Origin: Naegleria gruberi
Taxonomy: Eukaryota
Assembly: GCA_000004985.1 (NCBI GenBank)
Contig: GG738860.1
Length of the DNA: 64,000 bases
Strand: one strand, 5' to 3'
Shown here: positions 1 through 64,000 of the stretch, piece after piece
How positions within the stretch are numbered: position 1 is the stretch's first letter
Layout of the letters: every line of letters begins with the position of its first letter
Notes under the pieces: model-generated
Database searches by the model: none
What the model saw: the letters and a program-made list of their open reading frames with translations, nothing else
What the model was told of the DNA's origin: nothing
Position numbers and translations under genes: made by a program

Positions 1-161
1 TACGGTTTTTTTAAAAGATTTTCTTAAACAATCCAGCTATTAATAAGAAGATTTTTATTAACAGGTTGCTTCGCCAAGTTGATATTTGTGGTTCCACATG
101 TTTTAATACAGAGCTAGAGAAAATGCAATAATTTAAGTTTTAATAATAAATATATAAATAA

Positions 162-2941
162 TTAATAAGTTCCTTGATACATTTCATCAATATATGTTCT
201 GTACTTTTGAACAATATTGTTACGTTTAAGCTTGAAAGCAGCTGTTAAGAGATCGTTTTCAGGTGACCAAACATCATCAAAGACACGAATGGCCTTAATT
301 TCTTCATATCTCTTAAGCTTGTAGGTCTTAGCCAATTCTTCCAATGATTTCAAGATGTGTTGTTGGACCTTTGGATGTTTACAAATTTCAGAGAAGGTAC
401 CAGTAATGCCATTTTCTTCAGCAAATCTCTTGGTTGGACCTGGTTGAGCGATGACAATGGCAACAGGGAATGAACCGAAGCTGTCTCCATAGACCATGAT
501 ACCATTTGGTGCAACGTATGGACAACCGTTATAGATACTCTCCAATCTTTCCAAAGCAATATATTCACCATGGGATAACTTGACTAAATTCTTAACACGA
601 TCAATAATTGAAATTGTACCATCCTCATTCCTAAAAAGTTGAATTGTTGAAAAGTAAAAGGTCAAATTAGTATTCAAAAAGAAATGTAAACCTACAATTG
701 ACCAACATCTCCTGTCAAGAAGTATCCATCTTCCATGAATGCTTCCTTTGTCTTTTCAGGTTGCTTATAGTAACCTAGGGCGACAGAGTTACCTCTGATG
801 GCAATCTCTCCTCTTGGTACTGGGCTATCTGCCAAATAATTCAAGTGTGGAACTGAGATTAATTTGATTTCAACACATGGAACAACAACACCAGCAACAT
901 TGGTTTGGAATTTAGCTTCTGGCATTAAAATGACCTAAAGAAATGTTAAATCTTCTCTCCACGATAAATCTTCTACTTACACCTGCAGCACTAGTCTCAG
1001 TAAGACCATATCCTTGGAAGGTACTGGCTCCAAAGCAAACTCTGAAGAATTCTTGACTTTGTTTTGAAAGTGGAGCACCTCCAGAAAGGCATCCTACCAA
1101 TCTTCCACCAGCCATACTCTTAATCTTTCTGAAAATCAAAAAGTTGAACAATGGTGTATCTCTTCCATTCTTAAGAGCATTAAGTTTACAATCATAAGCA
1201 GTCTTGAAAAGCCATTGAATGATTGGTGAACCTGCCTTAATCTTTTCAGAAACACCCTTCTTAATGGTGTCGTATCTGTATGAAAGATATAATAATAAGG
1301 ACATTAGTCGCATATAAAATCATTTCGCACAAACAATCGCAGATTTAAATTAACCAAAAAAAAGCTTGAAAACTTACACTCTTGGTACACCACAAAATAT
1401 TCTTCCGTAATAAATTGAAAAAAATGTACGAAAGATAGTTAAGCACAAATTGACAATATCAGCCACTACTTACTGAGGTGCTACAGCTTCAAGATCACCA
1501 ACAGGTCTGGCAGTCTAATTATTTGAAGTGAATTATGAAACATTGAAATGTTAATAATTATCAAAAAACACTACTTGCCTTAGTTGTAAGAGTTTTGGAG
1601 TTTCCGTATCCGATTTTTCCTGTTTTATGAATGTTGTGAAGTAAACGTGATTTGGTGTGGAATTTGGTAAATAATGATATTGTTGTAACATTTTACATTC
1701 TTTTGAATACTACTACTTACCTCCAAGACCCAAGATGTAATGTTCAGCAGCCATTTCCAAAATGTGAGAAAGTGGAAGATATCCCAAATAAGTCTAGTAT
1801 TACTGTAATGAGCAATCAATTTTAAAATGAGATACTTACTCTATTGTCACATTATTAATAATGGTGAAAAACTGAAATACTTACGGATTCTTGACGTGTG
1901 GCAAACCAAATTGCTCACGTGCACCCACGGAAATCGAAAGTATATTTTTTGCTGTTAGCATTACACCTTTTGGCTAATGATTAGAATACAAATAGATTAG
2001 ATCTGTAAATAATAATTCATAATTACCTTTGAAGTAGTTCCGGAAGTGTACATGACAACAGTCAAACTATCACCTCTTTGTTCTTCCTTAACTGGAATTG
2101 GATTTGTTTCTTGTTTTCCTAATTCTTCAACTTCTTCAAAGGACAAAACAGAAACACCATTCTTTTCCAATTCAGCAATATGCTTTTGAGTTTCTTCCTT
2201 CTTACCTTCCCAAGATGATGCATAGATGAGGTACTTTAAAGTTGGAGTATTTGGAGTAATTTGATAGGCAAGCTTTTTCAATGATGCTTCATTAACTAAC
2301 ATGGCTGGAAGTTCACATTCATTAACAGCCTCAATGAGTGATTCATCACCCAAAGTAGAGTAAACTGTCATTACAGTAATGTTGTATCTCATGCAAGCGT
2401 GGAGAGTCATTAACCATTCCTTACGAGTTTCTTCAAAGATACCAAAAAAGTCCTTAGAGTTCAAGCCAGTGAAACGTGCAATACCACGTGAAAGATTAAT
2501 AATTCTACTATAGATTTGATTGTAGGTTTCATACTTGACATCGTCAAAGTGGAAAACTTCCCAGTCCTTACCATCAAGCTTTTCAACAGACTTATTCTTG
2601 AAAGTACGACTACCAAGCATTGGCAAATCACCAAATTGTTTAACAACATGATCCAACAGTCCGTTGAGTGTAGTTACACCAGGAACTGGAGTGCTAATTA
2701 ATTCCTTTTCATAGCCAACTCTTCTGATTGGCTTTGTTTCTTCACCAGGTTTATAGTTTGGATCATCGACTTGAACAGTATAGGATTTCAAGTGATCAAA
2801 TCTTCCTCTCAAGTCAGCAGGTAAGAAATCCTTACCAAACAAGATTCTAAAGATGATGTAGCAGAAGCGATCCACCAAAGACAAGATGAAGGCGATAATT
2901 TTCAACAGAAGTGATTTTATCATTTTTTTTTGAAAGTTCAT
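162..2941 (-). CDS. long-chain fatty-acid--CoA ligase (ACSL-type acyl-CoA synthetase), about 9 exons
   Basis: AMP-binding signature YTSGTTSK|PKGV is split by a 50-nt intron. Other family motifs: YLGYLPLSHILE, FCGVPRV, GYGLTETS, GDVGQL|NEDGTISIIDRVKN, GEYIALE. Exons phased by hand: 2941-2027, 1976-1896 (or -1885), 1793-1721, 1619-1572, 1513-1474, 1401-1378, 1275-981, 934-696, 630-162. All junctions are GT..AG. The junction after exon 2 is ambiguous (see findings). Confidence 0.85.
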
Positions 2942-3661
2942 TTACTCAATTTTCCTGTTACCCCTATGTGAAAGCAAACAAGATTTGAAAGAGAGACAAG
3001 ATTTGTCAAGTCATTGTAAAGCCTCGTCCAATGATCCTCGCCATTGATTATCCAATAAATTAGCAGCAAAGGAAAAACCTTTTTGAAAACAGATAATCCC
3101 ATGTCCAGCATGGTTCAAAAATGGTGGTACTGGAAAGATGAAAAATGCATTGGTTCAATGATTACAAACGTATTATTGAAACATCTTCATGGTTGAGAGG
3201 TTCCATCCGCAATCTTCTCTAAAACCAAATTAAGATTGGACAGGCATTTCACCAACTACAGTTTTCCCTCGATCACCAAGTTTATTAAACGACCTTAGAT
3301 TCTGTCTTGATAGTGATTGATTTCTTTTAATGAATAGATCATGAAAAATGGTTTTTCACGATTACAAATTGATTCCCACAAAAGAAAATATCATGATGCA
3401 TTTAAATAATGTACAACCCAACAATCACTACAGCATTTGAAATCCTATCACTTGTTACAACTTTCAACTCTTATTGAGAAAAGTGACAAACATTCCGATT
3501 TGGCAATATTGAATGAACACAACATTGCAAGTGATAAATTATTCAGATAGCCTTTTTTTCATCAAGGCTTGTTAAAAAGAGGCAATCTTTCATTGACTGA
3601 TTAGGACAACTCAGAGTTGAATAATCTCGAATCAAAAAAACAACACAACACACAACATAAG

Positions 3662-4345
3662 ATGAAAGAGAAAGGGAGAAGTGATGATCAGTCTATTGAA
3701 TCGGAATCAAGCCTTACTTTGAGTGATCGTTTTCATCCCTACAAGAAGAAACAACAGATGACCACCTCTCCTCCTATTCCTTCAAGGCAACTGAACACAA
3801 GTAACAATAGGAGAGTGGAACGATCTCTGATGAATACTCAGAGGATATTTGCATCAACAAGTGATGAGTCAACAGCCTCTTCTTCTCTTCATTTGGAGAA
3901 TTTCAAAAAGGCTATTCACACCACCTACTCTTCATCATCGAGTCAAGAAGAAGTTGTAGAAGCAAAGAATAGATGTATCGAGTTAGACATTTCAAAGGAT
4001 ATCAACCTAGTTAGAGAAGAGGATTTTGAATTTTTGGATAATATTGATTTTTCAGATTGTTTAGAATTAGAAATATTCGATTTTGACCAAAGCAGCTTTA
4101 GTATCAACAAGGCTACATCATTGGATGGTGTAAGCACGAGTTGTCAATCTTCACCAGATATCTTTCTAAAGCCTCGATGTAAAGAACCATCAATTGAGTG
4201 GGATAATCATGATGATGATGACTTGTTTCAAATCATCACACCAACTAGTACTAGTCCTTCCAATAGGGAAATAAGCACATTAGAACTCTTACTTGAAACA
4301 CCTTTGGAAAATCTATTGTATCATAATATAGATAATAACGAATGA
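3662..4345 (+). CDS. hypothetical Ser/Thr-rich acidic protein
   Basis: Open frame 3617-4345. The track start is TTG; the first ATG is at 3662 (MKEKGRSDD...). No recognisable domain; low-complexity S/T/D/E-rich. Confidence 0.45.
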   Translation: MKEKGRSDDQSIESESSLTLSDRFHPYKKKQQMTTSPPIPSRQLNTSNNRRVERSLMNTQRIFASTSDESTASSSLHLENFKKAIHTTYSSSSSQEEVVEAKNRCIELDISKDINLVREEDFEFLDNIDFSDCLELEIFDFDQSSFSINKATSLDGVSTSCQSSPDIFLKPRCKEPSIEWDNHDDDDLFQIITPTSTSPSNREISTLELLLETPLENLLYHNIDNNE

Positions 4346-4439
4346 AAATAAAGCAATTCTCTTCAATTAAATATTTTAAATAATATATTAATTCAAATTA
4401 TTTTAGAAATTAAAATTGAAAATAATTCAATCAAAAAAA

Positions 4440-4664
4440 ATGGTCACAAAAAGAGATATCCTCTCCCTCTACCGAAGGATTTTAAAAACCGGAAATGAAA
4501 CAATCAGATTTACCAACAAGGAATACTTCAAAAGAAGAGTAAGAGAAGAATTTGAAATGGCTGAAGAAATTGTCGGAGATAAGAAACAAAGAGATTTAAT
4601 TAGAGACAAAATGTATGGCAAAGGAGTTGAATTTTTGGAAAAGAAAATTGGTGGAATTATTTAA
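4440..4664 (+). CDS. LYR-motif (Complex1_LYR / LYRM family) small protein
   Basis: The first ATG at 4440 gives MVTKRDILSLYRRILKTG... with the LYR tripeptide followed by a basic helix and a downstream F (KEYFKRRVREEF). About 74 aa, typical of the LYRM family. Confidence 0.6.
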   Translation: MVTKRDILSLYRRILKTGNETIRFTNKEYFKRRVREEFEMAEEIVGDKKQRDLIRDKMYGKGVEFLEKKIGGII

Positions 4665-4722
4665 ATTATATTTGTGATGATGAGAAAATGGTTAAAACAT
4701 GTTTTACAAGTGTTTTAGATTT

Positions 4723-6489
4723 TTACTTTCTCTTTTTTGAAGATCTTTGAGAGTTATCTGAAGAATCGGAACTTCTCTTCTTGTCTTGTTTCGTTTTCAA
4801 TAAACCTTTGGTTGGTGAAAATGTTAAATCGACTGGTAAACTTGGAACAATATCCTTCTTATTGAAAGTTTTAACTTGATTCTTTTCGAGGTCAATTATA
4901 ACCTTCTTCTTTTCTTGTTTTTCTTCAGAAGAGGTAGCAGTACTTGTGATTGGCTTCTTGTCCTTGAGCAGCTTTTTCACGGATTTCACCTTACTTAACA
5001 ATTGATTACGTTTCTTTTCTTCAGCAGCAGCTTCTTCTCTTTCCTTTTGTTCCTTTTCTAATTGAACTTTCTTTTCTTGTTCCAATCTTTCTTGTTCTAA
5101 TTTTTCTTGCTTTTTCTTTTCCTCTTCTTCCTTCTTCTTTTGTTCGGTTGCCTTACTATTATCCTTCTTTTGTTTCTTTTCTTGTGGCGTTGTTTCTACT
5201 TTCTTTTCAGTTTGTTTCTTTTCAGGTTGTTGCTTCTTTTCTTGTGGTTTCTTATTTTCATTAACTTGTTGAGCTTTCTTTTCTTGTTGTTTCTTCTTCC
5301 TTTCAATCTTAGCTTGTTCTTTTTGAGATACAGTAGTTTCAACTTCTTCCAATTCAGAATATAAATCATCGAGAGTAATAATTCTAGTCTTGAATTTTTC
5401 ATAGTATTCAACACAGACATCCGAGTTTTCATATCCAGTCTTGTATTTTTCGAATTCCTTGACAATACGTTCGATATTGACAGGTAAAGGTCTATCTTTA
5501 ACAATTTGTCTGACATTACCAAATTCATCAAGTGGTAAATCTTCATCATCATCTTCATCATCTTCCATAGCATCTCCATTTTCTTCGGTTTCTTCCTCCT
5601 CTTCCTCTTCTTCAGGTTTACTTTCACCTTCAACTGATTGATATTGAGCAAGTAAATCGAACATTTCTTCCTTGTATGTCTTTTTGATACTGTTATTTTC
5701 TGTAGAGGCAAAATCTTTGATGAAGAATTGGACGAATTTCATCAATGCATCTTCATTGAGATGATAGTCAGAATCATTTTCAACTTGAGGACCACCATAT
5801 TGAACCAATTCCAAGAAGAATAATTCTGCAATGTGAATTTGCAAAGATGCTAATAATTTACGTTCCTCATTATTGAAAATACCATCTTCTAAAATGAATT
5901 CAATAAATTCCTCAACTGCTTCTAGTTTGTATTGAGCTGTCTTGTTCAAAAACACGAATGCTTGTTGCATTACTTTTCTCACTAACATTAAATATTTGTC
6001 CATTCTGTGTTTGTCAAGTCTTGGCCATGTTTCAAAGAGTTCATCAAAGAAAGCTCTCAAAAAGGCAATAGGTAATTCGTGTGGAGATGATTCGCCTCCC
6101 TTCACGTGGTGAATACATTCTGCCAAGAGTTGAGCCATTTCGTGTTGTTTAAATTCACCATCACACAGCCAAAATCCGTACAATGCACCTTTCCACAATT
6201 TTCTAAAATCAATAAAATTAGTATCAAGATCCAACTTGTTGAATTTAGTTTCCTTCAAAAATGTTGGGAATCTTTCGGCAGCTCTTGTTCTAAAACCTTC
6301 ATCGGTAGCAGCAAGATCCTTGGTGAGTTTTACTACATTTTCTCTATGGATTTTTAATTGTTCCTCTGTGAATGTATTTTCCTCAACTTTGGATTCCGAT
6401 TTGCTTATCTTCTTTTGTTTGTTGTTACCATTAGTGTTATTATTGGCTTGTTTATTGTTGTTGTTATTAGCTTTTGACTTTTTACCCAT
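4723..6489 (-). CDS. nucleolar rRNA-processing protein Nop52/RRP1 homolog with K/E-rich tail
   Basis: Single 588-aa ORF. The N-terminal half has Nop52-type blocks (LWKGALYGFWLCDGEFKQHEMAQLLAECIHHV, FLRAFFDELFETWPRLDKHRMDKYLMLVRKV). The C-terminal half is acidic then K/E-rich low complexity. Confidence 0.7.
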   Translation of the reverse strand: MGKKSKANNNNNKQANNNTNGNNKQKKISKSESKVEENTFTEEQLKIHRENVVKLTKDLAATDEGFRTRAAERFPTFLKETKFNKLDLDTNFIDFRKLWKGALYGFWLCDGEFKQHEMAQLLAECIHHVKGGESSPHELPIAFLRAFFDELFETWPRLDKHRMDKYLMLVRKVMQQAFVFLNKTAQYKLEAVEEFIEFILEDGIFNNEERKLLASLQIHIAELFFLELVQYGGPQVENDSDYHLNEDALMKFVQFFIKDFASTENNSIKKTYKEEMFDLLAQYQSVEGESKPEEEEEEEETEENGDAMEDDEDDDEDLPLDEFGNVRQIVKDRPLPVNIERIVKEFEKYKTGYENSDVCVEYYEKFKTRIITLDDLYSELEEVETTVSQKEQAKIERKKKQQEKKAQQVNENKKPQEKKQQPEKKQTEKKVETTPQEKKQKKDNSKATEQKKKEEEEKKKQEKLEQERLEQEKKVQLEKEQKEREEAAAEEKKRNQLLSKVKSVKKLLKDKKPITSTATSSEEKQEKKKVIIDLEKNQVKTFNKKDIVPSLPVDLTFSPTKGLLKTKQDKKRSSDSSDNSQRSSKKRK

Positions 6490-6771
6490 TTTTTATGCTC
6501 GAACATCATCAACAAATTATTGCAATAATTTTACTTCCTCATTTTTATCAAATTACTTCATCACAATAATTCTGTATCGGAATTTGTGTACTTCAACATT
6601 CACCAAAGGAAATTAGTTGAGTCTATTTGTTATTTCAATGAAACAAAATAGTAATAATAAATACATTTGTTTTCTTGTGATTGGTAGAAGCTATTAATAT
6701 CAACCAATTAAATGTTAAAGAATTCTATTCCAAAGAACACCGCATTCAATAAGAGCTGGCAATTTGCTTGA

Positions 6772-6799
6772 GCGGCAAACTTTGAAAATTAGCGCCAAA
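6772..6799. promoter_or_regulatory. two E2F-like sites (GCGGCAAA, GCGCCAAA) in the Nop52/importin-beta divergent promoter
   Basis: 6772-6779 GCGGCAAA (reverse complement TTTGCCGC) and 6792-6799 GCGCCAAA (reverse complement TTTGGCGC). Both fit TTTSSCGC. They lie 57-84 bp upstream of ATG 6856. Confidence 0.4.
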
Positions 6800-6855
6800 A
6801 AAATTGCAAAAAAAAAATAACACAACAAATAACTTTATAACCCACGAGTAAAAAG

Positions 6856-9597
6856 ATGAACATTCAGGATTTCAGAAACTTGATGGATGTGCTCTCGTCC
6901 AACGATAATCAAGTTCGTCAAAACGCTGAAACCCATCTTGCCAATCTTAAGAATAATGACTTGGTATGTTTTTCATTTAATTGTTTTTATTAATCATTTT
7001 AACGTATTTTATTCTCCTCATCACCAACAATAATTTTTCTAGCCTAAATTTATGATTCTGTTAGTAACAGAACTTGCTGATGAAGCTAGACCAAACCATC
7101 TCAGACAATTGGCCGGTCTCCAACTTAAGAACCTTTTAGAATCCAAAGACTCACAAACAAAACATGCTTTAGAACAACAATGGTCCAGACAAGACGAAGA
7201 AACCAAAAATCAAATTAGAAATCAAGTTTTAGTAACACTCCACTCCACATCACAAGAAGCTAGAAAGACTGCTGCTCAAGTCCTCGCCGAATTTGCTTCT
7301 GTAGACTTGGTGCACAATCAATGGCTGAATGTTATTGAAACTGTCCTTAAAAACATTACCGAACCTTCTACACCTTTTGGTATTCAATCTAGCTTGATGG
7401 CCATTGGTTATCTGTGTGATATGTGTAGAGCCCCAGTTTTAAAGCACCAAACAAACCAAATTCTTACAGCTGTTATTCAAGGTATGAGAGAATCAGCAAA
7501 CAACGATATCAAATTTGCTGCCACACAAGCCTTGTTGAATTGTCTTGTTTTTGTTGAAGAAAACTTTTCAAGAGATGTAAGTATTATTATTATTTGAATC
7601 TTATTAATTCTAACTTTATATAGTCTGAAAGAGATTATATTATGCAAACCGTATGTGCATCAACCCAACTTCCAGACCCAAGAATTAGAGAAGTCGCTTT
7701 TGAATGTTTAGTTAAAATCGGATATTTGTACTATGATAAATTGTCACCATACATGGAAGCCATTTTTGGTGTAAGTAGTAATACTATTTTAACAAATTGA
7801 TATTAATTTATTAAAATATAGATCACAACCAAGGCTTTAACTGACCCTAATGAACAACAAGAAGTCCAATTACAAGCTATTGAATTCTGGACATCATTGG
7901 CTGAAACTGAAGCAATTATTCGTGAAGAAATTGATACTGCAATGGAAAATGATACCGAACCAATTAGACAAAGTTTCAATATTATTCTCCAAGCTCTTGC
8001 ACCATTAGTTGAACTTATGACTAAATGTCTTACAAGACAAGAAGAATATCAAGAAGATGGTGATATGTGTGTCAGTAATTATGCTTCAAATTGTATTGCT
8101 GCTATGGCCACTGTTGCTCAAGAAACAATTGTTGACCAAATTATGCCATTCGTTTCATCAAATATTAATAATCCAGATTGGCACTTTAAGGAAGCTGCTA
8201 CTTTGGCATTTTCTGCAATTTTGGATGGTCCAAGAAGAGGTGAAAGAATGAATGAACTTATCAACTCTGCCCTTCCATTCATTATGAGTCATGTTAATGA
8301 TGCAAACACTCTTGTCAAAGATACTTCAGTTTTTGCTCTTGGTAGAATTGCTGAATTCCATCCAGATCCATTGGTTGAAAATCATTTGGAAAATGTCCTC
8401 AAGACTCTTACAATTGCCTTCCAAGATGAAGCTCGTATTTGTAGTAAGGCTTGTTGGACTATTTTGCACATTGCAGAAGCTTTCTCAACTGATGATGATA
8501 GAGCTTCTTATCCACTTTCACAATACTTTAAGATTTTGGCTGAAATGCTCTTACAAGCTACTCTTAGACAAGATGCTTCTGAAAGCAATTTGAGAATCAA
8601 TGCTTATGAAGCTTTATCTGCTCTTGTTCACAGTGCTGCTAGAGATACCTATGAAATTTTGTCACACATTGTTGTTGAATTGTTGAATAGACTTGAACAA
8701 ACTCTTAACCACAGCCAAACTGAAGAAATCTGCTTGATTCAAGGTTTGATGTGTGGTGCTCTTCAAGTTTCTGCTAGAAAGCTCGAATTTAGAATTGTTC
8801 CAACTGCTGATAGAATCATGACCTTCTTGTTGAGAATCTTTGAATCTAAAAGCGCTAATGTTCATGAAGAAGCCTTCCTTGCTGTTGGTGCTGTCGCTGC
8901 TGCCCTTTCTAATGAATTCGACAGATATATGCCTCACTTTTTACCATTCTTATTGACTGGTTTGCAAACATTCCAATACGAACAAATCTGTCTTATCTGT
9001 GTCAACGTTATTGGTGATTTATGTATTGCTTTGAGAGACAAGCTTGCTTCTTATACTGATGCAATCATGGAAGTTCTTTTGAAGAATTTGCAAAACTCTG
9101 AATTGCAAAGAGATGTCAAACCAAACATTATTGCCTCTTTTGGTGATATTGCTCTTGCCATTGGTGTCAGATTTGAAAAATACATGAATTATGTTGGTAC
9201 TGTTTTGAGACAAGCTTGTGAAGCTCATGTTGATGCCACCAACGATGAAATGATTGATTATCTTAATCTTTTGAGAGAAAATATTTTCGAAGCCTATGTT
9301 GGTATTTTACTTGGCTTCAAGAAGGAAAATCCACAACTCTTTATTCCATATGTTGAATCAGTGTTAACCTTTGTCAAGATTGTCTATGAAGATCAAAATA
9401 CTGACCAACCTGTTTTCAATGCTGCTGTTTCTATCGTTAGTGACTTGGCTAATGTTTACGGTGTTGCCATCAAAGGTCCTATGCAACAAGAATTTATTAG
9501 AAATCTTGTCGAAGATGCAGTCAATTCAGCTGAATCAGAGACAAGAAAGATTGGTAATAAGGCTAAGAAGAACTTGAAGAAGATTACTCTCCTCTAA
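6856..9597 (+). CDS. importin subunit beta (karyopherin beta-1), 4 exons
   Basis: Exons 6856-6963, 7043-7576, 7624-7770, 7822-9597, all phase 0 with GTATGT/GTAAGT donors and introns of 47-79 nt. N-terminus MNIQDFRNLMDVLSSNDNQVRQNAETHLANL... and RQLAGLQLKN, with HEAT-repeat character throughout, match importin-beta. Confidence 0.85.
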
Positions 9598-9912
9598 ACT
9601 AGTCCATAACAGTGTTTCCACTCCACCCAAATAAGGAGGCACAACAACCTCCAAACCACTCCACCACACTTAACACAAACACATCCACAATCAAAATGGC
9701 ATACTCAATTCGGTCAGATGATGCCTCTAATCCCCCCTCGCCTTTGAATAATTTATAAGTTATACCACCATCCATGTCCCAATCCATTCCATCCACTAAA
9801 CTATCACCACCAAATAATAGTCAAATTATTAAAATAATAACTTGACAGAGCACTCAAATAAACACCACATCCACACATTAAATCATACATCAAAACCATA
9901 CTATTTACACAA

Positions 9913-10485
9913 TTATAATTTATTGACCACACAGTCAATCAATTGAGCCATAACAAGTCTCCCTACTTTGGGCTCTTTCAGTCTTGACAGAAACTCCTTG
10001 GAAAATGCAATACACAATACTAGAGGTTTTTCCAAAACTTGTGTTGGCATTGGAGGTTCCATCATTCCAAATGCTGGTTTGACTGGTTTTGGTTGATACA
10101 AATCTTCAATTAATTTTCTAGCAAATATTGTTTCAATATCAAGGTAAGTCTCTCCCATTGGATGATCCAAAGAAGGAGCTCTTTTTCCAAATAATGTTCT
10201 AATTGAATAGGTAGGTTCAGGTATGTGATCATAATCATCCAGTGGCTCTTCCATAGTGTTGGAAATTGTCATTGTTAGTGCTGATGCATCCTTTTCAGCT
10301 TTAATTACAGTTCCGATCAAGGAATCTAATTGCGAAATTAAAAATACAATTTTATCAGCAAAGACCATTCTTACTACTTCTGTTTTATAGTTAGAATCAA
10401 TACTAAAAGCCTTGTTGATCACATGAATCGGAAATAATCTTTGATCTTGTGCTGATGATATTTCGTGAAGATAATCTGTTGACAT
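9913..10485 (-). CDS. hypothetical protein (weak PAC3/PSMG3 proteasome-assembly-chaperone-like pattern)
   Basis: Clean 190-aa ATG ORF. The block TEVVRMVFADKIVFLISQLDSLIGTVI and the C-terminal PLVLCIAFSK...LIDCV loosely resemble PSMG3. This cannot be verified without a profile search. Confidence 0.4.
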   Translation of the reverse strand: MSTDYLHEISSAQDQRLFPIHVINKAFSIDSNYKTEVVRMVFADKIVFLISQLDSLIGTVIKAEKDASALTMTISNTMEEPLDDYDHIPEPTYSIRTLFGKRAPSLDHPMGETYLDIETIFARKLIEDLYQPKPVKPAFGMMEPPMPTQVLEKPLVLCIAFSKEFLSRLKEPKVGRLVMAQLIDCVVNKL

Positions 10486-10515
10486 TTTTTCAAAATAATA
10501 TTTAATTTCAAAAAA

Positions 10516-12107
10516 ATGATTAAAAGTAAAAGTTTAATTTCTAGTGTTCGGAACTTTAACCATCAATTTAGAGTGAAGGGATTAATTAATTCATGTTTGA
10601 AAATTAATGCAAATTTTAATAGTCAACACGAATCAACCTTCCGATTTTTTTCTTCATCATCAATGAATAGAAATCGAAATGATGATTTTCTTTACATATT
10701 GAAAATTAGAGGACAAGAACAACCAAATAATTGTGATTCTTTGAGAAAGTTTCCAACTCTTTATTTGGTGGTTGCCCTTTTGGTAGCTGGCTATTCCTAT
10801 TCAATTATTTCATCCCTTCTTTCGTGTAAGTAAATCACCCATATTCTCTGAAAATTCACACAACAAATAAGCTGATATGGTTTTGGATAAGATGATTCAG
10901 GAAGAGAATGGAGAAATTAATTTACAAAAGGCCTCTATCATGCCACTCAGTTGTAAGTTATTACTTGTAATATTTTGTAATCATTTAATGGAATTTTATA
11001 GTATTTGCCCTGTTGAAAATTAAAGAAAAGTATATGGGCAATATTGAGAAAGATCTCGAGTCAAACGATGCAATTAAGAGAAGGAATGCCATTCAAATGA
11101 TTTATCAAATGTGTTTGGATAGATCATTGGCTAAATCAATAATTTTGGAAACTAATTGTCTTGAACGTTTGGTAAATCTGGTACCATACGATAAACAATC
11201 AAACGTATCAAGAGATGAGAGTGACCTAATTATTGGAGTTTTGAAAATGATGAGCTCTATTGAAAATACTCACGAATTCTTATTGGATAATCTTAGTAAA
11301 TGGGTTAAACCATATAGAATACGAAAGGAGTTGCACTCTATAGAGGCATTGGATAATAATTATATTACAATTATATACAATATTCTATCTACACAAAAAT
11401 CCAGACAATTATTAACTGACGAAAGGATTGAGAAACTAATTCAATTGACATTTGAAATATCCAAGGCAAGCACAGATAAGAGAGTGATAAACTTGGCAAA
11501 TTATTCCACTGAAATGCTTGTTAGACAATCTAAGGGAGAACCAGATGATGGTCAAGCAGATTCACTCATGAAAGATTATACTGAAAAGTATGAAATTTTC
11601 AAATTCCTTTCAAACAACATCTCACTTCCATTGCTAGCCTTTGGTTATGCCTTTTTGAGATATAAATGGAGAATTAATAGACAAGGATACAATCATTTTG
11701 GATTCAAGGCTCAAAATCTCAATACACTGTCAATTTACAACTCGTTGAAGAGTGCAGTGGTTGTAAGTGCAATGGCATGGTCTGTAACTTCTTTGGATTT
11801 TTTCGAGTATAGACAGGGGTTGAAAGATCACTCTAATTGCTCAACCAATGAGGAGCTATTTAACAGACTCAAGACTAGGGCATATAGACAGGAAGTTGAA
11901 AAGGTAGCTCAAAACTTCTTGTTCCCATTATTCTTGGCATGGGTTTTGGGTAGAGTGGAATTTATCATACTACCATACATTTTACTTCAGGCAAGCAGTT
12001 CATCTAAACCAAGTAGTTTATTAGAAAATTTAATAGATCTTCCCCCTCAGTATGTAGAATCTCAATTGAATTATATTCAAACAAGCATTGAGACTGAAAA
12101 GAAATAA
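10516..12107 (+). CDS. hypothetical membrane-anchored armadillo-like protein, 3 exons
   Basis: ATG 10516 sits in an AAAAAAATG context. Exon 1 (10516-10825) ends at a GTAAGT donor, and a 46-nt intron joins in frame to 10872-10952. A second intron (10953-11001) leads to 11002-12107. There is a TM segment LYLVVALLVAGYSYSIISSLL, then ARM-like helices (AIKRRNAIQMIYQMCLD...LERLVNLV) and C-terminal hydrophobic segments. An alternative start is ATG 10877. Confidence 0.55.
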
Positions 12108-12112
12108 ACCCT

Positions 12113-13696
12113 TTACCATTCATCATCTGAATCAGTATCAGAATCCTCTTCGTCATGGATACCAGTGTTAGAGAACTTTTTCATGAGATATGACTTGAAA
12201 CCTTCCTTTTCATTTTCTGTAAAATCAGTTACAGGTGGAGGTGTTGGATTCTTCAAATTGTCCTTAGAGAAAGTCTTGATTTCAGAAAGGAAGTCAGCAG
12301 GCTTTGATGGAAGAGGTGGCTTTGAGACTGGAGGGGAGGTTGGAGTGGCCTTTGGTTTGACCTCAACCTTAATTGGACCTCCTCCCATTGGTGGTGGTGG
12401 TGGAATAGCTCCAACAGGAGGTGGTGGTGGAATAGATCCTCCCATTGGGGGTGGTGGTGGTACAGCAAAACTTCCTCCTCCCATAGGTGGTGGTGGTGGT
12501 GGAATAGATCCCATTGAAACTGGTGGTGGAGGTGGAATACTACCTGCTCCTCCATCATAGTCATCTGAAACATATGAAGTCATTGGTGGAGGTGGTGGAA
12601 CTGATCCTCCCATTGGTGGAGGTGGAGGAACAGATCCCATAGATACAGGCATAGGTGGAGGTGGAGGAACACCACTGGATGGTGAAGAAACTCCAAAAGG
12701 TGGTGGAGGAGGTGGAACTCTTCCTGAAGATGCATCACTAGAGACTGTTCTAATCTCATCAACAATTTGATTGTCATCTTCATGTGCCTTTTGTCTTTGT
12801 TTGGCAACTTTCTTTTCATACTTGTGCATGAGTTTTTGGAGACGTTCTTGAGTCTTTGGATCATTAGCTTCAACACCCATACCTCCCAAAACGTCCAAGT
12901 ATTCAGTTGGAAGACCGCTAGCTTCAAATTGGCCAGTTTCATGATTGATACCAACGTGAGCAGTGTTTTGGAAATTCTTTACAGAGCCCATTCTAAAGTT
13001 TGATCTTGAAGGTCTATTGTCAACTGGTTCTTCGACTGGTTTGACTTCTTCCTTCTTCAAGAACTTATCCTTGACACCTCTAAAGAAACCAAAGACACCA
13101 CCTGCTGCCTTTTCTTCCTTCTTTGGTACAGGACTACTTGGAGAAGATGTTTGAGGGAGTGGATTCTTTGGCTTGTCATTGGATGGCTTACTGATTGATT
13201 CAGGAAGTGGTGGTGGATTACTTGTTGCATTTGATGATACACTAGTTGGTGGAGAAGCAGAGACAACATTAGAGAGACGGTTGTTAACAAAGCTGCTAAA
13301 CTTTGAAGCAGCAGTCTTACTATTCAAGGCAACATTGATACCAACAATTCTATCATCGCTTTCAAAGGAAATAAAATTGTCATTCAATTGTTCAAATTGG
13401 AATTGTTCATAACATTCATGAGACCAAGTAACTTGATTGGTTTCAACATTGATTAGTTTCAAACAAAAGACATTGTTCATCAAATCCTTTCCGAAATAAA
13501 GGGCTCCCCAAATACCAGTATAAGACCATTCTTCTTCACCTTGCATACTTTCATAGATTGAAACAACAGCGCTTTGTTCAACACTCTTTTAAAAATATTA
13601 AGCGAATGATAATTTTATAAATCAACCTACCAAACCCTTAGTGGCAGTGAGAACAACACTAACGTCCAAAGGATCATATAATTCCTTATTGCTCAT
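12113..13696 (-). CDS. WASP-family actin nucleation-promoting factor (WH1-CRIB-polyPro-WH2-acidic), 2 exons
   Basis: Exons 13696-13631 and 13585-12113 with a 45-nt intron. WH1-like N-terminus; [39 protein letters not shown] (12911-13009); about 110 aa of PPPPP repeats; WH2 [15 protein letters not shown]; acidic tail [13 protein letters not shown] ending in Trp. Confidence 0.85.
12383..12718 (-). repeat. degenerate tandem polyproline repeats (GS[IV]PPPPP[PM]) inside the WASP CDS
   Basis: At least 8 units of (M)GG/GS-I/V-PPPPP are visible in the translation. The + strand shows a reiterated ggtggtggtgg motif. Confidence 0.8.
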
Positions 13697-14085
13697 TTTT
13701 CTATTTTTTTTAAAATTTGATATTTTTAATAACCTTGATCATCTTGGAACATGCTGATGATGACTATTAAGATATTAAACTTCGTAAGGGCATGGAACCT
13801 TGTTCACTTTTCAATCACGTCTCTTTCAATGCCAGGCAAAACTATTGTTGCACAAATAAATCTTAATATCTTTCACAACTTCCACTAGCATTTATTTTGC
13901 TGCCTGACAGACAACCTATCAACACTTTAATGATTGCCCTGACATTCATATAGCCTTAAAAAAATGAGCAACAGCCAACGAAAAAGTAAGCAATCAACAG
14001 CAGCAGCAGCTCCTCATCAGAAGCTTCTTCATCACAACAGCAACGGGATGAAAGTCTACTATTGTTAGCCTACGAGGGTGAGAAT

Positions 14086-15549
14086 ATGAAACGATATCCA
14101 ACAAGAAGAGCATCACAATTAGCAAATGAAGCCTTGGAAATTGATAAGACAGATGATGAAGGTTTGTTTTTTCATCAATTAGGAAATTAAATTGAAACTC
14201 TAATAGATTATATTGACGAGGAAGCAGCTTCATCTAGTGATTCCTTTGATGATGAGGAAACTCTTGAAGCTGACTATGAAAGTGATTCAGATTCACAGAA
14301 AGAAAAACCATCATCTAAACGTAAGTCACTCTGTCAAAATATCAATCAATATTAATTTCATTCGTTTACCTTATTAACAACAGGTTCTCAAATATCAAAA
14401 CCTGCTAGACATGTATTAATGTCATGGTTGGAGGAACACTTTGAGCATCCCTATCCTGATGATAACCAAAAAGAAGAATTGATGAAAAAGACCGGTCTCA
14501 CCATTAATCAAATTAATATTTGGTTTGTAAATTCAAGAATGAGAGTGTGGAAGCCTAGGCATCACGATTCACAAATTACCAAGACTGAACCAAATTCACC
14601 AAATGGAAATTCTGATGGTTCAGGAAGTAAGCCAAGACAAGAGAAGAAAATAGACATGTTGAATGATGAATTGAAATCATCACTTGCAGCTCGAATTAAT
14701 CCAAACAATGCCAATGTTACCAGGACAAATATTGTGGGAAGTTTGCCTAATGGTCTACCAACTCCATCCACAGTCATCTGTAGAGGAAACTTACCTAAAG
14801 AAGCTGTTGATTCATTGCTCAAGTGGTTATTCGATAACTTTAGTCATCCATATCCTTCAGATGCAGAGAAAGATGTATTGGCTGAAGAAACAAATCTTAC
14901 CTTAACACAAGTCAACAATTGGTTCATCAATGCAAGAAGGAGAATATGGAAACCAATTCTCCAAAAAATCAAATCAAAGGGAATGGATAAAGATGAACTC
15001 CTTTCTCAAGGAAAACTATCAGAAGTTGCCAAATCATTCTATAAGGACCAGAAAATTGGGGAAGAGGAACCAACAAAGAGGAAATCTAAAAGCTCCAAAG
15101 GAGGTTACAGCTCAGATCATGAAGAATCCACACCTAAAAAGCAAAAGAGGGACAACTCTCTCCTCATACCTCAAGACCTGATGACCCATACAGAGCCAAC
15201 CATTACAAGAGAATCAACGATCAAAACTAGACCAAAAATTGAAAATAACAAATTAACTCATAGAGAGCTATTCATTGATCAATACAGACTCTCAATGGAG
15301 AATCAAAAGCTTGAGGAAGATATTCATCAAGTCTATGACAGGTATGCCTCAGTTTTGGAAAATATCAGTGAAAAGAATGTGAAACTTCTCTCCCACATTA
15401 CCCTCCTCGAACAAAAGCAACAACAAATAAGATTGAATAATGAACTCTTGAAGAAAGAGGTTGATTTATTGAGAAGTAGTAAGGTGGTGAATTCTAATCC
15501 TTTCAACGTGGGTTCATTCCTCGTGGAAGAATTAGGATCTTCAATGTAA
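14086..15549 (+). CDS. TALE-class homeobox protein with two homeodomains and a C-terminal coiled coil, 3 exons
   Basis: Exons 14086-14161, 14207-14320, 14384-15549 (GT..AG, phases consistent). HD1 is PARHVLMSWLEEHFEHPYPDDNQKEELMKKTGLTINQINIWFVNSRMRVWKP. HD2 is LPKEAVDSLLKWLFDNFSHPYPSDAEKDVLAEETNLTLTQVNNWFINARRRIWKP. Both have the TALE 3-aa loop (HPYP) and WF.N.R. The 5' end is uncertain: the frame is open upstream to about 14010 without an ATG. Confidence 0.8.
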
Positions 15550-15554
15550 ATTAT

Positions 15555-16268
15555 TTACAAATTTCTGCATGCAGTGACAACATCAGGATGATGCTCAAGG
15601 TAGTACTTTGAAGCAAAATCAATAAACTCACTTGTTGAACCAATTTCTTGATAGTTGTCACCATTTTCTAGAATGATATATGGTGACAAGAATTGTTGTG
15701 ACCATTTACTCCACACAGATTTAAATGGTTTGACAATCCACGAGCTATCAGTATCAATTTTACTCTTCAAATCTAAGACAGCATTGTAGAATTGTTCATG
15801 GTTTGGGTGTGATTGATAATTATTGGTTACTTTTGGTGAATAGTTTGGTAACTTTTCAGCAATACACTTGGCAATATTAAAGCTCTTGAAGCTATCTTGG
15901 TTTTCTGTATTTACATCTGCAATAATGTGAAAGATAGATTTACTGTTTGCCAATCTATCAGTCAGATATTTATCTTTTCCGAGATGACTATAAAATTCCT
16001 TTCTCTTGTAGAGGATAGATGGATTACTAAGTGATCGTTTGATGATGAGTTGATAAAAGATTATTTGAATAACAACGATCGCCAGAATAATCGATAGTTT
16101 AAATGTTCTGGATGAATTCCACAAATTATCCAATAAGCGGCTGAGAGGAGGAAGTGGTTTTTCCTTGTTGCTATTTGATAATGTTGCTGATTTTGAATAT
16201 GACGATTCCGAGAGGGGAATATCAGCAGAGTGAAGATGTGATCGTGAGTGTGTTTGTGGCAGAGTCAT
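15555..16268 (-). CDS. hypothetical single-pass membrane protein
   Basis: 237-aa ATG ORF with one hydrophobic segment (FKLSIILAIVVIQIIFYQLII). No family recognised. Confidence 0.45.
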   Translation of the reverse strand: MTLPQTHSRSHLHSADIPLSESSYSKSATLSNSNKEKPLPPLSRLLDNLWNSSRTFKLSIILAIVVIQIIFYQLIIKRSLSNPSILYKRKEFYSHLGKDKYLTDRLANSKSIFHIIADVNTENQDSFKSFNIAKCIAEKLPNYSPKVTNNYQSHPNHEQFYNAVLDLKSKIDTDSSWIVKPFKSVWSKWSQQFLSPYIILENGDNYQEIGSTSEFIDFASKYYLEHHPDVVTACRNL

Positions 16269-16319
16269 TTTATTTATTTGTTTTATTTGTCTTTCTTATT
16301 AGGAGGTCACAACTTCAGT

Positions 16320-18015
16320 TTACAACATCTTTTTGGAAGCCAACTTGGAGTGATGCTGCAGTTTTTCAATCAACGTTTTCAATCCAGTTCCCATTTGCTG
16401 TTCGTATTGTTGCAAAATTAAGTTGTTGTTAACAAATATTTAATATAAATATGTGGTTAATATAAAAGAGGTAAAAGTTATTGAAAGTATGCTTAAAAAA
16501 ACTTACAACTTGATTTTGCAAACTGGAGAGGGCTGCAGGATCACAGTAAATAGCATCATGCTTAATGAGAGAATCTATTGAGACTATGGTTGGTTCATCT
16601 ATCTTTCCAGTTGTTGAAATATTTTCGATATTTCCTACACTGGTTGGGAAAATATCCTTAATGATCTTTTTGAATGAAGGATAAATGATTGTTTCAATGT
16701 AAATTTCTGTTGGTTGCCTAACACAAACACCGGTACACATTTCAAAAAGCAAATATCCAAAAGATTCCAAAATAGTTCTTGCATTATTGTTAAATGAATT
16801 TCTAGCAAAGAGTAAAAATTGATCTTCCAATGAAGTTAGTTTGCAGTGGTAGTGAACTCCATTTTCATTGTTTGATTTTTCAATTAGAATATTCTTGGAT
16901 GAGATGTGAGTGTATTCAAATCCAATTTGTGAAAGAGACTTTAAAGCACAAAGTATTTGTCCACTAAATTGACTAATAATGTCAGGATCCATAGTATTTT
17001 CTCTCCTTAATGTTTCAATAAGTTGAGATAGGGTTCCAACTGTATTATGCGAAAGATTGAAAAGAGAGTAGCACCTTCCTTGTCCCAATGAAAAATCGAT
17101 ATGAGAAACTGGCATAATGTATGGAGATAAATTTCCAATATTTGACATCAATTGAATAAAAGACCTTCTCATTGTGGCGTCATTAATCATTACTACTGAT
17201 TGACTGGAACAATTTGTATAAACCATCAGTCCAAAGTTGACTCCCACTGCTGTATTTGATTGTGATGAATTTGATTGTGGTAATGTCACAAAATTAGTAG
17301 AACTGTTAGCACTGTTTGAGCTTGAATTATCATCAAAATGTATATTCTTTGATCCTCTATTCTTAATAGTTTGACAATAAGCTAAGGTTTTGTAAGATGA
17401 AGCATTTAAGGTAAGCAATAATTGAAAGTAACTTGTAACAAAATCTTTCAGAGATTCCTTCTTCTCAATGAGTTCATAATCTGTTGGACGTAAGACGGTT
17501 CTAACTTGATACATTAAATCAATATGACCCAGCACTTTCTTTTGATATAAGCTCACATAATCGGTAATTTGTCTATTCAAATTATTATTCTTATACTTTT
17601 GAATGAGATTTGAAAAACCTTCCTTCAAAATATTTCCACTCGAATCATCTGTTGAAGATTTGTGATGATAATAAGAATTGGACAAGGGAATTGTCTCCTC
17701 ATCATCTGCTTCATTATTAATATTTGATGATTTCACTTTTCTAGTTGAAGAAATTCCAAAAACTTGTAAAACCGATTCCGAATTAATACCCGATTCATAA
17801 TATGAAGCCTCTCTTCTTCTCCTAGTTATTATTCTATAAAGAACCAATCCAACACAGGCAAAAAACACCAACACGACCACAATCATCGAGATGATAAATT
17901 CGGGCTTTAAAATAAATAAAACTTCATCTGTTTCCGCATTAGAAGTTGCCATCGTTGAAGTGGAGTCCACCATTAAGTTATTACTGTTCATTACTTTTAG
18001 AATTTGATCTAACAT
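16320..18015 (-). CDS. single-pass membrane protein with a degenerate protein-kinase-like (pseudokinase) domain, 2 exons
   Basis: Exon 18015-16507, GTAAGT donor, 109-nt intron, then terminal exon 16397-16320 (QMGTGLKTLIEKLQHHSKLASKKML*). TM segment FIISMIVVVLVFFACVGLVLY. The catalytic-loop-like THISSKNILI has the HRD Asp replaced, CKLTSLED stands in place of DFG, and a FGYLLFEMCTG APE-region helix follows. Confidence 0.55.
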
Positions 18016-18269
18016 GATGATGAATTAAATGTGTAGATTTTTTTGTTGAGTTTTTTCGTAAGGTTTGATGGGGAATGTGGCTGAAAGAACCTTGGGAGTG
18101 AATTTTGGAAAGTACTCTTGGAATGGAAAGAATAATTTTCCAATAAAATTTAATATCTCGGAGTGTATTGTAATATGCAATAATCAGATGAAAAGAAGTG
18201 GCGGAAGCAGGTTGGATCTCTCTTTCAAATAATAGTAAGTGGTAGTAGAATAATTAAATTTGTTTTCAT

Positions 18270-18297
18270 TTTGGCGGTAAAAGAAGATTGGCGCCAA
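18270..18297. promoter_or_regulatory. E2F-like sites TTTGGCGG and palindromic TTGGCGCCAA upstream of the CEP120-like gene
   Basis: 18270-18277 TTTGGCGG and 18288-18297 TTGGCGCCAA, 28-55 bp upstream of ATG 18325. Confidence 0.4.
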
Positions 18298-18324
18298 TAT
18301 TACGTACAAATAATATTCAAAAAA

Positions 18325-19794
18325 ATGTCTCAAATAGAATTGAACATGTCTGCAACACCTTCATTCTCGGGCAACTCTCAGGTGCCACAATCCGAGTTTG
18401 ATCTGGTCAACATGACGGATGAACAACAGAGAGAGTTGGCTGTAGAATTGATTAGAAACACGCCAGAATATAAGGCAGCTTGGGAGCTGGAATTATGGAA
18501 AAAACGAGAAAAAACTGTCTACAAAAAACAACTTGAAGAGAAGGAAAAACAACACTTGAAGAATGTGGAAGCAAAATTAAGAGAGGAATTTAGTAAATAT
18601 GAAAAACAAATCTTGGAACAAAAAGAAATTCTTAAAAGTAAGGAACAACAATACAATCAAGTGTTGGAAGAGATGAATGCAAGAGAGAAACAATTGGTAG
18701 GAGTTGAACTAGAGCTGAGGAGAAGAAAAACAGAGCTAGAAACTGATTATCAAAGAAAAATCGAGCATATGGAACATGTGATTAAAATGGAGAAGGAATC
18801 TTTTCAACAGCGACTGCAATTGGAAACCATTAAAAATCAAGAGCTTCAGAAGAGAATAGACCAACAATTATCTCACGATGTGATGGAACTCAATGAGAGA
18901 ATAACAAAGCTTCAAGTAGAAAATGAATCCCTTGAATCAAAACTTCATCAAGCCACTAATTCCAAACAAAATTACAAAATCCAATGGAAAAAAGTATCTG
19001 AAGAACTGATTAGAACAAAGAAGAAACAAGAATCAGAATTGAGAAAATTACAGCAAAAGATAATTGCTCTCCAAACTTTACAGACCTCTCCATTGACTCC
19101 TTCACAACCACCTCCAATGAATCCATTCTATCCTCACCCAAATATGCCTCAAAATTACCAGTATCCAAATCAAATGAATCCTCACTCTCCATTCTATCCA
19201 TATCCTCCAATGCAATCCCCATTCGATCCGAATAATATGCAACAAAATCCTCAGAATTTCATTCCTCCAAATCAGCAGCAACAAAAGCAAGATGCCGATG
19301 AAATTGGTTCTCTCAAAAAGATGCTTGCCGATCTGATTAAGAAAGAAACAGAAGACAAGAAGGAAGATAGCAAACTCAATACTTCGACATCGAGTTCAGG
19401 ATCTACCTCTTCAACATCCTCAGGAGAGAGCAATCGTAAGGGTAGTAAGAGAACTTCTCCATCGTCTTCCCCTCCCACTGTAAAAACAGCAAACTCCACC
19501 ACAAAGAAAACCTCACCTCCTCGTCAACAACAAACTAAACAGGAAGTTTTTGCCTATCCATCGCCTCATCTCGATAACAGTAGATACGAAGAAGAACCAT
19601 CCTTAAACGAAACCCAAAACGATATTTCTGTTGAGGCTCACAATTTTGCAAATCATGACCAGAACGAGAATGATGAAAGAAGCAGAGAGTTTAAACGATT
19701 ACTCCGAGAGAAATCCAGACTTTTGAAATCTGGAATTTACGATTCAAAGAGTGATATTATTCTAGAAATTGAAAAGAAACTTCAATCTTTGTAA
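18325..19794 (+). CDS. coiled-coil protein resembling the C-terminal (coiled-coil) half of centriolar protein CEP120
   Basis: The first ATG is at 18325. Blocks PEYKAAWELELWKK, ATNSKQNYKIQWKKVSEELIRTKKKQE and C-terminal LLREKSRLLKSGIYDSKSDIILEIEKKL match my memory of conserved CEP120 C-terminal blocks. No C2 domains are present. There is a P/Q-rich insert. Confidence 0.4.
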   Translation: MSQIELNMSATPSFSGNSQVPQSEFDLVNMTDEQQRELAVELIRNTPEYKAAWELELWKKREKTVYKKQLEEKEKQHLKNVEAKLREEFSKYEKQILEQKEILKSKEQQYNQVLEEMNAREKQLVGVELELRRRKTELETDYQRKIEHMEHVIKMEKESFQQRLQLETIKNQELQKRIDQQLSHDVMELNERITKLQVENESLESKLHQATNSKQNYKIQWKKVSEELIRTKKKQESELRKLQQKIIALQTLQTSPLTPSQPPPMNPFYPHPNMPQNYQYPNQMNPHSPFYPYPPMQSPFDPNNMQQNPQNFIPPNQQQQKQDADEIGSLKKMLADLIKKETEDKKEDSKLNTSTSSSGSTSSTSSGESNRKGSKRTSPSSSPPTVKTANSTTKKTSPPRQQQTKQEVFAYPSPHLDNSRYEEEPSLNETQNDISVEAHNFANHDQNENDERSREFKRLLREKSRLLKSGIYDSKSDIILEIEKKLQSL

Positions 19795-19959
19795 ATACTT
19801 ACGAATAATATTCTATCTATTAAGCGAAATAAACTCCAGGAAGTACTTGAAGAGATCATCTGCTTTACACTGTAAAGAAACTATTCATTTCTATTGGATG
19901 CGTGTTTCTCTTAATTCCATCGCTCATTGGAATAACAAGCTTCTTTAAATAAAAAGAAA

Positions 19960-19967
19960 CCGCCAAA
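19960..19967. promoter_or_regulatory. E2F-like site (CCGCCAAA) upstream of the BRCT gene
   Basis: The reverse complement is TTTGGCGG. It lies 17 bp upstream of ATG 19984. Confidence 0.35.
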
Positions 19968-19983
19968 ATTCACAAGTAAAAAA

Positions 19984-21318
19984 ATGACCCAAAACTCATC
20001 AACACCAACATCACCAATTCTCGGTTCGTCATCGTTTGATGACAACAAATCGGAGGCAAGTTCCACACCTTATGAACCATCCCCAGAGTTATTTAAAAAG
20101 CCAACAAAAACAATCATACAAACATCTGATGATGATTATGACTTTGAAGAAGAGAACGATAATAATAAGAAAGAAGAATCTTCTGATGACGATTCAGCTA
20201 ACAAATACGAAGAAGAAAGAAAAAAGAAAATAGAAAGAAACAAAATGTTACTTGCTAATTTAGGCCTTGGTAATGGTTTATTACCAAAGAATAATAACTC
20301 TACCACAACAAAGAAATCAAGAAGGTCAACCGGAAGTGAAAGTGGTGAACCAACAGAAGTCAGAAGATCTTCCAGACTTTCGTCTAAACCAAAACCAGTC
20401 TACAACTATAGAGAACTTGAAAAGGTAGAAAAAGAATCTAGAAGAGTCATTGCACAAGAGAAAAAGCTAAAGAAGGAAGAACAAAGATTAAAATACTTTT
20501 CAAAGAGAACACTGAGGAAACATCGTGGTGAAGAGGAAGAAAGTGCTGAAGAAACTGATGAAGACACTTACGTTTCCGAATATAATGAAAATAATAAGAG
20601 AAGAAGCTCAAGAAATAAGAAGAAGATTGATTATGCAGGTTTGGAACATGGAGACTCAGAAAGTGAAGGTGAATTTGAAGAATTTGACCAGGTGACAGTA
20701 GTAGTGGAAGAATCTCCAAAAAAGAAAAAGAAAGTCACCAAAAAGAGTACGATTGCTTCTCCAGTATGCTCTTTTTCAAATTTTACAATATCAGATGAAC
20801 ATGCTGTTAGCTACACTGAAATTGGTGGAACAGTTGCTGAGACACCAAGCGATGAGAATATCACTCATGTCGTTACAAAGGTCTACAAGAGAACTCTCAA
20901 ACTCATGTGTGGAATAATTAGAGGAGCTTACATAGTGTCGGAAGATTGGCTCCTGGATTCTTTAGAAAATGGATATTTTGTTGATGAGAAACCATATCTC
21001 ATTAAGGCTGATGGTGTGAGTCTATTACAAGCAAGAAAACGTGCCTTAGCCCAACCAATATTTGCAGATCTCAAATTCTTTATTTGTGATGATGTACAAG
21101 CTCGTGATATTGTAACACAAATCATTGAAACAGGTTCAGGGTCGATTATCACTGCCATTGATGAAATGTTGGAAGAGGACTATGATTTTGAGAATTGCTA
21201 TATTATATACGAAGAGGAAGAGACAAAAGACAAGTATCCAACACTACCAAACGAAGTTTTCAGGACAAAGGAATTTATCTTCACAGCTGCTGTGTCCCAA
21301 AAAATAGAAGATGTGTAG
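19984..21318 (+). CDS. tandem-BRCT domain protein with acidic/basic N-terminal region
   Basis: 444-aa ATG ORF. C-terminal BRCT-like blocks: ITHVVTKVYKRTLKLMCGIIRGAYIVSEDWLLDSLENGYFVDEKPY, and a second FADLKFFICDD...ETGSGSII. Confidence 0.6.
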   Translation: MTQNSSTPTSPILGSSSFDDNKSEASSTPYEPSPELFKKPTKTIIQTSDDDYDFEEENDNNKKEESSDDDSANKYEEERKKKIERNKMLLANLGLGNGLLPKNNNSTTTKKSRRSTGSESGEPTEVRRSSRLSSKPKPVYNYRELEKVEKESRRVIAQEKKLKKEEQRLKYFSKRTLRKHRGEEEESAEETDEDTYVSEYNENNKRRSSRNKKKIDYAGLEHGDSESEGEFEEFDQVTVVVEESPKKKKKVTKKSTIASPVCSFSNFTISDEHAVSYTEIGGTVAETPSDENITHVVTKVYKRTLKLMCGIIRGAYIVSEDWLLDSLENGYFVDEKPYLIKADGVSLLQARKRALAQPIFADLKFFICDDVQARDIVTQIIETGSGSIITAIDEMLEEDYDFENCYIIYEEEETKDKYPTLPNEVFRTKEFIFTAAVSQKIEDV

Positions 21319-21354
21319 ACAAGAGATGACATTTGACGACATCAAAATTAAAAA

Positions 21355-23484
21355 ATGTCTCGTTTATTTCCTCTGGTTTTGTTATTGGTTTTAGCCATTC
21401 AGCAGATTTATTGCTTTAGAATCATACCTCTCACCACTACATCACCATGTACTGAAATGCAAAAGGAAAGAGTCATTCTCTCCACAGATAGCATGATAGC
21501 ATTTTGTGTTAACAAACAAGGCTCTGAGTGTTCCACTATTAAATACCTGAATGGAAGAAAAGTGATGGTACACAGAGACCTCTCCGATTTGTTTCAATTT
21601 CAACTCGATAGGTACAATGAAATTCATCAGGAAACAATTATACCAATAGTGACACTTGTAACCTCAATCTATGTTGATGCCTTCTTTGGTCATCCAGCAC
21701 TTAATTTTGACAGTTTTGTTGTTCCTTTAAGTACACTCCAAGATGTTCTTCTTCGAATGCCCTCTTTGGAGAATAGTGAAAGACTACTTTTGTGGAGTGA
21801 CCTTAATTTCATTGATGAAATGAGCATGCCTATTCAAGTGGGCACTCTCAATGAAACTAGCAAGTTTGCACTAATTGAAGACACAATTTCTACTGAGTAT
21901 TTTGGGCCTCTTCTTGAAAAATCAAAAAGAAAAACCACAATTGGATATAGAACCTTCAATGAGTTGATACTTTCCAATAGATTTGGACTTGGAAAATTAG
22001 ATTTACTGAAACAAACATTTATCAAAAGATTATTCAATGGTTGTGATTTGAAAATTGAGGAAGTGGAAACGAGCAATTTCACAATTATCAAACAATTTGA
22101 ATCTGTGAAGAATCTCAGTATGAACAATTTAATTGACTTGAATGTATTGTATTGCTTTGAAAAGTCAACTCTTTCATTCTATTCATGCAATGACGGTGTA
22201 CCAGGTACAGTGATTGCCTATGAAATTGAGAAACTTCTCCAGATTACATTTGGATGTCTTCAGCTGTTACTATTGGCAGCAACATTTAACACCAAGTCAA
22301 TCAAGCGCAGACTTTTAGTACCTTATTTGATTCCTCTTTGTTTGATTGTGGCTAGTATATTCTTCTCGATTTTCATGCAACAAGTTTCCAATACATTGAG
22401 GTCTATAGTAACCATTGGAATTACTGCTTTTGTAATTGGGATTTATGGTTCCACTCTTGTTAGATTCTACTATTTAAGGTATTTGTATCGATTTCTTAGC
22501 AATTCAACTGATAAGCAAGTGAAAATTCACAGAATTTTGAGTTCTGAATGGTTTGGGGTTTTGGCAACATTAGTATGCGCCATTCTTCATGTACTCTTTT
22601 GGTTGGCAATCCTCATACCCTATGCAGTTGTTAATGTCTACGAAAGCAATGTATTATTTGGAGTGAATGTCATTTACCTACTGCAAGGAATCATTGGATG
22701 CATTTTGGGTATTGTTTTCATGAGTATTGATATTTTTAACAATCGAAAACTAATTAAGGAAAAGGGACTATTACACTTTTTCACATTTGAAGATCCTTAC
22801 TTCTTGAGATTGGACATCATTAGTTTTTTCATTATCCTTACAAGCCTAATTTTGATTATAATTTTCAACTTGATAGGTCAGGAATGGGCAGATTATTGTT
22901 TGGGCATATGTTCATTCATATCTTTTATTTTCATTTACTGTCTTGGAGGAATGACAGCCATCCTGATTGAATGCTGGAAATTCCTCAAAAGAAAGAGGCG
23001 GCCAATAGAATCTACCTCTCAAAAAATTCAAACAGATATTGAACTACATTTAAAGGATCAACACTTTGTTGAACTATTTAAAAGTTTCTGTGAAAAGGAA
23101 TTTTCACTGGAGAACTTTCTCCTTTACGAACACATTTCTCAACTAAGGACGAGTACTCTCTCTTCTTCAGATAATAGAAGCACCAATTCCATGAACTCAT
23201 CCTCACTAGATCGTTACATCTCAGCGGAGCAATTCTATCAGTTGTGGACTTTATTCTTCAAGCCATTAGCCAAGTATGAAGTTAATCTTCCAGGAAAAGT
23301 CAAGAAACAAATCGAAATAATTTACCACTCAAGAGATGGAACCCCACTAGAAACATTTGAGAATATCGTCCTGACCGAATTGTTATTCAATCTCAAAGAT
23401 ACCTATAGTCGACTTGTAGAGACGAGTGAATTTTCGAGATGGCAATTGGTAAATACCATTCAAACTCAACAGAATATCAAATAA
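21355..23484 (+). CDS. seven-transmembrane protein with C-terminal RGS domain (7TM-RGS)
   Basis: Signal-peptide-like MSRLFPLVLLLVLAIQQIYC, an ectodomain of about 290 aa, about 7 hydrophobic helices, then the RGS signature FVELFKSFCEKEFSLENFLLYEHISQL. Confidence 0.7.
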   Translation: MSRLFPLVLLLVLAIQQIYCFRIIPLTTTSPCTEMQKERVILSTDSMIAFCVNKQGSECSTIKYLNGRKVMVHRDLSDLFQFQLDRYNEIHQETIIPIVTLVTSIYVDAFFGHPALNFDSFVVPLSTLQDVLLRMPSLENSERLLLWSDLNFIDEMSMPIQVGTLNETSKFALIEDTISTEYFGPLLEKSKRKTTIGYRTFNELILSNRFGLGKLDLLKQTFIKRLFNGCDLKIEEVETSNFTIIKQFESVKNLSMNNLIDLNVLYCFEKSTLSFYSCNDGVPGTVIAYEIEKLLQITFGCLQLLLLAATFNTKSIKRRLLVPYLIPLCLIVASIFFSIFMQQVSNTLRSIVTIGITAFVIGIYGSTLVRFYYLRYLYRFLSNSTDKQVKIHRILSSEWFGVLATLVCAILHVLFWLAILIPYAVVNVYESNVLFGVNVIYLLQGIIGCILGIVFMSIDIFNNRKLIKEKGLLHFFTFEDPYFLRLDIISFFIILTSLILIIIFNLIGQEWADYCLGICSFISFIFIYCLGGMTAILIECWKFLKRKRRPIESTSQKIQTDIELHLKDQHFVELFKSFCEKEFSLENFLLYEHISQLRTSTLSSSDNRSTNSMNSSSLDRYISAEQFYQLWTLFFKPLAKYEVNLPGKVKKQIEIIYHSRDGTPLETFENIVLTELLFNLKDTYSRLVETSEFSRWQLVNTIQTQQNIK

Positions 23485-23572
23485 AATGTCCTTATTACTC
23501 CTATCCCAACACTCCATCATGAATTTTCACACAAACTTTCACACTGTTAAATAAAATTCCATTACAAAAAAA

Positions 23573-24700
23573 ATGAGCGATAAAGAATCCACACCAAGTC
23601 CATCACCATTATCATCAAATAATTCTCCACCTGTTGCCACAACAACTACCACAACAACAACATTACCAAGTGGTCCTAAACAAGATAATACCAAGAGTTT
23701 TCTTGTCCAATCATCACCACTTGTTTCCTTCATATCGGGAGCAGTTTATGGATGTACCTCCATTGCTGTAGGACAACCTCTCGATACAATTAAAACACTC
23801 ATGCAATCTAGTGCTACTATTAATCAAAATAATGCAACAACATTGGGTGTGATTAAATCAATTTATAAGAAGAATGGTTTTATGGGATTTTATCGTGGAT
23901 CTCTTCCACCTTTGTTTACTGCTTCAGTGTTGAGAAGTTTGCAATTTGGTGGATATGCAATGGCATTACAATATATTATGGAAAATAATGTGTTTTCTGA
24001 TAAGGATTTCAGAAAGGAAAATTTACATGTTTTGGAGGAGAAACCATTTAGTTTGCATCCTGAAATGTTTGCTGCTGGCTGTTTTGGAGGTGCTGCTAGA
24101 GCCATTGTTGGTATGTTTCAATTTTCATGGTCATGTGTTTATTAATAATATTCGAATTATTTCCAAAACATTTTAATAGAAACCCCTGTCGAATATATGA
24201 AAGTCAGATTCCAAACTGAACAACCTTGGAAATTTACTGAATTATATCGTGGATTTACTGCAACACTGTTACGTAACATGTTCCTTTTGGGCAGTTTCTT
24301 TGTTTTTGTTGACTTTTTCACTCAAGAATATAGAAATTTACAAGTGAGACAACATTTGAAATCTCTTGCATCTGATGAAGAAAGAGAAAAGAGCAGAGGT
24401 CAATATTTCGATTTTGCAAAATTGAGTCCATTCTTTACAGGTGGTGTTTGTGCAACTTTGGCTTGGTGGTTAGTTTTCCCATTGGATGTTATTAAGAGTC
24501 AAATTCAAGCTATGAAACCTGATGAACAATTGGGCCTTATGCAAAGAATGAAACATGTTTCAAACACTTTGGGCTTCAGAGGATTTTTCAGAGGAATTGT
24601 ACCTGCTAGTGCTAGATCCATGTTGGCAAATGGTGTTTCAATGATTGCCTTTGCTTATGTTTCATCTCATCTCATTCAAAAATTGGAAAAGAAGGAATAA
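23573..24700 (+). CDS. mitochondrial carrier family (SLC25) protein, 2 exons
   Basis: Exons 23573-24110 and 24180-24700 with a 69-nt GTATGT..AG intron in phase 1. Three carrier signatures are present: PLDTIKTLMQ, PVEYMKVRFQ, PLDVIKSQIQ. Confidence 0.85.
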
Positions 24701-24737
24701 ATTTATTCCCAATAAGTCATAAAAGAATGAATTGAAA

Positions 24738-27700
24738 TTACTGTTTGAGTTTCTTTTGAGCTGGCTGTTGTTCAAGTGTTTGCTGACAAGTACTGGAAGA
24801 ACGTTTTGTAATCTTTTGCCATTTTCTTGAAACATGATCCATGCAAAAGTATATTGTTACAATTTCATCATTGAGCTCTTCTGAGTGAATTACATATTGT
24901 TCCTGGCAGTTTCGATTTTCTCCCATGAAAAATGTAAATATCTGTTTTCTTGTTTCCTGTGTGATTTGATTGCATCCCCTTAATAAATTATCCAGATAGT
25001 TGTTGACACGAGAATAATTTTCAGTATAATCATTTGTTAATACCAATTGAGGAGGTTGATAGGTTGAAAGTGAGGCTTGTTGTAAAGTTATTTGTTGCTG
25101 AAGTGAGTTAAGATATTTCAATACCTTTTGAACGTGAGATAAATTCTTCTTTAGTTCATTTTGAGGAGAGCTAATCTTGGTGATGGTTATTTTTCTATAT
25201 TCCTTTCTAATATCAAGGAAAGAAGGGTTACAGAGCTTTTCAATATTCGAAATAACATGATCTCTCTGACCTTGTGTGTTTCTCATTTCAAAAGTTACTC
25301 TATTGGGATCTAACAAGTAGGTTCTCACAGACTCACAGGTGCTACACGGACTAGAACCGACAAACATTCCAGAATTCCTACAATTTGATTTTAAAGGTTC
25401 TATTTTCCAACTCCATGGCAACTGTTGGATATTTTGAATGTGAGTCGATACTATTCCTAATGCACCAGTTATGAGTAATGATAAAGAAGACCCATTCAAT
25501 AGAGAAGCTCTAAAATTACTAGTTTCCAACCATTTAAGTAGTGGAATGAGCACAGATTCCACTCTATCAAATGTGTCGCATCTATTCAATATACTTGAGA
25601 CTATTATGTTAAAATTATCAGGAATACACTCTCTACAAAACATGTATATAAATGAAATGCACATATTTGATGTTAGCTGTGGTTGAGAGGTAAATTCCAT
25701 CCAAATTGAATTTCTCAAAATATCATATGCATATTTGCATTCCTCATTTGTGAAATTGTTTTCACAATAGGTTGCAATGACCATAGCTTGCTCATAAAAC
25801 TTGTTGGTGAGCTCAGGAAGGCACACTTGCATCTTTTCTTGTAATAATTGCTTATTCACTTTTGAGGAGTTCTCAAAGAATATTCCATAACAATTAGTAA
25901 AACACGAAATATTATCCAATAATGATAGTAAAACATCTTCCAAATGTAGAGTATTGTGCAGTGAACAATAAGGAAGTAATAATTGAAAAACTGTCGCATC
26001 TGCCCTTTTCAAAATTGCTGAAATGGCATTTTCTGTGAATGGCATTTGTCTTTCAATCATGTATCTCAAAATGGTGTGAAGATAAGTATTAGGGAGGTGT
26101 TGAGTGGCCAATCTTTCAAAAATCTTATCAAAGAACTCTTTGATAAAAACATTTCCATTAACATCCTTGGAGAATTCATTGATAACAAACTGAACGTGGT
26201 CTATTCTGTCCTGTATTGTAGACTGGAACGCTTTTTGGACGAACTTTTCAATAAATTGATCCTTCAATTGGTTCATTGGGAAGATTCCAACAATGGCACT
26301 CCAACCAAAATCAGATAAACTTGGATGAGCATCAAGATAACATTTCAAAACCTCATAATTTCGAAGTTGAATTATATTCCTAACCATTAAATCTTCTGAA
26401 AGCTTATTTGCACATTTAGGTATAAATTGCAAAAGTTGAGTGAGTGCATTAGGTTTCAGACTTGTTGCTTCCATAAATAATTGTTGGCAAATGTAATCCA
26501 CATCCTGGGTGTGAGCGTAATTGTTGAAGAGGGATGTAGCAAACCTCCTAGAAACAATAACTATGCATCCGTTTCTATACCACTTATCTAAATTGGTTCC
26601 CTCATTACCTGTGTGCTCAATTCGAGAATTTGCAAAGTGTTGATCCTCGAGTCTTTCGTATGGAATTATATTAGAAAGCATCATATTTGATGGCAAACTG
26701 GAAAATGAAGACCCACTAGTTGTTTTCACATTTTTCAAGTTATATCGAACAGTTGGTTCACATATTAGATCACTTCTGACCTCTATTTCTGTCTCAGAAT
26801 CAGAACCACAATCATCACCATCTCCATAATAATCATAGTGATCTCCATCCAATTGTCCACTAACTTCTTTTTCAAATATTCCAATAAATAAATGGAATAA
26901 TAAATGTTCTTGATTGAGTTCAGATAAGAATGTGTACAGCATTTGATCTTTCCCTTTCAGATTCGAAGCTGATAAACCTTCCATAGTATATTTGTGTTCT
27001 AGTAACCAAACAATGAAGGGAGGTTCGGTTTTTTCCCATCTTTCAGATAGGTTTATGAATGATTTCTCCAATTTACTCCTCATATTAAATGAGGGGATGG
27101 AATCCAAAGCCCCATTATAACAAACATTATAAATTAGACATAATCTGTATCCACTCGAAACTCTATTCACCTTATGTTCACAATCACAGAAAAATCCAGT
27201 GTATGAAACCTTATAACTTGAATTCTTTGAAAAATCATAGATTTTTTCATTCCCAGAATGTTTTACAATTAGCTCTCCACCAGAATACACTGAAGGAAGA
27301 TGAATTACCAAAGTTGCAAACATACCACTCTCCTTCTCTGTATCTCTGTGATAATCAAAGTGTCCATCAGTTTCATAGAGAAGCAGTTTGTAAAGACTAT
27401 GAGTAATTCGTTTGTGTTTTGGAATACCAAGTCCATTTCGTAACTCATTTTCAACAATATTTCCCACAAAACCATTCCATTTAGGATTAGAAATAATGAA
27501 TTGGGATGGCTCAAGTTGCCAACTTTTTCTCACAGTTTCATCAATAAGTGTCAGCTCTCCCTTCCCATAAGGTGCCTTTGATGCCACTGAAATGATGTCT
27601 TGAGCTTGATTTAAATTAGTAATAGGGAGAGAGCAATGTTTCAATTCAACAGTTGCTCCACTTTCATTGGATGGTACACAAATTTGTAATCCAGGAAGTC

Positions 27701-28154
27701 CTGGAATATTCTCAACTTCGCCTCCACATGAAAATTCTCCAACACATACATCTGTTTCTGAGCTAGTCAATAAATCAGCCATTTCCTTTGTTGTTTCTGA
27801 ATATCCAATAACCAACTCATCAGGAAGTATCAATGAGTGGCGTTGATATGGTATCGTGAACATAATTGGACTTGTGGGTTTAGGCCTATGAGAATTATCA
27901 AACACAAATGATGACTCAAAAGATTCAGACATTATATTCGGAAGAGGAAATTCCATTGGTTTGAGGGTAATCAGGTTGAAGGTGTTCGTAGATGATGACC
28001 CCTGACTATTATGACTAATTAAATTGTTCAATAATTGTGATGTTGAGAGAATGTCATTGGTACTACTACCAATAGTACTACTAATACCATCACCAGAATT
28101 AATGGTAGTTATATTAGGAGTAGTGGTATTTCCGAGTAGGTTATTAAATTGCAT
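24738..28154 (-). CDS. large (1138 aa) protein with a 2OG-Fe(II) oxygenase (P4H-like) domain and a long uncharacterised C-terminal region
   Basis: Single ORF. Motif LYKLLLYETDGHFDYHRDTE...ATLVIHLPSVYSGGELIV...CEHKVNRVSSGYRLCLIYN gives the HxD...H triad plus Arg of 2OG-FeII_Oxy_3-type dioxygenases. A Cys cluster CRNSGMFVGSSPCSTCESV lies near the C-terminus. Confidence 0.6.
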   Translation of the reverse strand: MQFNNLLGNTTTPNITTINSGDGISSTIGSSTNDILSTSQLLNNLISHNSQGSSSTNTFNLITLKPMEFPLPNIMSESFESSFVFDNSHRPKPTSPIMFTIPYQRHSLILPDELVIGYSETTKEMADLLTSSETDVCVGEFSCGGEVENIPGLPGLQICVPSNESGATVELKHCSLPITNLNQAQDIISVASKAPYGKGELTLIDETVRKSWQLEPSQFIISNPKWNGFVGNIVENELRNGLGIPKHKRITHSLYKLLLYETDGHFDYHRDTEKESGMFATLVIHLPSVYSGGELIVKHSGNEKIYDFSKNSSYKVSYTGFFCDCEHKVNRVSSGYRLCLIYNVCYNGALDSIPSFNMRSKLEKSFINLSERWEKTEPPFIVWLLEHKYTMEGLSASNLKGKDQMLYTFLSELNQEHLLFHLFIGIFEKEVSGQLDGDHYDYYGDGDDCGSDSETEIEVRSDLICEPTVRYNLKNVKTTSGSSFSSLPSNMMLSNIIPYERLEDQHFANSRIEHTGNEGTNLDKWYRNGCIVIVSRRFATSLFNNYAHTQDVDYICQQLFMEATSLKPNALTQLLQFIPKCANKLSEDLMVRNIIQLRNYEVLKCYLDAHPSLSDFGWSAIVGIFPMNQLKDQFIEKFVQKAFQSTIQDRIDHVQFVINEFSKDVNGNVFIKEFFDKIFERLATQHLPNTYLHTILRYMIERQMPFTENAISAILKRADATVFQLLLPYCSLHNTLHLEDVLLSLLDNISCFTNCYGIFFENSSKVNKQLLQEKMQVCLPELTNKFYEQAMVIATYCENNFTNEECKYAYDILRNSIWMEFTSQPQLTSNMCISFIYMFCRECIPDNFNIIVSSILNRCDTFDRVESVLIPLLKWLETSNFRASLLNGSSLSLLITGALGIVSTHIQNIQQLPWSWKIEPLKSNCRNSGMFVGSSPCSTCESVRTYLLDPNRVTFEMRNTQGQRDHVISNIEKLCNPSFLDIRKEYRKITITKISSPQNELKKNLSHVQKVLKYLNSLQQQITLQQASLSTYQPPQLVLTNDYTENYSRVNNYLDNLLRGCNQITQETRKQIFTFFMGENRNCQEQYVIHSEELNDEIVTIYFCMDHVSRKWQKITKRSSSTCQQTLEQQPAQKKLKQ

Positions 28155-28537
28155 AATTAATAATTAAATTATTAAATAATATTAAATCATTGGATTATGT
28201 TCTAATTTCGGAACAGTTTTTCAAATTAATTGTGTTTATAAATCATCCAATTATAATTTATTCCTCAAGAGTTTTGCTCACACCAAGAGAGAGTGCAAAC
28301 AAGAGCTATTAGTTGAATTTTTTTTGTCAAAACTATTCCACCAAATATTCGAATTTGCAAATGAAAGCCCATTTACTTCTAAAACGAGAAAAATTATGTG
28401 TGCTATCTCATCATCCCATACAGTACTTTCCCAAAATAACAACTTTCCAAATTTAATCAATTTTTAAAAAATCAAAAAAAAACTCCTCAATATAAATTCA
28501 AATCATCTCACACACAAGTGAAAAACTCTAAAGAAAA

Positions 28538-29290
28538 ATGGCCTGGAGATGTTCTGGACAAAGTAATGCCGAACTGATTGCCAATCTGTTTAAATCCAAT
28601 ATCATTTCAAGTAATAGTGTCTCGAGGGCAATGTCTCGTACCGATCGTGCACTGTTTTGCAGGAGTGATCATCGAGATTATGCCTACTTGGATCAACCTC
28701 TTCCGATCGGAAATGATGTGACAATATCTGCTCCTCATATGCATGCCTATTGTTTGGAATTGTTGGAAGATCATTTGAAACCAGGAAATAGAGCAATGGA
28801 TGTTGGAAGTGGTAGTGGCTATCTTGTTGCTACTATGGCTGAAATGATGGCTCCACAAGTTGAACATGTGGTTGAAGGAACTAAAATTGTTGGCATTGAA
28901 TATTTGCAATCAATCTATTTATTTGGAAAGGAAAATATTGAAAAGGTTTGTTTGGTAATTATTTTGAATTTTGTAAATTAATTTTGAAAACAGTATCAAA
29001 AAACAAAGGATTTAATGAATCAAGGTATTATTGAAATGATTAAAGGAGATGGATGGAAAGGCTATGCTCAAGGAGGTCCATATCATGCTATTCATGTTGG
29101 AGCAGCTGCATCCACACTTCCTCATGCACTTGTTGAGCAATTGGCAAATGGTGGCAGATTGATCATTCCTGTTGGTGATATAGATCAACACTTGATGGTA
29201 ATTGATAAGGATATCAATGGCAAAGTCACCCAAAAGAAAGTAATGGGAGTGAGATATGTTCCTCTTGTCAACCCAACAAATTGTAAATAA
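28538..29290 (+). CDS. PCMT: protein-L-isoaspartate O-methyltransferase, 2 exons
   Basis: Exons 28538-28945 and 28994-29290 with a 48-nt intron in phase 0. Motifs ISAPHMHAYCLELL, AMDVGSGSGYL, GGPYHAIHVGAAA, GGRLIIPVG. Confidence 0.9.
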
Positions 29291-29339
29291 TTGTAAAATA
29301 TTTGTACAAAATTAAAATAATTTATAATAAATTAAAGTG

Positions 29340-31556
29340 TTATCTTCTTGGTGTTAAATCACTTAGAGCACGAGCAACAAGTGAATTTCTATTTTTACCA
29401 TAAAGAGGATGGTTTTTCATGAGTAGTAATTGTTCCAAACGTTTCACTATCGTTTCAGCCTCTATGGTTGTCCTAGCTTCATAAAATAGGTTCTCATCAT
29501 CGAATGACAAAACAAAACACTTTGGATTAGTTGAATCACATTCAATTGAACGTAAAGTGGTAATTGGTCTTGTTGGGTGTTTTGTTTTAGATGAATTCAT
29601 CCAACGAGAAGTATTGGCTGGCTTTGAATTATAAATAAATTCTGAATCAAAACTGAGAATTCTCTCTTGTCTGACTCCAAACTTATTTGTCTTGGTAACA
29701 TGGAAAACGTTATCAGTATTATCATAAGTCATGAATGGAAGGGCGTATATTTGTTTTGAAGGTGACCCAATCATATTGGGAGCGGTTGGAGATCCAGATA
29801 TTTCACCTTTAGGTGTTGATTGATCTGTATCAGACTCGTATGCTGCTGTTCTTACAAGAACAACTCTTTCAATCATTGATCCTAAAGAATAAAGTGTCTT
29901 GTCTTTGTAATTTTTGCTAATTTCTTTCAGATTCTTGTCTTTTCCAATAGTATTGATCATGTATTTTTTAGGATCCAAAGAAAAACGTTGACAAAGTACT
30001 TTCTGTAAATCTTTGAGTAATAATTCTGGAGATACTGGAACAAGTTTGAAATAAGTGAGTTGGTAATTTCTGGAATTAATTGGGGATGTGAATGAATTGG
30101 TATTTGGAATGATGGTTGGTGTAGAACATGAATTTTTTGGTGGTGGAAGGAAAACTTGAAGTCTAATATCTTCTAAATTGAATTTTGTAAAAACTTCATC
30201 TCCTCCAAACTTGATATTTAACTCTCTCCTATTTTTAAGATTGGAAGATGAATCATCTTCAGCTCCACTATTTCCACTGGACATTGGTTGAAAATTCCTA
30301 TCAAGTACAAGTGTTAATTTTACATTACCCAACTGTTCAATCATTGTCTTTTCCTTGTTGAGTGGAGGCCAACTTGTATCAGGTTGACCATCTTCTTCTG
30401 CAACTCGTAATTGATAAGCTCTATCGTCAATAGCAATAGGTTCTAGATCAGTTTCTCTTTTATACAGTTCCAGTGCTTTACGAATCAAATCTGTGGCAGT
30501 AAAGTTTAGAGATGTCATTGAACTCACAGTTGGAATGGGCACATTAACTTTGTGAACACCTCCTCGTTTGTGTGGCACAAATGTAGCAATATATCGAACA
30601 GATTGATTTGCTTGTTTAAAATTACTTGAATTATCATGTAAAAGACTACCTCCAATAGCAGGATTTCTTCTTGGTCTCAAATCCATCGACAAGGATGAAT
30701 CTACTGTCGTTTTTGTTGGTATCATCTTGTTAACACCACCAAGTGTAACTTTTTGAAAGATGGAATCTTGTACAGGTGGGTTGACTGGTTGTTGATTTGA
30801 AGAAGTATTTGATTGTTCTACCTGTCTTGTATCTTGCTCGGGTGTTATTGGATTATTTTCCTCTTCACTAACACCATCATCACCTTGATCTCCATTATTT
30901 CTTCTTGGTGTTGTTGTGCCATTGCGAGGAGTTGTTGCTCCTCTTGGTGTTGTTACATTGCCTCGAGGAGTTGTGTTACTTGATGAATTCATTGCTGGCA
31001 TGTTTTGAAGAGGAAGTTGGAGATTAAATTTACCAGGTGATGCAACACCATTCTGTTTTTGTTGTTGTTCTACATGTCTTTTGTGTTCAATAAATAATAA
31101 TTCATAATCTTTTAGATCAAAAGTATCGGGTGGTGTAAATGATGTTGATAATCCTGTATTTCTATTATATCCTCCTTGTTGTTGGGCGCCATATGGATCA
31201 TGATCTGCTCCTGTTGTTGTACTGGAGAAACTTCTTGTTCGAAAGTGTCCAGGATTATTTGAAGATGCTGATCGTTGAATGAGAGGTTGATTGGCTCCAT
31301 TTGTATTGGTTCTTACGAGAGGAAATTGTGCTCCATTTCTTGGTGGTGGTTGAGGAGGTTGAAAAGATGGATTTGTTGTTGTTGATGTAGATTGTATTTT
31401 GAAGGAAGAACTCGTTGATTTTAAAGTACTATTCATCAAACTGTTACCATTACTCACTCCACCCGAAGAGTTATTGTTCAGTAACATTTGATCGTGTATT
31501 CGAGGAAGTGTTGTCCTCTTTGTCTCCTTGAAGTTTGGCTTTTTAAAGTGGAGCAT
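29340..31556 (-). CDS. SIN1/AVO1/RIP3-type TORC2 subunit
   Basis: 738-aa ORF. CRIM-domain block YQLRVAEEDGQPDTSWPPLNKEKTMIEQLGNVKLTLV resembles the SIN1 signature (AEDDGEVDTDFPPL). The C-terminal PH-like region is FHVTKTNKFGVRQERILSFD. Confidence 0.65.
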   Translation of the reverse strand: MLHFKKPNFKETKRTTLPRIHDQMLLNNNSSGGVSNGNSLMNSTLKSTSSSFKIQSTSTTTNPSFQPPQPPPRNGAQFPLVRTNTNGANQPLIQRSASSNNPGHFRTRSFSSTTTGADHDPYGAQQQGGYNRNTGLSTSFTPPDTFDLKDYELLFIEHKRHVEQQQKQNGVASPGKFNLQLPLQNMPAMNSSSNTTPRGNVTTPRGATTPRNGTTTPRRNNGDQGDDGVSEEENNPITPEQDTRQVEQSNTSSNQQPVNPPVQDSIFQKVTLGGVNKMIPTKTTVDSSLSMDLRPRRNPAIGGSLLHDNSSNFKQANQSVRYIATFVPHKRGGVHKVNVPIPTVSSMTSLNFTATDLIRKALELYKRETDLEPIAIDDRAYQLRVAEEDGQPDTSWPPLNKEKTMIEQLGNVKLTLVLDRNFQPMSSGNSGAEDDSSSNLKNRRELNIKFGGDEVFTKFNLEDIRLQVFLPPPKNSCSTPTIIPNTNSFTSPINSRNYQLTYFKLVPVSPELLLKDLQKVLCQRFSLDPKKYMINTIGKDKNLKEISKNYKDKTLYSLGSMIERVVLVRTAAYESDTDQSTPKGEISGSPTAPNMIGSPSKQIYALPFMTYDNTDNVFHVTKTNKFGVRQERILSFDSEFIYNSKPANTSRWMNSSKTKHPTRPITTLRSIECDSTNPKCFVLSFDDENLFYEARTTIEAETIVKRLEQLLLMKNHPLYGKNRNSLVARALSDLTPRR

Positions 31557-32231
31557 TTTATTCAGAATGTTGCTGTGATGGGATGAGAAGATTGAAGTAG
31601 TTTATTGCTGATGGAGGAAATGTTCGTCTCCTCTTGTTCTTTGCAATGATGAAGGAAATAAAATGGAAAGGTTGTAGACGTTGTTGTTGTGGCGAGAAGA
31701 TGTTATTATTATCTCTCTACAGAGTCTATTTTTTAATTATTAATAATTGTTTTAAATAATACTTTTCAATTGTCTGGAACTTGTGATTGATTTTTCTAAA
31801 TTGAAGACAACGACTAGTTACATGTCGATACTACTTTTGATGAAGAGATGCTTATTCTTTGAGTTTGGAACTTTGTTTCTTTTGTAGATTAGTTGACAAA
31901 TAGGGGAGTAGAGATACTTGATAATAGGTAAGGAAAGTTAATAGGTAAATTCAATACAATAATCGACCAAAACGAAAGCAATGCTTGATATTCCAAATTA
32001 AAATATTTTGATAAGGTGCTCAACTTAATGAACTACTTCATTCAATAAAACTCAACTGTGCAAGCAAAATTCAAATAATGACTTTTAGGTGTGCACTTTA
32101 TTCAAAAGTACAATTTCTATTCAATAATATAGTATTTGTAATGGTATTACAAAATATAAATCAAATTGAATCAAATTGGAGTTATTGCATAATGTTAATT
32201 TACAAATTCTTAGAATTATTTACAAGGAAAA

Positions 32232-32748
32232 TTAGAGAATGACACATCTGTGGTCATTCACACTCAACACTTCTATTTTACAAACAATACCAGATCTTGC
32301 AGGTACATATGGAGGAGCTCCTTTTTCATAATCTTTGAATAAATTGTATTTCTAATTTCCAATACTTTATAATAAACTTACAAGCTTCTTGATAGGGAAT
32401 AACCAGTTCGGCTGTTGTTCCTTCTTTGAGTTTTCCAGATAAAAAGGCTTTCTCCCAACCGTCTATCACTTTACGAGCTCCTGGATCAAGTTTAAATGTA
32501 TATGGCTTTTTAATTAGCCAAGTATCATCAAAATCGTGATGTTGTCCTTGTACTCGCTATTGTAGTATGAAATATCATGATCATCACACCATTCCGAAAT
32601 TAACAAAAATGTTTAATCATCTTCTTACCATTTTATAGTGTAGGGTGATATAATCGCCCTGCTTTGGTGTCTTTCCACGACCCTCCTTCATGATATTGAT
32701 TTGGGTCTCGTTATTTGGATCGGCAGCATCACTCAAAAATAGTGCCAT
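32232..32748 (-). CDS. FKBP-type peptidyl-prolyl cis-trans isomerase, 3 exons
   Basis: Exons 32748-32629, 32556-32382, 32332-32232 with introns of 72 and 49 nt (GTAAGA/GTAAGT donors). The spliced protein ...GDYITLHYKMRVQGQHHDFDDTW..KPYTFKLDPGARKVIDGWEKAF...ELVIPYQEAYYEKGAPPYVPARSGIVCKIEVLSV aligns residue-for-residue in pattern with FKBP12. Confidence 0.7.
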
Positions 32749-32896
32749 TTTTTTATCTTTGAACATGAAATTTAAAAGAACCAAGTTCATAGTGCATTAA
32801 TAAAATAATTAACATTATTCAAGCAAGAACAAAGTCATACAATAATTATAGTAAATTTCCTTGTTATATAAAACTAGTTTTCATCAATAAATGTAA

Positions 32897-32977
32897 GTTG
32901 AGGTGGCCGAGTGGTTAAGGCGCCAGCCTGCTAAGTTGGTGGAGTAATCCGCGTGGGTTCGAATCCCATCCTCAACG
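32897..32977 (+). tRNA. tRNA-Ser (anticodon GCT, decodes AGY)
   Basis: Acceptor stem GTTGAGG/CCTCAAC with discriminator G. D-arm/A-box TGGCCGAGTGGTTAAGGC. Anticodon stem-loop CCAGC-CTGCTAA-GTTGG. The long variable arm is consistent with Ser. T-arm/B-box GGGTTCGAATCCC. Confidence 0.92.
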
Positions 32978-32984
32978 TTTTTTT
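32978..32984 (+). terminator. RNA polymerase III T-run terminator
   Basis: TTTTTTT lies immediately after the tRNA discriminator base. Confidence 0.8.
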
Positions 32985-33070
32985 ACCAATCCATTTTTTG
33001 TTTGTCACAGCAAAATTTTGCTTTTCCTTTAGTTCACAACCAGAGAGTTACAAAGAATGATACAATTTAT

Positions 33071-33494
33071 TTAATCATCAAAATCATTATTTACACTACT
33101 CAAGCTTCTACTAGTATTGATTGCATTATCCACTTTAGTACTATTTGAAGAATTGAGTTTTTCTTGTAGATATTCATCGTAGGTGAGTGAGGCTTTGGAT
33201 GATTGATATCTTTCAGAATCGATTATCTCAAGTAATGAATCAGTTATTTTACCTCTATAGCCAGTTTTTCTGATGAGTGAGTGAATAGTCTCTTCTTGAT
33301 TCCATTCTTGCTCCTTGGAAACTTCAGGAAGATAGGTCTAAAATCAAAATTAGGTTGACCAAAAAATCAGTTAAACTTACACCACTATAACTCANNNNNN
33401 NNNNNNNNNNNNNNNNNNNNNNNNNNNNNNNNNNNNNNNNNNNNTCAAAACAATGCTCACACATATCAGTGGAGGCTCTATTTTGTTCTGCCAT
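33071..33494 (-). CDS. AMMECR1-family protein, interrupted by an assembly gap
   Basis: The 5' exon starts at ATG 33494 (MAEQNRASTDMCEHCFD...) and runs into the N-gap. The 3' exon 33337-33071 encodes TYLPEVSKEQEWNQEETIHSLIRKTGYRGKIT...RYQSSKASLTYDEY, the conserved AMMECR1 C-terminal block. The central core is missing in the gap. Confidence 0.7.
33395..33444. other. assembly gap (50 N)
   Basis: A run of n characters. It falls inside the AMMECR1 gene, so the true missing length must exceed 50 nt. Confidence 1.
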
Positions 33495-33753
33495 TCTCTA
33501 TATTCCTGTTCTGTACTAGTATTATCAGCAATATATACTACAATTCTACAATCCAATCTTTGGAAAAACAATTCAAACCCTTCACTATGAAACAAAAGCC
33601 TGAAAATTTGCAATAATTAAATTCTCTCCTTGTTTTTCTAACTTGTTCTATTTTTGTTTTTTTGAAAACGTTGAGGAATTTGAAAAAGGGATGATAAACT
33701 GTTTCGGTACTAAATTCAATCAACGTATTGTTGTTTTATTCAGTTTATTGAGT

Positions 33754-34771
33754 TTATTGTTCTGTGGTGGTGGTGGTAGTAGAGGCAGACGCGTTGTTGT
33801 CATTATTCTTATTGTAAAGTTGATAATAATTGGTGTAGGATGGATAATTCATTTCAATTCTCTTTTGACAACCTTTAGCTGTTGTTTGGTGGAATTCTTT
33901 AGGGAGGAAGGTGAGTGCCCAATCATAAATAACATTGGGAATGAGGCCTCCAGGTGTAACCTGTGTGACACACCAAAATTCACATCTCTTTTTTATAATG
34001 ATTATTGTAAAATATTGTAAATTATTGTCAGCTTACATTTTCATCTATTGGGCTAACTTTCATACCCAAAAATAAAACAGTGGTTCTAACATATTCTGAT
34101 TTAGTTTCCTTTGGGAATGAATCTGCACTCTTACCAATCATCAAGTAGGTATTAGTTTTTTCATCGTATTTCTCTGCATTGACTGTCATTAAATCACGTG
34201 AGCTCACAATTAAATTCCCCTTCTTGACTAAATATTCCAAAACTTGATTTTGTGGCTAAATTATTTCCAATTATTATTATTATTAATATTATTTCACAAA
34301 ATAATTACCTTTCCAGGAATGTTAAAAATTTGTACAATTTCTCTTCCAGCTTCTCTGTTGTCCCACAAATAACGAAAATCATACGCTCTCAAAACATCAT
34401 AAAACACTTGAATTGGATAATTAACAATCATCTTGTACTTGTGTCTGACTGTTAAATGAGAATGTTCTTCACTAATGGTTTTAGATCCTCCTTCACCATT
34501 TAATTTCTTCCACATGATTCTATCCTCTTCCTCGAATAATAATTTATAGTCACCATCCTTATCCTCAATTTCACTCTCTAATTTATCAAAATCCGAAAAT
34601 TCCTATTTCCACAATTTTTCCTTGGTCAAGCATTAATTTCCATCACACAAAACATACCACAAGAGGAAATTTATATTGTTCAAATTTTTCAAAGCTATCG
34701 GAAACTATCTCTTCAAGCTTTGGTTTGATGAAGAGTGATTGTGCAGGTGTCGACGAGAACCATCCAGCCAT
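33754..34771 (-). CDS. START/Bet-v1-like (SRPBCC) lipid-binding domain protein, 4 exons
   Basis: Exon 1 is 34771-34658 (MAGWFSSTPAQ...KFPLV|GTATGT). In-frame exons contain MWKKLNGEGG...VFYDVLRAYDFRYLWDNREAGREIVQIFNIPGK|GTAATT, then PQNQVLEYLVKKGNLIVSSRDL...MKVSPIDEN|GTAAGC, then RCEFWCVTQVTPGGLIPNVIYDWALTFLPKEF...TEQ*. The pattern is typical of PCTP-like START domains. Confidence 0.55.
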
Positions 34772-34895
34772 TTTTTATTGTTGTGTGTTGCAATAATTTG
34801 GAAGGTGTTGGAGGCATAGGCGGAATACTGAACTCCGCTGTACTTACTGATTTCTCGTCCCCAAGCAGGGCAAGACAATTAGTAATAGAGAGAGC

Positions 34896-36195
34896 TTATA
34901 AATTCCACATTGGACGATGATTTGGTTCTTTGAGGGATGGTACTGCTACGAGTTCATTATTGTTTTCCTTCACTTCAACAATTACATTGGACATTTCATC
35001 CATTTCATCAAAGATTAAATGTTCGAGTGATCTGAATGGTTTAACCCAGCCCTTTATCTGGGAAGCTCTCATTCTCTCATCTTTGCATCTGTAGGTGACA
35101 ATATTGAAATTGGATCTTTTCCAATAGGGAGCTAATTTAGCTTCCTCTTCATTGTCATTCTCAAAGAACGTTTCATTAATTCTCGAGAGGAAACCCTCAT
35201 GGGAGTCATGTTGACTTGCTGATGGTGGGGGTGTAATTAATTCTCTACCAACTGTTTGATTAATCATATCAGTACTCTTCTTTTTGAAATCAGTCCACTT
35301 TTCCCATAATTCTTGCTTGTTAAGAATAACTTTGGTGTATAATTTGATGCTCGCGTATTTAGGCCACATTGTTGAGCTATTTAAAATATGAGCTATTTTC
35401 AAACCATTTGATGTCCAATAGGCACAATTTCCTCTTTCTGCAATTCCAGAAAACCATGAAAAGCCCTTAAATAAGTTATAAATTGGTCCATTAACCATAC
35501 TATATTTGGCCATATTCAAATCACCCAATTTTTGAGTTTCCACAAAATATTCATGCATTTGTTTAATGTATTCTTCTGGCCATTCCTCAAATCTGAAAGA
35601 AATCATTGTTCTCGAATAAATTCCACCTTGTTCATTACCATCATCCACTGTACATTTACTGCATGTTTAATTCACAACATGTCAACCAATATATAATTAT
35701 TCCATTAAACATACCTCGGATGTCCAAACAAATAATCATCAGCAGGTATAAAATTCACCATTCTATGACCTGGTTTTCCAACAACTATTACAAAGATGAC
35801 AAAATATTCAGAATAATATTTCAACAATTAAAATACCTACTATTCATCACTATTGATTTTCCATCTTCTGGATTAGTATATCGAATAGCAGAGTGACCAT
35901 ACGGATTCACTGATGAATCCGAACTAAATATCCTCGTCGTTAACAATGAAGGAGTCACATAAATATATTCAAAAGCAGGAGCCTTCTTCTTCCCCAGCAG
36001 AGAATCAATCTCTGTTAATGCTGTTTCTTTATTAATCACCTCCCTCATATCTTGATGCTGAATTGCTTTAGAAAAACATTGTTTCTTCATCATTGCTCTT
36101 GAAAAAGGATAATCATTATTCTTGTTGATTAATAATTTCCGAGATAAAGTAAAAGCTGTAGTAGTTGTACTAAAACGCGATAATGATCTCAACAT
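34896..36195 (-). CDS. conserved hypothetical protein with presequence-like N-terminus, 3 exons
   Basis: Exons 36195-35841, 35784-35715, 35658-34896, with phases 1/2 consistent and GTAGGT/GTATGT donors. N-terminus MLRSLSRFSTTTTAFTL. Conserved-looking blocks GHSAIRYTNPEDG and GNCAYWTSNGL. Family not recognised. Confidence 0.5.
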
Positions 36196-36359
36196 TTTTT
36201 TGATTGAATTTCTTTCAGTAAAAGGCAAGGAATAGATTCAATCAAATTCATGTAGTTGCTACTGTGAACTTTCTATGCCATCAGATTGTTAATTGTCAGT
36301 AATTGGTGGAAATAAGTGATTACAAAATATTTTAAACCAATTCGAATATTAGAAAAAAC

Positions 36360-38042
36360 ATGTCAAAGAGACCAGCCGAATCTTCTTCCGAAGATGAAGA
36401 AGAAGATTACTCATCAGAGGAGGAGAATGTACAAGAATCGTCATCAATTAAAACTAAACCAATTCAAGTAAATCCACTCCATGCCGATAAGATTGTTCGA
36501 CAAATATTGATTAAACCCAAATGGCATGCCAAGATTGACAATAAGAGAATTATTAAAAAGTGGAGAGACGAATGTACCAAACAAGGTATATCAAACTCTA
36601 GTTTTGATGTTGGAATTGATATCTTACGTGATATCAAAGCAATTTCCCACTCTGTTCACTATTGTTGTGGATATTGTGGTGCTCAACCAAAGAAGAAACT
36701 ATTCTCTGATCCCGATAGTGATGCAGAAGAATTGAATGAAGATGAAGAACTTTTCGATGGAACTCTTGAAGATAAGAAACCGAGTAAAAAGAAGAAAAAA
36801 GTAATGAGGATTTCATATTCGGACGATGAGGAGTATAATGATGATGATGGTGAAAGAAGATCATATAGGAGGTCAACCAAGTTTTGTCTTTGTCCATGTG
36901 CTCATTGTGCATTTAAGGAACAGAAAGTTGGACCAGATGTATGTGTTGAGAAGGAAGATTGGATTCCAGAAGAGTTGACTGAAAGATTGAAGAAACATTT
37001 GAATTCTTTGGTGGAGAGTACACCTAAGGAGGAATGGGATTGGCATCCTGGTTCAAATCAACAAGTTCTCGATATTATCCATCCTTCATTGTATTGCTAT
37101 TCGAAAGAGCATAGTATTTTGAAAGGGGATACGAAAAAAAAGTTGGTAAAGAATATGAAACAGATTAACACTCAATGGCTACCAACAGATTTTGAAGTTG
37201 ACAAACAAGGAAATGTCAAACCACTTTCCTATATCAATAACATTAATCCAACATCACAGAAAGAATTACAAGATACTATTTGTGAGGTCTTGTCACATTT
37301 AACTCAACCAGTCAAGAAATTTGTCAAGTTCAAAAAGAAGGTTCAAGTAATTGTCAAGGCAGCAAATGTAATTGTCACTCCAGAACAAGGTTTCTATCCA
37401 GGTGGTACTTGGCACTCAGAAGGGGATACTGAGAATATTGTAGCTACTGCCATCTTTTATTATGAATGTCAAAATGTGAAGGAAAGTGTTTTGGAATTTA
37501 GATCTTCATTGGATGAGGAAAGTTTTTTTGGTATTGAGCAAGATAATGTAAAACAAGCTTGGGACAGATGTAATGTAAGTTACCTTAATTCAATATTCAT
37601 CAATTAATTTCTCAAATTTCTTTGAAAGATTCATGATCGTGATAAATTATTCACAATTTTGGGAAATGTCAAAACCACAGAAGGAAAATGCATCTTCTTC
37701 CCAAATACCCATCAACACAGAGTTAGACATTTCTTCCCAAAGGATCCAACTGAGGTTGCCACCAGAAAAATTCTTGTCTTTTTCTTTGTTGATCCAGAAA
37801 AGCCAATTGTTTCAACTTCAAACATTGATAATCAGAGGAGAGATGCTGCCATTTCGAATGCATTCCCTCTCGTTAAAAAGTTACCTTATCCAATTCTTAT
37901 TAAGGAGATTATTCCATTCCTTCCTTTGATGAGTAAGGCACAAGCCGAAGAGGTTCGTGAGCAATTGATGGAGAGTAGAAAGTACAAAAGGGATGAACAA
38001 AATGAATTATACGAAAGAGAATTCTCATTATGTGAACATTAA
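36360..38042 (+). CDS. DUF4246-like protein (putative cupin/dioxygenase-like), 2 exons
   Basis: Exons 36360-37574 and 37629-38042 with a 54-nt GTAAGT intron in phase 0. Blocks GGTWHSEGDTENIVATAIFYYECQN and LGNVKTTEGKCIFFPNTHQHRV...ILVFFFVDPEKPIVSTSN match my recollection of fungal DUF4246 signatures. Confidence 0.55.
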
Positions 38043-38159
38043 ATTCTACCAAATTATTGAAATTTATTCCTGGTTATTATTAATATTAATATTAAAAATT
38101 ACTAGAATGAAGTTGATGAACTCAACGCAATCACAATATTAATAAAACAATTAAAAAAA

Positions 38160-39539
38160 ATGATTAGAAGAAGAGTTTCGGATCAATCTTCATCATCTTC
38201 GGGTGCTTCTCCTTCATCATCAAAAACAAGACAACACCAACTATTAAATAATATAACTCTACCAAATACTAATACTAGCAATAGTGTACTACCATCAACA
38301 TCAGCATCTGTTGGATCGACTGCGGAATCGACTGCTAAAATTAATGAAAAAACAAAATATGAATTGAGTACATTGCTACATAAACATTGCTCAAAGGATG
38401 CTGATGCCTATGTTGAGGATGCAATTTTACATAAATTTAAATCAATACTAAAGCAAGGAGATGTCTATGTTGAGACTGCTTATCATCAATTGATAAAATC
38501 GATATTGACAAAGAAGAATTCCACCATTCGATATTTTGCATTGACTTTTATTCATGAAGCAATGAGAAGTAAACGATTTAGAACACTTCTGGCTCAGGAT
38601 TTTAAGGAATTTATTATATTGACAGTGGCAGGTAGTCCAGCAAGTAGGACGGATGCTGCCACTTCGAACGTTAGTAGTGGTAAAGATAATGCATTCCTAA
38701 CGAGGAAAAATTCAAAATATAGTGCTATTTGTGTGCCTGATGTGTTGCCTCCACCTGAGAAATCTGCAATGAAATTGAGAGCAAAGGCATTGGAATATAT
38801 TGAAAATTGGAGTGAAACATATGGTCAATTGTATCCATCTTTTCAAAAAGGATATGAGTATATTGAAAAGAAATTGAGATTTCAATTTCCTAAACTGAGA
38901 GAACATCATCTCAATCAAGTTCAAATTCGAAATGAAAGACAAAGACATAGACAAACTATTTTATTGGGAAAATTTAAGAATATTAAGGATAATGATTTTG
39001 AAAAGATGGCCCACATTGAAGTGTGTCTGAGACAACTCGAGGTTTGTCTCGAACAGATTATTCCATCATTTGAAGAAATGATGAAAATTGCAATTAGAGA
39101 GGACGAATCAGTCAATCCACCTGTCACTATTGATCCAAACTTTAATTATATTGAAACTATAAATTCAACCTCTGATGAGAATATAACCGAGCAAAATAAT
39201 GTACAAAACGATAATTATAATGTAAATATGGATAACTATGAAATAACTGCGGAGGAAAATGAAGAGGATGAATGGGAAGAGGTAACAGGTTATCAAGAGG
39301 AAGAGGATGAAAACTCTGTGCCTCTAGACATTGATGACATGATGAAAGATGTTGGTATCTTCTCGAATGATTATGAGATTACAATTGATTTGAAAGATAT
39401 TTTCCAAGACCAGGAAACTATTGACAATACCACACTCTTTGAAATTTGTAAGGAAAATTTACGTACACTGAGGAAGACATACTTTCCTCAAATTAAGGAA
39501 TGGATGAGAATAATGACTGCTATTAAAAGAACCAGGTGA
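38160..39539 (+). CDS. UVSSA-like (UV-stimulated scaffold protein A) homolog
   Basis: 459-aa ORF. The N-terminal VHS/ENTH-like region (VETAYHQLIKSILTKKNSTIRYFALTFIHEAMRSKRFRTLLAQDFKEFIILTV) and LPPPEKSAMKLRAKALEYIENWSETYGQLY parallel human UVSSA blocks. The 3' end is unresolved (see findings). Confidence 0.5.
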   Translation: MIRRRVSDQSSSSSGASPSSSKTRQHQLLNNITLPNTNTSNSVLPSTSASVGSTAESTAKINEKTKYELSTLLHKHCSKDADAYVEDAILHKFKSILKQGDVYVETAYHQLIKSILTKKNSTIRYFALTFIHEAMRSKRFRTLLAQDFKEFIILTVAGSPASRTDAATSNVSSGKDNAFLTRKNSKYSAICVPDVLPPPEKSAMKLRAKALEYIENWSETYGQLYPSFQKGYEYIEKKLRFQFPKLREHHLNQVQIRNERQRHRQTILLGKFKNIKDNDFEKMAHIEVCLRQLEVCLEQIIPSFEEMMKIAIREDESVNPPVTIDPNFNYIETINSTSDENITEQNNVQNDNYNVNMDNYEITAEENEEDEWEEVTGYQEEEDENSVPLDIDDMMKDVGIFSNDYEITIDLKDIFQDQETIDNTTLFEICKENLRTLRKTYFPQIKEWMRIMTAIKRTR

Positions 39540-39763
39540 TATTTTCTCAATGTATTGACATGAAAACAAGATTACTACTGTATTTGACAAGTGTGAAAAA
39601 CTCAAAATTGAAAACTTTGAGGCAATAGAAAAGACCAAATCAATGGAAAAGCAAATTGAAGCAGCAAGGAAAATTGAAGAGGAAATTATTGAGGATTTGA
39701 TTCTTAAAAGAAAACGAAACAATACTGACTCTAGTAAAAATAAAAAGCAAAAGATGAAATAAT

Positions 39764-40936
39764 TTATGATTGTTGGGTAGTTGTTTGTTGTTCAGTTGTT
39801 GTGGATGGAGTTGAAGAAACAAAGAATGATTTGATAAGGGCAGCAAAATTGTTGGCCATGTCATCACTTGGGAATTGAGCAAAACCGTGGACAACCTTTG
39901 GAGTTCTGAAATGTTTGAGTGTAGATGTACCATTAGAAGCTTCAGTAACAACACGAGCAAATTCAGCAGCTTCATCTCTCAAAATGTCATATTCAGCAGT
40001 AATGACGAAACCTCCAGGAAGCTTTGAGTAAACCTTAGCTCTAGCATCAGGATCACGAGTATCCAATGCACTCATAACTGAAAAGTATGGATTGGCAGCA
40101 GCTTCTTCATCTGAAACTTGGGTTCCAAGAAGATATCTCCAAAACTTCTCAAGAACTGGACTATCCAAAACAAATCCAAAATCTCCAAATAATTTGTAAG
40201 ATTCAAACTTGGTTCTATTAGCAGGATAATAGTGAAGAGCTGGATAGAAGAGAGCTTGTTGATGAATTTTTGGAATTTGTTCCTTCTTGACAATTTCCTG
40301 ATCTGCCATCAATAACCTAACAAGGGCATGTGAAGTAATATGACCACCAGCAGAGTCACCAGAAACAGTGAGTTGATTAAGATTGGCATTATACTTTTCA
40401 TCCCTCAAATTCTTTCCAACCCAAGTCAATGCATTCAATAAATCATTCAAACAAGCTGGGAAAACATTTTCTGGAGCTTTTCTATATCCAACACTGACAA
40501 CTACAAATCCCTTCTCTGACATTTTTCTACAGAATGAATCATAAACGTCAATATGATTTAAAACCCATCCACCACCATGAGTATAAACTAATACTGGATA
40601 TCCACCTGGACGATGTTGTTTTGGTGTGTAAATTCTCAATAAATATTGTGCCATATCACTTGTTGAATCCATCTCTTTCAAATACAATTCCGATGATGAA
40701 ATATTATATTGAATTTGATGAGTAGTTTTTTGCAATAAACTAGATTCCATAGTAGTATTTCTAACCTTGTACAATTCCTGTCTGAATTTTACAATATCTG
40801 CAAATCTAACAGATAATTTAAATACCATACTCTTATAATATAATTGGAATGATAAATCAGGAAATAAAATCAACGGATACAATGCATAGGCAACAAGCAC
40901 CAACAAGAGTGCCAAAATTCCGAATGCCACCTTCAT
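39764..40936 (-). CDS. alpha/beta-hydrolase, AADAC/hormone-sensitive-lipase-like carboxylesterase with N-terminal signal anchor
   Basis: The likely start is ATG 40936 (MKVAFGILALLLVLVAYALY). Oxyanion motif HGGGW, nucleophile elbow GDSAGG, and a later Asp (YDILRDEA) and His (VVHGF). The ORF-track upstream extension to 41167 has no ATG support. Confidence 0.75.
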   Translation of the reverse strand: MKVAFGILALLLVLVAYALYPLILFPDLSFQLYYKSMVFKLSVRFADIVKFRQELYKVRNTTMESSLLQKTTHQIQYNISSSELYLKEMDSTSDMAQYLLRIYTPKQHRPGGYPVLVYTHGGGWVLNHIDVYDSFCRKMSEKGFVVVSVGYRKAPENVFPACLNDLLNALTWVGKNLRDEKYNANLNQLTVSGDSAGGHITSHALVRLLMADQEIVKKEQIPKIHQQALFYPALHYYPANRTKFESYKLFGDFGFVLDSPVLEKFWRYLLGTQVSDEEAAANPYFSVMSALDTRDPDARAKVYSKLPGGFVITAEYDILRDEAAEFARVVTEASNGTSTLKHFRTPKVVHGFAQFPSDDMANNFAALIKSFFVSSTPSTTTEQQTTTQQS

Positions 40937-41021
40937 GATAATTCTAATGCTGCTGACCACTAAAACAAAAACACAAACTCCTGGTGTGCAAAGCTGCTGA
41001 TCTTTATATTTTTTTTTTAAA

Positions 41022-41046
41022 GCGAAAGAGCGAAAACCAAGCGAAA
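41022..41046. promoter_or_regulatory. triple GCGAAA (TTTCGC on the gene strand) repeat upstream of the esterase gene
   Basis: aGCGAAAgaGCGAAAaccaaGCGAAAa at 41022-41027, 41030-41035 and 41041-41046, 86-110 bp upstream of ATG 40936. Confidence 0.35.
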
Positions 41047-41235
41047 ATTTATTATTATTCCCTTGCTCAATGCTCAATAAGAATTTCAATGGTTCAATTA
41101 TTTGGAAATAGAAGGTCAGATTTACATATTGAGGTGATTTTTGTGGAGTAAGGTGGGTGGTGTTCAATATTTTTTGAAGGTTAATTGGCGAAGTATCATC
41201 ATGATGTTGGGACTTGAGATTTTCTTGGTGGAAAT

Positions 41236-41418
41236 TTAGTACATTAAGCGAGTTATCATTGTATCGAGATTGTTTGCAGCCTCTGTGAAATCTATCTCTT
41301 CCATTCCTTGCTGAGTGTATTGCCAGAGGTGAATCTTTCTTTTGAAATTGGAGGTGAAGATAGAATGAAAATCTTGTAATGTCTTAGTGATTGAAGCAGA
41401 GTTGACGAGGTGAGACAT
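41236..41418 (-). CDS. possible small (60 aa) helical protein
   Basis: ATG 41418 sits in a GAAAATG context: MSHLVNSASITKTLQDFHSIFTSNFKRKIHLWQYTQQGMEEIDFTEAANNLDTMITRLMY*. No family recognised. It could instead be the last exon of the unresolved locus upstream. Confidence 0.3.
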   Translation of the reverse strand: MSHLVNSASITKTLQDFHSIFTSNFKRKIHLWQYTQQGMEEIDFTEAANNLDTMITRLMY

Positions 41419-41428
41419 TTTCAAAGTG

Positions 41429-41955
41429 TCAGATTAGAATACTATTTGAGGGAATTGTAATTTTGTTACTATAATCGCCTCCTTTCAACTGAAGAGTTGG
41501 TCCCAATGCAGAAAGAGATCCATATGAATGAACTGACGTAAAGCATGCCTTTGGCTTCTGAATACTATCTAGAGTAGAAATTGTTTGGTTTAAATATTTC
41601 ACTTGGCAAATCATTCATCAGAGGATAGTCAAACTCTGAACATCCCATTTGAATAATGCACATCATCTGGAACTAGATTATTCCACATTTTCCTCAAATT
41701 TCCACGTGCAAATTCACCAGGAAATCGTAAAAAGCTGTTATTTTGTTCCCTAAGCCTTTTCACCAAGTTTTCATTACCAATACACCAATCTACCATCACA
41801 CTCCTCGACTTGAAACTCTGTGAATTGTCTTGATAAAAGTAAACATTCGGATCACCTTTTGGCTCATCCTCGGAGAGGGTTTGTTCTTCATAAATATTCT
41901 CGATAAAATCTCTTCCAATTCTTGTTCCTCCAATTCCATTTTGTTTTTGAAATAT
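41429..41955 (-). other. unresolved coding potential (long stop-free frames without a usable ATG)
   Basis: A 108-codon open frame (GIGGTRIGRDFIENIYEEQ...VMVDWCIGNENLVKRLREQNNSFLRFPGEFARGNLRKMWNNLVPDDVHYSNGMFRV*) begins right after the PTH2 stop. The only upstream ATG (41939) is in another frame. A second ORF lies at 41614-41429. No consistent splice model was found. Confidence 0.25.
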
Positions 41956-41967
41956 TTATTAATATTT

Positions 41968-43026
41968 TTACAATAATTTCAAATGTTTTGTAACAGTATC
42001 AATTAATTCTACAGGAGCTGGACCAATTCCAAGTACTGTTTTCGATCCAGCTTCAATTTGAGTTCTTCCAGCATCAACAACAAGATAACAATTCAAACGT
42101 TGTTGTAAACATTTTTGAAATAAATTATCCAATTCCTTATCACTATCTGCTTTAAGACAAATCTTAGCTTCAGCTGTTACTTCCCAGTCATGTAAATATT
42201 GTTTCCATTGTTGCATATCTTGGTTGGTGATTTGTGTTGGCTCTGAATTTGATGATGAAAATAATAATTGAGTTTGAGCAAAATAGGAGGTGTTTTCATA
42301 GAGAATATTTCTATAGAGACCGACAGCTGCATGACAACATTGAGCAGCAATCTTTCCTTTACCCATATTCAAATCATTTCTAACAACAAATACCATCTTG
42401 TAAGCCTTTGATGTCGGGAATGATTTCATCAAATATTCTTGATATTTTTGATNNNNNNNNNNNNNNNNNNNNNNNNNNNNNNNNNNNNNNNNNNNNNNNN
42501 NNNNNNNNNNNNNNNNNNNNNNNNNNNNNNNNNNNNNNNNNNNNNNNNNNNNNNNNNNNNNNNNNNNNNNNNNNNNNNNNNNNNNNNNNNNNNNNNNNNN
42601 NNNNNNNNNNNNNNNNNNNNNNNNNNNNNNNNNNNNNNNNNNNNNNNNNNNNNNNNNNNNNNNNNNNNNNNNNNNNNNNNNNNNNNNNNNNNNNNNNNNN
42701 NNNNNNNNNNNNNNNNNNNNNNNNNNNNNNNNNNNNNNNNNNNNNNNNNNNNNNNNNNNNNNNNNNNNNNNNNNNNNNNNNNNNNNNNNNNNNNNNNNNN
42801 NNNNNNNNNNNNNNNNNNNNNNNNNNNNNNNNNNNNNNNNNNNNNNNNNNNNNNNNNNNNNNNNNNNNNNNNNNNNNNNNNNNNNNNNNNNNNNNNNNNN
42901 NNNNNNNNNNNNNNNNNNNNNNNNNNNNNNNNNNNNNNNNNNNTGTGTTCTTGTGATGACATTTTTTAATGAGTTGGAATTATTTTGAAAATAATCACAT
43001 GAGGAATAAATTGCAGAATTGAACAT
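41968..43026 (-). CDS. PTRH2: peptidyl-tRNA hydrolase 2 (PTH2/PTRH2), interrupted by an assembly gap
   Basis: C-terminal domain YKMVFVVRNDLNMGKGKIAAQCCHAAVG...YLVVDAGRTQIEAGSKTVLGIGPAPVELIDTVTKHLKLL*. N-terminal exon from ATG 43026 (MFNSAIYSS...). The middle lies in 491 N. Confidence 0.85.
   Translation of the reverse strand: MFNSAIYSSCDYFQNNSNSLKNVITRTXXXXXXXXXXXXXXXXXXXXXXXXXXXXXXXXXXXXXXXXXXXXXXXXXXXXXXXXXXXXXXXXXXXXXXXXXXXXXXXXXXXXXXXXXXXXXXXXXXXXXXXXXXXXXXXXXXXXXXXXXXXXXXXXXXXXXXXXXXXXXXXXXXXXXXXXXXXXXXXXXXXXXQKYQEYLMKSFPTSKAYKMVFVVRNDLNMGKGKIAAQCCHAAVGLYRNILYENTSYFAQTQLLFSSSNSEPTQITNQDMQQWKQYLHDWEVTAEAKICLKADSDKELDNLFQKCLQQRLNCYLVVDAGRTQIEAGSKTVLGIGPAPVELIDTVTKHLKLL
42453..42943. other. 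assembly gap (491 N)
   Basis: A run of n characters inside the PTH2 gene. Confidence 1.
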
Positions 43027-43296
43027 CAATCTCGAGCCAATAAATTCACAAACAATTAAGAACTCTCCAATTAGACTTTAGATAGTTAAGGGATTGTTGA
43101 CGGAAGAGAATTTCATGTTTTATAGTTAGTATTTATAGAAATTAATAACAATAATAATTTGTACTTCACAACAGGAAAGTTGAAGAAACAATAATTTTCA
43201 AGTGGAAACTTTACAATTTCTTTCATCAAGAGGATTATCCAATCAATCAATTATTGAAATAAAAAAAAATTCAAATCACCCAGATCTTCTTTGAAC

Positions 43297-45741
43297 ATGG
43301 CCAGAACCAAGCAAACAGCGAGAAAATCGACGGGTGGCAAAGCTCCAAGAAAACAATTGGCTTACAAAGCTAGAAAAGCAAACAGACCTTTCCCTTCCCG
43401 TTCGTTGGCAGGTCCTTTTTCTGATGAGGAAAAAGCAATTTTTGTGAATGGTTTGAAAAGAGCCTTCGATGGAAGTGAAGAATCATCAAAATTTGATGTA
43501 AATACCTATGAAGGAGCTTCACAATTAGTCAAATTTTGGATTTTCCAAGATCAAAAAAGAAGAAAATTGAAACCAATGGTAGAGGAAGCTAAATGGAATG
43601 GCAGCTTTGAATTGCTTCACAATCTTCCTATGGATATCAAGTATGAAATTATTGATTTTATTCCAACCTTTTCCTTGAGAGATTTTTACAAAATCAAGTT
43701 AGACGAATTCACTGAACAGATGAAGCTGGCACAAGTTGAAGATATTTCTAAAATTGTATGCAAAGGACTGAATTTGTTTGAAACCTTTACAAAGAGATCT
43801 TTTCAAAATTTGTACTATTCAGATCCTCTCTATAGAAACTATTACAAGAAGAGACTAATTAACAGAGAATATGCATTAAGAATGAAACAAAGGATATTGA
43901 AGTTGGATGAGTTTGATATTACAGATATTGATTATGATATTGGTTCTGTAAAGAAAGACAAACTATTGCACTTCTTTTCGTTGGTTAAGGAGATGAATGA
44001 AATTGACACTGTTGACTTTAATGATGTGGTCATTCACAGAAATATTGAAAAAATCAAGTCATTGGTAAATGGAACCACCACAAAAAGAAATGAAGATGAT
44101 TACGAGTCACCTTGTGAAGAACCAATGGATGATACTGATTCAATTAGTAATGAGCCTAATGTAACTGTATCATTTGATGAAATGGAGCTACTTTCTGAGG
44201 AAGAAATGAAAAAGTTAGAATCAAAATCTATTGCCATACTGCAGGAATCAGAAAGAGGATATTATAATACTCGTAATTACAATAAGTTTAACAAGCAAGA
44301 TAGTAAATCTTTTAGAAAGCAAGCGATGTATTCGTATGCTATACCATTGGAACTAATAGGAACTGGTGCTATTCCACAAGAACAAAATTTTACTCGTGCC
44401 TTTTCTCACGAAGAGATTATGGAAAGGCTTAAGGAGTTTATTGGAATTAATTCATCCATTAAGAAACTTTCTGTCAGAGGTCTAGATGTCGGCTTTACAA
44501 ACACTGCCATGGACATCTGTAAAGGAATAACAGATCTTTCAATACTTTTATGTGAGTACGTGGATTATTTTGAGTGCTTTAAAGAAGTCCTACCAAATCT
44601 CAACAAGCTGACTATTAATGGAGTTTCTTCTCATTACTCAATTAGTTTTATGGAAAGCTTTATGATTGAGGAATATATTCAACCTAACTGTGTTGTTGAT
44701 TTAGGGTTTGCTACAGGCACTGACACATATTTCTCGGATTTTTTAAATCGTTATGTTGAAGATCAAAACGGTAACAAGACTCCATTGAAAATTACCTCAA
44801 AACTACTCTCAACTGAAAACGTAACCGAATATGCCGACTTTTTATTGAGGTTTATAGAAGGAGTATCTTTCGGCCAATTGTTTTCTGATTTTGATATGAA
44901 AAAGAAATTGGTAGATTACTTGGTAATTGAAGTTGGCATTCCAATTGAATGGCTTACGCTTACCACAAGTGGAGATACTATAATTACAGAATACTTAGCT
45001 TATCTTTCAAATGTTTATCAAAATGGGGCAATTAATTGTCCAAGCTCTATTATGTTACGAGCAGGCTTGATTCCAAATAATATAGCCAATGAATTGGTTT
45101 TTTCTAAATATGAATGGGATGTTGTTGAGTTATGTTTAGATTATTTAAAAAAGAGAGATGATATTGATGACTTTGTTTTGACCCTTAGAAATTTGCTCGT
45201 TTTCTATGTGTGTGATAGAAGTGATTCTCCACTCTTTGAACTATATTGTTACATTAAGAAGAATATTCCAGAAAGTCAATTCAAAGAAATTTTAAAGCCT
45301 ATCAAATGTATCATTCCAGAAGGCTACAAAGAAAAGAACAATGAAACCTTGCATACAGTTTCTATTCCCATCATTTGCTTCCCATTCTCAAATTACCAAT
45401 TCGCTAAAGCTATCGTGGATGATATGACAGACGAAGATTTGAAATTTGTTAATGAGCTTGGTGACTCATGTCTGCACATTTATTCTAGACATGACCATAG
45501 TATTTGGAGTAGAATAGTTGAAAGAGTACCAGAGGTAGTCAAACTCAGCAACCCTGAGGGAGTAACACCTTTACATATTCATACTACCAATATCCAGTCA
45601 TACATATTTGTATTAGACTTGTTGACAAGATTTGGTGCTGACCCAAATGCAAAAGATATTGAAGGAAGAAAAGCTATTGGTGAATTTTTTATATTTGAGA
45701 ATGGTATTTTGAAAGTTAACAACAGATCAATGGAATATTAG
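43297..45741 (+). CDS. non-histone protein with a histone-H3 N-terminal tail, F-box-like motif and C-terminal ankyrin repeats
   Basis: ATG 43297 gives MARTKQTARKSTGGKAPRKQLAYKARKA..., identical to H3 residues 1-21. An uninterrupted 814-aa ORF follows with no histone fold. LPMDIKYEIIDFIPTFSLRDFYKI lies at 43624-43695. ANK-like GVTPLHIH...LLTRFGADPNAKDIEGRKAI lies at 45460-45678. Confidence 0.75.
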   Translation: MARTKQTARKSTGGKAPRKQLAYKARKANRPFPSRSLAGPFSDEEKAIFVNGLKRAFDGSEESSKFDVNTYEGASQLVKFWIFQDQKRRKLKPMVEEAKWNGSFELLHNLPMDIKYEIIDFIPTFSLRDFYKIKLDEFTEQMKLAQVEDISKIVCKGLNLFETFTKRSFQNLYYSDPLYRNYYKKRLINREYALRMKQRILKLDEFDITDIDYDIGSVKKDKLLHFFSLVKEMNEIDTVDFNDVVIHRNIEKIKSLVNGTTTKRNEDDYESPCEEPMDDTDSISNEPNVTVSFDEMELLSEEEMKKLESKSIAILQESERGYYNTRNYNKFNKQDSKSFRKQAMYSYAIPLELIGTGAIPQEQNFTRAFSHEEIMERLKEFIGINSSIKKLSVRGLDVGFTNTAMDICKGITDLSILLCEYVDYFECFKEVLPNLNKLTINGVSSHYSISFMESFMIEEYIQPNCVVDLGFATGTDTYFSDFLNRYVEDQNGNKTPLKITSKLLSTENVTEYADFLLRFIEGVSFGQLFSDFDMKKKLVDYLVIEVGIPIEWLTLTTSGDTIITEYLAYLSNVYQNGAINCPSSIMLRAGLIPNNIANELVFSKYEWDVVELCLDYLKKRDDIDDFVLTLRNLLVFYVCDRSDSPLFELYCYIKKNIPESQFKEILKPIKCIIPEGYKEKNNETLHTVSIPIICFPFSNYQFAKAIVDDMTDEDLKFVNELGDSCLHIYSRHDHSIWSRIVERVPEVVKLSNPEGVTPLHIHTTNIQSYIFVLDLLTRFGADPNAKDIEGRKAIGEFFIFENGILKVNNRSMEY

Positions 45742-45834
45742 TAATTTTTCAACCCAAAAAGAAGCTTCTTATAATAAACTTACCGTAACAATTCTCACGT
45801 TGAATTGGAAAGATTACAAAGTGATAACAATTTA

Positions 45835-48800
45835 TTATACAATAACAGGAGGAAGTCTCTCTCTTGAAATTGGACGAGACAGAGCTCGCTTCTCTGCCTC
45901 ATATTCTTCTATTTTCTCTCTAAGGGATTGAATCTTGTGTCGTTGCATTTCGATTTCCTTCAAAGCTTGTTCTAATGATGTAATACCACCAAGGTCCTTT
46001 AGTTCCAAAGATGATGAAGTTATATCGGTGCTCTTCTTTCCAATCTTGGACTCGAGCTCCTTGTCTTTAAGTTTTTGCTTTAGAGATCTAACTTCCTTTC
46101 TCAGGTCATTAATTTCCTTGATGAGGACAACATTTTCATTCATGATTCTCTTATTATCTGACTTGGAGGTTTCTGTTGCTTTAACAAGCTTCTTCTTGAG
46201 TGATTCGACTGTTTTTTCGAGGTAGGATCTTTGTCTTTCATATTCCTTTTGAATGTCAAAGTCCATTTCTTGAGTAGTAATCTTTTCAGAGACGTAGGTT
46301 TGGTAAAGCTTGGTAACCTCTTCTTTAAGCTCCTTTGGCTCTTGAATTAATTGTGCAACCTTGTAAATATCTGCACGAATTCTCTTCAATAGAGTGTCAT
46401 TATCTTTGACTTTAAAGTTCAGTCTTTGAATTTCCTTGACTCTTCCATCAATCTTGAGTTCGAGATCCTTGATTGAGAGAATTAATCTATCATTCTTCTC
46501 CTTAGCCTTTTCCAATTCTTTTCTCATCTTCTTGGATTGCTTTCTTAAACTGGTAATTTCTTCCTTACTTGGTTTGATTTGTTCTTGGAGAGTTGAAATC
46601 TTGTATTCTAAAACAAATCTGAATTTTTCAAGTTCTTGGTTTTGTCTCTTCAACTTGAAAATTCTCTTTTCCTTGTCAATAATGGTTTCTTCTCTTTCCT
46701 TATTTTCCTCACTCATCTTTTGAATATCCTCTTGATATTGCTTATTGAGATTTTCTGCTCTTTGCTTCTTTTCTTCCAACTTTTCAATAAGTTCTAGTTT
46801 TTGTTTCAAAGTCTTTTGTAAGGCAATAAATCTGTCATTCCACTTGTTAGCTTCACTCTTGGCTTCATTGTAGCTGTCGTTCATCTTTAACAACTTCTTT
46901 TCATACATTTCTTTCAAGATCTTGATTTCCTTATCTTGATCCTCTTCCATTTGATTTTTAATTTCGGAAAATTTCTTGTCCAACTCGACCTTCTCATCTT
47001 GTAATGTAACAATAGATCCATCTTTTCTCTTAATTTCATCTTCATATTCTTCCGTAATATCTGTGAGCTCTCTCATGTGCATTTCCTCCTTATTCTTGGA
47101 ATCATCTAGGATTTGCTTCTTCTCCTTCTCTCTGTCTCTGTTGAGTTCGGAAATTTGTTCAAGAGAATTGTGCAATCTCTCGTTAAAGTCTTGTTCCAGA
47201 GCTTTGATTTTTTCTCTGTGTTTTTCTATCAACTCATCGATTTTCTTCTCGTACTCATCTGTTACACTTTTCTTCTCTTGCAAAATACTTTGAATTTCCT
47301 CTTGTTTCTTTGTAAGTTCAAGATTGAAGCTTTTTGCTTGTTCTCTGAGAGCATTATTGAATTCAATTTCCTTTTTCTTTTGCTCGTATTCATTGTCTGA
47401 CTTTAATTCTGCAACTTTTGCTTGAAGCTCAGCAATTGTGGTATTCTTTTCTTCCCATTCTGCTCCTGAAATCAAAATTTCTTCCGAATATTTTGTTTCC
47501 TTCTTAGTTTTACCTCCATCTCTGTCTCTTATTTCCACAATACCCAGCATACCATCTTCACCTGAACTGAATAAGAAAGAATCATCCCAAGCTTTAGAAA
47601 TTCTTGTCACAGGACCTGAGTGCAAGTATAGTTTGTCTTCTATATACTCCAGATTTGGAAATGAATGCACAGTAATAGCACCAGTCTCTAGACCACCAAA
47701 TATCATCTTTAATCCTTCAGAGTACTCCATACAAACCAATGTATTATCTCCCAAATCATATTCTGTTTGTGGATTACCTTCACTGAAGCCCTTAATCTTG
47801 TTATCTGATCCAGTAACAAAAATACTCTTTCCGTCTGTGGCGACAGATGTGTATCCAACATTCTTATTAGTATGGTGAATGGTTCTCTTCTCAGTTTTTA
47901 CAACATATTCGTACACAGCACCATCCATACCAACACTCAGTACTCTAGTATCATCATCAGTCCATTGAAGAGCTCTGATTTTACCATTGTGGCCCCTGAG
48001 GGCAGATATTAATTGGAGAGTGTAGGTATTGTAAACGTTGATTACGTTACCGTGAGCTGCTGCAAAGTAATGACCACCATTACTGAACTTTACCTCACCA
48101 CAATTTCTTACCAAGAAAGATTTCTGCTCTCTAATATCATCTCCCAAAATATCCATAAATCTCAGTTTATCTTGGAAACCAACAACCAAGTGCAAACCAC
48201 TAGGGTGAATTGCTATTGAGTAGGCCTCGGCTGGGAATTGTTTTACAATATTCAGTGTATTATCCAAGTAGTTCCATACTCTGACAGTCTTATCTGTACT
48301 GCAGGTCGCAATAATTGGCTTTCTAATAGCAGTATCCATTCCCGTTATGGCCTTTGAGTGGAATGGAATTGTGAGATATTCAAATTTAATGTCATCTTCC
48401 TTTTGTAAAATATCAGAACTACTGATATTCAAAGTAAATATTTGAGCTGAACTTGTTGAAAGGACCAAGTTTTCATTTGAAGGACTCAAATTAAAATTGA
48501 GAATTTTGTGATCGAGATAGGTTTCGCTCAGTTCCTTATATTGAGTGCTATTCATAACTCGTAAAGTCTTTGATCTTGAATACATTTCCTTTTCATCGGC
48601 CGATTTTTCAAATATTGAAACAACTCCATTCTCACCTCCACATACAAACCCAGTTCCATAAGGAATGAGTGCTGTTATACTAAGTCCATCTGATGGAGAT
48701 GAGGGTAAAATAAATTTAAATTCATTCTTTTCAACGAAAAATAAATCTCCGTTAGCATTTGAAACAACTAACTTCTCTTCATCTAACCAGGTATGAGACA

Positions 48801-49467
48801 GATAAGGCTCATGATCTCTTTTGCCAATACCGTCTGTCACAACTTTGAGTTTTTCTCTATCATCTAGGGTTAATAATTTAAATACACCATTACCAGTAAC
48901 ACAAATAGTTTTGCTATCTGGACTAATTGAACATTGAAAGACTGGATCTCCATCCACTGAAGATGTACAAATCGTATCAACTATCCTAGTTTTACCTTCC
49001 ATAGACCACAAAACTAAATTATATTCTGGACCTCCTCCTTGGGCTACCAAATATTTACCATCCAATGAGAAAGCCATACAAACAAATTCATGAGATCCAA
49101 CACCTGGATGAGAAATCGTCTTTTTGACTGTGTATGTTGTTGTTTCATAGAGTTTAATAAGAGGTGGGTTTTTTTTGAGGTCAGTGATCTTTACAGTTGA
49201 TGAAAGTGGTTTTGTTTTTTCTGCAACAGCCAAATATTTTCTATTAGGTGCTAGACAAAGAGCTGATATTCCTTCCGTATTATCGGACCCTGTTTTAATC
49301 TTCCTCACTCCATTTGTTTGATGAAAAACTAGGCATCTACCTGAAGGGTAAACGACACATGTATCGTTGACATTATCTCTAATGTACCAGATATTATTTT
49401 TTACCTTTGCATTAAGACCAAACACATTTTTAAGTGAGAGGATGTGGTTTTGAAATGGTTCAGTCAT
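45835..49467 (-). CDS. CFAP57/WDR65-like cilia- and flagella-associated WD40 + coiled-coil protein
   Basis: Single 1210-aa ORF. The N-terminal ~650 aa are WD40 beta-propellers (LKNVFGLNAKVKNNIWY..., multiple WD-like repeats). The C-terminal ~550 aa are continuous K/E-rich coiled coil. The architecture and N-terminal block match CFAP57. Confidence 0.65.
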   Translation of the reverse strand: MTEPFQNHILSLKNVFGLNAKVKNNIWYIRDNVNDTCVVYPSGRCLVFHQTNGVRKIKTGSDNTEGISALCLAPNRKYLAVAEKTKPLSSTVKITDLKKNPPLIKLYETTTYTVKKTISHPGVGSHEFVCMAFSLDGKYLVAQGGGPEYNLVLWSMEGKTRIVDTICTSSVDGDPVFQCSISPDSKTICVTGNGVFKLLTLDDREKLKVVTDGIGKRDHEPYLSHTWLDEEKLVVSNANGDLFFVEKNEFKFILPSSPSDGLSITALIPYGTGFVCGGENGVVSIFEKSADEKEMYSRSKTLRVMNSTQYKELSETYLDHKILNFNLSPSNENLVLSTSSAQIFTLNISSSDILQKEDDIKFEYLTIPFHSKAITGMDTAIRKPIIATCSTDKTVRVWNYLDNTLNIVKQFPAEAYSIAIHPSGLHLVVGFQDKLRFMDILGDDIREQKSFLVRNCGEVKFSNGGHYFAAAHGNVINVYNTYTLQLISALRGHNGKIRALQWTDDDTRVLSVGMDGAVYEYVVKTEKRTIHHTNKNVGYTSVATDGKSIFVTGSDNKIKGFSEGNPQTEYDLGDNTLVCMEYSEGLKMIFGGLETGAITVHSFPNLEYIEDKLYLHSGPVTRISKAWDDSFLFSSGEDGMLGIVEIRDRDGGKTKKETKYSEEILISGAEWEEKNTTIAELQAKVAELKSDNEYEQKKKEIEFNNALREQAKSFNLELTKKQEEIQSILQEKKSVTDEYEKKIDELIEKHREKIKALEQDFNERLHNSLEQISELNRDREKEKKQILDDSKNKEEMHMRELTDITEEYEDEIKRKDGSIVTLQDEKVELDKKFSEIKNQMEEDQDKEIKILKEMYEKKLLKMNDSYNEAKSEANKWNDRFIALQKTLKQKLELIEKLEEKKQRAENLNKQYQEDIQKMSEENKEREETIIDKEKRIFKLKRQNQELEKFRFVLEYKISTLQEQIKPSKEEITSLRKQSKKMRKELEKAKEKNDRLILSIKDLELKIDGRVKEIQRLNFKVKDNDTLLKRIRADIYKVAQLIQEPKELKEEVTKLYQTYVSEKITTQEMDFDIQKEYERQRSYLEKTVESLKKKLVKATETSKSDNKRIMNENVVLIKEINDLRKEVRSLKQKLKDKELESKIGKKSTDITSSSLELKDLGGITSLEQALKEIEMQRHKIQSLREKIEEYEAEKRALSRPISRERLPPVIV

Positions 49468-49494
49468 TTTTTTTGTAGATTATTAGAGAAAAGT

Positions 49495-49502
49495 TTTGGC
49501 GG
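49495..49502. promoter_or_regulatory. E2F-like site TTTGGCGG(GA) upstream of the CFAP57-like gene
   Basis: gTTTTGGCGGGAg lies 28 bp upstream of the minus-strand ATG at 49467, in the divergent region shared with the kinase-WD40 gene. Confidence 0.35.
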
Positions 49503-50049
49503 GAGTTCTTTAACGGTTGATGGTTTGAGGTTGAAAGATTGTAAGTTGTATCAGTTTCTGATATCACTAAAAAACAAGAAAGTGTTGAATATTACAATGA
49601 AAGTATTTAAATATACTAAAACTGAATATCAAAGTGAACTCGTTACTAACAAAAGTGGTAATGTAGTACCTCAATAGTGATTACAGTTAACTAAGAATTG
49701 GAAATACGTAAACTTGTTTTGATACTTCATCACATTGTTATTATATATAATATAATAAATAGGGATTGAAGTATCGCTCGTTTATGGAAATGTGAAATGG
49801 CACATTTATGTATTTAAACAATGATGCATTCAATTTAGAACGAGCTGCTTGTCAATGCAAATAGAAACCTGAAGCGTTGGTCACTGAATCATCTTCCTTA
49901 TTTCTTGCCAACTCCGTTTTCAGTCTGTTCTGACGCCACCTTCTAAAAGAGCTTGTTAAAAGCAGCTATTCAGGTAGTCACTATTGCAACTTTCAAGAAC
50001 CTTCACCACAGAACTGTGGGCGAAAAAAAACAATATTTAACGTTAAAAA

Positions 50050-52470
50050 ATGGATGCCCGTGTTGCAGTAACGAAAGGTACGTTAAGAGAGAGATGAATT
50101 TAAGAATATTAAGGCCTCTGTTCATACATCATCAATATAATACCATTTTAATATCGGACTTGAATAAATAGATGATTTTGAGTATGGACAAATATTGGGT
50201 GAAGGTGCTTTTGGCCAAGTTCGTTTGTGTGTCCATAAAGCAACAGAACTTCAATACGCAGCTAAAGTATTGAAGAAGGAAAAACTTATTAAGGCCAAAC
50301 AAACGAAATATGTCAAATCAGAGAAGGAAATATTATTGGAGATGGATCATCCTAACATTTCAAAATTGTGTTATACCTTCACTGATGAAAAGAAGTTGTA
50401 CTTTGTGTTGGAACTTATTTCTGGAGGAGAATTATTTGAGTGTATTATAAAGAGCAATGTAGCAAATGATAATAAGGAATTGAAAAAAGTTGCTCAATTT
50501 TACATGGCTCAAATGTTGGAAGCACTGATCTATATTCACAGTCTTAATATTTGTCACAGAGATCTTAAACCCGAAAATCTAATGCTTACAGGATCTGGTA
50601 ATTTAAAATTGGTGGATTTTGGTATTGCAAAGAAAATTGATAGACCAGGTCCGAATACATTCTGGTAAGTTAAAATATGAAAATCTTGAAAATCTTAATT
50701 TCCAATAGTGGTACTGCTGAATATTTGGCGTAAGTTTTCTTATCAACTTGATTATATTGATGATTTCTCAATAGACCCGAAGTTGTCAGTAATAATGAAT
50801 ATGGTATTATGGTAGATTGGTGGTCTTATGGTTGTATTATTTACGAATTATTTTGTGGAAAGAGTCCTTTTTACAGCTCTAGTATGGCTGTAACTTGTCA
50901 AAAGATTGTTGATAGAGACATCTATTGGCCAAAGACAATGCCACCAGATGCCAAGGATTTAATTAATGGACTTCTCACTACAGACCCAGAAAAGAGAATT
51001 GGAGGTCCTGAATTAAGAAAGCATCCATTTTTCAAAGGAATTGATTGGAAGAATTTAAACAAGGCTGACCCACCTCTGGTTCCAGATCTTTTGTTCAATG
51101 ATGAAGATAGAGGTGTTGGTATTAAAATGTCCATGTTTGAACCTAGAGTGGATCAGGAAGACGTCATGATAAATGCTCACGTTTTCAAATCGAGATCAAG
51201 CAGTAAAGGATCAACGCAAGATGCAATCAAGAGAAGCAACTTGCTCAGAAAAATGTACCCTCAATTGTGTGCTCTCCCAGAGAGACCAAGACCAATCAAT
51301 TCAAGAATTATTCAAAACTCTGAAAATGTTCCAAAATCCAATGATAAGGTAGAAGAGGAGGAGGTAGATGATAGGGGTGATACTCAATCGGAATGTACTA
51401 GTGTCAATGAGGTCAGTAAGAAGGTCGTTATGATTCAAAATGCTGTCGGTTTGAAAACTCCTGTTATCAGGATTGCATTTGGAGAAGGTGACAAGATGGC
51501 TTGTAGTAGTAGTTTCCAAGCAAAAACATTTGGAATTGGAATTGACAGTGAATCTAATGTCATTTTCAATGAATATAAGAATTTATCAACTGTATCCACA
51601 TGTAATTACTTGGAATATTCTCCAAATGGTGAAACACTTGCCTTCGACATGCAAAGACATATTGGTTTGTTGGACTTGAAGAATCCAAAGAAAAAACCAA
51701 GACAATTGGTGGGGCATTCCCTTCCAATTACAAAGGTTTCTTGGCATCCAAAGAGCCACATGTTGGCTGCCGGAGGAAGAGATAACCTGGTGTACTTGTG
51801 GAATGTTGACAGCTCCAAACCAAAGCTTGAGGCTCAAATGGATTCACACAAATCATATATTTCAGATCTTCAATTCCATGCAAAAGATCATCTACTTGCC
51901 AGTGGAAGTGGAGATTTCAAAGTTGTATTCTACGACATTCAAAGTCAGAGAATTGTACAAAAGTACAGTTACCATGAAGATGCAATTCTTGGTGTGAGGT
52001 GGAATCCTAAATTCCCTGACATTTTTGTTTCCTGGTCTTTGGATAGAAGACTAATCTTCTCCGACCGCAGAACTTTCAAACCTATTAAGGTTCTAGCTCA
52101 TAATAGACCTGTGATTCATGCTCAATGGTCACCTGATGGATCAATGCTTGCCACCTGCAGCAAAGATTCCATTAGAATTTGGTCCTATCCATCAATTACC
52201 TCCTCTTTCGTCTACACCAATTCTGAAAGTCTTCCTGGTGAACATCTCTCTTTCGAATGTAATAGCAATTATTTGGCAGTATTGAAATGCAGAGATGATA
52301 CCTCTCCTTCAGTCATTGATACCTCTTCCTTTTCTTTTGTTTCTCCAAATCCACATCCTCAAAACTCACACAAACTCCCAATTACTAGTCTGCAATGGAG
52401 TAATAACAGACCATTCCTTGCCACTGGTTCCTATGATAAGTCTGTTATTTTGTGGGGTGTTGATGAATAA
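50050..52470 (+). CDS. AGC-family Ser/Thr protein kinase fused to a C-terminal WD40 propeller, 4 exons including a 21-nt microexon
   Basis: Exons 50050-50077, 50172-50664, 50709-50729, 50775-52470, all GTAAGT/GTACGT..AG with consistent phases. Kinase motifs: GEGAFGQV, AAK, HRDLKPENL, DFG, TFCGTAEYLAPEV (spliced across the microexon), DWWSYG, HPFFKGIDW. WD repeats follow in the C-terminal ~330 aa (LASGSGDFKVVFYD, LATCSKDSIRIWS, LATGSYDKSVILWG). Confidence 0.8.
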
Positions 52471-52587
52471 ATTTTAAATAATTCAGTGACTTGTTGAATG
52501 GTTTCGGAAGAAGATCCTGTGTATTAAGTTTAGACTTATTTTTTCTAATAATTTACAATGAAATATTTAGTTATTCGAATAGATACC

Positions 52588-53676
52588 TTAGAATACACCA
52601 AATTTATATTGAGGAGGTATTGGAATGTCGTAACCCAATTCCTTCGCAGCTCTGATTGGCCAATATGGATCACCCAAATCCTTTCTTCCAATAAATACTA
52701 AATCAGCTTTTCCTTCTGTCAATATTTGATTGGCTTGTACTGGTTCAGTAATTTTACCAACAGCTGCCACAGGCATTACTTGTCTAACCCTTTCTGCATA
52801 TTTCACTTGATACATTGGAAATGCCATGAGAGCTTGGGATAGTAATCTTGATGAATTACCTCCTGATGAACAGTCAATTATATCAACTCCCAAATCTTTC
52901 AAAATTTCAGCTAACCTCACACTATCCTCAATATCCCAACCATCACTCACATACTCATCACATGATATTCTTACAAATAGAGGCATTGTCTCTGGAATGC
53001 AACTTCTTACTCGACTAACAATTTCAGTTAGAATTCTTATACGATTCTCAAAAGAACCACCAAATTTGTCTTTTCTCTTATTAGATGTTGGTGATAAGAA
53101 GGAATTAATCATATAACCATGAGCTGCATGTATCTCAATCACATCAAAACCAGCCAAGACAGCTCTCTTAGCAGCAGCTACAAAGTCTTCAATCAATTCT
53201 TCCACCTCATCTTCAGTCAACTCTCTCGGAACTCTATGTGATTCATCAAATGCAATTGGAGAAGGTCCAACCACTTCCCATCCTCCTTCTTCATCACTTA
53301 ATGCAGTTCTTCCTAGGGCTTCCCACAATGCACGTGTTGAACCTTTTCTCCCAGAATGAGCCAACTGAATACCAATATGTCCACCTTGTTCATGAGCTAA
53401 ATCCGTAATCTGTTTCAACATTTCCACATGTTCGTCCTTGTAAATTCCCAAACAATGAGGAGTAATTCTTCCAATTTCAGAAACAGCAGATGCCTCCACT
53501 ATAAACAAGCCAGCACCACCTACCACTCTACTGCCAATATGTTGCACATGCCACAGATTAGCAAAACCATCCTTGCTAGAATAGGTACACATTGGAGAAA
53601 CTACAATTCTATTCTTCAAAGTCAATCCTCTAATTGTGTAAGGTTGAAATAACATTGGAGTGTCTGAGGAGGGCAT
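52588..53676 (-). CDS. NADH:flavin oxidoreductase, Old Yellow Enzyme family, bacterial YqjM-like subclass
   Basis: LFQPYTIRGLTLKNRIVVSPMCTYSS...GLFIVEASAVSEIGRITPHCLGIYKDEHV...IGIQLAHSGRKGS is very close in pattern to Bacillus YqjM. The start is either ATG 53676 (MPSSDTPMLF) or ATG 53742. No introns. Confidence 0.8.
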   Translation of the reverse strand: MPSSDTPMLFQPYTIRGLTLKNRIVVSPMCTYSSKDGFANLWHVQHIGSRVVGGAGLFIVEASAVSEIGRITPHCLGIYKDEHVEMLKQITDLAHEQGGHIGIQLAHSGRKGSTRALWEALGRTALSDEEGGWEVVGPSPIAFDESHRVPRELTEDEVEELIEDFVAAAKRAVLAGFDVIEIHAAHGYMINSFLSPTSNKRKDKFGGSFENRIRILTEIVSRVRSCIPETMPLFVRISCDEYVSDGWDIEDSVRLAEILKDLGVDIIDCSSGGNSSRLLSQALMAFPMYQVKYAERVRQVMPVAAVGKITEPVQANQILTEGKADLVFIGRKDLGDPYWPIRAAKELGYDIPIPPQYKFGVF

Positions 53677-54015
53677 GATTGCCTTTTTGGCTTCTGCCAA
53701 TCCTGTTAGAGCTTGAATAATAACACCAACCCAGTTGACCATGATGACGAAGATGTGAAGAGAATTTTTTCTAATAGTTTTTTCATGCTTGCTGAATATT
53801 TGTTGGACTTGAACAAAAGTGGTGCGAATTAATGCGAAGAACACCCCGTCCAATGAATCCGATCCTTAAATTGACAATTTTGTGCATTCTTCAAGCTCAA
53901 TATTTCGTATTTTGTGTTTTACAAATCCTCAAGATGCTAAACAAAGATAATAATATTTGCATTCACCTCTACTTAATAATATGGTGTTGTTGCGATCCTT
54001 TTTTAATAGAAAAAA

Positions 54016-55926
54016 ATGTTTAGACAAGCTTGTTCTTCATTGCTCTCATCATCTTTGCCAACAAAAACAACAAGAGCAAATTATTATTACAATAGGAGAT
54101 TGAATAATTCCTCTCTATTGAAATCCATCATTCAATACAATACCTTCTCTACATGTCTCTCACAAAATAATGCCTCGGAGAAGAAAACCAAATCATCAGC
54201 AGCAGCAACAACAACAGGAGGATTAATTACAACACCAATTTATTATGTAAATGGACCACCACATATTGGACATTTATTTACAACTATCCTCTCCGATTCC
54301 ATCTATTTGTACCATAAACAATTGAAGAATCGTCATGATATGATCTTTTCCACTGGTACTGATGAGCATGGTAGTAAAGTGCAAAGAACAGCCATTAAAA
54401 ATCTTCCCAATCAAAATACTTTGGATGATGAAACTATTAACAAGTCGTGTGTTGAATTTTGTGAGAAAATTTCTGAAACATTCAAGACCATGATGAAGGA
54501 TTTTAATATTCAATATACTCACTATTTAAGAACAAGTGCCACAAGGGAACATAGAGAAACAGTGGAAAGAGTTTGGAAGGAATTGGAAAAACGAGGAGAT
54601 ATTTATTTGGGAGAATATCAGGGATGGTATTGTACTACTGATGAAGCTTTCACAACAGATATTGAACAAGTTAAAATTACCAATGAAAAGGGAGAGGAAG
54701 AATTAGTGACATTGAGTAAAGCTTCAGGAAATAGATGTGAATTCGTGACTGAAAAGAATTATAAATTCAGATTGAGCAAATATATGGATAGAATTCAACA
54801 ATGGTTGGAAGAAAATCCAAATACAGTCAAACCAAAGGAAAGATACAATGAATTGATGGAATTAATTAAGAAGGAGAAGGAAAGAAGTCCAGAATCTCTC
54901 GATTTAAGTATTTCTAGAACAAGAGATCGTGTACAGTGGGGTATTCCAGTTCCAGATGATTCGGAACATACAATTTATGTTTGGCTTGATGCTTTGACAA
55001 ATTATCTTACTGCTGGTTCCACTCTCGCTAATGAATCACTCAATTGGCCACCAACTGTCCAAATTATTGGAAAAGACATTCTCAAATTCCATGGTATTTA
55101 CTGGCCTGCTTTTTTGATGGCTCTTGGAAAGGAACTTCCTGAAACCATTCTTGTTCACTCATATTGGCTTGTCAATGATGTAAAAATGTCCAAGTCTTTA
55201 GGCAATGTTGTATCACCATATGATTTGTTGAATCAAACTGGTGTTGAACATGACTTGTTACGTTACTATTTATTGAGTGAAGCTGTACTCAGTAATGATA
55301 GTAGTTTCAGTATGGTTAGATTCCCTGTTAAGGTGAATGAATTGGCTGATATTTTCGGAAATTTATTGACCAGAGCTTTTAATAAGAAATTCCATGCTGA
55401 AGAGGGAGAAATTCAATACAGAAATCTTCAATTTGATTGCCCTAATGCCGAACAAAATCCAAATCAAACTGCTCAAGAACTTATTGAATTACTCAATGAT
55501 TTACAAGAACAAGTTAGAAATGCCTATGAAGAAAGATGTGAAGTGAGATTTGCCAATCTTGCAGCCACAAAGATTTTAAAGAAGTGTAATCAATTATTTG
55601 ATGAAGTTAAACCATGGATTCTTGTTAAGGATGCAGTGGCTAATGCTCAACAAATTGAGGAGTTAATGTTTCTTGTTGCTGAAACTTTGAGAAACTGTTC
55701 TATTGCCCTTTACCCAGTTTTACCTCACAAGATGAATCAATCATTGAGCTTTTTCAATCAGTCCACACCATTGTTGGAAGATATTGGTTTCTGTAAGAAG
55801 GGTACTTCTATTCGCGTCAAATCCAATCCAGAAATCCTTTTCAAAAAGATAGAGGAAGTAAAACAACAAGAACATTCATCAAGAGGAAGAGGAAAGAACA
55901 AGGAAAAGAATGCTGAAAAGAAATAA
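54016..55926 (+). CDS. methionyl-tRNA synthetase, organellar (mitochondrial-type) with presequence
   Basis: HIGH motif PHIGHLFT and KMSKS motif VKMSKSLGNVV. Class I MetRS blocks WGIPVPDD, YVWLDAL, GKDILKFH. N-terminal ~60 aa are S/T/R-rich and presequence-like. K-rich tail. Confidence 0.85.
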   Translation: MFRQACSSLLSSSLPTKTTRANYYYNRRLNNSSLLKSIIQYNTFSTCLSQNNASEKKTKSSAAATTTGGLITTPIYYVNGPPHIGHLFTTILSDSIYLYHKQLKNRHDMIFSTGTDEHGSKVQRTAIKNLPNQNTLDDETINKSCVEFCEKISETFKTMMKDFNIQYTHYLRTSATREHRETVERVWKELEKRGDIYLGEYQGWYCTTDEAFTTDIEQVKITNEKGEEELVTLSKASGNRCEFVTEKNYKFRLSKYMDRIQQWLEENPNTVKPKERYNELMELIKKEKERSPESLDLSISRTRDRVQWGIPVPDDSEHTIYVWLDALTNYLTAGSTLANESLNWPPTVQIIGKDILKFHGIYWPAFLMALGKELPETILVHSYWLVNDVKMSKSLGNVVSPYDLLNQTGVEHDLLRYYLLSEAVLSNDSSFSMVRFPVKVNELADIFGNLLTRAFNKKFHAEEGEIQYRNLQFDCPNAEQNPNQTAQELIELLNDLQEQVRNAYEERCEVRFANLAATKILKKCNQLFDEVKPWILVKDAVANAQQIEELMFLVAETLRNCSIALYPVLPHKMNQSLSFFNQSTPLLEDIGFCKKGTSIRVKSNPEILFKKIEEVKQQEHSSRGRGKNKEKNAEKK

Positions 55927-55945
55927 TATATCAGATTCAGTAAAT

Positions 55946-58900
55946 TTATTGGTTGTTTGAAAGAACAAAGTAGCTGTTTCTGCACTTGACAGCAGCCTTT
56001 CTGACCTTTCTCTTCTTATCGTCCAAGCATGCTTCTAAACCTTTAATAATGTCCTTCTTTAAAGGATAAATTTCATAATACTTGTATCCGTTAGTGAGCT
56101 CCAATAATGCCTCAACTGAGAGTATTCTTACTGCTTGGGATTTTTTGAATTTACAGGTATCAAGAAGGATTGGAACAATTGATGACAAGTGGACAGACAT
56201 TTCTTCCTTGGCATCTGATAATAAAGTTAAAGTAGTCTTGATTGCTGCATACAATAAATCTTCCGAATTATTGTCTTGCTCTATCAGAATTTGCCTCATT
56301 TCCAAAAACTTTAAAACAATAGGGAAAATATTCTTAACCTCACTGAGAATAACCTTTGTTGGCACATTATGAATTAAATTAGATAATGCTAAAAGAATGG
56401 AGCCAATGATATGTGGTTGGGTTACTGTGTTAATAGAGTCCATCAACTTTCTCACATTGGTGGCAAAGAAACGTTGTTTGTACAAGACTTGAATAATGGC
56501 ATGATTTTCCTTGTGGATGGATGTTTCATCCTCTCCAATAGCAATCAGAAAACCTTCAGCAACCTTCTTATTAACCTTTGAACTATTATATTCAAAGACG
56601 AGAGAACCACACAACAATGAAGAGTACCTGTCTGCGTGAGGAACATAGGCTCCTCTCATGACCAATCCTTTCAAAATCCACGATACCATCTCAATGTATC
56701 TTTCAGCACTCTCACTATCTCCATTATATACGGTAAGCATTTGTGAAAAAGCATCAAACACTGTGGCATTACAAATTGTAATCAATTGTTGGAATTCAGT
56801 AGAATCCAAAGGCAACTTGTTTAATACTGAACCAACAAGTTGGGCAATACATTTGGTGACCTGGCTAGGTTGTTCTCCCTTCAATGCCATTTGTAATAAA
56901 GAATCCGTCATTGTTATCAAATTACCCATTCCAACAGTTGGTCTGCATGCTATTACAATAGCAGATAAAACTGAAATAAAGTTTTTAAGTCCAGTGCTAG
57001 GAACTGAATTGGCATATTGTAAAACACTATCCAGTACAACTTGTTGTAATTCATTTTCCAAAGATCTACCCAATAAAAGTGTCAAGAAGGAGAAATTTCC
57101 TTGATTGTGATGAACATGTGCACATTCTGAATCACTGCAATCCATTGTATCAGAATCGTCAACCATTTGTGAGGATGAATCAGTAACTGACATTTTAACA
57201 ATTCTTTGAATATAAGAAACCTTATCATGGGCTGGTATCAGTGATACGTCCAACGAGGTAATAGTCTCAAAAACTTTCACTCTCTCGTGCTCATAATGAG
57301 ATTCAGAAATTGGAATGCTTTCAATTCTCTCGAATAGTCTATGTGTAATGGAAGGTGTCATGGATGGACATACCTTTCCAACTGCTGAAATATTAGAAAG
57401 AATACGATTAATATGTTCAGACTTATTTTCACAACCATACAATGCACCGAAAAGTGGTACCAAAATATCTTCGCTAACAATATCTGGAGCATATTTGTAA
57501 ATCCAAGCAATATCCTTAATGACTCTTTCCTTATACTCTTCCAGTGAAGTGGCATGCAGTAAACTGAAAGATTTGTTTTCTTCACCGTACGATTTGAGGA
57601 GTATCCTTGAAACATAGATATCCCTCAACAATGTAGATGGTATTCTGAAAATGGCAATTCTTGAAATAGTTTCGACCATGACTAGGATCATTTCCTTGTC
57701 ATTCTTTGAAAATTCCTCTTCATAAATGGATAAAAATACTGTCTGTACTTGGCTAATAAGATTGAATACAACTTCTGGAAGTTGATTCTCACCTTTTTGT
57801 TCTGCAACAGCTTGCAAGAGTTGTGTTATCATGAGTAAACTTCCATATAACTTATCCTTGGTATCAGATTCACTCAGAGTAGCAACCAATTCAGGCATTA
57901 CTCTATTAAATACCATCATGGAAATTTCAAATGTTGGAACAGCGCAAGCATAAATCATTCTGGCATATTGAGCTGCAAACTTTGGTTCTTTTGACTTGAG
58001 TTCCAATAGGGCAGTACGTAAAATAGCTTCAATATTTGGAATGTCAAATGGTTTGTTACTTGGATCGTTTGGAATGATAACTATTCTTGCAATCTTGGTG
58101 ATGGATTCATAGCACTTCTTCATGACATCCATAGAGTTGGTTTTGACTGATTCAGCCTTGATGTATGACCAAATTTCTGTCAAATATTCTCTACTATTTA
58201 CTTCTCCAAATTTCTCAATGCAATAACACAAATAGTCCAATGTCTCTAACTTGGTATCGACGAGATCACTAGAAAGCTTTTCCAAAAGGAATGGAAATAG
58301 TGTAGGTGCAAAGAATTTGTTGCACCCAAAACAAAGTTTCAAACTCCTAGATAAATCCTCTCTGGTTATTCCTCTTGTATCATTTGCTGGTGGTGTATAG
58401 GTAATTGGGAAATAACAACTAGTAATGTCAAACAAGTCATCAGATACTGCTGATAATATTTTAGAGCTCAGTTCAGAGTCATCAAATATAGCAATAACTT
58501 TAGGAATCAAATTGAAACAGTATAATAAATTGCCAGGATCTCTTTCACCTTCCAATGATTGAATAAAACCATTCAAAAAGTCAATTGTTCGAACAATGGA
58601 AGGAAATCTGTCTGCCAATAGAGAAAACCATTCAAAGCACAAACTTCTAGTTTTTGTTGCATGAGCCACACCTGAAGTACTTCCAATTGATTGAATATTG
58701 ACATTTTCAAAGAATTGAAGAACTACATTAATAGCTTGCTCACTTGAAATGTATGAACTCCACTTTTTAAATAAAGAAAACAAGCATGGTAATAATGTAG
58801 CTAGACAATCAAAATCATAAAATCTATCACCAATAAATCTCAAAAGACTTGCTACCAGCTTGAGTTGTGTTGTTTGTTTTGTTTCATCAGTTTCACTTCC

Positions 58901-59158
58901 TACATTATTTGGTATATTTTCTAATATCAAATCCAAGACAGCATAAGCTGCTCCTCTAATTCGATCATCAGTAGCATGATTCAAGTATTCTCCCAATAAT
59001 TTAATTCCTTCATTGATCGTTAATGTTCCATTCACTACAAATTCTATTAATTTACTTTTAAGAGACTCCTTGTTGGTGTTCGGAAGAGTTGGATTGCACA
59101 AACTATCAATCAGTGAAATCAATTCTTGTTCTCCATTGCTGTTGGATGATGTTTGCAT
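55946..59158 (-). CDS. MMS19: MMS19 homolog (cytosolic Fe-S assembly targeting complex / NER-associated HEAT-repeat protein)
   Basis: 1070-aa HEAT-like ORF. N-terminal block INEGIKLLGEYLNHATDDRIRGAAYAVLDLIL and C-terminal LDDKKRKVRKAAVKCRNSYFVL match conserved MMS19 N- and C-terminal signatures. Confidence 0.65.
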   Translation of the reverse strand: MQTSSNSNGEQELISLIDSLCNPTLPNTNKESLKSKLIEFVVNGTLTINEGIKLLGEYLNHATDDRIRGAAYAVLDLILENIPNNVGSETDETKQTTQLKLVASLLRFIGDRFYDFDCLATLLPCLFSLFKKWSSYISSEQAINVVLQFFENVNIQSIGSTSGVAHATKTRSLCFEWFSLLADRFPSIVRTIDFLNGFIQSLEGERDPGNLLYCFNLIPKVIAIFDDSELSSKILSAVSDDLFDITSCYFPITYTPPANDTRGITREDLSRSLKLCFGCNKFFAPTLFPFLLEKLSSDLVDTKLETLDYLCYCIEKFGEVNSREYLTEIWSYIKAESVKTNSMDVMKKCYESITKIARIVIIPNDPSNKPFDIPNIEAILRTALLELKSKEPKFAAQYARMIYACAVPTFEISMMVFNRVMPELVATLSESDTKDKLYGSLLMITQLLQAVAEQKGENQLPEVVFNLISQVQTVFLSIYEEEFSKNDKEMILVMVETISRIAIFRIPSTLLRDIYVSRILLKSYGEENKSFSLLHATSLEEYKERVIKDIAWIYKYAPDIVSEDILVPLFGALYGCENKSEHINRILSNISAVGKVCPSMTPSITHRLFERIESIPISESHYEHERVKVFETITSLDVSLIPAHDKVSYIQRIVKMSVTDSSSQMVDDSDTMDCSDSECAHVHHNQGNFSFLTLLLGRSLENELQQVVLDSVLQYANSVPSTGLKNFISVLSAIVIACRPTVGMGNLITMTDSLLQMALKGEQPSQVTKCIAQLVGSVLNKLPLDSTEFQQLITICNATVFDAFSQMLTVYNGDSESAERYIEMVSWILKGLVMRGAYVPHADRYSSLLCGSLVFEYNSSKVNKKVAEGFLIAIGEDETSIHKENHAIIQVLYKQRFFATNVRKLMDSINTVTQPHIIGSILLALSNLIHNVPTKVILSEVKNIFPIVLKFLEMRQILIEQDNNSEDLLYAAIKTTLTLLSDAKEEMSVHLSSIVPILLDTCKFKKSQAVRILSVEALLELTNGYKYYEIYPLKKDIIKGLEACLDDKKRKVRKAAVKCRNSYFVLSNNQ

Positions 59159-59286
59159 TTTTTTGATTTTGCAAACAATGGAAGTCCGTGTTATTCTTTC
59201 ATGATTGTGCTGTACACAAGGATTTGAACAACATTTAAAGGTTGAATATTTAGGAAGCTATTGAAATATAATGTATTGAATTTTAA

Positions 59287-60600
59287 TTAAAAGGTTTTTG
59301 GAGTTAATTCTTCATCATCTTCCTCAGCACTTGCTTTCTTCTTCTTTTTCTTGGAGGCTTTCTTCTTTTTGGTGCTTGTAGATGCTGGGGGTTGAATAGC
59401 AAGAGAAGACCATTCATCACCTTGCACTTCTACAGTTTCGTGAAGTTGCTCTTGAGGTGATGTTGGAGAATCTGTAGGTGCTACAACAGGTGTTGTTATG
59501 TCTGTAGTGATGATGGCTTCACTTTCAGTGGTTATTGATTGTTCTTCTGTTGTTGTTGGAAGGGTTGGAACACTATCTGTTGGATCCATACTTGGTGCTT
59601 CTTGTTGCTCTGGAATTGTTGTGGATGTTAATAATTCATTTGTTGTGCATTGAATAGTTGGAGATGATTCCTCTGTTTTAGCTTCTTCTTGTGGAGTGAC
59701 AGGTTGTTGTGTTTCTTCTTCTTCTTGAATTGCTACTGGTTGTTCTGCTTCTACTTGTTGTTTTGGTTCATCCAGGATGAGTGGAGTAGAATTGGCCACT
59801 GTCAGAATGGTATTGTTCTTACCACTGACACTTCCATTATTACTTGATTGTCCACTCTTATTAGAGACATTGGCAACACTAGCAGTGGTACTCTTATTTG
59901 AAGCAGTGGCAACTTGTGCTTCGGAAGTTGTTGATTTTGATGAAGAAATGGCAGCTACTGTTGAATCTGTTACATTTGAAGGAGGATTTGATGTTGGTTG
60001 TACTGGGGAGGAAACAGCTGGAGTTGTTGCAGTGTGGAGTGATGAAATTGGTTGTTGAGGTTGTGTGGTAATGTTTGAAGGACGTGGTTGTTTTCTTGCT
60101 CCTTGTTGTTGAGTGTTTAGTTGTTGTACAAGTGGCACACTCACAAAATGGTTTTTCAATATCCGAATACTGTCTGAGAATATCCAAGGTGTGTTTGTGT
60201 TTATAGATTTACAGGCTAAGATCGCATAGTCGGCATCATAGATCTTTTCATTTACTTTCTTTGTTTTTAACATGTTCTGTTATTGTACAATAATATTTCC
60301 AATATTTTAATATAATATATAATTATTATTATAAAATAGATTATTGTTCAATAAAAGATTAATCCACAACAAACTTCCTACCTTTTGTTCAACCATCATT
60401 GGTACCTTTGTTCTTACGTGCTCCACAATTCTATACATTCCTACACTCGGTTCATTCATGATGTGATGAATATTCGAACTCCAAATATCACATAAATTTA
60501 AAACTGATTGTTTGGTATCAAGATCAAGAAAACGATCCGTAGAATCAGCAAGGGTTGGCACTGATCCCTTGTAGATTTCTCCTCTTGGTTGTCCTCTCAT
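59287..60600 (-). CDS. BORCS8/MEF2BNB-like protein with a long T/S/P/Q-rich extension, 2 exons
   Basis: Exons 60600-60382 and 60276-59287 with a 105-nt GTAGGA..CAG intron in phase 0. MNEPSVGMYRIVEHVRTKVPMMVEQK parallels human BORCS8 ANEPSVALYRLQEHVRRSLPELAQHK. IYDADYAILACKS parallels IYTVEYACSAVKN. Confidence 0.55.
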
Positions 60601-60699
60601 TTTTTAATATGAAAGATTTTTTGAGTTTTCTTTTAAGGGTTGAAACAATAATGTGTAGTAATAATGTGTATTCATTAACTACATTTTGAATTCAGTTTA

Positions 60700-63399
60700 T
60701 TACAAGATAACACAACCACCTCCTCCACCTCCACTGCTACTGGGTCTTGGGATGTTATTAATTTGAGTTCGGAGGTCTTGATTTTGTCTGGTTAGTTCAT
60801 CGAATTTTCTTTGAAATAATTCCTCCTGATTAGAATATTTGGAATGTATTTGAGCAACTTGGGAAGAGTATTCTTTCTTAATTTCTGTTTCTTTTTTGTC
60901 CCATTCCAATTTGAAATGGTTGAGGTCTTGTTCATGAGCTTGTTGCTGCTCTATTAAGGTATGTAAATGTTTTTCATTTTGCAGTTTCATATCTTCTAGT
61001 TCTTGTAAACGAGTAAGTTGTTCTGATTCGAGTTTGGTAATTTCAAGCCTTTGTTGTTCTTGTTCTAACATTTGTATTACCTTTTCGGATTCGTAATCCT
61101 GTAATTTGGATAAATAGTTAGCACATTCGACAGTTAAATTCTCAATATCTTGCAAAAGGTAAGTTCTAACTTGCTCTCTACCTGGACCTTTGCATTGAGC
61201 TTCGAATTGTTTCATTTGTCTTTCAGCCTCTTTCTCTAAATCTTGAACTGTGGCATCGTGGGTTAAAGCTCTAATAAAGAGTGATATATTTTGTTTCATT
61301 TCGGATCGTACTTGCTCGCACAACCTAACAGATTTGTCCATATTGTTACTTTCTATTTGGGATCTCTCTTTTTTAATTAATTCAAACAACTTGTCAGAAT
61401 ATTCTCTCAATATCTTTTCATCTTTTTCAAACATGGAGTCTCTGTTGAATATGTCAAGAATTGTTGCCCATGTTTTTGTGTGTTGTTTACGGATTTCACA
61501 AATTTCATAAATACTGTTACTGTTCAAATGTTTCTTCATTTCCCTTTCGTATAAATTTACACATTTTTCAATTGTCTTATTGTAGGTATTTTCAATTACC
61601 ATTGTAAATTTGTCCTCAATATTAGGAATCATTCCATGTGTTTTAATGGTTTTCAAATATAATAATATTAAAGTAACATAGCGAGTTCCATCTAATAAAC
61701 CTCCATTCATATTTTGTTTTGGTTTAATATTGGATGGAACGAAACTGTTAACAAAAGTAGACATTTCCTTAATGAAGTTAGCATTCAGTAAATGTTCTAC
61801 GTATGGAATATCAGGAACACAACCTGTAGCAGGTGCTTCCATATGATATGTATCAAAAGTTTCAAAAGATTCAATTACTTTTTTTCTTGAATCATTGTTG
61901 CAAACCTTATTCAAAATAAAGGAGGTAAGAGTCTTAAATTCAGCTGGTATATTCAATTTGAAATCTCTGAACAACCAAATACATCTTGGTTTCATATAAC
62001 TATTGCACTCCGTATTGTTTTGATTGGATGATTTCAATTGAATGTTTTGAGTGAATCTGGTGGTAATTTCAAGTGTCTCCATACTACTTGCTGTAGGACA
62101 AGTTGTGGTATTATAAATAAACAGAGATGATAGTAATACACTTAGAATCATAATGTGATTATCATCAGAAGCGTTAGCAGATGCTGCATCAACACCTTCA
62201 GTGTCTATCAATAAAACTTTCAATTTCTGATTGCCGTAGACCATTTCAATTGGCTCTGACCATATCCAAATTCCAAATGTTTTAGCTTCTACTGTGTGTC
62301 CTAAATGAAAGCTATCTGCAGGAACATTATCACCAACTAATCTACTAAGAGAGTATGATTTACCTTCCCTTGTTCTTCCAGCAAGTACAATTGCTCCAAT
62401 AGGCTCCTTGATATTTTTGATTATGTCAAGAGCTTGTTTCTGGAAGATTAAACCCTCTCTACGTCCGTTCTCTGATAACAGAATGTATTGACCATTGGGA
62501 GTGACCACCATATTTTTAGGAAGTAAGAGAGGAATTGCTTTACCGTGGAGTTTAACAACTTGAAAAGCAGGGTTTTGGGATGAGTTGTCTCCAGCAAATA
62601 CTAAAAGACCCCAATCGCCAAAATAATCCACGTTAACAACAATATTGTTTTCCATACAGAGGTAAATACTTTGATTTGTTGTAATATTTTCTCCAACATG
62701 ACATTGTCCATAAATGGTAAAGGTAGCATAATTTTTTTGATAATAGCCATTCTCAACTTCAAATCTATTAACATTTGGTGAAAGTACTAACTTTCTATGG
62801 ACTCTTGAAGAATAGATAAATACTGTATCTCCAGATTTAACAATACCATCTTTTGATTGATCATTAGCATTTACAAAATACAGTAGATCGTTTTCAGCAG
62901 AAAAGTGAGGGAGAGCTACTAATACATTTTGCTCCTTCAATCCCACATATAGATTGGTATTTGAGTTCATGATGGCTACTGGCTCTTTGTAAAATAAATT
63001 AGTATCTTTACACTTTTCAACAAATGGATCAAATATGCTATCTGAAACTAAATCAGGGTCTGCTTCCATTTCTTTAAGAATATCCTTTGAAGAGTTTGGT
63101 ACTTTGGAATCATTATCTATGGGTTGATCAAAGTCCATGTCAAGATAACTGAATGATTCGGCCAAATCTTCGAGACTATCATTAATAGCTTTTCTTTCTG
63201 AAGTATGAATGAAAGTGTAATATTCAATGGCGTCTTCAAGATGACCCATGCTATTTTGGATGGCTTCAAACACTAAATTCAAATCCGACAAATCCATTTC
63301 TATCATTCTCCAGAATGTTGAGGTGGCTAAATCGCAAGCTTCTTTTCCATACTCCTCAAAGTGTTTCTCGATTTTATCCAATACTGTGTGGTGATCCAT
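60700..63399 (-). CDS. guanylate-binding-protein (GBP)-type large GTPase with N-terminal extension, coiled-coil tail and CaaX box
   Basis: GBP signatures: PIGAIVLAGRTREGKSYSLSRLVG (P-loop), TFGIWIW, LLIDTEGV, LSVLLSSLFIYN, WLFRDFKL. About 285 aa of unassigned N-terminal sequence. C-terminal coiled coil ending GGGGGGCVIL* (CaaX with X=L). Confidence 0.8.
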   Translation of the reverse strand: MDHHTVLDKIEKHFEEYGKEACDLATSTFWRMIEMDLSDLNLVFEAIQNSMGHLEDAIEYYTFIHTSERKAINDSLEDLAESFSYLDMDFDQPIDNDSKVPNSSKDILKEMEADPDLVSDSIFDPFVEKCKDTNLFYKEPVAIMNSNTNLYVGLKEQNVLVALPHFSAENDLLYFVNANDQSKDGIVKSGDTVFIYSSRVHRKLVLSPNVNRFEVENGYYQKNYATFTIYGQCHVGENITTNQSIYLCMENNIVVNVDYFGDWGLLVFAGDNSSQNPAFQVVKLHGKAIPLLLPKNMVVTPNGQYILLSENGRREGLIFQKQALDIIKNIKEPIGAIVLAGRTREGKSYSLSRLVGDNVPADSFHLGHTVEAKTFGIWIWSEPIEMVYGNQKLKVLLIDTEGVDAASANASDDNHIMILSVLLSSLFIYNTTTCPTASSMETLEITTRFTQNIQLKSSNQNNTECNSYMKPRCIWLFRDFKLNIPAEFKTLTSFILNKVCNNDSRKKVIESFETFDTYHMEAPATGCVPDIPYVEHLLNANFIKEMSTFVNSFVPSNIKPKQNMNGGLLDGTRYVTLILLYLKTIKTHGMIPNIEDKFTMVIENTYNKTIEKCVNLYEREMKKHLNSNSIYEICEIRKQHTKTWATILDIFNRDSMFEKDEKILREYSDKLFELIKKERSQIESNNMDKSVRLCEQVRSEMKQNISLFIRALTHDATVQDLEKEAERQMKQFEAQCKGPGREQVRTYLLQDIENLTVECANYLSKLQDYESEKVIQMLEQEQQRLEITKLESEQLTRLQELEDMKLQNEKHLHTLIEQQQAHEQDLNHFKLEWDKKETEIKKEYSSQVAQIHSKYSNQEELFQRKFDELTRQNQDLRTQINNIPRPSSSGGGGGGCVIL

Positions 63400-63482
63400 C
63401 TAAATAGTTTTTTGTTGTTGGGTTGAAAAATTCTAAATTGTTTTCTCTTTTAAATTGCAAGCACCATCCGTTTTAATCAACA

Positions 63483-63559
63483 AAACGTGATTGTAGACTC
63501 AAATAAGTAACACTCATCACGTTTTACTAAACGAACAATACAACAGGGCGATCACGTTT
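63483..63559. promoter_or_regulatory. three copies of ATCACGTTT (one inverted) upstream of the GBP gene
   Basis: AAACGTGAT at 63483-63491 (inverted), ATCACGTTT at 63516-63524 and ATCACGTTT at 63551-63559. They lie 84-160 bp upstream of ATG 63399. The two direct copies are 35 bp apart. Confidence 0.4.
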
Positions 63560-63625
63560 CAGCATTTTTTAATATTTTTATTATTTTCAATTTTAAATTA
63601 AATGTGTTTAAATAATTATATTTAT

Positions 63626-64000
63626 TTACAAAATATTACAAAAACCAGATGATCTATTATTCATATTTGCAAGACTACTGGTTAGATTAGAAATTTGTCT
63701 TGAACTATCAGCAGATTGTTGTTGTAAAACATTAATCATTTGAGTCATTCTTTGTTCGGATTGAGCTTGCTGTTGAGTAAACATTTGATTCATATTTTGG
63801 AGATTTTCCTTATGTTCAAAGAGGAGTCTTTCTTGGAGTTCTTGCATTTTCTTCTTTTCATCATTTGATGCAGCAAGCATTTCTTTTTGGAATTCTTTGA
63901 TTTTGTCCATTGTTTCCTTGTATAATTCTTCTTTGGCTTTTTCAGATTGTTCGAGGTTTTCTAATTGCTGTCTGACTTTTGCAGTTTCTTGTTGGATGGC
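63626..64000 (-). CDS. 3' part of a coiled-coil protein ending in a CaaX box (gene continues beyond the window)
   Basis: The frame is open from the window edge to stop 63626. Q/E/K-rich heptad-like sequence ends ...NRSSGFCNIL*. This resembles the tail of the neighbouring GBP gene. Confidence 0.6.
   Translation of the reverse strand, partial: AIQQETAKVRQQLENLEQSEKAKEELYKETMDKIKEFQKEMLAASNDEKKKMQELQERLLFEHKENLQNMNQMFTQQQAQSEQRMTQMINVLQQQSADSSRQISNLTSSLANMNNRSSGFCNIL

Follow-up and report, generated by a model that had tools for sequence, protein, structure and literature searches.

TALE partner pairs are thought to date from near the root of the eukaryotes, and they act as the haploid-to-diploid trigger in algae, plants and fungi. 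DUX4 has a pair of homeodomains in a single chain, and these read adjacent half-sites. Genes encoding TALE proteins with two homeodomains have been described in the SPILE B-clade of spiralians (PMC8524836, PMC6118893), and in Marchantia the TALE proteins MpBELL2/3/4, of a 'BELL-gamete' clade, carry two or three homeodomains each (a, b and c) (PMC8476127). TALE data from Excavata were explicitly requested by authors in the field (PMC8476127, PMC6219170), and all 12 homeobox genes of Naegleria gruberi are of the TALE class (PMC6219170, Table S1). Here a 64,000-nucleotide stretch of N. gruberi DNA (hereafter the window; 34% GC) was analysed at a gene for which the original prediction had proposed two TALE homeodomains in a single protein of an early-branching lineage; the lineage is Heterolobosea. 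The protein is a member of a heterolobosean family combining a TALE homeodomain with a coiled coil, hereafter called TALE-CC, a name introduced here.

One protein-coding gene occupies the locus; it has three or four exons and encodes a product of 451-480 amino acids (Table 1). Similarity to N. fowleri (RDESLLLL) reaches 5' of the conservative start, and the frame of the more upstream ATG joins homologous downstream sequence only if a GTAAGC...CAG intron of 35 nt (13986-14020) or 38 nt (13986-14023) is spliced. The pathogen N. fowleri has an ortholog, FDP41_005113, with which both intron positions are shared and beside which a WASP-like gene lies in the same orientation as in the window, providing a synteny anchor. 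No exact match to the window ORF was recorded in public assemblies; the closest sequence, an open reading frame from a metagenome strain (P0001), is 99% identical to the last exon and originates from a 2.4-kb contig that stops short of the 5' end. A metagenome scan aimed at closer orthologs that would cover the 5' exon brought up no contig of near identity, and its best match, L007, is a different two-homeodomain paralog.

Table 1 Features of the two-homeodomain gene and its divergent neighbour, in window positions; residues are those of the 451-aa model.
Feature	Position	Strand	Basis
WH1 + PBD proline-rich (WASP-like) gene, divergent neighbour	12113..13546	-	Pfam WH1 1.7e-10, PBD 4.8e-4
Possible first coding exon (MSNSQRK...)	13964..13985	+	Putative; region of ATG 13964 resembles N. 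fowleri N-terminus MNKRKAEKRK
Exon with conservative in-frame start ATG 14086 (MKRYPTRR...)	14021..14161	+	Frame translations, comparison with P0002
Intron, 45 nt, GT...AG	14162..14206	+	Frame restored; homologous intron position in N. fowleri ortholog
Exon: acidic Ser-rich region, then first four HD1 residues	14207..14320	+	
HD1, 63-aa TALE homeodomain, residues 60-122	14308..14559	+	Pfam PF05920, MEIS1 match, pLDDT
Intron, 63 nt, GTAAGT...CAG, phase 1 in HD1 codon 5	14321..14383	+	Same position (K/R boundary) in N. fowleri
Last exon: most of HD1, linker, HD2, coiled coil	14384..15549	+	ORF list, translation
Inter-homeodomain linker, 70 aa, predicted disordered	14560..14769	+	pLDDT <50
Invariant peptide RINPNNANVTRTNIVGSLPNGLPTPS, running on as TVI into the HD2 arm	14692..14769	+	Ortholog comparison
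HD2, 63-aa TALE homeodomain, residues 193-255	14770..14958	+	Pfam PF05920, PKNOX1/MEIS2 matches, pLDDT
Helical extension 3' of HD2, residues 256-291	14959..15066	+	AF2 pLDDT about 96
NLS-like region, two basic clusters (KRKSKSSK ... KKQKR)	15079..15153	+	Putative, by eye
Long alpha-helix / coiled coil, residues 353-433 (81)	15250..15492	+	Single helix, pLDDT 97 (AF2)
C-terminal motif FLVEELGSSM	15517..15546	+	Recurs in orthologs and paralogs

As originally predicted, both homeodomains lie in one protein and one exon. The open frame 14384-15549, whose stop codon is at 15547-15549, is interrupted by neither a stop nor a splice between HD1 and HD2 (ORF list and translation), and the HD1 strings WLEEHFEHPYPDD...NIWFVNSRMRVWKP and the HD2 strings WLFDNFSHPYPSD...NNWFINARRRIWKP were found in this same translated frame. 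The domains proposed at 14384-14556 (HD1) and 14782-14955 (HD2) are both real, with bounds that now read 14308-14320 plus 14384-14559 for HD1, a 63-nt intron lying between its two coding parts, and 14770-14958 for HD2. Because that intron falls in HD1 codon 5, the earlier start at 14384 is the exact start of the exon. The spacing of about 75 aa was nearly correct, the linker being 70 aa long. Through annotation or assembly errors, two neighbouring genes with one homeodomain each, or an exon present in duplicate, can pose as one protein, and the repeated PKNOX exon of P0124, the two identical KNOX homeodomains of P0189 and the two IRX homeodomains of P0229 give weight to such an explanation. 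For the window gene it is effectively refuted: HD1 and HD2 are only 47% identical to each other, they share one exon and one frame with no stop, the linker is under protein-level selection, and the same arrangement is present in five independent genome assemblies or contigs and in one transcriptome.

Both domains are genuine TALE homeodomains. The Pfam TALE model Homeobox_KN (PF05920) matched two stretches of the protein (E=2.6e-40, 136 bits, cut-off 24), and each homeodomain spans profile positions 1-40 of 40. When searched alone against PDB sequences, HD1 matched MEIS1 (4.6e-15), the best class among solved structures, and HD2 matched PKNOX1 (3.7e-19) and MEIS2 (2.5e-18). HD1 aligns to MEIS1 and HD2 to PKNOX1 without gaps across the loop (HPYP) in which TALE domains have three additional residues between helices 1 and 2, and both contain WF(V/I)N(S/A)R. 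AlphaFold2 (AF2) predicted three helices per domain with pLDDT >90 (93-98 for HD1 and 95-97 for HD2) and no fixed arrangement of HD1 relative to HD2 (pTM 0.32). Foldseek matches of the predicted model included DUX4 double-homeodomain structures and those of MEIS1 and TGIF1, and one of the two homeodomains superposes on MEIS1 (5bng) with a TM of 0.93 and an rmsd of 0.7 Å. The recognition helix of HD2, QVNNWFINARRR, is identical to the MEIS/PKNOX helix, and helix 3 of HD1 is WFVNSRMRVWKP, with V50, N51, R53, M54 and R55. Downstream of HD2, the AF2 model prolongs helix 3 and adds helices at residues 266-271 and 275-291; the motif KG-DKD-L...G-L-E-A of this extension is kept in orthologs.

The MEIS/PKNOX-type residues I50 and R54 (WFINARRR) occur in HD2 only, HD1 having V50 and M54. 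The HM/MEINOX domain PF16493, listed for the animal MEIS/PKNOX matches, is absent from the full-length orthologs (E≤0.01) and from the window protein (E≤1), for which the query began after the N-terminal 64-93 residues, these being acidic and of low complexity. Pfam searches of the window protein and its orthologs found neither KNOX1, KNOX2 and ELK nor the BELL POX domain (PF07526). A KNOX homeodomain would read WFINQRKRHWKP, and the KNOX HMM score was the lowest or second-lowest for every HD1 and HD2; the likeness of HD1 to BELL is limited to V/I/M54 and WKP. No PBC-A/B domain was found by Pfam in full-length orthologs (E≤0.01), position 50 is V or I as against the G50 of PBC (WFGNKRIRYKK), and the animal PBC HMM, at 55-75 bits, was the lowest class for most domains scored. 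The DUX family has two 60-aa PRD-class homeodomains, whereas HD1 and HD2 are both 63-aa TALE domains, and their sequence matches to DUX4 were weak (25-35 bits) and covered helices 2-3 only.

The two-homeodomain layout is conserved across Heterolobosea and was previously undescribed there. The originally suggested novelty of a tandem TALE holds to that extent and no further, multi-homeodomain TALE proteins having been published in spiralians and Marchantia. The architecture was found in N. fowleri, N. lovaniensis and Willaertia (two paralogs), in the environmental sequences P0005, P0126 and P0127 and in the JGI sequence P0008, and transcript GECH01004741 of Pharyngomonas kirbyi is a complete ORF with both homeodomains. 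HD1 (WFVNxR-V/I/M-R) followed by HD2 (WFINARRR) is the constant order in nine proteins; as this includes the Pharyngomonas transcript, the arrangement goes back to the base of Heterolobosea, and one mRNA carries it. Members of TALE-CC share a MEIS-like HD2-type TALE homeodomain, a short conserved N-terminal extension of it (..ICRGNLPK) and a conserved C-terminal coiled coil. The additional upstream homeodomain, HD1, is confined to one branch of the family. In a 19-member alignment the sequence ..(I/V)(C/G)RGNLPK precedes the HD2-type domain and WFINARRR(I/L/V)W(K/R)P lies within it, with R197, G198, L200, K202 ... W243-R250, W252 and P254 invariant. N. fowleri P0011 is a genuine single-homeodomain paralog; that it is a truncated annotation was considered and rejected, as only 253 nt lie upstream and no homeodomain occurs there in any frame. 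Literature searched on two TALE homeodomains, on the Naegleria homeobox and on FDP41_005113 yielded no description of the TALE-CC family, and the double-homeodomain members go unmentioned in PMC6219170 and those of its supplements that are searchable.

The leucine-zipper-like coiled coil of the original prediction was recovered as the long C-terminal helix, in which L, L, L, V and V occupy the heptad d positions and Asn370 an a position. Asn370 is invariant in eight two-homeodomain proteins, at least 90% of the 19 aligned family members have it, and a shift in register occurs near residues 392-400. Two-homeodomain proteins and their single-homeodomain relatives have the coiled coil, with its conserved pattern EN--L ... 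LE--Q, in common; in the window protein it begins about 100 residues past HD2 and is about 80 residues long. Pfam gave only sub-threshold matches here (Rootletin, APC_N_CC), corresponding to no known domain, and the predicted helix is presumed to be a dimerisation module. Orthologs contain K/R clusters similar to the NLS-like region of the window protein, and variants of its C-terminal motif (FLIEDLCSSL, FLIQELG, LIESLGA, IEALG) occur in orthologs and paralogs, Pharyngomonas included.

Among paralogs the linker differs in sequence and in length, from about 55 to about 190 aa. Its invariant peptide is identical to that of N. fowleri at 29/29 residues with 17/29 codons synonymously different; N. 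lovaniensis and Willaertia have the identical peptide as well, and that of P0005 is almost the same. The linker peptide is under protein-level selection. Conservation as a nucleotide-level element was rejected, synonymous sites being saturated. AF2 predicts no structure for the peptide, so that a key conserved element has no role in the model of TALE-CC function proposed below.

Sequence comparison points to internal duplication as the most likely origin of HD1: the homeodomain of the family itself would have been copied before Pharyngomonada and Tetramitia separated, with HD1 as the added copy. A fused heterodimer had also been suggested. In such an origin, which is quite unlikely, gene fusion would have joined two ancient TALE classes, with HD1 from a PBC/BELL-like and HD2 from a MEIS/KNOX-like partner, and the protein would be the usual TALE heterodimer in covalent form. 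Eight of nine HD1s scored best on the family's HD2-type profile (from heterolobosean single-homeodomain proteins) and none on KNOX or animal PBC. Bit scores for the nine HD1s were 84-112 on the family profile, 69-91 on BELL, 61-78 on KNOX and 55-75 on animal PBC, values that are only roughly comparable because the training sets were unequal and some were tiny (two KNOX and three PBC-homology sequences). These scores favour internal duplication over a fusion. Residue 54 agrees with a fusion: HD1 has V/I/M there, a hydrophobic type shared with BELL (NARVR), with animal PBC (NKRIR) and with the PBC-homology class of Naegleria/Acanthamoeba (NARVRTWRP), and HD2 has the R of MEIS/PKNOX/TGIF. Position 54 is, however, a single site at which convergence is easy. 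Likewise, the amoeboid PBC-homology profile was second best for 7/9 HD1s and level with the best for P0003, where it lay marginally above the family profile (94.8 vs 93.7), but HD2 outscored HD1 on that profile in 8/9 proteins, so the similarity is not specific to HD1. Mean identities carry no class signal (HD1-HD2 0.55, HD1-BELL 0.51, HD1-KNOX 0.48), HD1 being as close to HD2 as to any outside class, and Pfam found no remnant PBC, MEINOX, POX or KNOX domain. A phylogeny of the separate homeodomains, also proposed originally, was built as a bootstrapped neighbour-joining tree (61 homeodomains, 58 columns); deep nodes were below 15% and the HD1s formed no clade, which leaves room for a very old fusion, and it was the class HMMs that placed HD1 nearest the HD2 type. 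The specific pairing of KNOX-like with BELL-like classes finds no support in the class HMMs, in the identities or in the orthologs' domains, among which MEINOX, PBC and POX are absent. Following duplication, HD1 appears to have diverged faster than HD2, with a mean within-group identity of 0.58 vs 0.71 and with 36/53 vs 79/88 residues conserved with N. fowleri.

With moderate confidence, two-homeodomain TALE-CC proteins are proposed to be sequence-specific transcription factors in which an HD1 gained by duplication, two homeodomains in cis and a coiled-coil dimer together recognise composite TGAC-type sites. HD2, having I50, N51, R53, R54 and R55 as in the MEIS helix, would read a TGACA-type core, and HD1, which retains W48, F49, N51, R53 and R55 with V50 and a hydrophobic residue 54, would probably read a distinct, though related, core of the TGA type. 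Through the flexible 70-aa linker, one chain may occupy two half-sites, as does the double homeodomain of DUX4, and the C-terminal coiled coil would form a parallel dimer; a parallel dimer of two-homeodomain chains would bring four homeodomains into each proposed complex. Composite-site specificity could thereby be achieved without the MEINOX/PBC-type partner domains of other TALE proteins. The DNA motifs and dimerisation given here for TALE-CC are putative. A functional echo of a 'built-in heterodimer' may persist, the hydrophobic residue 54 of HD1 being as in PBC/BELL and the Arg54 of HD2 as in MEIS.

HD1 of the window protein has unusual helix-3 residues (I47, S52 and M54), and its DNA binding might be weak or absent. 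An unlikely alternative is that HD1 has lost DNA binding and, as a diverged homeodomain fold, serves protein contacts or autoregulation, for example by binding the invariant linker peptide or by masking HD2 until a signal arrives, DNA being read by HD2 and the dimerising coiled coil alone. Besides the atypical residues, the faster evolution of HD1, its dispensability in part of the family (the single homeodomain of P0011) and the need of the invariant peptide beside HD2 for a binding partner are consistent with this. Yet all HD1s keep W48, F49, N51, R53, R55 and the PYP loop, the pattern expected of a DNA-contacting homeodomain (W, F, V, N, R, R, W and P of HD1 are invariant in an alignment of eight two-homeodomain proteins), the HD1 of orthologs retains a basic arm (K-R at positions 4-5), and AF2 docked neither the linker nor HD2 onto HD1. 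A quite unlikely reading would have the protein act as a heterodimer in one chain, with a PBC/BELL-like HD1 and a MEIS-like HD2 on a PBX-MEIS-type bipartite site, the peptide as an intramolecular clamp and the whole as a cell-state switch. If it were true, the 29-residue peptide would position both domains or gate them by phosphorylation, a clamp comparable to the Hox hexapeptide, which docks on the TALE pocket, and switching of the life cycle or cell state (amoeba, flagellate, cyst, cryptic sexual cycle) could operate without two gamete-specific partners.

For the proposed composite-site factor, the second homeodomain in cis and the coiled coil represent a testable alternative route to composite DNA specificity. 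Part of the small, all-TALE homeobox set of Naegleria is a phylum-wide family without the usual partner domains, and the TALE-CC protein is a candidate regulator of Naegleria cell-state transitions. Proteins with several TALE homeodomains, from 2 to about 10 of them, occur repeatedly across many protist lineages; those found by profile search are from oomycetes, diatoms, a raphidophyte, ichthyosporeans and Ancoracysta. This recurrence suggests that the rule by which each TALE protein has a single homeodomain is usually stated too strongly.

Compared with MEIS/PKNOX (PREP; 4XRM, 5BNG, 1X2N), the Naegleria protein has an identical HD2 recognition helix and 53% domain identity, and it differs in its two homeodomains, its C-terminal coiled coil, its lack of PF16493 and the WKP after helix 3, which resembles plant and amoebozoan TALEs. 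DUX4 (6E8C, 7DW5, 5Z6Z), also with two homeodomains per chain, was the top Foldseek match across both domains and is the best mechanistic analogue, although the resemblance is architectural alone. Its homeodomains are 60-aa and PRD-class, it has no coiled coil, and it belongs to a placental-mammal lineage with an unrelated duplication. The DUX linker, at about 15-20 aa, is much shorter than the 70 aa of the Naegleria protein. SPILE-B proteins likewise join two TALE homeodomains in one polypeptide; they are set apart, by description, as spiralian-specific products of an independent duplication, with a modified PADRE domain and no coiled coil described. MpBELL2/3/4 are multi-homeodomain TALEs in a lineage with a TALE-pair haploid-to-diploid switch (PMC8476127), but their own lineage is plant BELL and their partners are KNOX proteins, and HD1 of the heterolobosean family scored 69-91 bits on BELL vs 84-112 on its own profile, on a roughly comparable scale. 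Plant HD-ZIP proteins likewise combine a homeodomain with a leucine-zipper-type dimerisation helix and bind composite sites as dimers; they have only one homeodomain, which is 60 aa long, lies outside the TALE class and is directly adjoined by the zipper. Among Naegleria TALE proteins, Naegr_79931 was reportedly described as MEIS-like and Naegr_78561 as having PBC homology by Joo et al. in 2018. These come from the same organism group and have one homeodomain with MEINOX or PBC-B regions, and the PBC-homology homeodomain (NWFINARVRTWRP) has V54 as in the HD1 group. TALE-CC proteins are without these MEINOX/PBC-B heterodimerisation regions and have a coiled coil instead.

HD1 (WLEEHFEHPYPDD...NIWFVNSRMRVWKP) and, 70 residues after it, HD2 (WLFDNFSHPYPSD...NNWFINARRRIWKP) are read in the same frame of the same exon with no stop, and this frame is uninterrupted over 14384-15549. 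The Pfam TALE model PF05920 matched the protein twice (E=2.6e-40 for the entire protein). When each domain alone was compared with all PDB sequences, HD1 matched MEIS1 (4.6e-15) and HD2 matched PKNOX1 (3.7e-19), and the three-residue TALE loop was spanned without gaps in both alignments; both defining features of the TALE superclass that were tested were found. The structure was predicted with AlphaFold2 from an alignment of 19 family members, with pLDDT above 90 in HD1 and HD2. One homeodomain was superposed on MEIS1 by Foldseek (TM 0.93, rmsd 0.7 A), and the top matches to the whole model were DUX4 double-homeodomain crystal structures. The original prediction of two TALE homeodomains in a single protein is confirmed by these Pfam, PDB, AlphaFold2 and Foldseek results, with slightly refined limits. 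The leucine-zipper-like coiled coil proposed downstream of HD2 was likewise recovered, as a single helix with a heptad pattern (L, L, L, V, V at d positions, Asn370 at an a position, a register shift near 392-400).

The closest database relatives are from Naegleria fowleri (45% identity, 94% of the query), N. lovaniensis and Willaertia magna, and a metagenome open reading frame (P0001) is 99% identical to the window protein. GC content and the pattern of matches suggest a Naegleria species as the source of the window, probably N. gruberi or a close relative. The order HD1-then-HD2 recurs in N. fowleri, N. lovaniensis, two Willaertia paralogs, several environmental contigs and an IMG genome, and the sequence between the domains is under protein-level selection; with the shared exon and frame, this speaks for one protein and against two genes. 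That one transcript carries both homeodomains was borne out by Pharyngomonas kirbyi transcript GECH01004741, which holds a complete HD1-then-HD2 open reading frame. Because the architecture is present in both primary branches of Heterolobosea, Pharyngomonada and Tetramitia, it is as old as the phylum, and it is carried by a single mRNA.

With 34% GC the window is AT-rich; its GT-AG introns are short and its ORFs large. Introns occupy the same two positions in the N. fowleri ortholog, one of them within HD1 codon 5. The homology with the N-terminal part of the N. fowleri protein (RDESLLLL) reaches 5' of the in-frame ATG at 14086, where its reading frame contains no ATG. The ATG at 13964 (MSNSQRK; compare N. 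fowleri MNKRKAEKRK) is out of frame, and joining MSNSQRK to RDESLLLL over 13964-14086 requires either removal of a 35- or 38-nt GTAAGC...CAG intron or a one-base frameshift. The N. fowleri ortholog has no intron at this site; a mini-intron, an indel in the assembly or a displaced start codon could account for the discrepancy. The divergently transcribed WASP-like neighbor also adjoins the N. fowleri ortholog. On the other side, a convergent ORF ends 5 nt from the homeobox stop codon, a spacing identical in a metagenome contig (L002), so the 3' UTRs of the two genes must overlap. This ORF had no Pfam match, and the two larger flanking ORFs, with no Pfam family at E<=0.01, may encode lineage-specific proteins.

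Features of the homeobox gene, its protein, its surroundings and selected relatives
Feature	Position	Strand	Remarks
Exons	14021/14086-14161; 14207-14320; 14384-15549		
HD1	14308-14320 + 14384-14559		refined limits
HD2	14770-14958		refined limits
Invariant linker peptide RINPNNANVTRTNIVGSLPNGLPTPSTVI	14692-14778		29 aa, between the homeodomains
HD2 extension	residues 256-291		two more confident helices (AlphaFold2)
Two basic clusters	residues 296-320		nuclear-localization-signal-like, judged by eye
Coiled coil	residues 353-433		single helix, pLDDT 97
C-terminal motif (F)LIE-LG			common to paralogs including Pharyngomonas
WH1+PBD (WASP-like) gene	12113-13546	-	divergent upstream neighbor
Poly-proline stretch of WASP-like gene	12380-12637		long; imperfect 27-36-nt tandem repeats (PPPPP-M/V-GG units)
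Convergent ORF	15555-16268	-	237 aa
Flanking ORF	16429-18015	-	528 aa
Flanking ORF	11013-12107	+	364 aa
tRNA-Ser (anticodon GCT)	32897-32977	+	sole tRNA found in the 64-kb window
Single-homeodomain paralog P0011	L004 3001-3975		FDP41_001546, N. fowleri
Two-homeodomain family member	L007 (VFQM010021077.1) ~1240-2200		HD1 WFVNARVR, HD2 WFINARRR

The linker peptide is conserved above either homeodomain. The window and N. fowleri share all 29 residues despite synonymous differences in 17 of the 29 codons (HD1 retains 36 of 53 residues), and N. lovaniensis and Willaertia have the identical peptide as well; the constraint acts on the peptide, not on the DNA. P0001 has a V-to-L substitution within it (NANLTRT). 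The peptide is predicted by AlphaFold to be disordered and is missing from the paralogs; our guess is a docking or phospho-regulated motif. The family member on contig L007 has a strongly acidic linker of about 190 aa, so linker length in the family is very flexible.

Since the accessory domains that define the named TALE classes (MEINOX/PF16493, KNOX1/2, POX and PBC) were searched for and none was detectable in the window protein or its full-length orthologs, this protein lies outside every named class. All nine two-homeodomain proteins share the same order and signatures (HD1 WFVN(A/S)R(V/I/M)R, HD2 WFINARRR), and their sequences point to a single duplication predating the paralog splits. 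In a bootstrapped neighbor-joining tree of the separate homeodomains (58 alignable positions), the check proposed with the original prediction, P0011 grouped with HD2 of the two-homeodomain Willaertia paralog P0007 (91% bootstrap); the deep nodes were unresolved, unsurprisingly given the short domain. Such a tree accommodates the ancient fusion of KNOX-like and BELL-like classes suggested earlier as a fused heterodimer, but that origin is not supported. Mean identity of HD1 was highest to HD2-type domains (0.55-0.56), followed by BELL (0.51), MEIS (0.49), KNOX (0.48) and PBC (0.43). Among class-specific HMMs, the heterolobosean single-homeodomain profile scored highest for each HD1 (84-112 bits, one tie), the runner-up for most being the Naegleria/Acanthamoeba PBC-homology class (76-105 bits); for no HD1 did KNOX or animal PBC score best. 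The lack of accessory domains also speaks against fusion. The most economical reading of the sequences is an internal duplication, after which HD1 would have diverged faster.

Relatives with one homeodomain occur in Acrasis kona, N. fowleri (P0011) and many contigs. What they have in common with the two-homeodomain proteins is the HD2-type domain, the ..ICRGNLPK segment before it and the coiled coil at the C-terminus (EN--L ... LE--Q, Asn370 near-invariant). At least P0011 is a genuine single-homeodomain protein and no truncated annotation: only 253 nt of intergenic sequence lie upstream, with no homeodomain in any frame. Because P0011 groups with P0007 HD2 and has no upstream room for an HD1 exon, HD1 was probably lost at least once, here from this paralog in the N. 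fowleri lineage.

HD2 and MEIS/PKNOX have identical recognition helices, so HD2 should read the TGACA-type core established from MEIS/TGIF structures; such structures also appear in the model's PDB matches. HD1 keeps all of its DNA-contact residues (W48, F49, N51, R53, R55) and differs from HD2-type domains at I50 (V) and R54 (hydrophobic), as PBC and BELL domains do; with these substitutions and intact contacts it would be expected to read a related yet different core. The main rival, in which HD1 now serves as a module for protein interaction or autoregulation, would suit its faster evolution and occasional loss, yet fits the intact contact residues less well. With DNA binding by both domains, the flexible linker could place one chain on two half-sites, as in DUX4, and the modeled coiled coil would double the chain to give four homeodomains per complex. 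Composite-site specificity would then be gained without MEINOX/PBC-type heterodimerization. More interesting, if true, would be reading of a bipartite PBX-MEIS-like site by HD1 and HD2, or an invariant linker peptide serving as a regulatory clamp; the two in combination seem quite improbable.

An HD1-linker-HD2 profile search of 1.84 billion representative proteins returned 143 matches below 1e-30. Of the best 150 matches, 138 were newly fetched proteins; a rough count of motifs puts at least two TALE-type domains in about 50 of them. These domains numbered two in Aphanomyces invadans, Heterosigma and Ancoracysta, three each in Cylindrotheca, Cyclotella and Sphaeroforma arctica (P0131, XP_014155130), four in Chromosphaera perkinsii (P0132/P0136) and 6 to about 10 in metagenome proteins. 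P0124, P0189 and P0229 are clear annotation artefacts. Arrays of 3 to about 10 TALE-type homeodomains (W-Y-x-E-H-x-x-x-P-Y-P ... WF-x-x-E-R) were seen in P0121, P0122 and P0123 (ENA metagenome), P0132/P0136 and P0131, the largest being from metagenome eukaryotes. No literature was found on such arrays or describing a two-homeodomain heterolobosean TALE family. Joo et al. 2018 (PMC6219170) count 12 N. gruberi homeobox genes, every one of them TALE, and limit discussion to one MEIS-like and one PBC-homology member. The two-homeodomain feature is real, well conserved and an architecture not described before in Heterolobosea. A single homeodomain, taken as normal for TALE proteins in the original prediction, is the norm but has exceptions: two are encoded by spiralian SPILE B-clade genes (PMC8524836, PMC6118893), and two or three occur in Marchantia MpBELL2/3/4 (PMC8476127). 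The window protein constitutes no new category and belongs with the already known multi-homeodomain TALE transcription factors.

What the first reader, a model, noticed from the sequence alone, without database searches (positions are those of the whole stretch)
18270..18297. GC-rich E2F-like element TTTGGCG(G/C) recurs close to the ATG in four separate promoters
In an AT-rich window, the octamer fitting the E2F/DP consensus TTTSSCGC appears in these places:
- 6772-6779 and 6792-6799, between Nop52 and importin-beta.
- 18270-18277 plus the palindrome TTGGCGCCAA at 18288-18297, upstream of the CEP120-like gene and shared with the pseudokinase gene.
- 19960-19967, upstream of the BRCT gene.
- 49495-49502, upstream of the CFAP57-like gene.

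All copies sit 17-90 bp from an ATG. On reading the window I did not notice the full motif inside coding sequence.

The associated genes act in nuclear import, ribosome biogenesis, centriole and flagellum function, and the DNA-damage response. These are plausible cell-cycle or differentiation-regulated sets. This suggests a conserved E2F-like or organism-specific core promoter element.
Basis: partly seen in the sequence, partly recalled or inferred. Interest (0 to 1): 0.5.

Follow-up and report, generated by a model that had tools for sequence, protein, structure and literature searches.

The report
Conserved E2F-type promoter sites in Naegleria
A short GC-rich DNA word sits just upstream of four genes in this Naegleria gruberi window, is kept at the same genes in related amoebae, and matches the binding site of the cell-cycle regulator E2F, which these amoebae encode.

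Summary
All six stated sites exist, 17-85 bp upstream of an ATG and none in coding sequence. TTTGGCGS occurs 4 times against 0.69 expected from shuffles.

The window is Naegleria gruberi. Eight orthologous promoters of three of the four genes were recovered from N. fowleri, N. lovaniensis, Willaertia magna and two uncultured relatives. All 8 carry an E2F-type word within 150 bp of the ATG (TTTGGCGGGAA, TTTCCCGCCAAAA, GGCGCCAAA or TTTCGCGC). Only 9 of 88 other promoters do. The flanking DNA has diverged.

Orientation varies, so this is a DNA element rather than an RNA element. The words match published E2F/DP, E2F-homodimer and E2F8 specificities. N. gruberi encodes E2F, DP, DEL and Rb.

Best reading: gene-specific binding sites for an E2F-family factor, on about 10% of promoters. 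Binding itself is inferred, not shown.

Checks that did not help:
- No site lies upstream of the E2F gene's own start codon.
- A FancD2 promoter has no site.
- The importin-beta orthologues could not be retrieved.

This is a new instance of a known kind of element. Its appeal is that two targets are centriole or flagellum genes (a CEP120 coiled-coil homologue and CFAP57), in an organism where the regulators of cilia genes are unknown.

The parts
6772..6779 (-). Weak E2F-like variant TTTGCCGC, 78-85 bp upstream of the importin-beta ATG.
   Evidence: The same 11-mer, TTTGCCGCTCA, recurs at the Willaertia MGMT promoter. It may therefore be a distinct motif.
6792..6799 (-). E2F-type site TTTTTTTGGCGC, 58-65 bp upstream of the importin-beta ATG (6857).
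   Evidence: Conservation could not be tested because no orthologous locus was retrieved.
18199..18204 (+). Additional core GTGGCGGAAG in the same intergenic region.
   Evidence: It is one of only four TGGCGG copies in the window, all of them upstream of genes.
18270..18277 (+). E2F-type site TTTTGGCGG, 48-55 bp upstream of the ATG of NAEGRDRAFT_48030.
18288..18297 (.). Palindromic site TTGGCGCCAA (GGCGCC core), 28-37 bp upstream of the ATG. This is the best-conserved block of the promoter.

Aligned with:
- ATGGCGCCAAAAA in N. lovaniensis.
- TTTCCCGCCAAAA in N. fowleri.
- CTTCCCGCTAAA in the JGI relative.

GGCGCC is the published E2F homodimer site.
18304..18312 (+). Conserved GTAC(A/G)AA(A/T)A box, 6-7 nt downstream of the E2F-type site. 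It is a candidate initiator or transcription start region.
   Evidence: Alignment A1 across four taxa. The function is inferred only.
18325..19794 (+). Target gene NAEGRDRAFT_48030. It encodes a coiled-coil protein homologous to the C-terminal coiled coil of CEP120.
   Evidence: No C2 or PF12416 domain was found.
19960..19967 (-). E2F-type site TTTTGGCGG (sense strand CCGCCAAAA), 17-24 bp upstream of the BRCT gene ATG.
   Evidence: The N. lovaniensis and N. fowleri orthologues carry TTTCCCGC at -45 and -50.
19984..21318 (+). Target gene NAEGRDRAFT_65961, a protein with BRCT repeats.
49494..49505 (+). E2F-type site TTTTGGCGGGAG, 28-35 bp upstream of the CFAP57 ATG (the gene is on the minus strand).
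   Evidence: CCCGCC is the only 6-mer that is not A-rich and is shared by the CFAP57 promoters of all four taxa.
45835..49467 (-). Target gene, the CFAP57 (WDR65) orthologue, a flagellar protein.
6857..9597 (+). Target gene importin-beta. The first exon runs from 6857 to about 6965, followed by an intron.

Best explanation
These are promoter-proximal binding sites for an E2F-family transcription factor of Naegleria: E2F/DP, possibly an E2F homodimer at the GGCGCC palindrome, or the atypical DEL factor.

The factor would recognise a TGGCG(G/C) core flanked by a run of T or A, within about 100 bp of the start codon and in either orientation. It would then switch on or repress a specific subset of genes, roughly one promoter in ten. 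In this window those genes are:
- importin-beta;
- a BRCT protein;
- a CEP120-related centriole protein;
- the flagellar protein CFAP57.

What is shown: the sites exist, they are confined to promoters, they are kept by selection across species, and they match E2F specificity. It is also shown that the factors are encoded.

What is inferred: that E2F is the protein that binds, and what the regulatory output is (cell cycle, or exit from it during flagellate differentiation).
For: **1. Frequency and placement**
- TTTGGCGS occurs 4 times against 0.69 expected.
- Every copy lies upstream of an ATG.
- It is the top GC-rich word enriched in upstream regions.

**2. Phylogenetic footprint**
- TTSSCGS lies within 150 bp of the ATG in all 8 orthologous promoters from other species. 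The same is true of only 9 of 88 other promoters, several of which share one intergenic region.
- A ninth orthologue in a more distant relative reads GTTTCGCGCCATG.
- The alignment shows the site as an island in diverged sequence.
- CCCGCC is the only shared 6-mer that is not A-rich in the CFAP57 promoters.
- In 23 kb of N. fowleri and 23 kb of Willaertia sequence, the only exact TTTGGCGS copy is at the CFAP57 promoter.

**3. Match to E2F specificity**
- The variants found are TTTTGGCGGGAA, TTTCCCGCCAAAA, GGCGCC and TTTCGCGC.
- These are the E2F8, E2F2-DP1, E2F-homodimer and canonical sites reported in PMC4686757.

**4. Orientation**
- The site flips between species and between genes.

**5. 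The factors are encoded**
- E2F is present in N. gruberi, N. lovaniensis, N. fowleri, Willaertia and Acrasis. It has an invariant QKRRIYDITNVLEG segment and a C-terminal SGEGVSDLF motif of the Rb-binding type.
- DP, DEL and Rb are listed for N. gruberi in PMC4862756.
Against: - No binding data exist.
- The textbook TTTSSCGC form is not over-represented in the window.
- There is no E2F-type site upstream of the start codon of the E2F gene in N. lovaniensis or Willaertia. The one Willaertia copy lies 45 nt inside the called coding sequence.
- The N. fowleri FancD2 promoter has no site. FancD2 is, from my own knowledge, an E2F target in humans.
- No replication gene (MCM, PCNA, RNR) was available to test.
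- The importin-beta site could not be checked in other species.
- Distant CFAP57 relatives from other eukaryotes do not carry the motif: 1 of 33 do.
Confidence: 0.75

Rival explanations
1. The conserved element is real, but a different, lineage-specific DNA-binding protein recognises a GGCGG or GGCGCC core. The resemblance to E2F sites would then be coincidental.
For: - No binding evidence exists.
- No site lies upstream of the E2F gene's own start codon, and the FancD2 promoter has none.
- The target set (importin, BRCT, CEP120-like, CFAP57) is not the classical replication regulon.
Against: - Every fine feature of E2F specificity is reproduced: the flanking T/A run, GGCGGGAA, the GGCGCC palindrome, TTTCGCGC and indifference to orientation.
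- All E2F-family members with intact DNA-contact residues are encoded.
Confidence: 0.13
2. It is a general core-promoter or start-site positioning element used by the basal transcription machinery, rather than a gene-specific regulatory site.
For: - The position is close to the ATG, at -17 to -100.
- An adjacent conserved GTACAAAA box lies in one promoter.
Against: - It is present in only 4 of about 30 window promoters and in about 10% of other promoters.
- Both the orientation and the distance to the ATG vary.
- The element that is general to promoters is the A-run before the ATG.
Confidence: 0.05
3. It is an RNA-level element in the 5' untranslated region that affects translation or stability.
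For: - Some copies are only 17-35 nt from the ATG.
- In L091 the site directly abuts the ATG.
Against: - The element occurs on either strand relative to the gene, and it flips between orthologues.
- Palindromic versions occur.
- An RNA element would be strand-specific.
Confidence: 0.04
4. It is a chance recurrence of a GC-rich word in AT-rich intergenic DNA.
For: - There are only four loci in one window.
- The degenerate TTTSSCGS family as a whole is not over-represented: 5 copies are observed in the window, against my rough base-composition estimate of about 3-5.
Against: - 0 of 100 shuffles reach the observed TTTGGCGS count.
- All 8 orthologous promoters carry the motif against a background of about 10%, which is roughly 1e-8 if they are independent.
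- The copies are restricted to promoters.
Confidence: 0.02

Closest known systems
E2F/DP binding sites of animal and plant promoters (TTTSSCGC; SELEX forms TTGGCGGGAA, GGCGCC, TTTTTGGCGGGAAAA)
   Same: - The same core and the same preference for a flanking A/T run.
- A promoter-proximal position.
- Function in either orientation.
- Palindromic variants.
- A cognate E2F, DP, DEL and Rb gene set in the genome.
   Different: - The organism is a heterolobosean amoeboflagellate in which no cis-regulatory element of this kind has been described in the papers I could search.
- The targets seen here are not replication genes.
- No site lies upstream of the E2F gene's own start codon.
- Binding has not been shown.
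Multicilin/GEMC1-E2F4/5 programme that drives centriole amplification in vertebrate multiciliated cells
   Same: E2F-type sites sit on a centriole gene (the CEP120-related protein) and on flagellar genes (CFAP57, and NDK-Dpy30 in two species). Like multiciliated cells, Naegleria builds basal bodies de novo outside the division cycle.
   Different: - Naegleria was not checked for Multicilin or GEMC1.
- The link rests on two or three genes.
- Importin-beta and BRCT genes carry the same sites.
- CFAP57 relatives in other lineages lack them.
RFX X-box and FOXJ1 sites, the known cis-elements of cilia genes in animals
   Same: A short promoter-proximal element shared by flagellar genes.
   Different: - The sequence and the factor family are unrelated.
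- RFX, FOXJ1 and XAP5 are reported absent from Naegleria (PMC12183034).
CDE/CHR tandem elements bound by the DREAM complex
   Same: A GC-rich GGCGG-type core near the transcription start of cell-cycle genes.
   Different: No SGCGS-N4-TTYGAA arrangement was found in any of the 207 kb examined.

Membership tests
E2F-family binding site | The sequence matches the E2F/DP, E2F-homodimer or E2F7/8 specificity (TTTSSCGC; TGGCGGGA with an A/T flank; GGCGCC). | tested here: met
   compared with PMC4686757.
E2F-family binding site | The genome encodes E2F and DP proteins with intact RRxYD DNA-contact motifs. | tested here: met
   - E2F was found in five heteroloboseans with PF02319 and PF16421.
- DP, DEL and Rb sequences of N. 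gruberi are given in the supplement of PMC4862756.
E2F-family binding site | Promoter-proximal and independent of orientation. | tested here: met
   Sites lie at -17 to -100 from the ATG and on both strands. Transcription start sites are not mapped, so position relative to the start site is unknown.
E2F-family binding site | Retained by selection at orthologous promoters. | tested here: met
   All 8 orthologous promoters carry the motif, plus L091, against 9 of 88 in the background. The importin-beta promoter was not testable.
E2F-family binding site | Enrichment at canonical E2F regulon genes (replication, repair, and E2F or Rb themselves). | tested here: inconclusive
   - No site lies upstream of the E2F gene's start codon in two species.
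- The FancD2 promoter has none.
- BRCT and MGMT promoters carry E2F-like words.
- No MCM, PCNA or RNR loci were obtainable.
E2F-family binding site | Physical binding by E2F/DP and Rb-dependent regulation. | not testable with these tools
   This needs EMSA, DAP-seq, ChIP or a reporter assay.
CDE/CHR (DREAM) element | A GC-rich CDE followed, after 4 nt, by a CHR (TTYGAA). | tested here: not met
   A regex scan of the window and nine loci gave no match.
CEP120 protein family (for target gene NAEGRDRAFT_48030) | N-terminal C2 domains and the PF12416 'Cep120 protein' domain. | tested here: not met
   No Pfam hit, even at E <= 5.
CEP120 protein family (for target gene NAEGRDRAFT_48030) | Homology to the C-terminal coiled-coil region of CEP120. 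| tested here: met
   - The profile of four Naegleria orthologues hits residues of about 650-890 in about 1000-aa proteins that carry PF12416 and C2, with E from 1e-14 to 1e-8.
- Sources name these hits CEP120.
- Coiled-coil composition could inflate the scores.

The most novel reading that the evidence does not exclude
In Naegleria an E2F-family factor directly controls part of the de novo basal-body and flagellum programme (CEP120-related protein, CFAP57, radial-spoke NDK-Dpy30). That would fill the gap left by the absence of RFX, FOXJ1 and XAP5. It would also imply that the E2F-centriole biogenesis link seen in vertebrate multiciliated cells is ancient, or that it arose more than once.
Probability: 0.2. 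Interest if true: 0.75.

Novelty: new member of a known kind. Interest (0 to 1): 0.5.

Why it matters
- **A first candidate element.** I found no cis-regulatory element or transcription factor-target link described for Naegleria in the searchable literature. A 2025 review states that the factors controlling its cilia genes are unknown (PMC12183034).
- **A concrete hypothesis.** A conserved E2F-type site on centriole and flagellar genes can be tested directly against existing RNA-seq time courses of mitosis and differentiation (PMC10802493).
- **Evolutionary reach.** If confirmed, it would extend functional E2F sites to Discoba, which would support an E2F-Rb network in the last eukaryotic common ancestor at the level of DNA targets and not only of protein inventories.

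Tried and rejected
1. **Textbook consensus.** TTTSSCGC is not enriched in the window. The signal lies in TTTGGCGS and in where the copies sit.
2. **Exact-protein look-ups.** Look-ups for the N. gruberi 48030 ORF and for E2F failed.
3. **Importin-beta orthologues.** A metagenome scan for importin-beta relatives returned nothing usable. That promoter's conservation is therefore untested.
4. **E2F autoregulation.** No E2F-type site lies upstream of the E2F gene's start codon in N. lovaniensis or Willaertia. The only Willaertia copy lies 45 nt inside the called coding sequence.
5. **FancD2.** The N. fowleri promoter has no site.
6. **Distant CFAP57 relatives.** Among 80 metagenome loci, 33 upstream regions were usable and only 1 has the 8-mer. 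Many of these contigs are transcripts and their start codons are uncertain, so this is a weak test.
7. **Expression data.** The gene IDs 48030 and 65961 are not in searchable text, and the relevant supplements are not held.
8. **CDE/CHR architecture.** No such arrangement was found.
9. **Unrestricted k-mer enrichment.** It is dominated by A-runs before the ATG. The scan had to be restricted to GC-rich words.

Full report
**What the window is.** The window is 34% G+C, gene-dense and poor in introns. The ORF at 18325-19794 is 100% identical to the Naegleria gruberi predicted protein NAEGRDRAFT_48030, which lies on a 536,960-bp scaffold. The neighbouring BRCT gene is NAEGRDRAFT_65961 and the Nop52 gene is NAEGRDRAFT_48025. 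So this is nuclear DNA of N. gruberi.

**Checking the observation.**
- TTTGGCGS occurs four times against 0.69 expected from dinucleotide shuffles, and none of 100 shuffles reaches four.
- TTGGCGS occurs six times against 1.9 expected.
- The textbook TTTSSCGC form is not enriched: 2 observed against 1.12 expected.
- The sites lie 17-85 bp upstream of the ATGs of importin-beta (6857), NAEGRDRAFT_48030 (18325), the BRCT gene (19984) and CFAP57 (49467, minus strand).
- No TTSGCGS copy lies in an ORF, although ORFs make up 76% of the window.
- I scanned all k-mers for enrichment in the 200 bp upstream of ATGs. A-runs (AAAAAATG) dominate, as expected for an AT-rich promoter and Kozak context. Among GC-rich words the top two are CCGCCA (4 of 4 copies upstream) and CGCCAA (6 of 10).
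- One more core, GTGGCGGAAG at 18199, sits in the same intergenic region as the focal site.

**Gene labels.**
- Pfam confirms Nop52, importin-beta and BRCT.
- CFAP57 is confirmed by homology to named CFAP57 proteins.
- The 'CEP120-like' gene has no Pfam hit and is a coiled-coil protein.
  - A profile built from four Naegleria orthologues hits residues of about 650-890 in proteins of about 1000 aa, with E values from 1e-14 to 1e-8. These proteins carry the PF12416 'Cep120 protein' domain and a C2 domain, and sources name them CEP120 (chytrids, a starfish).
  - The label therefore holds for the C-terminal coiled coil only. The C2 part is absent.
- 'Pseudokinase' rests only on a kinase fragment at E = 0.049.

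**Conservation, the main new evidence.** I fetched orthologous loci from these sources:
- N. fowleri (L001, L002, L006);
- N. lovaniensis (L005);
- Willaertia magna (L003);
- two uncultured relatives from JGI metagenomes (L004 and L009; L091).

*CFAP57 promoter*:

| Taxon | Site |
|---|---|
| N. gruberi | TTTTGGCGGGAG |
| N. fowleri | TTTTGGCGGGG |
| Willaertia | TTTTTGGCGGGAAAC |
| JGI relative | TTAGGCGGGAAAA |

In 23 kb of N. fowleri and 23 kb of Willaertia sequence, this is the only exact TTTGGCGS copy. CCCGCC is the only 6-mer that is not A-rich and is shared by all four promoters.

*CEP120-related promoter*:

| Taxon | Site |
|---|---|
| N. gruberi | TTGGCGCCAA |
| N. lovaniensis | ATGGCGCCAAAAA |
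| N. fowleri | TTTCCCGCCAAAA |
| JGI relative | CTTCCCGCTAAA, plus TTTTGCGCGGGAAT upstream |
| more distant relative (L091) | GTTTCGCGCCATG |

In the alignment the site and a GTAC(A/G)AA(A/T)A box 6-7 nt downstream form the only conserved island.

*BRCT promoter*: N. gruberi has AAACCGCCAAAAT. N. lovaniensis and N. fowleri have AAACCGTTTCCCGCTT.

*Counts.* TTSSCGS lies within 150 bp of the ATG in 12 of 12 promoters of the four genes and their orthologues. That is 8 of 8 outside N. gruberi. It lies there in only 9 of 88 other promoters, and several of those nine are the divergent partner sharing the same intergenic region. If the promoters are independent, 8 of 8 at a 10% background is about 1e-8.

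*Orientation.* The site's orientation relative to the gene flips between genes and between species. This argues for a DNA-level element and against a 5'UTR RNA signal.

**What it matches.** Morgunova et al. 2015 (PMC4686757) report the following specificities:
- E2F8 prefers TTTTTGGCGGGAAAA.
- E2F2-DP1 prefers (T)TTGGCGGGAA(A).
- E2F homodimers bind GGCGCC.
- The canonical E2F/DP site is GCGCGC.
- A/T runs are favoured 5' of the TGGCGGGA core.

Every Naegleria variant falls into one of these classes.

The supplement of Medina et al. 2016 (PMC4862756) lists N. gruberi E2F, DP, DEL and RB sequences. I confirmed E2F proteins in N. gruberi, N. lovaniensis, N. fowleri, Willaertia and Acrasis. All have PF02319 and PF16421, an invariant QKRRIYDITNVLEG segment and a C-terminal SGEGVSDLF motif. 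From my own knowledge of E2F structure, RRxYD is the DNA-contact motif and the EGEGIxDLF-type motif binds the Rb pocket.

**Best explanation.** These are gene-specific, promoter-proximal binding sites for an E2F-family factor. They are present on roughly one promoter in ten.
- Shown: the sites exist, they are restricted to promoters, they are conserved, they match E2F specificity, and the factors are encoded.
- Inferred: that E2F, DP or DEL is the binder, and whether the output is activation or repression.

**Evidence that does not fit neatly.**
- No E2F-type site lies upstream of the E2F gene's start codon in N. lovaniensis. In Willaertia the only copy lies 45 nt inside the called coding sequence.
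- The N. fowleri FancD2 promoter has none.
- No replication gene was within reach.
- The importin-beta promoter could not be compared, because the metagenome scan found no relative.
- CFAP57 relatives from other eukaryotic lineages carry the 8-mer in only 1 of 33 upstream regions. Many of those contigs are transcripts.
- No CDE/CHR arrangement exists.

**Rivals.** The confidences of the rival readings are:
- an unrelated lineage-specific factor, 0.13;
- a general core-promoter element, 0.05, contradicted by the 10% incidence and the variable position;
- an RNA element, 0.04, contradicted by strand flipping;
- chance, 0.02.

**Novelty and interest.** E2F sites are a textbook element, and E2F/DP/Rb genes in N. 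gruberi were already known. This is therefore a new member of a known kind.

The interest comes from the targets. A CEP120-related gene and CFAP57 carry the sites. In N. lovaniensis and N. fowleri, a radial-spoke-type NDK-Dpy30 gene shares the BRCT intergenic region that bears the site. Naegleria builds basal bodies de novo when it leaves the cell cycle. A 2025 review states that RFX, FOXJ1 and XAP5 are absent and that the factors for its cilia genes are unknown (PMC12183034). In vertebrate multiciliated cells, E2F4/5 together with Multicilin drives centriole biogenesis genes.

The idea that E2F plays a related role in Naegleria is not excluded by my evidence. However, it rests on two or three genes, and importin-beta and BRCT genes carry the same sites. 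I give it 0.2.

Noticed in passing
window 43297-45741 (+): An 814-aa ORF begins with a near-exact histone H3 N-terminal tail ([28 protein letters not shown]). It continues as non-histone sequence with weak C-terminal ankyrin hits. The exact sequence is not in the protein collection. It may be an H3-tail mimic.
   Followed up: partly
window 13600, 19822, 41020, 41039: All four copies of the heptamer AAGCGAA(A) lie in regions labelled as upstream. They include a tandem cluster, AAAGCGAAAGAGCGAAAACCAAGCGAAAA, at 41018-41046. This is a second candidate promoter motif.
   Followed up: no
window 18304-18312; L005 ~9925; L006 ~3868; L009 ~1385: A GTAC(A/G)AA(A/T)A box lies 6-7 nt downstream of the E2F-type site. 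It is conserved in the CEP120-related promoter of four taxa and is a candidate initiator.
   Followed up: partly
window 6769-6779 (minus strand) and L008 15210-15220: The 11-mer TTTGCCGCTCA is shared between the weak site upstream of importin-beta and the Willaertia MGMT promoter. The TTTGCCGC variant may belong to a different motif.
   Followed up: no
L005 11466-12275; L006 5609-6202: A gene for an NDK plus Dpy-30 protein (radial-spoke NDK5 type) sits between the CEP120-related and BRCT genes in N. lovaniensis and N. fowleri. There it shares the intergenic region that bears the E2F site. It is absent from that position in N. gruberi.
   Followed up: partly
L009 886-897: AAGGCGCCAAAT lies about 42 bp upstream of a small EF-hand protein gene in the uncultured Naegleria relative. 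This is another candidate target.
   Followed up: no
window 32897-32977 (+): A tRNA-Ser(GCT) gene. It accounts for one of the GGCGCC copies that lie outside promoters.
   Followed up: yes
window ~42400-42960: A run of N (an assembly gap) inflates spurious ORFs on both strands.
   Followed up: yes
L007 8705-10000: The 1.3-kb region upstream of the N. lovaniensis E2F gene is unusually long for this genome and contains no called gene. Its nature was not examined.
   Followed up: no

Follow-up and report, generated by a model that had tools for sequence, protein, structure and literature searches.

A GBP-family GTPase of Naegleria gruberi with a lineage-specific N-terminal module and a C-terminal CaaX box

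In vertebrates, GBPs act as central effectors of cell-autonomous immunity. To our knowledge, almost nothing is known about the roles of GBPs outside animals. A stretch of 64,000 nucleotides of Naegleria gruberi DNA (the window) carries near its end an open reading frame which a sequence-only reading took for a GBP with a C-terminal CaaX box, extended at its N-terminus by about 285 residues of unassigned sequence and lying beside a second gene that ends in a CaaX box. Each part of that reading which was open to test was borne out.

The gene and its GBP core

The interval 60700-63399 on the minus strand is an uninterrupted open reading frame of 899 codons, with its stop codon at 60700-60702. Its product has the same sequence (100% identity) as NAEGRDRAFT_65980 (XP_002678885.1, UniProt D2VAU4), a predicted protein of N. 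gruberi. The gene had already been deposited as an uncharacterised model with precomputed GBP Pfam domains, which the earlier reading did not mention. No paper citing its identifiers was found in the literature searched, and none of the papers found by literature search addresses GBPs of Naegleria or of other heteroloboseans. The features of the locus are the following.

60700..63399, minus strand: whole gene, GBP-family GTPase of 899 aa, single exon (ORF; NAEGRDRAFT_65980 / XP_002678885.1 / D2VAU4; Pfam GBP and GBP_C)
63205..63399, minus strand: small four-helix UBA-like bundle, aa 1-65
62986..63204, minus strand: acidic D/S-rich linker, aa 66-138 (composition; AF2 pLDDT below 50)
63043-63108, minus strand: conserved motif SKVxN..KDILxExExxPxLxS, aa 98-119 (columns identical in the N. 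gruberi protein and its metagenome orthologue)
62545..62985, minus strand: all-beta domain, probably a beta-trefoil (MIR or ricin-B-like topology), aa 139-285
61705..62544, minus strand: GBP large GTPase (LG) domain, aa 286-565 (Pfam PF02263; invariant residues; hGBP1 alignment)
60820..61698, minus strand: GBP C-terminal helical domain, equivalent to middle domain plus GED, aa 568-860 (Pfam PF02841; phmmer to hGBP1)
60703..60819, minus strand: C-terminal tail, aa 861-899, holding a conserved QINNxPRPSS, then a Gly6 linker and CVIL as the CaaX box (sequence; orthologue conservation)
63400..63625: intergenic spacer of 226 bp, from the neighbour's stop codon to the GBP start codon (sequence)
63626..64000, minus strand: last 124 codons and stop of the upstream gene, a coiled-coil tail ending GFCNIL (frame open to the window edge; tail homology)

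The sequence-only reading had recognised a GBP GTPase core from three motifs, and all three could be placed: the P-loop GRTREGKS at aa 341-348 (62356-62379), DTEG at aa 399-402 (62194-62205), and WLFRDF, which contains the RD motif R478-D479, at aa 475-480 (61960-61977). The switch I threonine is T374 (62278-62280). In an alignment of 41 GBPs, residues R344, G346, S348, T374, D399, E401, G402, R478, and D479 are invariant and K347 is kept in at least 90% of the sequences. Both Pfam domains score above their cutoffs, GBP (PF02263) at aa 317-493 with 110.6 bits (cutoff 21.1, E 9.5e-32) and GBP_C (PF02841) at aa 568-860 with 39 bits (cutoff 24.3, E 8.3e-10). In a phmmer search of PDB, aa 286-899 align to residues 18-583 of the 592 residues of human GBP1 (E 4e-30), and the best solved relatives among the PDB matches are GBP1, GBP2 and GBP5 (E 1e-30 to 1e-22). 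Judged from these alignments, the last 614 residues (aa 286-899) are a complete hGBP1-type GBP unit. By sequence, NAEGRDRAFT_65980 belongs to the GBP family of the dynamin superfamily; it is predicted to be cytosolic, and its catalytic residues are all intact.

An atlastin or RHD3 identity was considered and rejected. Atlastins matched at E 1e-5 to 1e-4 over about 95 aa only, 25 orders of magnitude below GBPs, and the protein ends in a soluble coiled coil with the CaaX box behind it. No hydrophobic segment that could form a transmembrane hairpin is visible in the 899-aa sequence.

Human GBP1, GBP2 and GBP5 (PDB 1DG3, 7E58, 7E59), which are interferon-inducible and CaaX-prenylated, have the same order of LG domain, helical middle domain/GED and CaaX box, and they share with the Naegleria protein the arginine-finger P-loop, the switch I Thr, and the DxEG and RD motifs. 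Human GBP1 is 592 aa long as compared to 614 aa for the Naegleria GBP unit, which in its LG domain is only about 27% identical to the vertebrate GBPs of the alignment. Unlike the human proteins, the Naegleria protein comes from a host that has no interferon system, and it carries an extra 285-aa N-terminal module that no vertebrate GBP has. Outside animals the family also includes plant GBPLs and Dictyostelium Gnbp (PMC12489281, PMC8565484). The former lack a CaaX box and have disordered extensions or transmembrane helices instead, while in Gnbp the helical domain is missing and a signal peptide and a transmembrane domain are present; in its layout the Naegleria protein resembles the vertebrate GBPs far more than it does either of these. 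Like it, other protist GBPs show that outside animals, too, the GBP core is combined with a module for membrane or ligand binding and/or with a CaaX box: metagenome proteins carry a C-terminal PX domain or an N-terminal EF-hand plus C2, and a GBP of Phytophthora palmivora ends CVIQ. Their accessory domains are PX and C2, and none has a UBA-like plus beta-rich module. NAEGRDRAFT_65980 is a new domain combination inside a known family and not a new kind of system.

Proposed function and the neighbouring gene

We propose that the gene encodes a cytosolic, prenyl-anchored GBP with an N-terminal targeting module, one of a clustered heterolobosean family. GTP binding would lead to dimerisation or oligomerisation of the LG domain and exposure of the prenyl anchor, and hence to assembly on a membrane as in human GBP1/2/5. 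The N-terminal module would pick the membrane, its UBA-like part binding a ubiquitin-like tag and/or its trefoil binding a glycan or lipid head group. The most likely targets in a bacterivorous amoeba would be phagosomes or pathogen-containing compartments. We infer prenylation, GTP-driven membrane assembly, N-terminal ligand binding and a defence role alike, and we consider the explanation as a whole to be probable, though well short of assured. GBPs predate interferon and form clustered families in protists (reviews, PMC6400534).

The alternative that fares best is a housekeeping membrane-remodelling GTPase, that is, a prenyl-anchored GBP/atlastin-like tether or scaffold for endomembrane dynamics. 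It would act at the ER, at Golgi-like compartments, at the contractile vacuole or in routine phagosome maturation, and its N-terminal module would be a trafficking adaptor and would not sense microbes or damage. Atlastins have their closest relatives in the GBPs, and non-vertebrate GBPs have non-immune or unknown roles: plant GBPL2 is found at the ER and tonoplast and is atlastin-like (PMC12489281), and Dictyostelium Gnbp is on macropinosomes (PMC8565484). Cytosolic trefoils of the MIR type (RyR, IP3R, CFAP161) do not serve as immune lectins. The genes around NAEGRDRAFT_65980, such as BORCS8, MMS19 and MetRS, are housekeeping genes and include a BORC lysosome-positioning subunit, so the genomic context gives no hint of defence. 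However, the match to the immune-type architecture of GBP1/2/5 runs end to end and includes the CaaX box, and the transmembrane hairpin is missing. Furthermore, the clustered paralogues are divergent and the orthologues 33% identical, a pattern that reviews tie to defence GBPs (PMC6400534) and that is suggestive only. We consider a housekeeping role less likely than not.

The proposed clustering draws on a metagenome orthologue, P0002 (904 aa, 33% identity, E 1e-177; ENA ERZ27315067, JGI 3300002220), which like NAEGRDRAFT_65980 has the N-terminal module, the GKAIPLLLP junction, the GBP core and a CaaX box. P0002 is one of three GBP genes that are clustered within 8 kb; another of them (868 aa, CaaX-ended) matches the neighbour in the window. 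In that cluster the genes run A, B (reverse strand), C; in N. gruberi, by contrast, A has the C-like gene immediately upstream. In a crude neighbour-joining tree the heterolobosean GBPs group together. On the proposed explanation, the gene is a member of a heterolobosean-specific GBP expansion lying in small clusters.

The upstream neighbour had been described as ending in a coiled coil plus CNIL, and indeed its frame is open for 124 codons to the window edge and ends GFCNIL. CNIL is also the tetrapeptide of hGBP2. Over its whole length the tail aligns with the C-terminal 120 aa of the CaaX-ended 868-aa GBP from the P0002 cluster (E 5e-13) and also with Willaertia magna P0064 (E 0.018). The shuffle z-scores are 17.4 and 10.0, respectively, as compared to 1.6-5.6 for other GBP tails. 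The suggestion that the neighbour is GBP-like is supported to the extent of its C-terminus (tail only, 124 aa), which shows specific homology to CaaX-ended GBPs from two further heteroloboseans. We infer that the neighbour is most likely a CaaX-ended C-type heterolobosean GBP paralogue whose remaining 750 aa or so lie beyond the window.

The neighbour might instead have nothing to do with GBPs and encode a short coiled-coil CaaX protein, or it might be what is left of a GBP C-terminus after truncation or pseudogenisation; N. gruberi would then have no tandem GBP pair. The visible part is 124 codons only, the fragment had no match in a 5.8-billion-protein database, and the 868-aa C-type GBP as query returned no N. 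gruberi protein there, so that the locus may lack a full-length gene model. The silence of this word-indexed search is weak evidence because it also missed known GBPs, such as N. fowleri P0066. The frame stays open all the way to the window edge, the tail alignments are specific and end to end, and in a related organism the corresponding locus holds a cluster of GBP genes, all of which make a non-GBP neighbour rather improbable.

C-terminal tail and N-terminal module

The protein ends GGGGGGCVIL. The last four residues, CVIL (aa 896-899, 60703-60714), fit the CaaX rule with Cys at -4, an aliphatic residue at -2 and X=L. A CaaX box with X=L directs the protein to GGTase-I for geranylgeranylation, and a Q end is of the farnesyl type by the standard rule. 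By these established CaaX-processing rules, CVIL predicts geranylgeranylation. The CaaX box with X=L noted in the sequence-only reading is therefore present, and the box is retained in the orthologue, in which the tail and its Cys are conserved and which ends ...PRPSSGGSRGFCTIQ with CTIQ, unlike the N. gruberi protein a farnesyl-type box. The X=L of the Naegleria protein matches the geranylgeranylated GBP2/5 type, and CaaX prenylation anchors hGBP1/2/5 (PMC9005921).

It is very unlikely that CVIL is a chance or non-functional look-alike at the end of a soluble protein. The X residue does vary between the orthologues (L vs Q), and CVIL is accompanied neither by a polybasic signal nor by a second lipidation signal; hGBP1 has ahead of its CaaX box a polybasic patch that aids its binding to bacteria, and the Naegleria tail, which reads ...PRPSSSGGGGGGCVIL, lacks such a patch. 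Nevertheless, the two A-type orthologues and the three C-type proteins all keep the Cys at -4 (CVIL, CTIQ, CNIL, CIIL, CTIL), each time after a conserved Gly-rich flexible linker, and CaaX-type ends recur in other protist GBPs (Phytophthora CVIQ, metagenome C[NSI]IF). The background is low: among the 211 open frames in the window with 60 codons or more, 3 end in C-a-a-X (about 1%), two of the three being the adjacent GBP and its neighbour, and among the 28 frames with 200 codons or more the 899-aa ORF is the only one that does.

The weakest alternative, that residues 1-285 come from a gene of their own or from faulty annotation and were joined to the GBP by ORF read-through, is hardly credible: the region does lack a match to known families and its acidic linker is poorly conserved and probably disordered, but the 285 codons hold no in-frame stop in a 34% GC genome (15 and 31 stops in the other two frames), an in-frame TAG stands immediately 5' of M1, no internal gene boundary signal was seen, and the same fusion occurs in the 33%-identical orthologue with the GKAIPLLLP junction invariant. 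The N-terminal part belongs to the gene and is not a mis-merge, because the ORF is continuous, equals the deposited 899-aa model, and aligns collinearly with the 904-aa orthologue from residue 9 to the C-terminus. The unassigned extension seen earlier is thus real coding sequence. Residues 1-285 match no Pfam family even at E <= 10, and in a search of 1.84 billion proteins the query itself was the sole match. As far as these searches reach, the module is lineage-specific, found so far only in NAEGRDRAFT_65980 and in one heterolobosean-like metagenome orthologue.

Residues 1-65 form a compact helical bundle of the UBA type and have a UBA-like fold. This separate helical domain was missed in the earlier reading. 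No UBA, CUE or other Pfam family matches aa 1-100 at E <= 10, and a PDB profile search with the UBA-like region gave non-significant, unrelated matches only. The UBAP1 SOUBA and classical UBA/CUE domains likewise show no sequence-level match to it (identity 11-17%). UBA-like folds often do not bind ubiquitin.

Residues 139-285 are probably a beta-trefoil of MIR or ricin-B-like topology. The model of the beta domain has a mean pLDDT of 36, and the top structural matches of aa 95-300 in this low-confidence model are beta-trefoils with weak scores, sharing their fold with MIR domains (RyR, IP3R, Pmt), ricin-B-type cytoplasmic lectins and fascin. Single-sequence PDB searches with the beta domain found nothing; with a two-sequence profile the only PDB matches were to RyR1 trefoil domain B, at a non-significant E of about 1.1. 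Pfam MIR, Ricin_B and fascin gave no significant match (MIR reached E 0.16 for the orthologue and gave none for the N. gruberi sequence), and QxW motifs are absent from the domain. An internal three-fold repeat, scored by Smith-Waterman alignment against shuffles, gave a weak signal, with p=0.01 for R1 vs R3 and no significance for R1-R2 and R2-R3.

Meaning for the GBP family

The value of the finding is limited in that the gene was already a deposited model with recognisable GBP domains, and its function, prenylation and trefoil are putative. The reviews consulted discuss CaaX anchoring for vertebrate GBPs only, and plant GBPs are said to lack a CaaX box (PMC9005921, PMC12489281). The present analysis places the full hGBP1-like layout with a conserved CaaX box in Heterolobosea, and CaaX-type ends also in an oomycete GBP. 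It further indicates that a dedicated module can be attached in front of the GBP core; the folds predicted for it, UBA-like and probably beta-trefoil, are folds of tag and ligand readers. As in animals, heterolobosean GBP genes lie in small paralogue clusters.

A tentative extension, which we think unlikely, is a self-contained pattern-recognition GBP. Its trefoil would be a cytosolic sensor of lectin or lipid-head-group type, its UBA-like bundle would read ubiquitin-type tags on damaged or pathogen-containing vacuoles, and the two would directly bring in a GBP coat that is geranylgeranylated and driven by GTP. The corresponding task in mammals takes separate ubiquitin, galectin and adaptor systems. 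In that case the clustered A-, B- and C-type GBPs of Heterolobosea would make up a cell-autonomous defence array in Discoba that works independently of interferon. If this were true, prenylated defence GBPs would be as old as the deepest eukaryotic splits, or would have evolved convergently. The locus is a testable candidate for deciding whether membrane-targeted GBP defence is ancestral.

The GBP body and its N-terminal module

The gene is a single reading frame with an in-frame TAG directly 5' of its first ATG.

60700-63399, minus strand: 899-codon ORF, uninterrupted in the ORF reading of the window

Its 899-aa translation is 100% identical, over the full length, to a deposited 'predicted protein' of N. 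gruberi, NAEGRDRAFT_65980 (EFC46141.1, XP_002678885.1, UniProt D2VAU4), placed on a 536,960-bp scaffold. The GTPase motifs from which the sequence-only reading had recognised a GBP are found in the translation at aa 341-348 (GRTREGKS), aa 399-402 (DTEG) and aa 475-480 (WLFRDF). Pfam GBP (PF02263) matches aa 317-493 with 110.6 bits (E 9.5e-32) and GBP_C (PF02841), the helical effector domain, matches aa 568-860 with 39 bits, both above the curated cutoffs. In a search of PDB sequences, aa 287-899 (613 aa) matched human GBP1 (hGBP1) residues 18-583/592 at E 4e-30, with GBP2 and GBP5 ranked next, whereas atlastins reached just 1e-5 over about 95 residues. Because of this ranking, we regard the protein as a GBP proper and reject an atlastin/RHD3 identity.

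The P-loop residues R344 (the GBP arginine finger), G346 and S348, T374 of switch I, D399, E401 and G402 of switch II, and R478-D479 of the RD guanine-specificity motif are invariant across 41 aligned, diverse GBPs. K347 is kept in at least 90% of these sequences. The enzyme is predicted to be catalytically competent. Neither a signal peptide nor a transmembrane segment is present in the 899-aa protein.

The GBP part has almost exactly the length of hGBP1; thus the N-terminal 285 residues are truly added and are not a displaced piece of the GBP fold. The first 285 codons contain no stop in frame; the sequence is 34% GC, and its two alternative frames have 15 and 31 stops over this stretch. A 904-aa metagenome orthologue, P0002 (ENA ERZ27315067, JGI 3300002220), is collinear with the protein from residue 9 to the C-terminus (33% identity, E 1e-177). 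Over the module alone the identity is about 26-29%, and the junction GKAIPLLLP is invariant. The intact frame and the same fused layout in P0002 exclude a mis-merged N-terminal gene, and the extension belongs to the GBP gene as had been proposed.

Apart from P0002, the module had no sequence match in the collections searched. Pfam places no family on it at E ≤ 10. When aa 1-290 were run exhaustively by phmmer against 1.84 billion representative proteins, the query itself was the sole match; since P0002 also falls below that significance level, the search does not show that other Naegleria species lack the module. No further module locus was confirmed in a metagenome scan and a viral scan, and a second metagenome scan, which ran on low-complexity patterns, was uninformative.

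AF2 on aa 1-300, with a two-sequence alignment, was confident for residues 1 to about 65 only (pLDDT 79-92), where it placed the four helices of the UBA-like bundle at 3-17, 19-34, 40-49 and from 54 onward; the same alignment gave no usable model for aa 95-300. The linker (aa 66-138) is acidic and D/S-rich, was modelled at low confidence, and contains a conserved stretch, SKVxN..KDILxExExxPxLxS, at aa 98-119. Foldseek found nothing significant for the module. Profile and single-sequence searches of PDB gave non-significant matches or none, the single sequences matching nothing. The two-sequence profile hit nothing in PDB but the beta-trefoil domain B of RyR1 (E about 1.1, not significant). Pfam MIR matched P0002 at a non-significant E of 0.16, and a test for an internal three-fold repeat in the all-beta region (aa 139-285) gave a weak signal. 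The RyR1 and MIR matches, both non-significant, point towards a beta-trefoil. The earlier guess of this fold is moderately supported and not proven; we consider it probable for the all-beta domain. Of the two fold assignments in the module, UBA-like and beta-trefoil, one is weak.

CaaX ends and the neighbouring gene

The C-terminus of the 899-aa protein, ...SSSGGGGGGCVIL, is as the sequence-only reading gave it, and its last residues, CVIL, form a CaaX box with X=L. By the established rule, a CaaX box with X=L is a substrate of geranylgeranyltransferase I, and one with X=Q is of the farnesyl type. P0002 ends in ...PRPSSGGSRGFCTIQ, with X=Q. We infer from the motif that the 899-aa protein would be lipidated at CVIL. 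In human cells, GBP1 is farnesylated and GBP2 and GBP5 are geranylgeranylated (PMC9005921).

Among the window's 211 stop-to-stop frames with 60 codons or more, 3 have a C-a-a-X end, and two of the three are the GBP gene and its neighbour. The third, at about 34793 on the plus strand, is unlike a gene by inspection of ORFs. CaaX-type ends are also found in further protist GBPs, including CVIQ in a Phytophthora palmivora GBP and C[NSI]IF in one metagenome GBP group. This low background and these further ends argue against chance. None of the plant GBPs in our GBP hit list has a CaaX end, in agreement with the published absence of CaaX from plant GBPs (PMC12489281).

63626 to beyond 64000, minus strand: tail of the upstream neighbour, 124 codons without a stop as far as the window edge in the ORF reading

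The ORF listing begins this gene at an internal ATG (63910), and the frame runs on to base 64000. It ends in a coiled-coil-like tail followed by GFCNIL, as had been noticed. From end to end, the 124-residue stretch matches the final 120 residues of an 868-aa metagenome GBP (32% identity, E 5e-13), and it aligns more weakly with the tail of P0064, an 821-aa Willaertia magna GBP ending in GFCTIL. Against shuffled controls the z-scores were 17.4 and 10.0, respectively, as compared to 1.6-5.6 for other GBP tails, the adjacent 899-aa protein included. Because these scores exceed those of other GBP tails, the match is a specific homology, and generic coiled-coil similarity is rejected. The neighbour is therefore very likely to be a CaaX-ended GBP of the same type (C-type), which would have about 750 more residues beyond the window. 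The three C-type ends are CNIL in the neighbour, CIIL in the metagenome and CTIL in W. magna.

The neighbour's 124-aa C-terminus had no match in a collection of 5.8 billion proteins. With the 868-aa GBP as query, Willaertia and N. fowleri proteins were returned and no N. gruberi protein. A remnant could account for the failure of both searches to find an N. gruberi protein; or the gene may be missing from the N. gruberi annotation or mis-modelled in it.

A cluster of heterolobosean GBP types

The contigs carrying P0002 contain three GBP genes within 8 kb: the orthologue of the 899-aa protein (A-type), a 715-aa GBP (B-type) and the 868-aa C-type GBP, which has GBP and GBP_C domains and ends in ...SSSISNMDRGGCIIL. 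L001 is the ENA contig and L002 the JGI contig.

L001:3196-5343, minus strand: 715-aa B-type GBP, opposite in strand, with a hydrophobic C-terminal segment and no CaaX
L001:5595-8201, plus strand: C-type GBP of the metagenome cluster

The B-type gene lies between the two CaaX-type genes. A 771-aa W. magna protein (P0065) is of the same third type, also lacks CaaX, and shares the conserved hydrophobic C-terminal segment ..LLTCG..A..F.SP.L......G.F.., which suggests that these proteins may be membrane-inserted or tail-anchored.

C-type GBPs carry a Q/N/P-rich low-complexity stretch before the LG domain, of about 230 aa in L001 and about 170 aa in P0064. It resembles disordered segments in plant GBPLs that form condensates, and may also be present in the N. 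gruberi neighbour, outside the window. The C-type gene is one continuous ORF in L001 (5553-8201) and two ORFs in L002 (6381-6869 and 6866-9016; span 6381-9016). The split points to a frameshift within the low-complexity stretch, from an assembly error, a difference between strains or incipient pseudogenisation.

In a crude neighbour-joining tree of the LG domain, without bootstrap, the three heterolobosean types (A, B and C) fell together and were separate from the GBPs of vertebrates, plants and oomycetes. This grouping suggests a lineage-specific GBP expansion in heteroloboseans.

Surroundings and possible function

The genes downstream of the GBP locus are of housekeeping type: a BORCS8-like gene (BLOC-one-related complex subunit 8), MMS19, methionyl-tRNA synthetase, an OYE-type flavin oxidoreductase and WD40 proteins. 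Nothing at the locus points to a mobile element or a viral insertion.

59287-60600, minus strand: BORCS8-like gene, directly downstream of the GBP gene
50195-52470, plus strand: region of a 553-aa ORF, kinase end then WD40 repeats

The BORCS8-like gene is spread over two ORFs (60600-60307 and 60273-59287), the second with a long S/T/P/Q-rich tail, and the split is probably a short intron. The 553-aa ORF begins inside a protein-kinase domain: Pfam Pkinase matches with only its final ~85 profile positions. An exon further upstream, possibly ORF 50195-50668, must encode the remainder of this domain, and 50195-52470 would be an intron-containing kinase-WD40 fusion gene. The G+C content is 0.242 at 42001-44000 and about 0.34 elsewhere in the window.

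In human GBPs, the LG domains dimerise and the prenyl group is freed when GTP binds, and polymerisation on membranes follows (PMC9005921, PMC11746146). By analogy, the 899-aa protein might dimerise through its LG domain on GTP, release its prenyl group and polymerise on membranes. Judged by where it sits and by its kind of fold, the N-terminal module would be the likeliest part of the protein to serve in targeting or sensing. Further protist GBPs among the hits have an accessory PX, or C2 and EF-hand, at comparable positions; therefore fusion of a targeting module to the GBP core is a recurring theme. The metagenome GBPs with a C-terminal PX or with N-terminal EF-hand and C2, together with the Phytophthora palmivora and metagenome GBPs with CaaX-like ends, are P0015, P0038, P0046, P0062, P0049 and P0057-P0060. 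Accessory membrane-targeting devices on GBP cores seem to be widespread outside animals.

The target membrane may, tentatively, be a microbe-containing compartment in defence or surveillance. A normal organelle, with a housekeeping role, is a slightly less likely alternative. Three features tip the balance slightly towards defence: an architecture like that of hGBP1, clustered paralogues and fast divergence.

According to PMC6400534, which cites Shenoy et al. 2012, GBPs are established in protists and amoebae as clustered families older than interferon. A GBP in Naegleria is thus unsurprising, and the deposited N. gruberi gene model already carries GBP Pfam domains. In the literature searched, no paper dealt with Naegleria or heterolobosean GBPs and none cited the identifiers of the 899-aa protein; the UBA-like and probable beta-trefoil module, the conservation of CaaX in heterolobosean GBPs and the cluster of A, B and C types are not described there. 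With function deduced throughout from sequence, the locus may provide a concrete entry point to ancestral GBP function.
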